From the IMG/VR virus record IMGVR_UViG_3300021959_000353, positions 1 to 25,255 of that record: a DNA stretch of 25,255 nucleotides; one strand, 5' to 3'. A program made the position numbers and the translations under genes. The notes below the pieces were generated by a model. It had not been told where the DNA came from. It worked only from the letters and a program-made list of their open reading frames with translations, and ran no database searches. The stretch comes from a virus (lineage: Duplodnaviria > Caudoviricetes). This document shows positions 1-25,255 of the stretch, one piece after another; the stretch's first letter is position 1, and each line of letters opens with the position of its first letter.

Positions 1-1
1 T

Positions 2-865
2 AAACCTTTCTGGGCTACTAATATTGAGACAGGCGAAGAGATTAAGTATCCAGCGGGTCACTCCAAGGCTGGACAGTCCTTGTTTAAACGTAGGTTTATA
101 CCTGCTAGTCTGTTTGATAACCCATACCTAGCTGAAAGTGGTGACTATGAGGCAATGCTTCTGTCGCTACCAGAGCATCAACGTAAGCAATTACTAGAAG
201 GAAACTGGGATGTTAACGAAGGTGCAGCCTTTCCTGAGTGGAACAGAGCCATACACATCGTTGAGCCTTTTAAAATTCCCTCAAATTGGACTAAGTTTAG
301 AGCTTGCGACTACGGTTACGGAAGTTACACAGGCGTTGTCTGGATTGCTGTATCACCCTCTGAACAGCTTGTTGTCTACAGAGAGCTATATTGTTCTAAG
401 GTTACAGCTACTGATCTAGCAGATATGGTACTGGAAGCAGAGGCAGAAGATGGTACAATTAGATATGGTGTTCTGGATAGTTCTCTATGGCACAAGCGTG
501 GTGATACTGGCCCGTCACTGGCTGAACAAATGAATATGAAGGGTTGCCGATGGCGTCCTTCTGATAGGTCTAGAGGATCTCGTGTAGCAGGTAAGAACGA
601 GATGCATAGAAGGTTACAGGTAGATGAGTATACAGAAGAGCCTCGTATGGTTTTCTTCTCTACTTGCACTAACACTGTAGCCCAACTACCTTCAATACCG
701 CTAGATAAAAGAAACCCTGAAGATGTTGATACAAATGCTGAAGATCACTTGTATGACGCTCTAAGGTATGGTATAATGACAAGACCCAGAAGTTCTATAT
801 GGGATTACAACCCTGCAACTCAACGATCAGGGTTTCAAGCCTCTGACCCTAGCTTTGGATATTGA
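2..865 (+). CDS. terL: Terminase large subunit, C-terminal part (5'-truncated by the window)
   Basis: The frame is open from position 2 (KPFWATNIETGEEIKYPAGHSKAGQSLFKRRFIPA...), so the TTG at 80 is not the start. It has RFIPAxLxDNPYL and LLEGNWD at the end of the ATPase domain, nuclease acidic motifs ACDYGY and EDHLYDALRY, and lies directly upstream of the portal. Confidence 0.95.
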   Translation, partial: KPFWATNIETGEEIKYPAGHSKAGQSLFKRRFIPASLFDNPYLAESGDYEAMLLSLPEHQRKQLLEGNWDVNEGAAFPEWNRAIHIVEPFKIPSNWTKFRACDYGYGSYTGVVWIAVSPSEQLVVYRELYCSKVTATDLADMVLEAEAEDGTIRYGVLDSSLWHKRGDTGPSLAEQMNMKGCRWRPSDRSRGSRVAGKNEMHRRLQVDEYTEEPRMVFFSTCTNTVAQLPSIPLDKRNPEDVDTNAEDHLYDALRYGIMTRPRSSIWDYNPATQRSGFQASDPSFGY

Positions 866-867
866 AT

Positions 868-2997
868 ATGGCAGAACAAGACGAACTTATGTTTGAAACA
901 GATGAAGTTACAGCGGCAGAGGATGCAGAAGATAGCATCTTTGAGTCTGTATCAAGCGTTGTATCTTTTGTAAATGAGCGATTTAAACGTGCAGAGGATT
1001 CTCGTAGTGGTGATGAGGATCGTTGGCTACGTGCTTACAGAAACTATCGCGGTATTTATGGAACGGATGTTCAGTTCACTGACACTGAAAAGTCTCGTAT
1101 ATTTGTAAAGGTTACTAAAACAAAAACTCTCGCAGCCTACGGACAGATTGTTGATGTGTTGTTTGGTAACAATAAGTTTCCACTAACTATAGACCCCTCT
1201 GTTTTACCAGATGGTGTAGCTGAGTCAGTTCACATAAACATAGACCCTAACGCAGCACAGGCTGGAGAGGCTTTAACAGCGGTTACTAGAGATGATGCCC
1301 CAAAGCCTTATCTTATTGGCCCAGACACAGAACTACTTCCGGGTGAAACTATTGTAGACTTACAGAAACGTCTTGGCCCATTGACTGAGAAGCTTGCACC
1401 CGTAAGTGAGAAAGTTGTAGAGGGAGAGGGAACTACATCTACTACAGTAACATTTCATCCCGCTATGGTTGCTGCTAAGAAGATGGAAAAGAAGATCCAC
1501 GATCAGCTTGTAGAGTCAGGTGCTAATAAACATCTGCGCAGTATGGCTTTTGAAATGGCTCTTCTAGGCACTGGTGTTATGAAAGGCCCGTTTGCTGTAG
1601 ATAAAGAGTACCCTAATTGGAACGAAGAGGGTGAGTATGACCCACTAGTAAAGACTGTGCCATCTACAAGTCACGTTAGTGTGTGGAACTTTTACCCTGA
1701 CCCAGAAGCTACATCTATGGATGATGCAGAGTACGTTGTAGAGCGTCACAAGATGTCTCGCACTGAATTACGTAGTTTAAAACACCGTCCTTACTTTATG
1801 AGTGATGCTGTAGAGCTTGCCGTAGATAAAGGCCCAGACTACGATATGAAGTACTGGGAACAAACTATGGAAGACAGTGACACTGAGGCTTCTACAGAGC
1901 GCTGGGAAGTACTAGAGTTCTGGGGTTTTGTCGATACAGACCTACTTCAAGAGAATGGTGTATCTATTCCTAGTGAGTACAAGAACTTAGAAGAGCTTAA
2001 CTGTAACATCTGGGTTTGTAATGGTGAAGTTCTTCGCTTTGTGCTTAATCCTTTTAAGCCATCAACTATACCTTATTATGCAACACCATACGAACATAAC
2101 CCTTACTCATTCTTTGGGGTAGGTATTGCGGAAAATATGGATGATACGCAAACTCTTATGAATGGGTTTATGCGTATGGCTATTGACAATGCTGCATTAT
2201 CTGGTAATCTAATCATAGAAGTTGACGAAACTAATTTAGTTCCGGGGCAGGACTTAAGTGTGTATCCCGGGAAAGTGTTTCGAAGACAGGGGGGCGCTCC
2301 GGGGCAAGGCATTTTTGGGACCAAATTTCCCAATGTAGCTCAAGAAAATATGCAACTATTTGATAAGGCTAGAGTTTTAGCAGATGAAAGCACAGGTTTC
2401 CCAAGCTTTGCACACGGTCAGACTGGTGTTAGTGGAGTGGGGCGAACTGCTTCTGGCATCTCTATGCTTATGTCTGCAGCTAATGGCAGTATACGAAATG
2501 TTGTTAAAAACGTGGATGATTACCTTATACGTCCACTAGGCAAATCTTTCTTTGCATTTAATATGCAGTTTGACTTTGACTCAGACATTCGTGGTGATCT
2601 AGAGGTACGCGCATCAGGTACAGAAAGCTTAATGGCTAATGAGGTACGCTCACAGCGTCTGATGCAGTTCTTACAGGTAGCGCAGAATCCAACACTAGCA
2701 CCGTTTGCTAAGATGGACTACATTATACGTGAGATTGCTAAGTCTATGGATCTTGATCCTGATAAGGTCACAAATTCTATGCAAGATGCTGCTATACAGG
2801 CTGAGATCTTAAAGACCTTCCAAGCTCCACAACAGCCCCCTACAGGGCCAGAAGGCGTTCCAGCACCACAGGGTCAGGATCCTCAAGGACAAGGCCCACA
2901 GGGAGTAGCTGATACGTCAGGTGGCGGTGGTTCACAGATGGGTATTGGTACAGCACCAGCACCGGGGGAACAAGGGTTTACTGGTAATGTCGCTTAA
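868..2997 (+). CDS. Portal protein (podovirus type)
   Basis: ~709 aa from ATG 868 (preferred to TTG 862). Motifs GTGVMKGP, VSVWNFYPDP, FFGVGIAENMDDTQ, GVGRTASGISMLM and a Pro/Gln/Gly-rich C-tail. Follows terminase. Confidence 0.92.
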   Translation: MAEQDELMFETDEVTAAEDAEDSIFESVSSVVSFVNERFKRAEDSRSGDEDRWLRAYRNYRGIYGTDVQFTDTEKSRIFVKVTKTKTLAAYGQIVDVLFGNNKFPLTIDPSVLPDGVAESVHINIDPNAAQAGEALTAVTRDDAPKPYLIGPDTELLPGETIVDLQKRLGPLTEKLAPVSEKVVEGEGTTSTTVTFHPAMVAAKKMEKKIHDQLVESGANKHLRSMAFEMALLGTGVMKGPFAVDKEYPNWNEEGEYDPLVKTVPSTSHVSVWNFYPDPEATSMDDAEYVVERHKMSRTELRSLKHRPYFMSDAVELAVDKGPDYDMKYWEQTMEDSDTEASTERWEVLEFWGFVDTDLLQENGVSIPSEYKNLEELNCNIWVCNGEVLRFVLNPFKPSTIPYYATPYEHNPYSFFGVGIAENMDDTQTLMNGFMRMAIDNAALSGNLIIEVDETNLVPGQDLSVYPGKVFRRQGGAPGQGIFGTKFPNVAQENMQLFDKARVLADESTGFPSFAHGQTGVSGVGRTASGISMLMSAANGSIRNVVKNVDDYLIRPLGKSFFAFNMQFDFDSDIRGDLEVRASGTESLMANEVRSQRLMQFLQVAQNPTLAPFAKMDYIIREIAKSMDLDPDKVTNSMQDAAIQAEILKTFQAPQQPPTGPEGVPAPQGQDPQGQGPQGVADTSGGGGSQMGIGTAPAPGEQGFTGNVA

Positions 2998-3175
2998 ACA
3001 ATTTGCAAACAATAAGCAAGCTATGGATGAGTTTAATGAACTTATTGATGAACTTATAGCTACACAGCACAGGACTATGGAACAGGCGGGTTCTGTACAA
3101 GAAGTCTATTCAGCGCAGGGTGCTATTAGTACGCTAAGGCGGTTAAAGCTACTTAAGGGGATAGTGAATGGTTGA
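2987..3175 (+). CDS. Small helical protein downstream of portal (62 aa)
   Basis: ATG 2987 overlaps the portal end, with SD-like AAGGGT at 2972-2977. Sequence MSLKQFANNK...AQGAISTLRRLKLLK. A small gene at this position is common in podovirus head modules. The track start at 2921 is probably too long. Confidence 0.75.
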   Translation: MSLKQFANNKQAMDEFNELIDELIATQHRTMEQAGSVQEVYSAQGAISTLRRLKLLKGIVNG

Positions 3176-5879
3176 CTATCGTAAACGTTTATCTGATATG
3201 ACTCCAGAGGAAAGAGCAGAGGTAGCTCCTTCTGCAGATAACTTTTCTAAAGTGTTTGGTGATAGGACAGAGGAACCTATGTCAGTCACCGCTGCTGATA
3301 CAGCCGTAAGTTTAGCTACACCAGTAGACTCAGTAGTAGAAGTACAGAAAGAGTTACAAAAAGAAGAGCCTGATTATCTAAAGGTTGGTATGCTTGCAGG
3401 TGTTGAAGCTTTAGGAAGTATACCTGCACTTGGCCCAGTAGCAAAGAGTATGATACGTAAGGGTGCAGACTTAGTTAAACAGACTGACACTGTGATAGAC
3501 GGTACTACTAATATACCACCTGTACCTAAAAAAGAGGCATCTCCCTTTGATGTAGAGTATGACTATGACCTTACTCTTAAAATGGAAAATATGATTGATG
3601 AATGGGCAAAGGGTAATGTAACCAATGCTAATTTAAGAAAAAACCTTGCTACCCTAGATATTAAACTGCCTTATAGAATTAGCCCTAAAGCAGATCCTAG
3701 TAGTCTAGATATACAAATGCCAGACGGTACTATATATAAGGGTACGGGAGATGTACCATCAAAGCCTAGACCTCTTACTTTAGATGCTACCTCTGACGCT
3801 GTAGATGATTTAGGTTTTTCCGAAAAAGATCTAGCTGATTGGAAAAAAGTAAACTACGCAAAAGATAAGTTTAGAATACCACCAGACGATGAAATGGCGG
3901 CTGCAGCTACTAATCTTCGTGAGGGAAAGATAACATCAGAAGAGTTTAGAAAACTGTCAGATGAGAGACAGCCCATTAAACCTATTACAGAGATGCCAAA
4001 GTTTCCAACAAAAGAAGAGGTTGTAAAGTCTTTACACGCTACAGACCCAAGAAAAACAAAGAAAGGTGTTTTAGGTGTAAATAAATCTATTGAAGATGGT
4101 ACACTTATTTCTTCTAGACTAGATATACCTGCTTATAATAATTCAGATACTTGGGTTGTATCACTACACGATGGTTCTGTAAAAGACGGTAAAACTGTAG
4201 GTTATGGGCAGTCTGCCGTTCTTAATAATGTAAACTTCACCTCTAACCCCTTAGCAGCTTCAAAGATTGCCACAGGTTCAGCGAAAACTACTATTGCTAG
4301 AATGCAAGGTGAGTGGCAGAATATGGCCCCAGAAGAAGTCTATAAGACAGTAGAGAATCTGTTTGACGATCCTGAATGGGTACAAGTAGGTATGAATCCT
4401 TATAGAGCTTCTTACTTTTATGATAAAGCTGATGGTATGCCTGTTGTTTCGGCTGAACAAGTAATGCAAGTAGGCCCATTAGTATTTGCTAAAAGGGCAA
4501 AAAAGACAACACCTGATGACCCTCGATTTGAGTTTGAGAATAAAATTACAGGTGTTAAAGCAAATTTTGATAAAGGTGGAATGGCTATGGAAGAACAAAC
4601 TCAAATGGCCTTTGCGCTGGGCGGCTCTGTAGAAGAGGTAGATCCCATATCAGGTAATGAAGTACCACCGGGATCTCTTCCAGAAGAGGTACGTGATGAC
4701 ATTGATGCAAGGCTTAGTGAGGGTGAGTATGTCGTACCCGCTGATGTAGTACGGTACTACGGTGTTAAGTTCTTTGAGGATCTGCGTACACAAGCTAAGT
4801 CTGGCTTTGAAGATATGGAAGCTAATGGACGTATTGGTGGTCAACCTGTACCAGAGGAAAACTCTCTACCGTTTGACGTATCTGAACTACAAGTAGAAGA
4901 AGAGCCTGTACAGATGAACGAGGGTGGTTTTCTAGACAGAGAGGCTTTAGAGGCAAAGTTTCCTGCTTCCTTTATGGGTTCTGGTAGCCCAGCGCAGGAA
5001 TGGAAGACCTTTGAAAACGAAGCAGGTTTAACTATTACTATTCGTTACGTTAATGGTCAACCTATGTCACCCATTCCTGCAGGGTATACTGAGGTTGGTG
5101 CTAGGTCTGAGCAAGCTCTTGAAGCTCCAAGGGGTGATGACAGTGACCCACAGTTTGGTGATCCTAGTAACGCACCAGAGCCTGTTGATTTAAGTAAACT
5201 CTCTGAAGACGAGCTTGAAAAAATAGGTGACAAGGCTGCAACTATGGGTACTCTTGAGGAAATAGTTGGTTATGGTACTGGGCCTGCTCTTACTCAAATA
5301 ATGAGGATGACCAGAGAAGGTAGAGCAGCAAAGGTTAACTCTGAGGTTGCTAGTAGGTTATCGAGTGGTAAAAATGCTGACGGTACAGATCTAACGGAAA
5401 GTCAAATAACTCAGTTAGGAAAGATTTTTGATAAAACTGCAGACACAGAAGATACAGGTTCTAGGTTCTTTGGTGGTCAGAGGACTTTAACTGAGGGTTT
5501 ACAAGATACTTCTGGAGATAAACAAGTCGGATTTGCTGACACATTCTTAGGAGATTTACTTGGGTTTGATGGAACTCCCGGCATACAAGCTAAAGATAAA
5601 GACGGTAATAAGTTAGGTTTAGATGCATCTATTTCTGGTAAACGAAGAAAACCTGTTGAAAAACCTGCAGTAGGTAGCGGTAGCAATAATGATGGTGGTA
5701 GCGACGATAGTTACAGTGCAGCTGATGCAATGAGAGATAGATTAGATAGACAAACTAAAGAAGAAGGTCAGTCTGGCGGTTTCCAAGGAAGTGTAACTAA
5801 TGGGTCTGTTTACGCAGGAGGTAATAGAGCAGAAGGTGGTTTAATGCTCAAGAAAGACAAGAAGAAAAAGAAGAAATAA
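3168..5879 (+). CDS. 903-aa modular protein, probably virion-associated/internal; function unknown
   Basis: Long ORF between portal and scaffold. It has a globular-looking domain at ~4098-4493, a block DPISGNEVPPGSLPEEVRDDIDARLSEGEYVVPADVVRYYG, four xxxGG motifs and a KKDKKKKKK C-terminus. Confidence 0.8.
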   Translation: MVDYRKRLSDMTPEERAEVAPSADNFSKVFGDRTEEPMSVTAADTAVSLATPVDSVVEVQKELQKEEPDYLKVGMLAGVEALGSIPALGPVAKSMIRKGADLVKQTDTVIDGTTNIPPVPKKEASPFDVEYDYDLTLKMENMIDEWAKGNVTNANLRKNLATLDIKLPYRISPKADPSSLDIQMPDGTIYKGTGDVPSKPRPLTLDATSDAVDDLGFSEKDLADWKKVNYAKDKFRIPPDDEMAAAATNLREGKITSEEFRKLSDERQPIKPITEMPKFPTKEEVVKSLHATDPRKTKKGVLGVNKSIEDGTLISSRLDIPAYNNSDTWVVSLHDGSVKDGKTVGYGQSAVLNNVNFTSNPLAASKIATGSAKTTIARMQGEWQNMAPEEVYKTVENLFDDPEWVQVGMNPYRASYFYDKADGMPVVSAEQVMQVGPLVFAKRAKKTTPDDPRFEFENKITGVKANFDKGGMAMEEQTQMAFALGGSVEEVDPISGNEVPPGSLPEEVRDDIDARLSEGEYVVPADVVRYYGVKFFEDLRTQAKSGFEDMEANGRIGGQPVPEENSLPFDVSELQVEEEPVQMNEGGFLDREALEAKFPASFMGSGSPAQEWKTFENEAGLTITIRYVNGQPMSPIPAGYTEVGARSEQALEAPRGDDSDPQFGDPSNAPEPVDLSKLSEDELEKIGDKAATMGTLEEIVGYGTGPALTQIMRMTREGRAAKVNSEVASRLSSGKNADGTDLTESQITQLGKIFDKTADTEDTGSRFFGGQRTLTEGLQDTSGDKQVGFADTFLGDLLGFDGTPGIQAKDKDGNKLGLDASISGKRRKPVEKPAVGSGSNNDGGSDDSYSAADAMRDRLDRQTKEEGQSGGFQGSVTNGSVYAGGNRAEGGLMLKKDKKKKKK

Positions 5880-5882
5880 TAA

Positions 5883-5908
5883 GGCTACCCGGCAGTAATG
5901 CTGGCCCC
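5883..5908 (+). promoter_or_regulatory. Structured RNA element in scaffold leader (CUAC/CC internal loop capped by a GNRA hairpin)
   Basis: GG(5883-84) pairs with CC(5907-08). CUAC(5885-88) lies opposite CC(5905-06). Stem CCGGCA(5889-94)/UGCUGG(5899-5904) is closed by a GUAA tetraloop. It ends just before SD AAGGAA (5915-5920). Confidence 0.6.
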
Positions 5909-5927
5909 AACATAAAGGAACTACAAT

Positions 5928-6875
5928 ATGTCTATGACAGAACAAACTATTATTAAAGCTGACAGTTATGCACACGAGCGTAACAAAGAACTTCTTGAAA
6001 AAGAGCAACGTGAACTAGATGCACTGTTAAAAGGTGAACAGGGCGATGAAGAAGCAAAAGATAATCAGGAACCCGATAGCGAAAGCGTTGAGGACACCCA
6101 AGTTTCAGATGAGAGTAATACGGAACAAAAAGAAACACGGTCAGTGGAATCCCAAGAGTCCGAAACGGATGATTCAGGAACAGATGGACTAAGCGCTGAA
6201 GAGAAATCTTTTAAAAAGCGATACGGTGATATACGTAAGCTCTTACAGAATAAGGAAAAAGATTGGAATGAAAAGTTTGAAAAGCTACAAGGACAACTTG
6301 AAAAAGCTTCTAAGAATGAACTGGTTCTTCCCAAATCTAAGGAAGAGATTGAAGCTTGGACAGCTAAGTACCCTGATGTTGCGGGTATTGTCGAAGCTAT
6401 TGCAGAAAATAAAGCTGCTGAAAAAGCTTCTTCCTTGGACACGCGACTCCAAGAAATAGAAGAGCTACGTACTCAAGCTAAGAAAGAGAAAGCTGAAGCG
6501 GAGCTTATGTCTTTACACCCTGACTTTGAAGAGATTCGCTCCTCAGACGAGTTTCATAACTGGGCAGAAAAACAACCTAAAGTTGTACAAGATGCTTTGT
6601 ATGAAAACTCAGAGGATGCTAAATCTGTAGCAGTAGCTATTGACCTCTATAAGTCACACAAGGGTATTAAAGCTAAGTCTACTAGTAGTTCAGATAAGGC
6701 TGCTGCCTCTTCTGTTAAAACTAAGGGTAGAACAACTGTAAACGATGATGAGAGTAAAAACTTCTGGCGTGAATCAACTGTTGCTAAAATGAGTGACAAA
6801 GAGTTTGAGAAACATCACGAAGAAATACACGAAGCTCAGAAATCTGGTAAATTTATTTATGATTTGTCAAAATAA
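5928..6875 (+). CDS. Capsid scaffolding protein
   Basis: 315 aa with an acidic disordered N-terminus, FKKRYGD followed by coiled coil, HPDFEEI..SDEFHNW, and a C-terminal helix MSDKEFEKHHEEIHEAQKSG. Lies immediately before the capsid gene. SD AAGGAA is 7 nt upstream. Confidence 0.85.
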   Translation: MSMTEQTIIKADSYAHERNKELLEKEQRELDALLKGEQGDEEAKDNQEPDSESVEDTQVSDESNTEQKETRSVESQESETDDSGTDGLSAEEKSFKKRYGDIRKLLQNKEKDWNEKFEKLQGQLEKASKNELVLPKSKEEIEAWTAKYPDVAGIVEAIAENKAAEKASSLDTRLQEIEELRTQAKKEKAEAELMSLHPDFEEIRSSDEFHNWAEKQPKVVQDALYENSEDAKSVAVAIDLYKSHKGIKAKSTSSSDKAAASSVKTKGRTTVNDDESKNFWRESTVAKMSDKEFEKHHEEIHEAQKSGKFIYDLSK

Positions 6876-6878
6876 CTA

Positions 6879-6906
6879 TTGACAATAGCTGCAAGTTTAG
6901 TATAAC
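6879..6906 (+). promoter_or_regulatory. Sigma70-type promoter for the capsid operon
   Basis: Perfect TTGACA (6879-6884), 16-nt spacer and TATAAC (6901-6906) at the start of the only long intergenic region. Confidence 0.7.
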
Positions 6907-6951
6907 TTGTATAGTATGCACTTAAAATGTGTATTTAAACTAAGACTCTAG

Positions 6952-7080
6952 CCACTAAAAGACTACCCAGACACGTTTAGCCCTTATTAGATACGGTAGG
7001 CATACCTTAATAATAAGCTACCTAGATAAGTTTTGGCCTCTGTTGTGGATATTGATCTGTAAAACTCAACGGTCATATCT
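6952..7080 (+). promoter_or_regulatory. Structured 5' leader of the major capsid mRNA (long hairpin with two CUAC/CC loops, plus a second hairpin next to the SD)
   Basis: Pairings by eye: AGA6960-62/UCU7039-41, CCAGA6967-71/UUUGG7032-36, GUUUAG6975-80/CUAGAU7022-27, CUUAUUA6983-89/UAAUAAG7011-17, GGUA6995-98/UACC7003-06. A second hairpin spans 7048-7079. SD AAGGAG is at 7083-7088. Confidence 0.6.
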
Positions 7081-7095
7081 ATAAGGAGATTAATT

Positions 7096-8166
7096 ATGGC
7101 TGCATTTGGAAAAGCTAATAGCTATACCAACCTTGACAATGGAGTATTCTCCAGCGTTATCTACTCAAAGCAGGCACAGATTGCGTTTCGCAAGGCTGCT
7201 ACTGTAAATGCAATTACTAACTCAGAATATTTTGGTGAGATTGCGAACCAAGGGGATACAGTGCGTATTCTTAAGGAGCCAGATATCACTGTAAATGCAT
7301 TGCTACGTGGTACAACCGTTTCGGCGCAAGACCTCGTTGACAATGACTTTCAGTTGACTATCGACAAAGCCAACTACTTTGCCTTCAAGCTTGACGATAT
7401 TGAAGAGCAGCAAGCCCATCACGACTTTATGCGCTTGTCATCTGATCGTGCAGCATATAAAATGGCTGACGCTATGGATGCTGACGTATTGTCATATATG
7501 TCTGGTTACACTACTGCGGGTGCTGTAGTTAGTTCCGTAAGCGGTACTGCTTCACACCAAACTGCAGGTGACTTGACGGGTGAACTTCTGACTGCTAACA
7601 AGTTGGATATGTCAGACTTCGGAAACATTACCACTTCTGCTTCTGCAGGTACAACTGGTGACTCAATTCCGTTGGCTCCTCGCTTCGGTGGTGCAACAGC
7701 CGCATCAACCGCCACAGCAACACCTCTCCAAGTTGTAGCCCGTATGGGTCGCATTATGGATCAGGCTAATGTTGATACTCGTGGTCGTTGGCTGTGTGTT
7801 GACGCCGTATTTATGGAAATGTTGAAAGACGAAGATTCTCGCGTATTGAACGCAGACTTCGGTGGTGCAGGACTGCAAAACGGTCTGGTACTTAACAATC
7901 TTCACGGTTTCCGTATTTACCAGTCAAACAACCTTCCTGCGAAGGGAACTGGCCCCGGAACCACAGGTACTACTGCACAGGACGATAACTATGGCGTTAT
8001 TGTAGCTGGACACGACTCCGCTGTTGCAACTGCACAGCAACTCAACAAAGTTGAGACTTATCGTGACCCAGATTCATTCGCTGATATTGTTCGCGGTATG
8101 CACCTTTACGGGCGTAAAATTCTACGTCCAGAGGCTCTGGTAACTGCAGTATACAACGCTGCTTAA
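7096..8166 (+). CDS. Major capsid protein (HK97 fold, P22-coat-like family)
   Basis: 356 aa with GEIANQGDTVRI, LTIDKANYFAFKLDDIE, GRWLCVD, GFRIYQSNNLP and FADIVRGMHLYGRKILRPE. Strong SD, and a terminator follows. Confidence 0.95.
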   Translation: MAAFGKANSYTNLDNGVFSSVIYSKQAQIAFRKAATVNAITNSEYFGEIANQGDTVRILKEPDITVNALLRGTTVSAQDLVDNDFQLTIDKANYFAFKLDDIEEQQAHHDFMRLSSDRAAYKMADAMDADVLSYMSGYTTAGAVVSSVSGTASHQTAGDLTGELLTANKLDMSDFGNITTSASAGTTGDSIPLAPRFGGATAASTATATPLQVVARMGRIMDQANVDTRGRWLCVDAVFMEMLKDEDSRVLNADFGGAGLQNGLVLNNLHGFRIYQSNNLPAKGTGPGTTGTTAQDDNYGVIVAGHDSAVATAQQLNKVETYRDPDSFADIVRGMHLYGRKILRPEALVTAVYNAA

Positions 8167-8174
8167 ATAGTTAG

Positions 8175-8212
8175 AGAGTAGGCTGCTTAACTGTGGCCTA
8201 CTCTTTTTCTTA
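8175..8212 (+). terminator. Rho-independent terminator after the capsid gene
   Basis: Stem AGAGTAGGCTGC(8175-86)/GTGGCCTACTCT(8193-8204) with two G-U pairs, loop TTAACT, followed by TTTTCTT. Confidence 0.85.
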
Positions 8213-8239
8213 GTCTTGCATTGAAAAAGGATACCTCTT

Positions 8240-8677
8240 ATGGCAATCACTACAGCAATGTGCAGCAGTTTCAAGCAAGAGTTGCTTGGAGGTGTTCACG
8301 ATCTTGATACGGACACTTTGAAAATAGCTTTAATCAAAGCCAGTCCGTCAGGCACTTACGATGCCACAACTACTAACTACTCTGACGTTACAGGTAACTC
8401 TGATGAAGCTTCTGGTACTGGTTATAGTGCTGGCGGTGGAACTTTAGATTCACCTGCTATCTCACTTTCTGGAACTACAGCTTTTGTTGACTTTGCTGAT
8501 GAAGCTTTCAGCAACGTAACAGTTTCTGCAGATGGTTGTATTATTTACAACTCTTCTCAGTCAAACAAAGCTATTGCAGTATTTGACTTTGGTGGTACTG
8601 TTAGTGCAACCTCTGGTACACTCACTGTACAGTTCCCAACAGCCGATGCTACAAACGCTGTTATTCGTCTTACCTAA
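8240..8677 (+). CDS. Virion structural protein (145 aa, beta-rich; fibre base or decoration candidate)
   Basis: MAITTAMCSSFKQELL...LKIAL...GTGYSAGG...VFDFGG pattern of small structural proteins that follow capsid genes. SD AAGGA upstream. Confidence 0.7.
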   Translation: MAITTAMCSSFKQELLGGVHDLDTDTLKIALIKASPSGTYDATTTNYSDVTGNSDEASGTGYSAGGGTLDSPAISLSGTTAFVDFADEAFSNVTVSADGCIIYNSSQSNKAIAVFDFGGTVSATSGTLTVQFPTADATNAVIRLT

Positions 8678-8693
8678 ATAGTTAGGGCTACTT

Positions 8694-9398
8694 ATGGCAA
8701 AGTTTGCTGACCGTGTAAAAGTAAGCACAAGCACTACTGGAACAGGTACAATCACTCTAGGATCTGCGGAGACTGGTTTTGTGGTTGTACCTTCTTCTTT
8801 AGATGGAGAGACTCTAAGATATGTAATCGAAGATGGGGGATCTCCTGCAACTGCTTTCGAGATTGGGACTGGAGTTTTTACCAACTCTGGAAGCACTCTC
8901 ACACGGTCACTTACTTCCTCTTCTACAGGAAGTCTACTTAACTTATCTGGTAGCGCAAAAGTATTTATATCGCCTACTGCAGATGATTTACAGTTTGTTC
9001 AAGTTTATAGTTCTACTAGTGATCTACCATCAGCTTCAAGTAATCACGGTAGAATAACTCACGTACACGGCGATGGTGCAATGTACTTTGCACACGCTGG
9101 TAGTTGGGTCAGATTACAAAACTACGACTCAAATCTTCAATCCTTTGTGGACACATTTACACTACCTACATCTGATGGTACTGCAGATCAGGTTTTAAAA
9201 ACTAATGGCAGCGGAACTCTTCAATTCGGCACAATAACTTCTTCTGCGGGGTTTAGCGCAGTAAACGTGGCCTCCCGCACTTTAACCACTGACACCACAG
9301 TAGGAGCCACAGAAAGCGCTCTAACAGTTGGGCCGCTTACTATTGCCAGCGGCGTAACTTTAACTATTGCGGCTGGGGGAAGGCACGTAATCCTATGA
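8694..9398 (+). CDS. Fibre stalk/adaptor protein (234 aa)
   Basis: N-terminal [18 protein letters not shown], His-rich [29 protein letters not shown], fibre repeat [18 protein letters not shown], and C-terminal [22 protein letters not shown]. Confidence 0.7.
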
Positions 9399-10549
9399 CC
9401 GAAATTCGTGTAGATACAATCGTTGATGCCGCTGGAACAGGCGCACCCAACTTCACTACCGCCCCAACCGTGGGTGGTGTTGCTCTAGGCAGTATAGGTA
9501 CTTCCAGTTTTACGAGTAGTGGTACTGAGCCATCAAGCCCTAGTGATGGTGCAGTTTGGTGGGATACTACAAACAGCGAATTAATGATCTATGCAAACAG
9601 TGAGTGGCAAACGGTTACTTTGGGAGCTTCACCACCCGCTTTACCTTCGCATTACGGCGATAGGGGAATACAGGGGCCGGGATATAGCGCAGTTGAGTAT
9701 TCAAGTACTAGCAATTATGGTAATACCATTGATTATTGGGATTTTACCACCCTTGGTAATGCTTCTGACTTTGGAGATGATGCACATTATATCTCGTCTA
9801 GTTCTTGTACGGCGGGATCTGGTCGAGGATTTATTATCTCTGGAAATATACAAGGTACTTTGACTCCGAATATTCGGACAATTCTTACTGCCACTTTAGG
9901 TAATTCAAGTCAGTATGGTGATATAGGAGTAGCTAAACAAGACACTTGTGCAGACAATGATGCAGACCGAATGTTTGTTTCTGGATTTACAAGCACCGAT
10001 AACCGTATTGAGTATAAAAGTATAGAATCCTCTGCAAACACTGCTGATTTTGGAGACATTACAGACAACGATTATCAAGCAATGGGAGTGGCTAGTGATG
10101 GCACTAGAGGCTTCTTTATGGGCGGGAACGGCAATAACGGCCTGACTGACCGAATTTGTTCTATTGTAATACAAACAACGGGTAACGCTACTGATTGGGG
10201 TGATCTTGCACTCGCTTGTATGAACACAAAAGCCTGTGGTAACGATACTAGGGTTTTGCATTGTAGGGGCAGAAAGCAAGGTTTTGTTGAATTTTCTGAA
10301 ATATATTATTTCGACACATCTTCTGCAGGTAACGCATCTAGCTTTGGGGATATGGGTGATGACACTTGGTTGGGTGGGATGTCGTGTAATGAAACTAGAG
10401 CCTGTTATTCTGGTGGTACTGCGAATTATCCTAATAAAAGAGATGAGATTACGTATGTCACAATAGACACTCTTGGTAACGGAACCGATTTTGGGGATCT
10501 AACCAAAGAACGGGGTAATACTGATTCAATGTCGGGGGCCGCTGCGTAA
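9395..10549 (+). CDS. Kelch-like six-repeat beta-propeller fibre/adhesin protein, paralog 1
   Basis: N-terminal MTEIRVDTI and [15 protein letters not shown] module, Pro-rich linker, then six ~47-aa repeats ending in GNAxDFGD-like motifs. ATGA overlap with the upstream gene. Confidence 0.75.
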
Positions 10550-11703
10550 TGTCTGATATTACAGTAGATAAAATTAACAATTTAGCTGGCACAGGTGCTG
10601 CTAATTTCACCTACGGAATTAAGGTTGGAGGAAGTTTGCAAGGCCTTGGTGGCGGCGCATTTACTAATAGTGACACTGAACCCACTAGCCCCAGCGATGG
10701 TGATGTTTGGTATCAACCAACGCTTAGGTATTTAGACTATCGGGCTGGGGGTGAGTGGAAGCGAGTTGTTGGCAGTGGAACGGCAAATCCACTTCCTCCT
10801 GTCTGGTTTGGTGATAGAGCATTGTTTACGTTAGGTTTTGTAAGCGCTGGCCGAGACAATAGAATACAGTACTACGACTTAGATGTTGGAGCGACTGTTA
10901 ACACTTTCGGTAATTTATTAGCAGATTCTGCATATGTTACTGGTGCTTCTGGTGGGGGTCGAGGTCTATTTGCGGGCGCAGCGACAAGCTCAGGGGTCGT
11001 TAATACAATACAATACATCACAATAGCCTCGACTGGAAACTCTACTGACTTTGGTGATCTGACAGAGGTTTCTTATACCATTGCTTCAGCATCTAATGGC
11101 AACAAAGCTATTTATGCTATGAATGATAATAACAAAACGAGTTTAATCCAAGAAGTCACCATAGATACCGCTGGCAACGCCACCGCTTGGTCTGGCACTT
11201 TAACTCAGGCCAAAAGTAATGGTTGCGGTGCTTCTGATGGTACTAAGGGTTTCTTCTTTGGTGGGAGAACGGCTTCTAGTTCTACTGCTATTAATGAAAT
11301 AGATTACGTGACTATTGCTACGGATGGTAATGCCTCAGACTGGGGAAATCTTGCTACGGCAAGAAAAGATACGGGCGGCAACTCCGCTTGTGGAACCAGT
11401 AGCCGTATACTTATTGGTGGGGGAACTAATTCATCAGGAAATTATACTGCAACTATTGATTATATAAATCCAGCAAGTGCTGGTAATGCGTCTAGTTTTG
11501 GTAATTTAGCAAACGCTCTTTGGTATACTGGCTCTACGAACAACGATACACACGCAATTTGGGTTCAAGGCCTAAATGCTTCAGTTCAATTCCAAAATTA
11601 CGCTCATAGAGTTACAATAGATACTACTGGAAATGCCTCACTTTGGGGTACTACCGCTGAGGCGGGGTACGGCATAGGTGCTACATCAGGAGCGCATTCA
11701 TAA
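10549..11703 (+). CDS. Kelch-like six-repeat beta-propeller fibre/adhesin protein, paralog 2
   Basis: MSDITVDKI and TEPTSPSDGDVWY module, PLPP linker, six hhhGG...I(D/Q)Y.TI...GN...FG(D/N)L repeats. TAATG coupling. Confidence 0.75.
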   Translation: MSDITVDKINNLAGTGAANFTYGIKVGGSLQGLGGGAFTNSDTEPTSPSDGDVWYQPTLRYLDYRAGGEWKRVVGSGTANPLPPVWFGDRALFTLGFVSAGRDNRIQYYDLDVGATVNTFGNLLADSAYVTGASGGGRGLFAGAATSSGVVNTIQYITIASTGNSTDFGDLTEVSYTIASASNGNKAIYAMNDNNKTSLIQEVTIDTAGNATAWSGTLTQAKSNGCGASDGTKGFFFGGRTASSSTAINEIDYVTIATDGNASDWGNLATARKDTGGNSACGTSSRILIGGGTNSSGNYTATIDYINPASAGNASSFGNLANALWYTGSTNNDTHAIWVQGLNASVQFQNYAHRVTIDTTGNASLWGTTAEAGYGIGATSGAHS

Positions 11704-12818
11704 TGAGTACATTAAAAGTAAACACCATTAAAGATAACGGCACAGCGATTGACCTTGAAAATGGTATCTTAGTCGGTGGTACCTCACCTACACAAAATTA
11801 CACTGCCAGTGGAACTGAGCCTAGTAGCGGGAATGCAAACGGCGACTATTGGTGGGATACTGGCAATGAAAAACTTTATCAGTATTTTAATGGTGAATTT
11901 CGAGCGATTACTACAGTACCCCCGCCACCACCACTGTCGCATATTGGCGATAGGATGCTTGTAGCGGGTGGTAACGGTCCCACATCTGCAATTCGTTACA
12001 TAGATTTAACTGGTTCTGGTGGCTCAACCTCATTTGGATCTTTAACAAGTGCTAGAAATGGAGTCTCAGGCTCATCAAGTGGTAGTCGAGGGATATTTGC
12101 AGGGGGTATAATAAGCAATTACATTAACAACATCGATTATGTTACAATCTCTACGCCGGGAAATTCTACCGATTTTGGCGATCTGACAAGTATTCAAACG
12201 GTTTCTTCTGCATCTGATGGCACTACCACAATCTTTGCAATGTGGGATGGTGCTACTACATATAACGGCTGGATTTCAGAAATTACAATAGCAACTACTG
12301 GAAACGCTAGTGTTAGGAGCGGCCTCCTAACTCAGACTAGGAGTAATGCTTGCGGTGCTTCTGACGGCACTAAAGGTTTCTTTTTTGGCGGGTACGCCTC
12401 TAGCGGTCGTGTAAATACTATAGATTATGTAACTATTGCCACAGCTTCTAGTGCAATTGACTGGGGGGATCTTACTTCAGTTAGGTATCAACAAGGACAA
12501 AATTCGGCTTGTGGAAATAGTAGTCGTGTTCTTCACGCTGGTGGTAATGATGGAATTACTTATACCAATACTATCGAATACATTAATCCCGCTAGTGCTG
12601 GAAACGCCACTGACTTTGGTGATCTGCTTGCAGGAATGAGGTTTAGCAGTTCTGCTTGTAACAGTACTAAAGCTTGTTGGGTTGCTGGGAAATCAACAAC
12701 GGCGTATTTGAACACTCAACAAATAGTCACCATAGATACCACTGGGAATGCCACATCTTTTGGAACTTACAATGCTACGTTGCAGAGTCTGGGGGCTTGT
12801 TCGGGGTTCCCTTCGTAA
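11703..12818 (+). CDS. Kelch-like six-repeat beta-propeller fibre/adhesin protein, paralog 3
   Basis: MSTLKVNTI and TEPSSGNANGDYWWDT module, PPPPP linker, six repeats starting RMLVAGG, RGIFAGG, TTIFAMW, KGFFFGG, RVLHAGG and KACWVAG. TAATG coupling. Confidence 0.75.
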   Translation: MSTLKVNTIKDNGTAIDLENGILVGGTSPTQNYTASGTEPSSGNANGDYWWDTGNEKLYQYFNGEFRAITTVPPPPPLSHIGDRMLVAGGNGPTSAIRYIDLTGSGGSTSFGSLTSARNGVSGSSSGSRGIFAGGIISNYINNIDYVTISTPGNSTDFGDLTSIQTVSSASDGTTTIFAMWDGATTYNGWISEITIATTGNASVRSGLLTQTRSNACGASDGTKGFFFGGYASSGRVNTIDYVTIATASSAIDWGDLTSVRYQQGQNSACGNSSRVLHAGGNDGITYTNTIEYINPASAGNATDFGDLLAGMRFSSSACNSTKACWVAGKSTTAYLNTQQIVTIDTTGNATSFGTYNATLQSLGACSGFPS

Positions 12819-12848
12819 TTACTAGACTAAAAACTTCAAGGAAAACAA

Positions 12849-13679
12849 ATGACAAATATAGTTACAAAACCAATCACGTTTTCTTTGCCCGTTGAGGCAT
12901 CTGAAAATATTAATCAGGTAGCTGCAGCTAGGGTTGCTGAAAAACTACCAGAAATAGATCAGGCAACACGAGCCTTTGATCGTCAGAACTCTCAAACAAC
13001 ACTGAGTTTAATGACCCTGACTATGCTTAACGGGCACTCGCCAATGCGAATGCTTCGACAAGTTGCTGCAGAGGTTGAAACTCGTAAAATGGCTCTGAAT
13101 GAAGCGCAAGTCAGTCACGCTGAGTGCCGTGAAGAAATTCTAGAATTAGAGGGCCAAGACGATATCGTGTCAGAGGCCAAGTTGCGAATGAAGCGCCATT
13201 CTTTAATGACGTTAGAGCATAAAATTAATGGTTCCATCAAAGACATTGCTACGCTGTGTGACGCCTACGATAATCTGAAAGAAAAGCACGGTATTGATGA
13301 ATGGGATGAGCTTTCTTTTGAGGCTGAAGAGAAGCGGCATCACGTAAGGCGTGGCTTTGAGCTTATGTACCGAAATTTGTTGAATGGGGGTCGAGCATCA
13401 ACTTCAACGATTGAATATATGCAGCAATATGGAGTGCATCCGCAGATCGGTTTTACTGAGGTAAGCGGGTATGTACAGGTGTGTGGTCAACGCATTGCAC
13501 AAGGCGAATTGTTACACTCAAACGATCTTGAAGATTTCTTGGATGCAATGGCTGAAAAGTATCACAAAAATGTAGATGCTACTGCCGAAAGAATTTTTGG
13601 AAAAGCTGATTTTGTGAATCCAGAGTATATGCTGCAGCTCGAAAAGCCAAAAGGGGATGAAGATGTTTCTGAAGTATAA
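12849..13679 (+). CDS. Alpha-helical/coiled-coil protein of unknown function (276 aa)
   Basis: SD AAGGAA. Heptad-like charged segments (RMLRQVAAEVETRKMALNEAQ; EAKLRMKRHSLMTLEHKINGSIKDIATL). Follows the propeller genes. Confidence 0.8.
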   Translation: MTNIVTKPITFSLPVEASENINQVAAARVAEKLPEIDQATRAFDRQNSQTTLSLMTLTMLNGHSPMRMLRQVAAEVETRKMALNEAQVSHAECREEILELEGQDDIVSEAKLRMKRHSLMTLEHKINGSIKDIATLCDAYDNLKEKHGIDEWDELSFEAEEKRHHVRRGFELMYRNLLNGGRASTSTIEYMQQYGVHPQIGFTEVSGYVQVCGQRIAQGELLHSNDLEDFLDAMAEKYHKNVDATAERIFGKADFVNPEYMLQLEKPKGDEDVSEV

Positions 13680-13983
13680 ATTACATAGAACTCATATGGG
13701 AAACACAACACCACCGTGGGTCGAAAATCCGGGTCACTTTTTTGATCCAGACAATAAAACTTACATTGGTTACACGCCTGATGAAGCTGATCGAGCGTAT
13801 TGGGTTCCTGATACCGTTACAAACTATACGCAGTCAGAACTGGTTACTTACGTTCTCGATCTGCATTCTCGCTACCCAATTTTAGAATTAAGTGAAGATA
13901 ACCCCTCAGAAACACCAAGTGCTATGACGAATGATGAAGTAACAGCATTTGTGAACGCTTGGGCGACTGCAGTAAGTTCTTAA
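13663..13983 (+). CDS. Hypothetical protein (106 aa), possible fibre assembly factor
   Basis: ATG 13663 is better spaced from SD AAGGGG (13651-56) than ATG 13657. It overlaps the upstream gene. Aromatic/Pro motifs PPWVENPGHFFDP and YWVPDT. Confidence 0.7.
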   Translation: MFLKYKLHRTHMGNTTPPWVENPGHFFDPDNKTYIGYTPDEADRAYWVPDTVTNYTQSELVTYVLDLHSRYPILELSEDNPSETPSAMTNDEVTAFVNAWATAVSS

Positions 13984-13994
13984 AAGGAACGTAA

Positions 13995-16900
13995 ATGCTA
14001 GGCTTTAGCCCCCTATCATCAACAACTCTTGCAGACGATGGACTCTTAATAGTTTCATCGTCTATTAGTTTGTCAGGGGTAAACAGTCAAGGTTCTACAG
14101 GTAGTTTAAATCTTACTGTAGTAGACAGTAAAACTTTAACATCTGTTTCTAGTGTAACTGCAGTAGGTTCTGTTTCAACATCTGTAGTAGATACTGAGTC
14201 ATTAGTGTCTGTATCTAGTTCCACTGCGTTAGGAACTTTATCTTTAACTGTAACGGATTCAGAGACTCTTTCCTCTGTTTCCTCCTCTTCTCAGATCAAC
14301 TCTTTAGGAGTACAATCAGAAGATGCGCAGTTAGTAACATCTGTATCTACATCCTCTCAAGTTGGGAATATAGTTACTAATATAATAATCCCACTCTCTT
14401 CAGTAAATACAACAAGTCAAGTTTCATCACCACAAGGAACTAGTGAAGACCAACAACTTCTAAACTCAGTTTCCTCAATCTCACAAATAGGAACTGTCTC
14501 CACAAGTACTTCAGAGCAAGATGTTCTAAGCGGTGTTTCTTCTGGTTCTAGCATTAATAATATATCTGTAACAGTCACTGACTTACAGGTACTAACTTCT
14601 GCATTTTCTTCAGTACAAGTTAACTCTGTTATACCAAACAGCGGCATAGATTTAACTGGAGACTCTTCTTCAGTTGTTGTAAATTCAGTTAACTCAAATG
14701 CGACATCTAACGAAACCCTTTCAACACTAAACTCAACTACACAAGTAGGCTCAATTCAAATTGGCCCTTCAGAACACCTAGTAGCAGTTTCAGTAACTTT
14801 AAGTGTTTCTTCTTTAACATTATCTGCTAGTTCAAATAAAACTGTTGAAGATGTAAACTCTGCCCTTATTTCGGGAAATATAGGCGGTTCAATTAGTGTT
14901 GAGCTATCCTCAGACTCAAGTGTTTCTGAAATAGGGGTTGTTACTAAAACAGCCTCTAGTAACCCAACATTAGTTAAAGTTACTTCACAAACATTTGTTG
15001 ATATATCCGCATCAGGTACTGCCAACACAGACTTATCAACAGTATCTTCATCTACTCAAATACCAAACAGTTTAGATACAGAAGTTGTTAATATTGCTTC
15101 TACAGTAGGTGTTAATACTACCTCTGAAGTAAATAATGTTTCTGGTATCGAAACTATAAACGCTGATGTTCTCTTAGATACTACACCTAATTTATACTAT
15201 TCTGGTGATACTTCTGGTGGAGTTAATTATACAAGATCTACACAGATTCAGAGTTCTTCTATTGGAGTCGAACTTTATTTTAAACTAGATTCTAATTATA
15301 CTACTGGTACAACTTGGATATTTGATTCACAAGGTTCTAAGTCAGGTTGGACTAGTCAGAGAATCTACGCTTACCTAAACGGAAACTCTATTAGCTCTCA
15401 CGTTAAGTTAGGTAACCAGTTACTTAGGACAGCGACTAGTTCGTTTACTATTAGCCCGTCTGGTGGTATATCTGTAGACACTTGGTACAGATTACACGTA
15501 TATCAGAGTGGTCAGCGTCACTACATAACCTTGTATGATGACTCTAATAGTCTTGTACACTATCAAAGTCAATTACTTACGATAAGCTATGGGCCTTACA
15601 CTTCAAGCTCCTATCAATTTTTCTTAGATGATTTTACTGTAGGCGGTTATGCTGGAAACACTTTCCAAGGCTTAATAAATAACTTTAACATAAACGCTCC
15701 TTCAAATTTCAATAGGAGTTTAGTCCTCAATCAAAGGACTACCCCTACTTGGGCAGCTACTGGCGGTTTCACAAATGACGCAACAGCAGCTGATACACTT
15801 GTTTTTGATAGCCCTTTTCAAGCACCTCACAAAGTAAATTCTGGTGTAGCTGTTTCACCATTATCTTTTTTCGTAGACTCTTCTGTTACTCTTGACTCGG
15901 CTACCTTTACAGGTCAAGTTGGTAATATTGACAGTTTCAACGTAAATTCTAGTATAGATCTTATTAGTGTTACTACTAGTTCAGATTTACAAACTGTAAC
16001 TCAAGTTCACTCAAGTAACCCTACAATCATCTCAGTACCTGTACAAACAGATATTGAAGATGTTGATAAAATTTCTACAGTATTTCTTCCAACATCTTTA
16101 CTAGGGGTTTCTCTAGGAGCGGTTGTTGAAAATTTAAGTTTAACTTTAAGTAGTTCATCTTCTAACATAGTTACAGATGATCTTTCAGTTAGCTCCTCTG
16201 TAAGTATTAATAGTGTATCATCTCAAGCCTCTATACAAGGTATTTCTAAACTTGTAATAGTTGATTTAAATGATGTTTCTTCAAGTGTAGGTATTAACGA
16301 CTTAAAAGAAAACTTATCTCTAACTTTATCAACAGTTACATCTACATTACAAACCCCTAGTTTAATAATTGATATTGATGAAATTATACCACCCTCACTG
16401 TCGGTATCTTCTCAAGTATCTGTAGGTCAAGTTAATACTGGTGTTGGATCACCCTTATCTAGCATAAGCACTAGTTTAGATATTAACCCCGTTGTACTAG
16501 GGGTATTACTTGAAAAAGTTGAATCTGAAGTTACTCTTACACCAATATCAATCGGTGTACCCCTTACTGGTGTAAGCTCTAGTTCAGAGATTAATACACT
16601 TGAATCATTAGTTAGCACACTAATTAACGGTGTATCAAGCCCAGCAAGTGTTAACTCTCTTGCTGCAACTAATAACAGTATCATAAGTATTAGCTCTGTA
16701 TCTACTGCTTCACAAGTTGCTCCTACACTTGATGTAAACTCTATTGCTATCATTACAGGTGTAAGTTCTGCTACAGCCTTTAATATTGATTCAGCTTTTA
16801 CAGGTCAAGCAAGTCCTTCTGGAGTTTCCTCTTTACTTGAAGTTGGTGCAGTAATTGTAAATATTACAAAAGTACTTTCTTCTGCAAGCTCTTCTTTCAA

Positions 16901-17072
16901 TGCATCTGATGAAGTAAAGGGTGTAATAAACGCATCTGTACAACTAAGTACCTTACCGTTAGTTACTGTGGGTAGAGGTTCTATAACACTGTCTACAGAT
17001 GGATTTAACTTTGAAGAGTTTAAGAATGCTTATGACAGAGCAAGAACTGTTTATATTTCGAGGGCTGCTTAA
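13995..17072 (+). CDS. 1025-aa Ser/Val/Thr-rich repetitive fibre protein with an inserted LamG/concanavalin-like domain
   Basis: SD AAGGAA and N-terminus MLGFSPLSSTTLADDG. Many ~21-25-aa LxSVSSxxxVGxV repeats. An aromatic-rich globular insert at ~15180-15820 has TWYRLHV and FQGLINNFNI. Confidence 0.75.
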   Translation: MLGFSPLSSTTLADDGLLIVSSSISLSGVNSQGSTGSLNLTVVDSKTLTSVSSVTAVGSVSTSVVDTESLVSVSSSTALGTLSLTVTDSETLSSVSSSSQINSLGVQSEDAQLVTSVSTSSQVGNIVTNIIIPLSSVNTTSQVSSPQGTSEDQQLLNSVSSISQIGTVSTSTSEQDVLSGVSSGSSINNISVTVTDLQVLTSAFSSVQVNSVIPNSGIDLTGDSSSVVVNSVNSNATSNETLSTLNSTTQVGSIQIGPSEHLVAVSVTLSVSSLTLSASSNKTVEDVNSALISGNIGGSISVELSSDSSVSEIGVVTKTASSNPTLVKVTSQTFVDISASGTANTDLSTVSSSTQIPNSLDTEVVNIASTVGVNTTSEVNNVSGIETINADVLLDTTPNLYYSGDTSGGVNYTRSTQIQSSSIGVELYFKLDSNYTTGTTWIFDSQGSKSGWTSQRIYAYLNGNSISSHVKLGNQLLRTATSSFTISPSGGISVDTWYRLHVYQSGQRHYITLYDDSNSLVHYQSQLLTISYGPYTSSSYQFFLDDFTVGGYAGNTFQGLINNFNINAPSNFNRSLVLNQRTTPTWAATGGFTNDATAADTLVFDSPFQAPHKVNSGVAVSPLSFFVDSSVTLDSATFTGQVGNIDSFNVNSSIDLISVTTSSDLQTVTQVHSSNPTIISVPVQTDIEDVDKISTVFLPTSLLGVSLGAVVENLSLTLSSSSSNIVTDDLSVSSSVSINSVSSQASIQGISKLVIVDLNDVSSSVGINDLKENLSLTLSTVTSTLQTPSLIIDIDEIIPPSLSVSSQVSVGQVNTGVGSPLSSISTSLDINPVVLGVLLEKVESEVTLTPISIGVPLTGVSSSSEINTLESLVSTLINGVSSPASVNSLAATNNSIISISSVSTASQVAPTLDVNSIAIITGVSSATAFNIDSAFTGQASPSGVSSLLEVGAVIVNITKVLSSASSSFNASDEVKGVINASVQLSTLPLVTVGRGSITLSTDGFNFEEFKNAYDRARTVYISRAA

Positions 17073-17182
17073 TGTCAAGTACATCTGATGAAAGAACTGT
17101 TGTTATAGTAGAAGAACTTAGAACAGTATTCGTAGAAAAAGATGATACACCTTTTGATAGGTATATCTACATTACTAAGTAA
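17072..17182 (+). CDS. 36-aa micro-protein missing from the ORF track
   Basis: TAATG overlap with the 1025-aa gene. Translates MSSTSDERTVVIVEELRTVFVEKDDTPFDRYIYITK*, and fills the gap up to the SD of the next gene. Confidence 0.7.
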   Translation: MSSTSDERTVVIVEELRTVFVEKDDTPFDRYIYITK

Positions 17183-17193
17183 AGGATCATAAA

Positions 17194-17511
17194 ATGGCGT
17201 TTAGATGGCCTAACAAAGACCCAGATGAAACACTTGACTATAGTGTTGATTGGTCACGTTTTCTAGGTGATAAAACAATATCAAGCGTTCAATGGTTTCT
17301 TAGAGATGAGAACCGTGTTATGCAAGAGATCACGGCTGGGCAAACTCTGAATAATATAACTATTACGTCTACGACTAATACTGATACAGTTGCGACAATA
17401 TATATTGCTGGTGGACTAAACAATGTTGACTATAAGTTTACCTGTCGTATAACTAACAACTTAGCTAATACTGTAGAGAGATCTATTAAAATAAGAATGC
17501 GGGAACAGTAA
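17194..17511 (+). CDS. Small beta-sandwich structural protein (KDPxExLDYxxDW type, fibre-tail adaptor-like)
   Basis: MAFRWPNKDPDETLDYSVDWSRFL, all-beta pattern ending YKFTCRIT...ERSIKI. SD AAGGA. Confidence 0.7.
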   Translation: MAFRWPNKDPDETLDYSVDWSRFLGDKTISSVQWFLRDENRVMQEITAGQTLNNITITSTTNTDTVATIYIAGGLNNVDYKFTCRITNNLANTVERSIKIRMREQ

Positions 17512-17512
17512 T

Positions 17513-18196
17513 ATGGCATACGACTTTTTAGGGATAGTTAACGACATAAACAGAAGGTCTAATGAGGTAGAGCTTACAACAGCTAACTTTGATACAGTTA
17601 CTGGTTATTACTCCGCTATTAAGGACTCTGTTAACTCATCAATTAACTTTATAAATCAACACGAATATGAGTGGCCTTTTAATCACTCTGAGGAAGAAGA
17701 GACACTTACAGCTAACATTGTTAGGTATTCCACTCCCGGGGATGCTAAGACTGTTGATTGGGATAGCTTTAGAATAGCGAGAAGTGCTACATTGGGTAAT
17801 GAAACAGTTAAATTAAAATTGATTTCATACGAAGAATATCTTGACAAATACGCAGATTACGAGTATAACTCTGAGTTAAAAGGTATGCCACGTTATGTGT
17901 TTCAAACACCTAGTAGAGAGTATGGGTTAGTACCTGCTCCAGACAAAGCTTACACTATCTTTTATGAGTATTACAGACTACCTGTCGATTTAGTTAACTC
18001 TACTGATGTACCTTCTTTACCAGAGTACTTTAGACACGTTATTGTAGACGGTGCTATGTACTACTTGTTTATGTTTAAGGGTGATATGCAAGCAGCTAAT
18101 GCCTTACAACAAAAGTTCCTTATGGGTATTAAACATTTAAGAAGTACTTTTATAAACAGAACAAACTACGTAAGAGACACTAGAGTACATTACTAA
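17513..18196 (+). CDS. Head-to-tail adaptor (tail tubular protein A-like)
   Basis: 227 aa with helical N-terminus, EWPFN, GMPRYV, PAPDKAYTI.YEYY and PSLPEYFRHVIVDGAMYY. Precedes the nozzle gene. Confidence 0.8.
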   Translation: MAYDFLGIVNDINRRSNEVELTTANFDTVTGYYSAIKDSVNSSINFINQHEYEWPFNHSEEEETLTANIVRYSTPGDAKTVDWDSFRIARSATLGNETVKLKLISYEEYLDKYADYEYNSELKGMPRYVFQTPSREYGLVPAPDKAYTIFYEYYRLPVDLVNSTDVPSLPEYFRHVIVDGAMYYLFMFKGDMQAANALQQKFLMGIKHLRSTFINRTNYVRDTRVHY

Positions 18197-19737
18197 TGGC
18201 TATACAGTATCAAACATTTCCTATAGAATTTAAAGGGGGTCTTATTTCAAACCTAAGCCCTCTTCAACAGGGTGTGAATGCTGTAGGATCAGCCTCTATT
18301 TTAGAGAACTTTGAACCATCTACAAGTGGGGGGTACTCTAAAGTAAAAGGTTTTACTAAGTTTGATACAACAGTTTTACCGGGGTCAGGGGATGTTTTAC
18401 TTACTAAGGTATTAGGTCTTAACTTTGTTTTAGCGGCTAGGGCTGATGGTGGTGTTACTAAATACTACGAAAGTCAAGGAAGTGGGTGGACTTTAAGAGG
18501 AACCGCTGCTTCTTTAGGCCAAAGAGTTCGTTTTGTTGATGTCACATTGGGCGGTAAAAAGAAAACTATATTAGTGGATGGAGTTAACTTTCCATCTATT
18601 TATAATGACACTGATGACACCTTTACTTTTTTATCAGCTTCTAACTCTCCAGACATTGCTGCATCATCAGATACAGAGTTCTTTAAAAATCATTTTTTCT
18701 TTGCTAGTGGTGCTAACCTTGTATTCAGCGCCCCCTTTGATGAAACAGATTTTTCTGCAGCTAATGGTGCTGGTAGCCTTTCTCTAGGTTCTGAAATAGA
18801 GGGCTTAAAAGTATTTAGAGATCAGCTTATAATTTTTACTAAAAGGTCTATACATAAGCTTGTCGGTAATAGTGTTTCAGATTTTAATTTATCTCCTATA
18901 ACACTGGATATTGGTTGTACTGCAAAAGAGACTATTCAAGAAGTTGGTGGAGATATTATGTACCTATCCTCTGATGGGATTAGGTTATTATCTGCTACTG
19001 ATAGAATTGGTGATTTCGGTTTAGCTGTTGCATCTGCCCCTATTAAAAAAGATACAGAGTATTTTCTAAAACTTGCTAATAATTTTTCCTCTTTAGTTAT
19101 AAGGGAAAAAGCCCAGTATAGAATATTTGGTTATAACGCAGCTACTCCCTCAGACTTATCACCCGGACTACTTGCAACAAAGTTTTCCGCTCAAGGCGCA
19201 GACTCTATAGCTTGGGCTACATTAAGGGGGATGAAGGTAAACGTATCTGACAGCCAAATTACTGGAAACTCTGAAACTATCGTATTTGGTAATGACTCAG
19301 GATACGTTTATAAGATGGAGTTTGGATCTAGTTTTGACTCTGAAAACATAAGGTGTGTTTATGAATCTCCTTATATGCCCATTCAAGATCCTCAAATAAG
19401 AAAAACTTTTTACAGAGTTACTACCTATGTAGAACCCACAGCCGTACTTAGTTTAGATATAAACTTATCATATGATTTTGCTGGTCAAGGAAAAGGTACT
19501 ACGATTGATCCCCCTACAAGCACTCTTGTAAGTACGGCGGGTGCAGTATCTTTATATGGCGCTCCGACTTCTATTTACAATACATCTACCTATGGTAGTT
19601 TTGCTGACAGGATTTATGAAACATTTGCGCTAGGTAGTGGTAAGACGGTTTCAATTAGGTATGAAGATGACTCTACTAACCCAACATTTAAATTAGACAC
19701 TGCAGTGTTAGAATTTAGAACTAACGAAAGACAGTAA
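18196..19737 (+). CDS. Tail nozzle / tail tubular protein B-like
   Basis: 513 aa, beta-rich, with FKGGL at the N-terminus, IEGLKVFRDQLIIF and DIGCTAKETIQEVGGDIMYLSSDGIR. TAATG-coupled to the adaptor. Confidence 0.8.
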   Translation: MAIQYQTFPIEFKGGLISNLSPLQQGVNAVGSASILENFEPSTSGGYSKVKGFTKFDTTVLPGSGDVLLTKVLGLNFVLAARADGGVTKYYESQGSGWTLRGTAASLGQRVRFVDVTLGGKKKTILVDGVNFPSIYNDTDDTFTFLSASNSPDIAASSDTEFFKNHFFFASGANLVFSAPFDETDFSAANGAGSLSLGSEIEGLKVFRDQLIIFTKRSIHKLVGNSVSDFNLSPITLDIGCTAKETIQEVGGDIMYLSSDGIRLLSATDRIGDFGLAVASAPIKKDTEYFLKLANNFSSLVIREKAQYRIFGYNAATPSDLSPGLLATKFSAQGADSIAWATLRGMKVNVSDSQITGNSETIVFGNDSGYVYKMEFGSSFDSENIRCVYESPYMPIQDPQIRKTFYRVTTYVEPTAVLSLDINLSYDFAGQGKGTTIDPPTSTLVSTAGAVSLYGAPTSIYNTSTYGSFADRIYETFALGSGKTVSIRYEDDSTNPTFKLDTAVLEFRTNERQ

Positions 19738-19749
19738 GGACAAACTAAA

Positions 19750-21498
19750 ATGGCAGGATATACAAGACAAGATACTACAGGTCAGATAGCTAATGGTGAA
19801 GCTATTGATGCTGATGACATTAACGCTGAGTTTATCGCTCTTCAAACTGCTTTCACTGGTGCATCTGGTCATAATCACGATCCTAGTTTATCTGACTCAG
19901 GAGCGCCTATTGAGAAGGTTGGCCCTGCAGGACAAATTACGGTAAACTCAACTCAAGTGTTACCTAATGGTGATAACACTATAGATCTTGGTGGTTCAAC
20001 GTCTAGTGCCAGATTTAAAAATGGTAGATTTGGCTCTACTGTCTCAGCGGCTACTCTTGATGGGGATACTGTAGTAGCTGGTAGTAGTGGTTATATGACC
20101 CTTACAGATAATGAGTTAGATGTTTCATCAGGTAACCTTCTTGTAGATGTCGCTGGTGATATAACATTAGATGTAGCTGGCGGTAACATTCTTCTAAAAG
20201 ATGCAGGTTCTGACTTTGGTAGTTTAAATAATGCATCTGGCAATATGACTATCAGATCTGGTACTACAGATGCGGTGGTATTTAGTGATGCTAATGCTGA
20301 CTTTCAAGGTACTCTAGATGTAACACTTGCTGCAACTTTAGATAACGATTTAACTGTTGCTGGTAATGTATCTTTTAGCAATGCTACTAATACTGGTTTG
20401 TTTGCTGTAACTCCCCCCTCTACTTTTACAGGTACAGTGACAGGTAACGGTGGTTTCTCAGGATTACTAACAGGTAACGTAAACGGTGACGTATTAGCTA
20501 CAGATGGAACCGTAGTTCTTCAGAATGGTACAGATGGGTCAGATGCTGCACTAACTGGTACAGTCTCAAGTCTATCTAATCACGACACTGATGATTTATC
20601 AGAAGGTTCTACTAATCTTTACTATACGTCTACTAGGGCAGATACTGCAGCAAAAGGTGCTATCTCTGTTACGGACTCTGGTGGTGACGGTTCTTTAGCT
20701 TATGACAGTAGTACAGGTGCTATTACTTACACTGGGCCAAGTGCTACAGATACTAGAGCGCATTTCAGTGGTGGAACTGGTGTATCTATTACTGATGGAG
20801 AGGTTGCGATTGGTCAGGCAGTAAGTACAACTGATGATGTAACTTTTAATAATCTCACATTAGACGGTGATCTTACTGTAGGTGGTACTACAACAACAGT
20901 GAACAGTACAACTGTAACTGTAGCTGATCCTATTTTTACACTAGGTGGTGATACCGCACCTACTGCAGATGATAACAAAGATCGTGGTATTGAGTTTAAC
21001 TGGCATAATGGAACCGATGCTAAACTAGGTTTCTTTGGTTTCGATGATAGTGAAGGTAAATTTACCTTTATACCAGATGCAACAAACAGTAGTGAAGTTT
21101 TTACTGGTACTGCAGGTACTGTTGTCGCCTCTACTTTCGAAGGAGATTTGACCGGGGATGTAACTGGAACAGTTAGTGATTTAAGTAATCAGGACACTGA
21201 TAGTTTATCAGAAGGCTCTAGTAATCTTTATTTTACAGACGATAGAGTTACAACTCCAGCTAGAGAGGCTTTATCAGCTAGTGGCGGTATATCTTATAAT
21301 AGTTCTACTGGTGCTTTTTCCACTGACCCTAACTCAACCGTACAAGCCTCTAAACTTGACTTAGGCACTTGGGAAATTCAACAGTCAGGAACTTCTCTAA
21401 AATTTCTTACTGGTGGCACCTGTAGGATGCAACTAGATTCTAATGGTAACCTTACTGTAGAAGGCAATATAACTGCTTATGGCGCTCTAACACCTTAA
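19750..21498 (+). CDS. Tail fibre protein
   Basis: MAGYTRQ N-terminal anchor, G/T/D-rich beta repeats, two DTDxLSEGSxNLYxT repeats, and C-terminal GNLTVEGNITAY. Confidence 0.85.
   Translation: MAGYTRQDTTGQIANGEAIDADDINAEFIALQTAFTGASGHNHDPSLSDSGAPIEKVGPAGQITVNSTQVLPNGDNTIDLGGSTSSARFKNGRFGSTVSAATLDGDTVVAGSSGYMTLTDNELDVSSGNLLVDVAGDITLDVAGGNILLKDAGSDFGSLNNASGNMTIRSGTTDAVVFSDANADFQGTLDVTLAATLDNDLTVAGNVSFSNATNTGLFAVTPPSTFTGTVTGNGGFSGLLTGNVNGDVLATDGTVVLQNGTDGSDAALTGTVSSLSNHDTDDLSEGSTNLYYTSTRADTAAKGAISVTDSGGDGSLAYDSSTGAITYTGPSATDTRAHFSGGTGVSITDGEVAIGQAVSTTDDVTFNNLTLDGDLTVGGTTTTVNSTTVTVADPIFTLGGDTAPTADDNKDRGIEFNWHNGTDAKLGFFGFDDSEGKFTFIPDATNSSEVFTGTAGTVVASTFEGDLTGDVTGTVSDLSNQDTDSLSEGSSNLYFTDDRVTTPAREALSASGGISYNSSTGAFSTDPNSTVQASKLDLGTWEIQQSGTSLKFLTGGTCRMQLDSNGNLTVEGNITAYGALTP
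20554..21237 (+). repeat. Imperfect ~75-bp direct repeat pair inside the tail fibre gene (20554-20628 and 21163-21237)
   Basis: Copies encode TGTVSSLSNHDTDDLSEGSTNLYYT and TGTVSDLSNQDTDSLSEGSSNLYFT. They share GACACTGAT..TTTATCAGAAGG.TCTA.TAATCTTTA and are offset by 609 nt. Confidence 0.85.
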
Positions 21499-21509
21499 AG
21501 GACTAAGTA

Positions 21510-22271
21510 ATGGCATTACCTTCATCAGGAGCTATCTCTCTTAATCAGATGCACGTAGAGGCAGCTGGGTCAGGTGTAAGTGGAACTACTGTTTCACTTA
21601 ATGATTCTGATATAAGAGGTTTAATTAGTAAAGGTTCTGCAACAGGTATGAACTTTGCTGAATGGTATGGTAGTAACTCAGTTGAGTCTGTCTCCTTCGA
21701 TGTAATCGGCGGTGGTGGCGGCGGCGGTGGCGGTATGCATAACGGCGGCAACACTGGGGGTCTAGTTGACGGTGGTAATGGCGGTAACAGTAGTTTTACT
21801 ATTACTCACTCAGGTACCACTCTTTTAGGAAGAACTTCTACTGGTGCCACAGGTGGCGCTGCAAGCTCTCTCAACCATAGCGGTGATAGTAGTGGTGAGG
21901 CTAGTGCATTTGGTGCTGGTGGCGCTGACTCCAATAAGCAACAAAACGGATTTGCTGCTCCTGCAACATCGTATGGCGCAGGTGGCGGTGGCGGTGGAGG
22001 CCGTAGACAAACAAACTTCTTTGGTTCAGTATACAACACAGACCCCGCTGGTGCTGGGGGTTCTGCGGCAGACAGAAATCAAGGTACTTCCTCAGTTAAT
22101 ATCTATACAGGATCAGTATTAACTATTGTAGTAGGCGCTAAAGGTACTGGTGGTGTTGATCCCAACGGTGGTACAACTGGTGCTAATGGTGCTACTGGAA
22201 GAGTTTCTATTACTGTAGGTGGGTCAACTTACACTTATACTAACCCCGGAACATATACGGTAAACTTATAA
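21510..22271 (+). CDS. Glycine-rich fibre-tip adhesin (gp38-like architecture)
   Basis: MALPSSGAISLNQMHVE N-domain followed by several Gly-rich tracts (IGGGGGGGGG, GAGGGGGGG) separated by variable loops. Directly follows the tail fibre. Confidence 0.7.
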   Translation: MALPSSGAISLNQMHVEAAGSGVSGTTVSLNDSDIRGLISKGSATGMNFAEWYGSNSVESVSFDVIGGGGGGGGGMHNGGNTGGLVDGGNGGNSSFTITHSGTTLLGRTSTGATGGAASSLNHSGDSSGEASAFGAGGADSNKQQNGFAAPATSYGAGGGGGGGRRQTNFFGSVYNTDPAGAGGSAADRNQGTSSVNIYTGSVLTIVVGAKGTGGVDPNGGTTGANGATGRVSITVGGSTYTYTNPGTYTVNL

Positions 22272-22519
22272 TGTCTGACTTTACACCAGAACAGTTAGAA
22301 GAAATGCTTGACAGAGCTGCTAAGAAGGGCGCTAGACAAGCCTTGTGTGATTTAGGCTTATCTGATATGGATGCAGCTAGTGACATTAAAGAGCTACGTA
22401 GTTTGTTGGACTCTTGGAGAGACACAAAGAAAAGTATTTGGAAAACTTTAGTACAATTAGGAACAGTTGCAGTACTGACATTCATAGCTACTGCCGTATG
22501 GATGCAAGTAGGCAAGTAA
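22271..22519 (+). CDS. Small membrane protein, putative holin/lysis protein
   Basis: 82 aa with a soluble helical N-terminus and one C-terminal hydrophobic segment (LVQLGTVAVLTFIATAVWM). Confidence 0.55.
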   Translation: MSDFTPEQLEEMLDRAAKKGARQALCDLGLSDMDAASDIKELRSLLDSWRDTKKSIWKTLVQLGTVAVLTFIATAVWMQVGK

Positions 22520-22530
22520 GGAAAAAATAG

Positions 22531-24636
22531 ATGGCAAAACGTTTCTTAGGATTTACACCAGAGCAGAGAGGCAAGATTGTGCCTGAGTTAGCTGGTATGC
22601 AAGGTGATGAACAGCGTAGAGTTATTGCATCTAATCCTGCTTATCAAGCTAAACTAGGTAATGCAACAGAGCAAGCTATGCGTGTTTTAAACCCTCAACC
22701 AGTTAAAGCTAATAATGGTATGTATGTAAAAGGTTTTAACGAGGGTGGACAAGCTAAACTAGATGCCGCACAGAAACGTGTGGCTGATGCTCAAGAAGCT
22801 TTACAGGCCGCTAGAGATGCTCAAGCCGCTAATCCAGAAGATGCATCTCTAGTAACAAAGGTCACTGAGGCTGAGACTAGGTTAAGAAATGCCCAAGAAG
22901 CTCTTCAAGGTGCAGAGACTTCATTTAAAACTACTGAGATGCCCTCTAATGTGGAGATGACATCTGCAGCCATAAATGATCCTGAGTCTTTAACTACTAA
23001 AACAGACGTAGAGAAGATAGCTACAGATGATAAACAAACCATTGCTGAGGGCACTGGTGAGGTTGGAGATGCTGAGAAGGCAACTGCAACAACTGCAGAA
23101 ACAGAAGCAGACGTAGTAGCCCCAGAAAAGAAATCCGCCCCTACAGTTGAAGCCGTTACAGTTACAGATGAGGTTCAGAAAACTTTAGATTCCTTAACTG
23201 CAGCAACTGGGCTACCTAGTGACGAGGCTCTAGCTAAAGCTGCGACTATGAACCCTGATGAGTTAGCTCAACTAGGTTTAACTGCAGCACAGATTACAGC
23301 CGCACAAACAGTTAAGGCACCTGATAAACGTAAGGTAGAAGACGGTGAGATGATCTCAGGATCTTCTGTCGATATGGATCGTGTAAAGGAAGAGACAAGC
23401 TTTGAGGCGGCTACAGGCGCACCCTCTTCTGATGCTACAGTCCAAGGCCAGTTAAGCGGTCTTATGGAAGACTTTGAAGGTAAGAACCCACCAGCTTGGG
23501 CTGCAGGAGCTATGAGAGCGGCATCAGCGGCACTAGCGGCTAGGGGTCTTAGTTCTTCTAGTATGGCTGGTATGGCTATTGTACAGGCGGCAATGGAGAG
23601 CGCTATTCCTATAGCTTCTCAGGATGCTAAGACTGCAGCAAGCTTTGAGTTACAGAATTTATCTAATAAGCAACAGTCTGCTATGTTTGCTGCACAGCAA
23701 CGTGCTGAGTTTCTCAACCTAGAGTTTAACCAAGAGTTTCAGACTCGTGTAGCTAATGCAGCTAAGATCTCTGATATAGCTAATATGAACTTCACTGCAG
23801 AGCAACAGATTGCTTTAGAGAATGCCCGTCTAGCTCAGTCAGTAGACCTAGCTAACTTAGATGCAGCTAATGCTAAGGTGTTGTCTGATGCTGCAGCAAT
23901 GACTCAGATGGACACAGCTAATTTAAATAACCGTCAACAGGCGGCTATACAGCAAGCTAATGCATTCCTACAGATGGATATGCAGAACTTAGAGAATGAG
24001 CAACAGACTAATGTATTTAAGGCCCAACAACGTGCTAATGCTTTGTTGTCTGACCAAGCAGCTGAAAATGCGGCTAAACAGTTTAACGCATCTAATAAGA
24101 TACAGGTTGACCAGTTCTATGATAATCTAAGTTCATCACTTAGTATGTTTAACTCTGAACAAGCTAATGCTCAGAATAGGTTTAATGCTGGTGAAACAAA
24201 CGCTATTGAGCAGTTCAATAAGAAGATGGTAGATGAGCGTGAAAGATTCAATGCTAGTAACCAGCTTATAATTGAGCAAGCTAATGCGTCGTGGTATCAA
24301 ACAGTTGCCACTATAGATACTGCAGCAACCAATGAAGCTAATCGTGCGGATGCGGCGGCTGCAACTAATATGACAGCCTTAGCGTTTAGTGCTATGATGC
24401 AAGAGACTAGGGATATGATGAGTTATGCTTGGCAGTCTGCTAACAATGATGCGGATAGAGCAACCCAGCTTGCTATTGCACAACTATCATCAGAGGATGC
24501 TAAACAGGCAGCAAGTGCTGCTAAATCTTCTGGTTTTTGGGGCGCTATGGGTAATTTTGGTAGTGCCGTTATCGAAGGTTATTTGGGTAATAGGTTCAGA
24601 GGTAGGAACCCCATCACTGGTGAAAGGGACGGATAA
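22531..24636 (+). CDS. Internal virion (DNA ejection) protein
   Basis: 701 aa, Ala/Gln/Asn-rich and helical. It has AARGLSSSSMAG, repeated (Q/R)FNA and an amphipathic C-terminal GFWGAMGNFGSAVIEGYLG. Lies after the tail genes, as in podoviruses. Confidence 0.7.
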   Translation: MAKRFLGFTPEQRGKIVPELAGMQGDEQRRVIASNPAYQAKLGNATEQAMRVLNPQPVKANNGMYVKGFNEGGQAKLDAAQKRVADAQEALQAARDAQAANPEDASLVTKVTEAETRLRNAQEALQGAETSFKTTEMPSNVEMTSAAINDPESLTTKTDVEKIATDDKQTIAEGTGEVGDAEKATATTAETEADVVAPEKKSAPTVEAVTVTDEVQKTLDSLTAATGLPSDEALAKAATMNPDELAQLGLTAAQITAAQTVKAPDKRKVEDGEMISGSSVDMDRVKEETSFEAATGAPSSDATVQGQLSGLMEDFEGKNPPAWAAGAMRAASAALAARGLSSSSMAGMAIVQAAMESAIPIASQDAKTAASFELQNLSNKQQSAMFAAQQRAEFLNLEFNQEFQTRVANAAKISDIANMNFTAEQQIALENARLAQSVDLANLDAANAKVLSDAAAMTQMDTANLNNRQQAAIQQANAFLQMDMQNLENEQQTNVFKAQQRANALLSDQAAENAAKQFNASNKIQVDQFYDNLSSSLSMFNSEQANAQNRFNAGETNAIEQFNKKMVDERERFNASNQLIIEQANASWYQTVATIDTAATNEANRADAAAATNMTALAFSAMMQETRDMMSYAWQSANNDADRATQLAIAQLSSEDAKQAASAAKSSGFWGAMGNFGSAVIEGYLGNRFRGRNPITGERDG

Positions 24637-24637
24637 A

Positions 24638-25255
24638 ATGAGCGAAGTACAATTTTCCTTTGATGCCCTAAGCTTTCTGCAAGAAGTTCTTCCAGAGCAA
24701 GAAGAGACTACACCCACAGAGTCCATAATTAGTAGACCTACAGAGCCTAAACCTGTAGAAGCTAAAGATGAAAACCAAACAATGCTACAAGACTTTGCTC
24801 GCCTACAGGCTGACCAGTATGACTTGAAGAGTATGAAGAAAGCCCCACCTGTAAAATCTAACCTTATTCAAGACTACTTAGATAACTTGGATATGTTCTA
24901 CAAAGATGAGCAGATGAATGAAGCTATCAATAGCGCTCTGATGGAAGCAACTAGACCCCCTATAGGGCAACTATCAGAGACAGCTAGGACTGCTATGTTC
25001 AGTGGTGCTGATATGCAGGGTGCTGATCTGACTATGAGAGATAACGCTAGGGAAGCTCAGGATGTAGTTCAGCCTATGGTCACACCTGTCTCTAGAGGTA
25101 GACAGCCAGAGATGGCAGACAGCCCAGCGCCTGTTGATGCACCTAGTATAGATGCTCGTAGTAATGAGATGCTAGAGAAGCCTAAAGGTATTATGAATAG
25201 ACCTGTAGCGGAAGCTCTGACAGATGATGATATGGGTTTGCCAGAAAGTAGATCT
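24638..25255 (+). CDS. Probable internal virion protein, N-terminal part (3'-truncated; not in ORF track)
   Basis: ATG 24638 is 1 nt after the previous stop. The frame stays open for 206 codons to the window end (MSEVQFSFDALSFLQEVLPEQEE...). Acidic and Pro-rich. Confidence 0.75.
   Translation, partial: MSEVQFSFDALSFLQEVLPEQEETTPTESIISRPTEPKPVEAKDENQTMLQDFARLQADQYDLKSMKKAPPVKSNLIQDYLDNLDMFYKDEQMNEAINSALMEATRPPIGQLSETARTAMFSGADMQGADLTMRDNAREAQDVVQPMVTPVSRGRQPEMADSPAPVDAPSIDARSNEMLEKPKGIMNRPVAEALTDDDMGLPESRS

Follow-up and report, generated by a model that had tools for sequence, protein, structure and literature searches.

The locus raises the question of why a phage should carry the same small asymmetric internal loop ahead of two of its head genes, once before a scaffold-like gene and twice before the coat gene, and which protein would read it there. 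The loops lie in the window, by which we mean the whole stretch of 25,255 nucleotides that was analysed, a 25-kb fragment of an HMO-2011-type phage as judged by gene order and coat similarity. On the sequence comparisons set out below, the module that they form is a real, conserved and uncatalogued cis-regulatory RNA. Our main reading, to which we give a probability of about 0.58, is that unassembled scaffold protein binds the loops and thereby blocks its own translation, and that in the window's clade this binding is predicted to free the Shine-Dalgarno (SD) sequence of the coat gene.

Carrier Phage and Sampled Loci

The genes in the window follow the order terminase, portal, 62-aa gene, 903-aa gene, 315-aa gene and coat, which matches CRP-2 and HMO-2011. 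The assignment to the HMO-2011 type rests on the capsid/portal/terminase order and on a capsid like those of the group's isolates, the DNA polymerase gene lying outside the window; the coat shares 73% identity with that of Roseobacter phage CRP-2 and 60% with that of HMO-2011. The group has been ranked among the most abundant phages of the sea (PMC9038755, in the part of that text available). Three tandem, repeat-rich paralogous genes of 371-384 aa each were seen in the tail region (9395-12818), and 3' of portal (2987-3175) lies the gene of a 62-aa helical protein without a family name, which is conserved in Roseobacter, Pelagibacter, rhizobial, Vibrio and Aeromonas phages and is present but unannotated in HTVC115P.

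For comparison we assembled 320 IMG/VR loci (the 80 best matches to any one of four coat queries) and, P22 aside, 20 named phage records. Most relatives carry TTGACA..TA(T/A)AAC, with a -10 box ending in C, 5' of the coat leader; the promoter scanner used demands a final T in this box, so that the putative promoter of the window is absent from its list. A similar -10-like box was also seen in 26 of 35 clade leaders, there just 5' of the scaffold hairpin, and is rare in other clades. Contigs from 4 of 24 metatranscriptome runs were available: in X12 a contig covers 6859-7097 at a depth of 143 against 11-16 on scaffold pieces, although contigs cannot rank genes, and in X7 a contig bridges 6961-7524, although contigs cannot show transcript ends. 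Further peculiarities of single loci include an HNH-type gene between scaffold and coat (L335), spacers of 865-886 nt (L150, L160), and several coat matches stretched by ∼240-270 extra bases, suggesting insertions (L187, L189, L190, L234, L239, L244).

Three Copies of the Loop in the Window

Re-reading of the sequence bore out the coordinates given for all three copies in the preliminary description (Table 1). Copy 1 ends 7 nt 5' of AGGA (5916) and 19 nt 5' of the AUG. In the coat leader the element extends beyond 7048 as far as the SD and start codon: when the loops are formed, its 5' arm is paired to GUGG 7045-48 and UCU 7039-41, and in the free minimum free energy (MFE) structure the UAGCCA of this arm pairs with the start region UGGCUG 7097-7102.

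Table 1. Features of the scaffold-coat region, with positions in the window.
Feature	Position	Strand	Basis or remark
Copy 1, single-loop hairpin GG[CUAC]CCGGCA-GUAA-UGCUGG[CC]CC	5883..5908	+	Precedes scaffold-like gene; strands GG-CUAC 5883-88 / CC-CC 5905-08
Scaffold-like protein, 315 aa	5928..6875	+	phrog_13678 (unknown function); all-helical coiled-coil model
Basic segment F95-KKRYGDIR103-KL105, start of helix 90-129	6210..6242	+	Predicted RNA-reading element
Putative sigma70-type promoter TTGACA-16 nt-TATAAC	6879..6906	+	Sequence; transcript start near 6913 assumed
Small 5' hairpin of coat leader	6916..6936	+	Predicted fold; similar hairpins in relatives
5' arm UAGCCAC..AAGA	6949..6962	+	Predicted folds
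Head-to-head loop pair (copies 2 and 3) with variable apical hairpin	6960..7041	+	Anchored counts, folding scan
Copy 2, first strand	6960..6971	+	AGA 6960-62, CUAC 6963-66, CCAGA 6967-71
Copy 3, first strand	6975..6989	+	GUUUAG 6975-80, CC 6981-82, CUUAUUA 6983-89
Copy 3, second strand	7011..7027	+	UAAUAAG 7011-17, CUAC 7018-21, CUAGAU 7022-27
Copy 2, second strand	7032..7041	+	UUUGG 7032-36, CC 7037-38, UCU 7039-41
Switch strand CCUCUGUUGUGGAUAUUG	7037..7054	+	Closes copy 2 and outer stem, or pairs with 7071-7088 including SD
Coat ribosome-binding site (RBS)	7071..7100	+	Anti-start GUCAUA 7072-77, SD AAGGAG 7083-88, AUG 7096
Major capsid (coat) protein, 356 aa	7096..8166	+	phrog_267, E 1e-55
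Intrinsic-terminator-like hairpin, 3' of coat gene	8173..8206	+	Terminator scan

Folding of the single sequence says little about these copies: z-scores were not significant on either strand, and 6952-7048 alone was not beyond chance (fold z = -1.69, 14 of 200 shuffles as good). The MFE structure of the window draws copy 2 in a shifted register, the register described earlier costing 1.1 kcal/mol. A loose descriptor of the loop gave 51 matches in the window, hence a folding filter was added, after which 3 of 23 candidates remained on the + strand, exactly the three copies already noted (cost 0-1.1); the - strand kept 2 of 23, which were of lower quality. Both for the window and for the CRP-2 genome as a whole, the cheapest sites (0-1.1 kcal) proved to be the three orthologous copies, and from the HMO-2011 stretch came one orthologous copy and one unrelated site. 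Inside the primase gene of CRP-2 (L339:7131-7150) we also observed a CC/CAC motif-like site that folds well at a cost of 1.2 and resembles the coat-leader loops of the HMO clade, and which may be due to chance.

Conservation of the Module

The pairing in relatives carries the case. Pairs were counted in 38 distinct leaders of the window's clade, which stand for 78 loci without a miss; the leaders were anchored on sequence alone, and the 38 rows are related to each other and not independent. At A2 the pair is kept in 38/38 (CG in 23, UA in 15), at A3 in 36/38 and at B1 and B2 in 38/38 each, while B3 is paired in all 38 (UA 18, AU 15, GC 5) against 17 expected by permutation. The cross-strand double changes at A2 and B3 uphold the claim that the pairs adjoining the loops vary and yet stay paired; although the single-sequence fold is near chance, the observation is thus confirmed by the cross-strand pairing of the relatives. 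Two separate hairpins instead of the nested pair were rejected, as pairing then held in 15/38 and 23/38 leaders at the worst positions. RNAalifold on a MAFFT alignment (A1, 29 rows) returned only the GUGGAUAU/AUAUCUAU helix, without compensatory change; we ascribe this poor yield to misalignment of the variable middle, and the sequence-anchored counts were therefore used instead.

Of 50 clade leaders, 48 have the head-to-head pair, where shuffled sequences would give 0.2; it also occurs in 27/58 leaders of the CRP-235 clade, both rhizobial leaders (2/2) and 7/64 of the HMO clade under the strict descriptor, this last score being so low because the descriptor missed the 3-nt CAC form. It was absent from the short spacers of the HTVC115P clade (0/26). 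The copy in the scaffold leader is present in 146 of 187 distinct leaders (3.7 expected), or in 147 under a looser rule, by which 8 loci fail, 5 of them showing a variant; its loop ends 11-28 nt 5' of the start codon. Recorded hosts of these phages comprise Rhodobacteraceae, Puniceispirillum, Pelagibacter, rhizobia, Vibrio and Aeromonas, and we estimate that one form of the hairpin occurs in ∼1,100 IMG/VR stretches.

A census of MFE loops gave the module consensus R[N0-2 Y A C]Y / R[M C]Y, with 383 of 471 loops being motif-like (360 leader segments) compared to 11/178 in coding controls. Among these 383 loops the long strand reads CUAC in 155, CAC in 52, AUAC in 39, ACUAC in 34, UUAC in 27 and CCAC in 24, the short strand CC in 342 and AC in 39, and the pair that closes the loop after AC consists of pyrimidine and purine, in this order, in 360 (CG 299, UA 61). 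The loop letters had been described as invariant, which is correct for the three copies of the window and does not extend to the relatives, where many forms occur.

The module comes as one copy, as two copies 5 bp apart, or as two to three copies in the coat leader. Its loops are spaced by 13-16 nt per strand in the clade's coat leaders, by ∼5 bp in scaffold leaders of the HMO clade and by 7-8 nt in CRP-3, while in many scaffold leaders there is just a single loop. Since the spacing varies by clade and single-loop leaders are frequent, we take the unit to be a single site; that a dimeric protein, which the pseudo-twofold arrangement was earlier said to suit, would be needed is therefore not established.

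Several loci depart from this scheme. In L087, L331, L332, L343, L088 and L329 the coat gene follows 20-64 nt after the scaffold gene; these phages have no coat-side loops, and several have a second loop in the scaffold leader, in some as a CUAC/CA variant. No loop was seen 5' of the gene in scaffold position in L330 (Slicky01), L341 (Pun_Y3) and L334; Slicky01 keeps the KRY segment without the loop, and control may have been lost there.

The Scaffold-Like Protein

The 315-aa protein is a likely scaffold, as suggested by its position 5' of the coat gene, by a structural model that is all-helical with long coiled coils (mean pLDDT 77.7, pTM 0.42), and by a language-model search that gave a lead to PF09306 Phage-scaffold (0.92, 129 shared features). 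Searches of Pfam, PDB and Foldseek with this protein returned no match, and comparison with P22 gp8 revealed no similarity (hhalign probability 0.25%). Its basic segment contains Arg103 (codon 6234-6236), the residue that covaries with the first base of the loop.

Residue 103 and the Probable Reader of the Loops

Scaffold and coat leaders change together. When the short strand in the scaffold leader is AC, the coat leader also has an AC loop in 16 of 17 cases, these rows forming a single lineage around CRP-738 (one branch, 100/100), and when it is CC an AC loop occurs in the coat leader in 0 of 61. That sites 1 kb apart change together points to a shared reader. In the AC lineage 6 of 85 conserved scaffold columns are changed, and the basic segment, which here reads KKRYGDLRRH and supplies 12 of the 85, accounts for 3 of the 6 (p = 0.034, post hoc); of the coat columns 1 of 170 is changed.

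A further indication comes from residue 103, which was picked out post hoc and is the best among all scaffold and coat columns: in 158 distinct rows it is Gln in 30 of 30 with a purine-first loop and in 1 of the 128 others, compared to 26/30 with 17/128 false for the best coat column. Loops that start with C/U are thus accompanied by Arg or Lys and those that start with A/G by Gln, with a single exception in L027 (Q with CUAC). Loci chosen by RNA pattern alone gave the same picture, with Gln in 39/39 readable purine-first loci (41 found, 2 unreadable; 7 of the 41 are contigs already sampled and the rest may stem from the Q lineages already known, the tree still showing 4 changes) and Arg in 93/93 readable CUAC loci (120 fetched, 27 unreadable). 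CHOED (AUAC) and Aeromonas phage MQM1 (ACAC), read by eye, have Gln too; these two and Aeromonas 1233 stand outside the column table and the trees owing to their segment pattern. In the coat leader, 4-nt loops are purine-first in 34/46 with Gln and in 10/131 with Arg, the 10 exceptions with R103 including phiM6 and RHph_I3_11.

A scaffold tree from which the segment was masked requires 4 changes in either trait and a coat tree 6, and independent pairs agree in 3/4 and 5/6, respectively, with none in the opposite direction; with ∼4-6 independent origins the sign tests did not reach significance (p 0.25, 0.0625, 0.25). Searches with purine-first patterns found 6 loci in the HMO clade, all without the scaffold segment, and 0 in the CRP-235 clade, so that no independent origin was added. 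The flanking residues differ among the Gln lineages (GDIQRH, ADIQR, ADVQRH, QDIQRH). Leader and codon 103 are ∼350 nt apart and recombine together. As a side observation, scaffold and coat trees conflict for L046 versus L063 and for L019, suggesting recombination between both genes.

The link between residue and base is accordingly a correlation between linked sites, which recurs with different flanks at a basic patch heading a coiled coil. We consider it quite probable, from these sequence patterns, that the scaffold is the reader of the loops. The more specific proposal, that it would be a sequence-specific RNA-binder with a bZIP-like basic segment and a code of Arg103 for C/U and Gln103 for A/G, repressing itself and activating coat via an anti-SD switch, is a tentative one.

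Predicted Effects on Translation

In the proposed circuit the basic KKRYxDxR segment 5' of the coiled coil would contact the loop. Scaffold bound at its own leader would then occlude the ribosome site and repress its own synthesis; the SD of the scaffold leader is mostly open with or without the loop, and together with the loop's position 11-28 nt from the AUG this makes occlusion likely.

The coat leader would respond differently in the window's clade, where the 3' strand of the outer loop is an anti-SD sequence. The coat-leader loop is ∼43 nt from the SD, and in the free MFE structure of the window 7037-7054 pairs over the SD while the 5' arm covers the start codon. Binding would hold 7037-7054 in the stems closing the loop, releasing the SD and activating coat. 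In the models, forcing the loops lowers the cost of SD opening in 37 of 39 clade leaders by a median of 3.5 kcal, the median cost going from 4.9 to 1.1 kcal. This release is obtained by forcing copy 2 alone (36/38), and hardly by random blocks (2/114) or at all by copy 3 alone (0/38). The duplex between strand and RBS beats shuffles in 19/20 clade leaders and in 2/2 rhizobial phages, and it beats the RBS of the next gene in 17/17. Cognate-swap tests were marginal (65/5000, 177/3000), and co-variation between switch strand and 5' arm was not seen (4951/5000). In other clades SD release was close to zero in the median, with values below -1 in 5/33 HMO and 10/41 CRP-235 leaders, and anti-SD complementarity was found in 10/30 leaders of the HMO clade and 0/40 of the CRP-235 clade (2/34 with another segment). 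Coat activation is therefore a prediction from folding models for the window's clade only.

The net effect would be less scaffold and more coat whenever scaffold is in excess, so that the two are balanced for procapsid assembly; with spare scaffold as the signal, activation would be the sign that makes sense for coat. The module common to both leaders and the residue-base covariation make a feedback circuit setting head-protein stoichiometry, as suggested in the preliminary description, the best reading. For the full circuit, combining self-repression with coat release, our confidence stays below even odds.

Alternative Explanations

It is unlikely, in our view, that the scaffold reads the loops and yet represses both genes or leaves coat initiation unaffected. 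This alternative draws on the anti-start sequence, which is complementary to UAUGGC 7095-7100 and would cover the AUG: such a helix (GYCAU with AUGGC) stands out at z < -2 in all three long-leader clades (16/18, 35/56, 34/40) and in 0/14 of the short HTVC115P-clade leaders, and in 27/39 clade leaders it is stronger, and the AUG costlier to open, in the bound model than in the arm-off state. It could, in these models, offset coat activation, and the near-zero SD release in two clades fits the same view. The cost of opening the whole RBS, however, is lower with the loops formed in 35/39 clade leaders and higher in 1, and relative to the arm-off state a drop is seen in each of the four groups (32/39, 18/34, 40/48, 2/2), a comparison biased towards release. 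That another protein reads the loops, be it coat, the 62-aa protein or a host RNA-binding protein, with residue 103 merely travelling with the leader, we regard as quite unlikely. Homologues of the 62-aa protein occur in 4/5 further records, all four motif-bearing, Pun_Y3 lacks both the homologue and the loop, and the scan for covarying columns covered scaffold and coat; leader and codon 103 are also physically linked. But linkage fails to explain the repeated co-origin amid different flanking residues, no coat column comes close, and the wide span of hosts argues against a narrow host factor.

The loops might instead be assembly signals with little effect on initiation, either a scaffold tether nucleating co-translational procapsid formation or a pRNA-like RNA, in keeping with the conserved spacing of the two to three sites that long coat leaders carry and with the weak switch prediction in two clades. 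We find this very unlikely, given that the scaffold-leader copy abuts the SD and that phages with short coat leaders do without coat-side loops (0/26). A discrete structural RNA used in assembly, considered in the preliminary description, is likewise unsupported, since no terminator-like site follows the leader that could end a small RNA (the first + strand one at a gene end is that 3' of coat) and since the 3' strand of the leader element is complementary to the coat RBS. RNase III-type processing elements occur in T7 leaders, and a long pseudo-symmetric rod 5' of a highly expressed gene could similarly be a processing or stability element, or else a signal at the DNA level. RNase III needs about two helical turns, though, and the stem of copy 1 with its 5-6 bp is too short while most of the rod's middle part is unpaired; the G-U pairs in the rod fit RNA of the + strand, and residue-base covariation is predicted by neither idea, so that both together appear highly improbable.

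The balance of scaffold and coat in tailed phages is an old question, for which an RNA site, a candidate reading segment and a residue/base swap are now specified. Whether the scaffold binds the loops is thereby open to direct binding or reporter experiments in the cultured phages CRP-2, CRP-738, phiM6 and CHOED. The motif also points to an unannotated gene family as the likely scaffold, and an orthogonal protein/RNA pair would make a compact translational switch. If true, the tentative proposal of a residue/base code with opposite effects on the two genes would amount to a servo that sets the stoichiometry of two genes during capsid assembly, in a marine phage group ranked among the most abundant.

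Comparison With Known Systems

As to novelty, the module matches no described Rfam family: none of the covariance models of Rfam 15, including GP20-a/b, reached its gathering threshold, with 4 weak matches far below threshold in window 5700-8400, none on 6952-7048, and 0 in the loci of five relatives. GP20 is a scaffold family. GP20-a (RF02991), GP20-b (RF03003) and six more csRNAs lie 5' of GP20 genes, and DNAVirus_7287 (48 sequences, gut samples only) lies 5' of P22_CoatProtein genes, according to the available part of Fremin et al. 2023 (PMC10690425). Like the module, GP20-a/b and DNAVirus_7287 are predicted structured RNAs directly 5' of phage structural genes. A description of the module was not found in the portions available of the published literature (including PMC5737381 and PMC6316719); the alignments of Fremin 2023 and Weinberg 2017 may hold an unnamed version, and such a match may be among the 8,495 candidates of the former (PMC10690425).

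The loop resembles in part the C-loop, which is described, in the available text of PMC9516175, as an asymmetric internal loop in a hairpin, often C-first, with two non-Watson-Crick pairs forming two triads and with roles in protein binding and translational control. In the 383-loop census the module likewise appears as an asymmetric internal loop in a hairpin with an often C-first long strand, and its CAC/CC form with a C-G closing pair permits the C-G trans WC/Hoogsteen pair. Most copies differ in having a long strand of 4-5 nt, and the second C of the short strand is nearly fixed.

The gene 8 scaffolding protein of P22 reportedly autoregulates its synthesis. Its N-terminus has been implicated in translational autoregulation (bioRxiv 10.1101/2022.12.13.520362, as far as that text is available), and no RNA site for it was found described in the available parts of the literature searched. 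The likeness would lie in a scaffold that is implicated in P22, and predicted here, to control translation of its own gene via an N-terminal region; the HMO-2011 coat is also annotated in its record as P22 coat family. In P22, however, inspection of the gene 8 leader by eye showed no YAC/CC loop, and the coat gene follows directly without a leader, whereas here a second set of sites precedes coat, with a predicted effect of opposite sign. By analogy the module would work like P22 scaffold autoregulation, of which it is not a homologue.

A wider parallel is offered by T4 RegA and MS2 coat protein, which act on autogenous translational operators. Such an operator is also described for T4 gp32 (PMC10690425, in the part available). 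In all three, as predicted here, the mRNA leader folds into a structure at the ribosome site to which the encoded protein binds; the module differs from them in its RNA fold and in that one module would serve two genes, with repression predicted for the one and SD release for the other.
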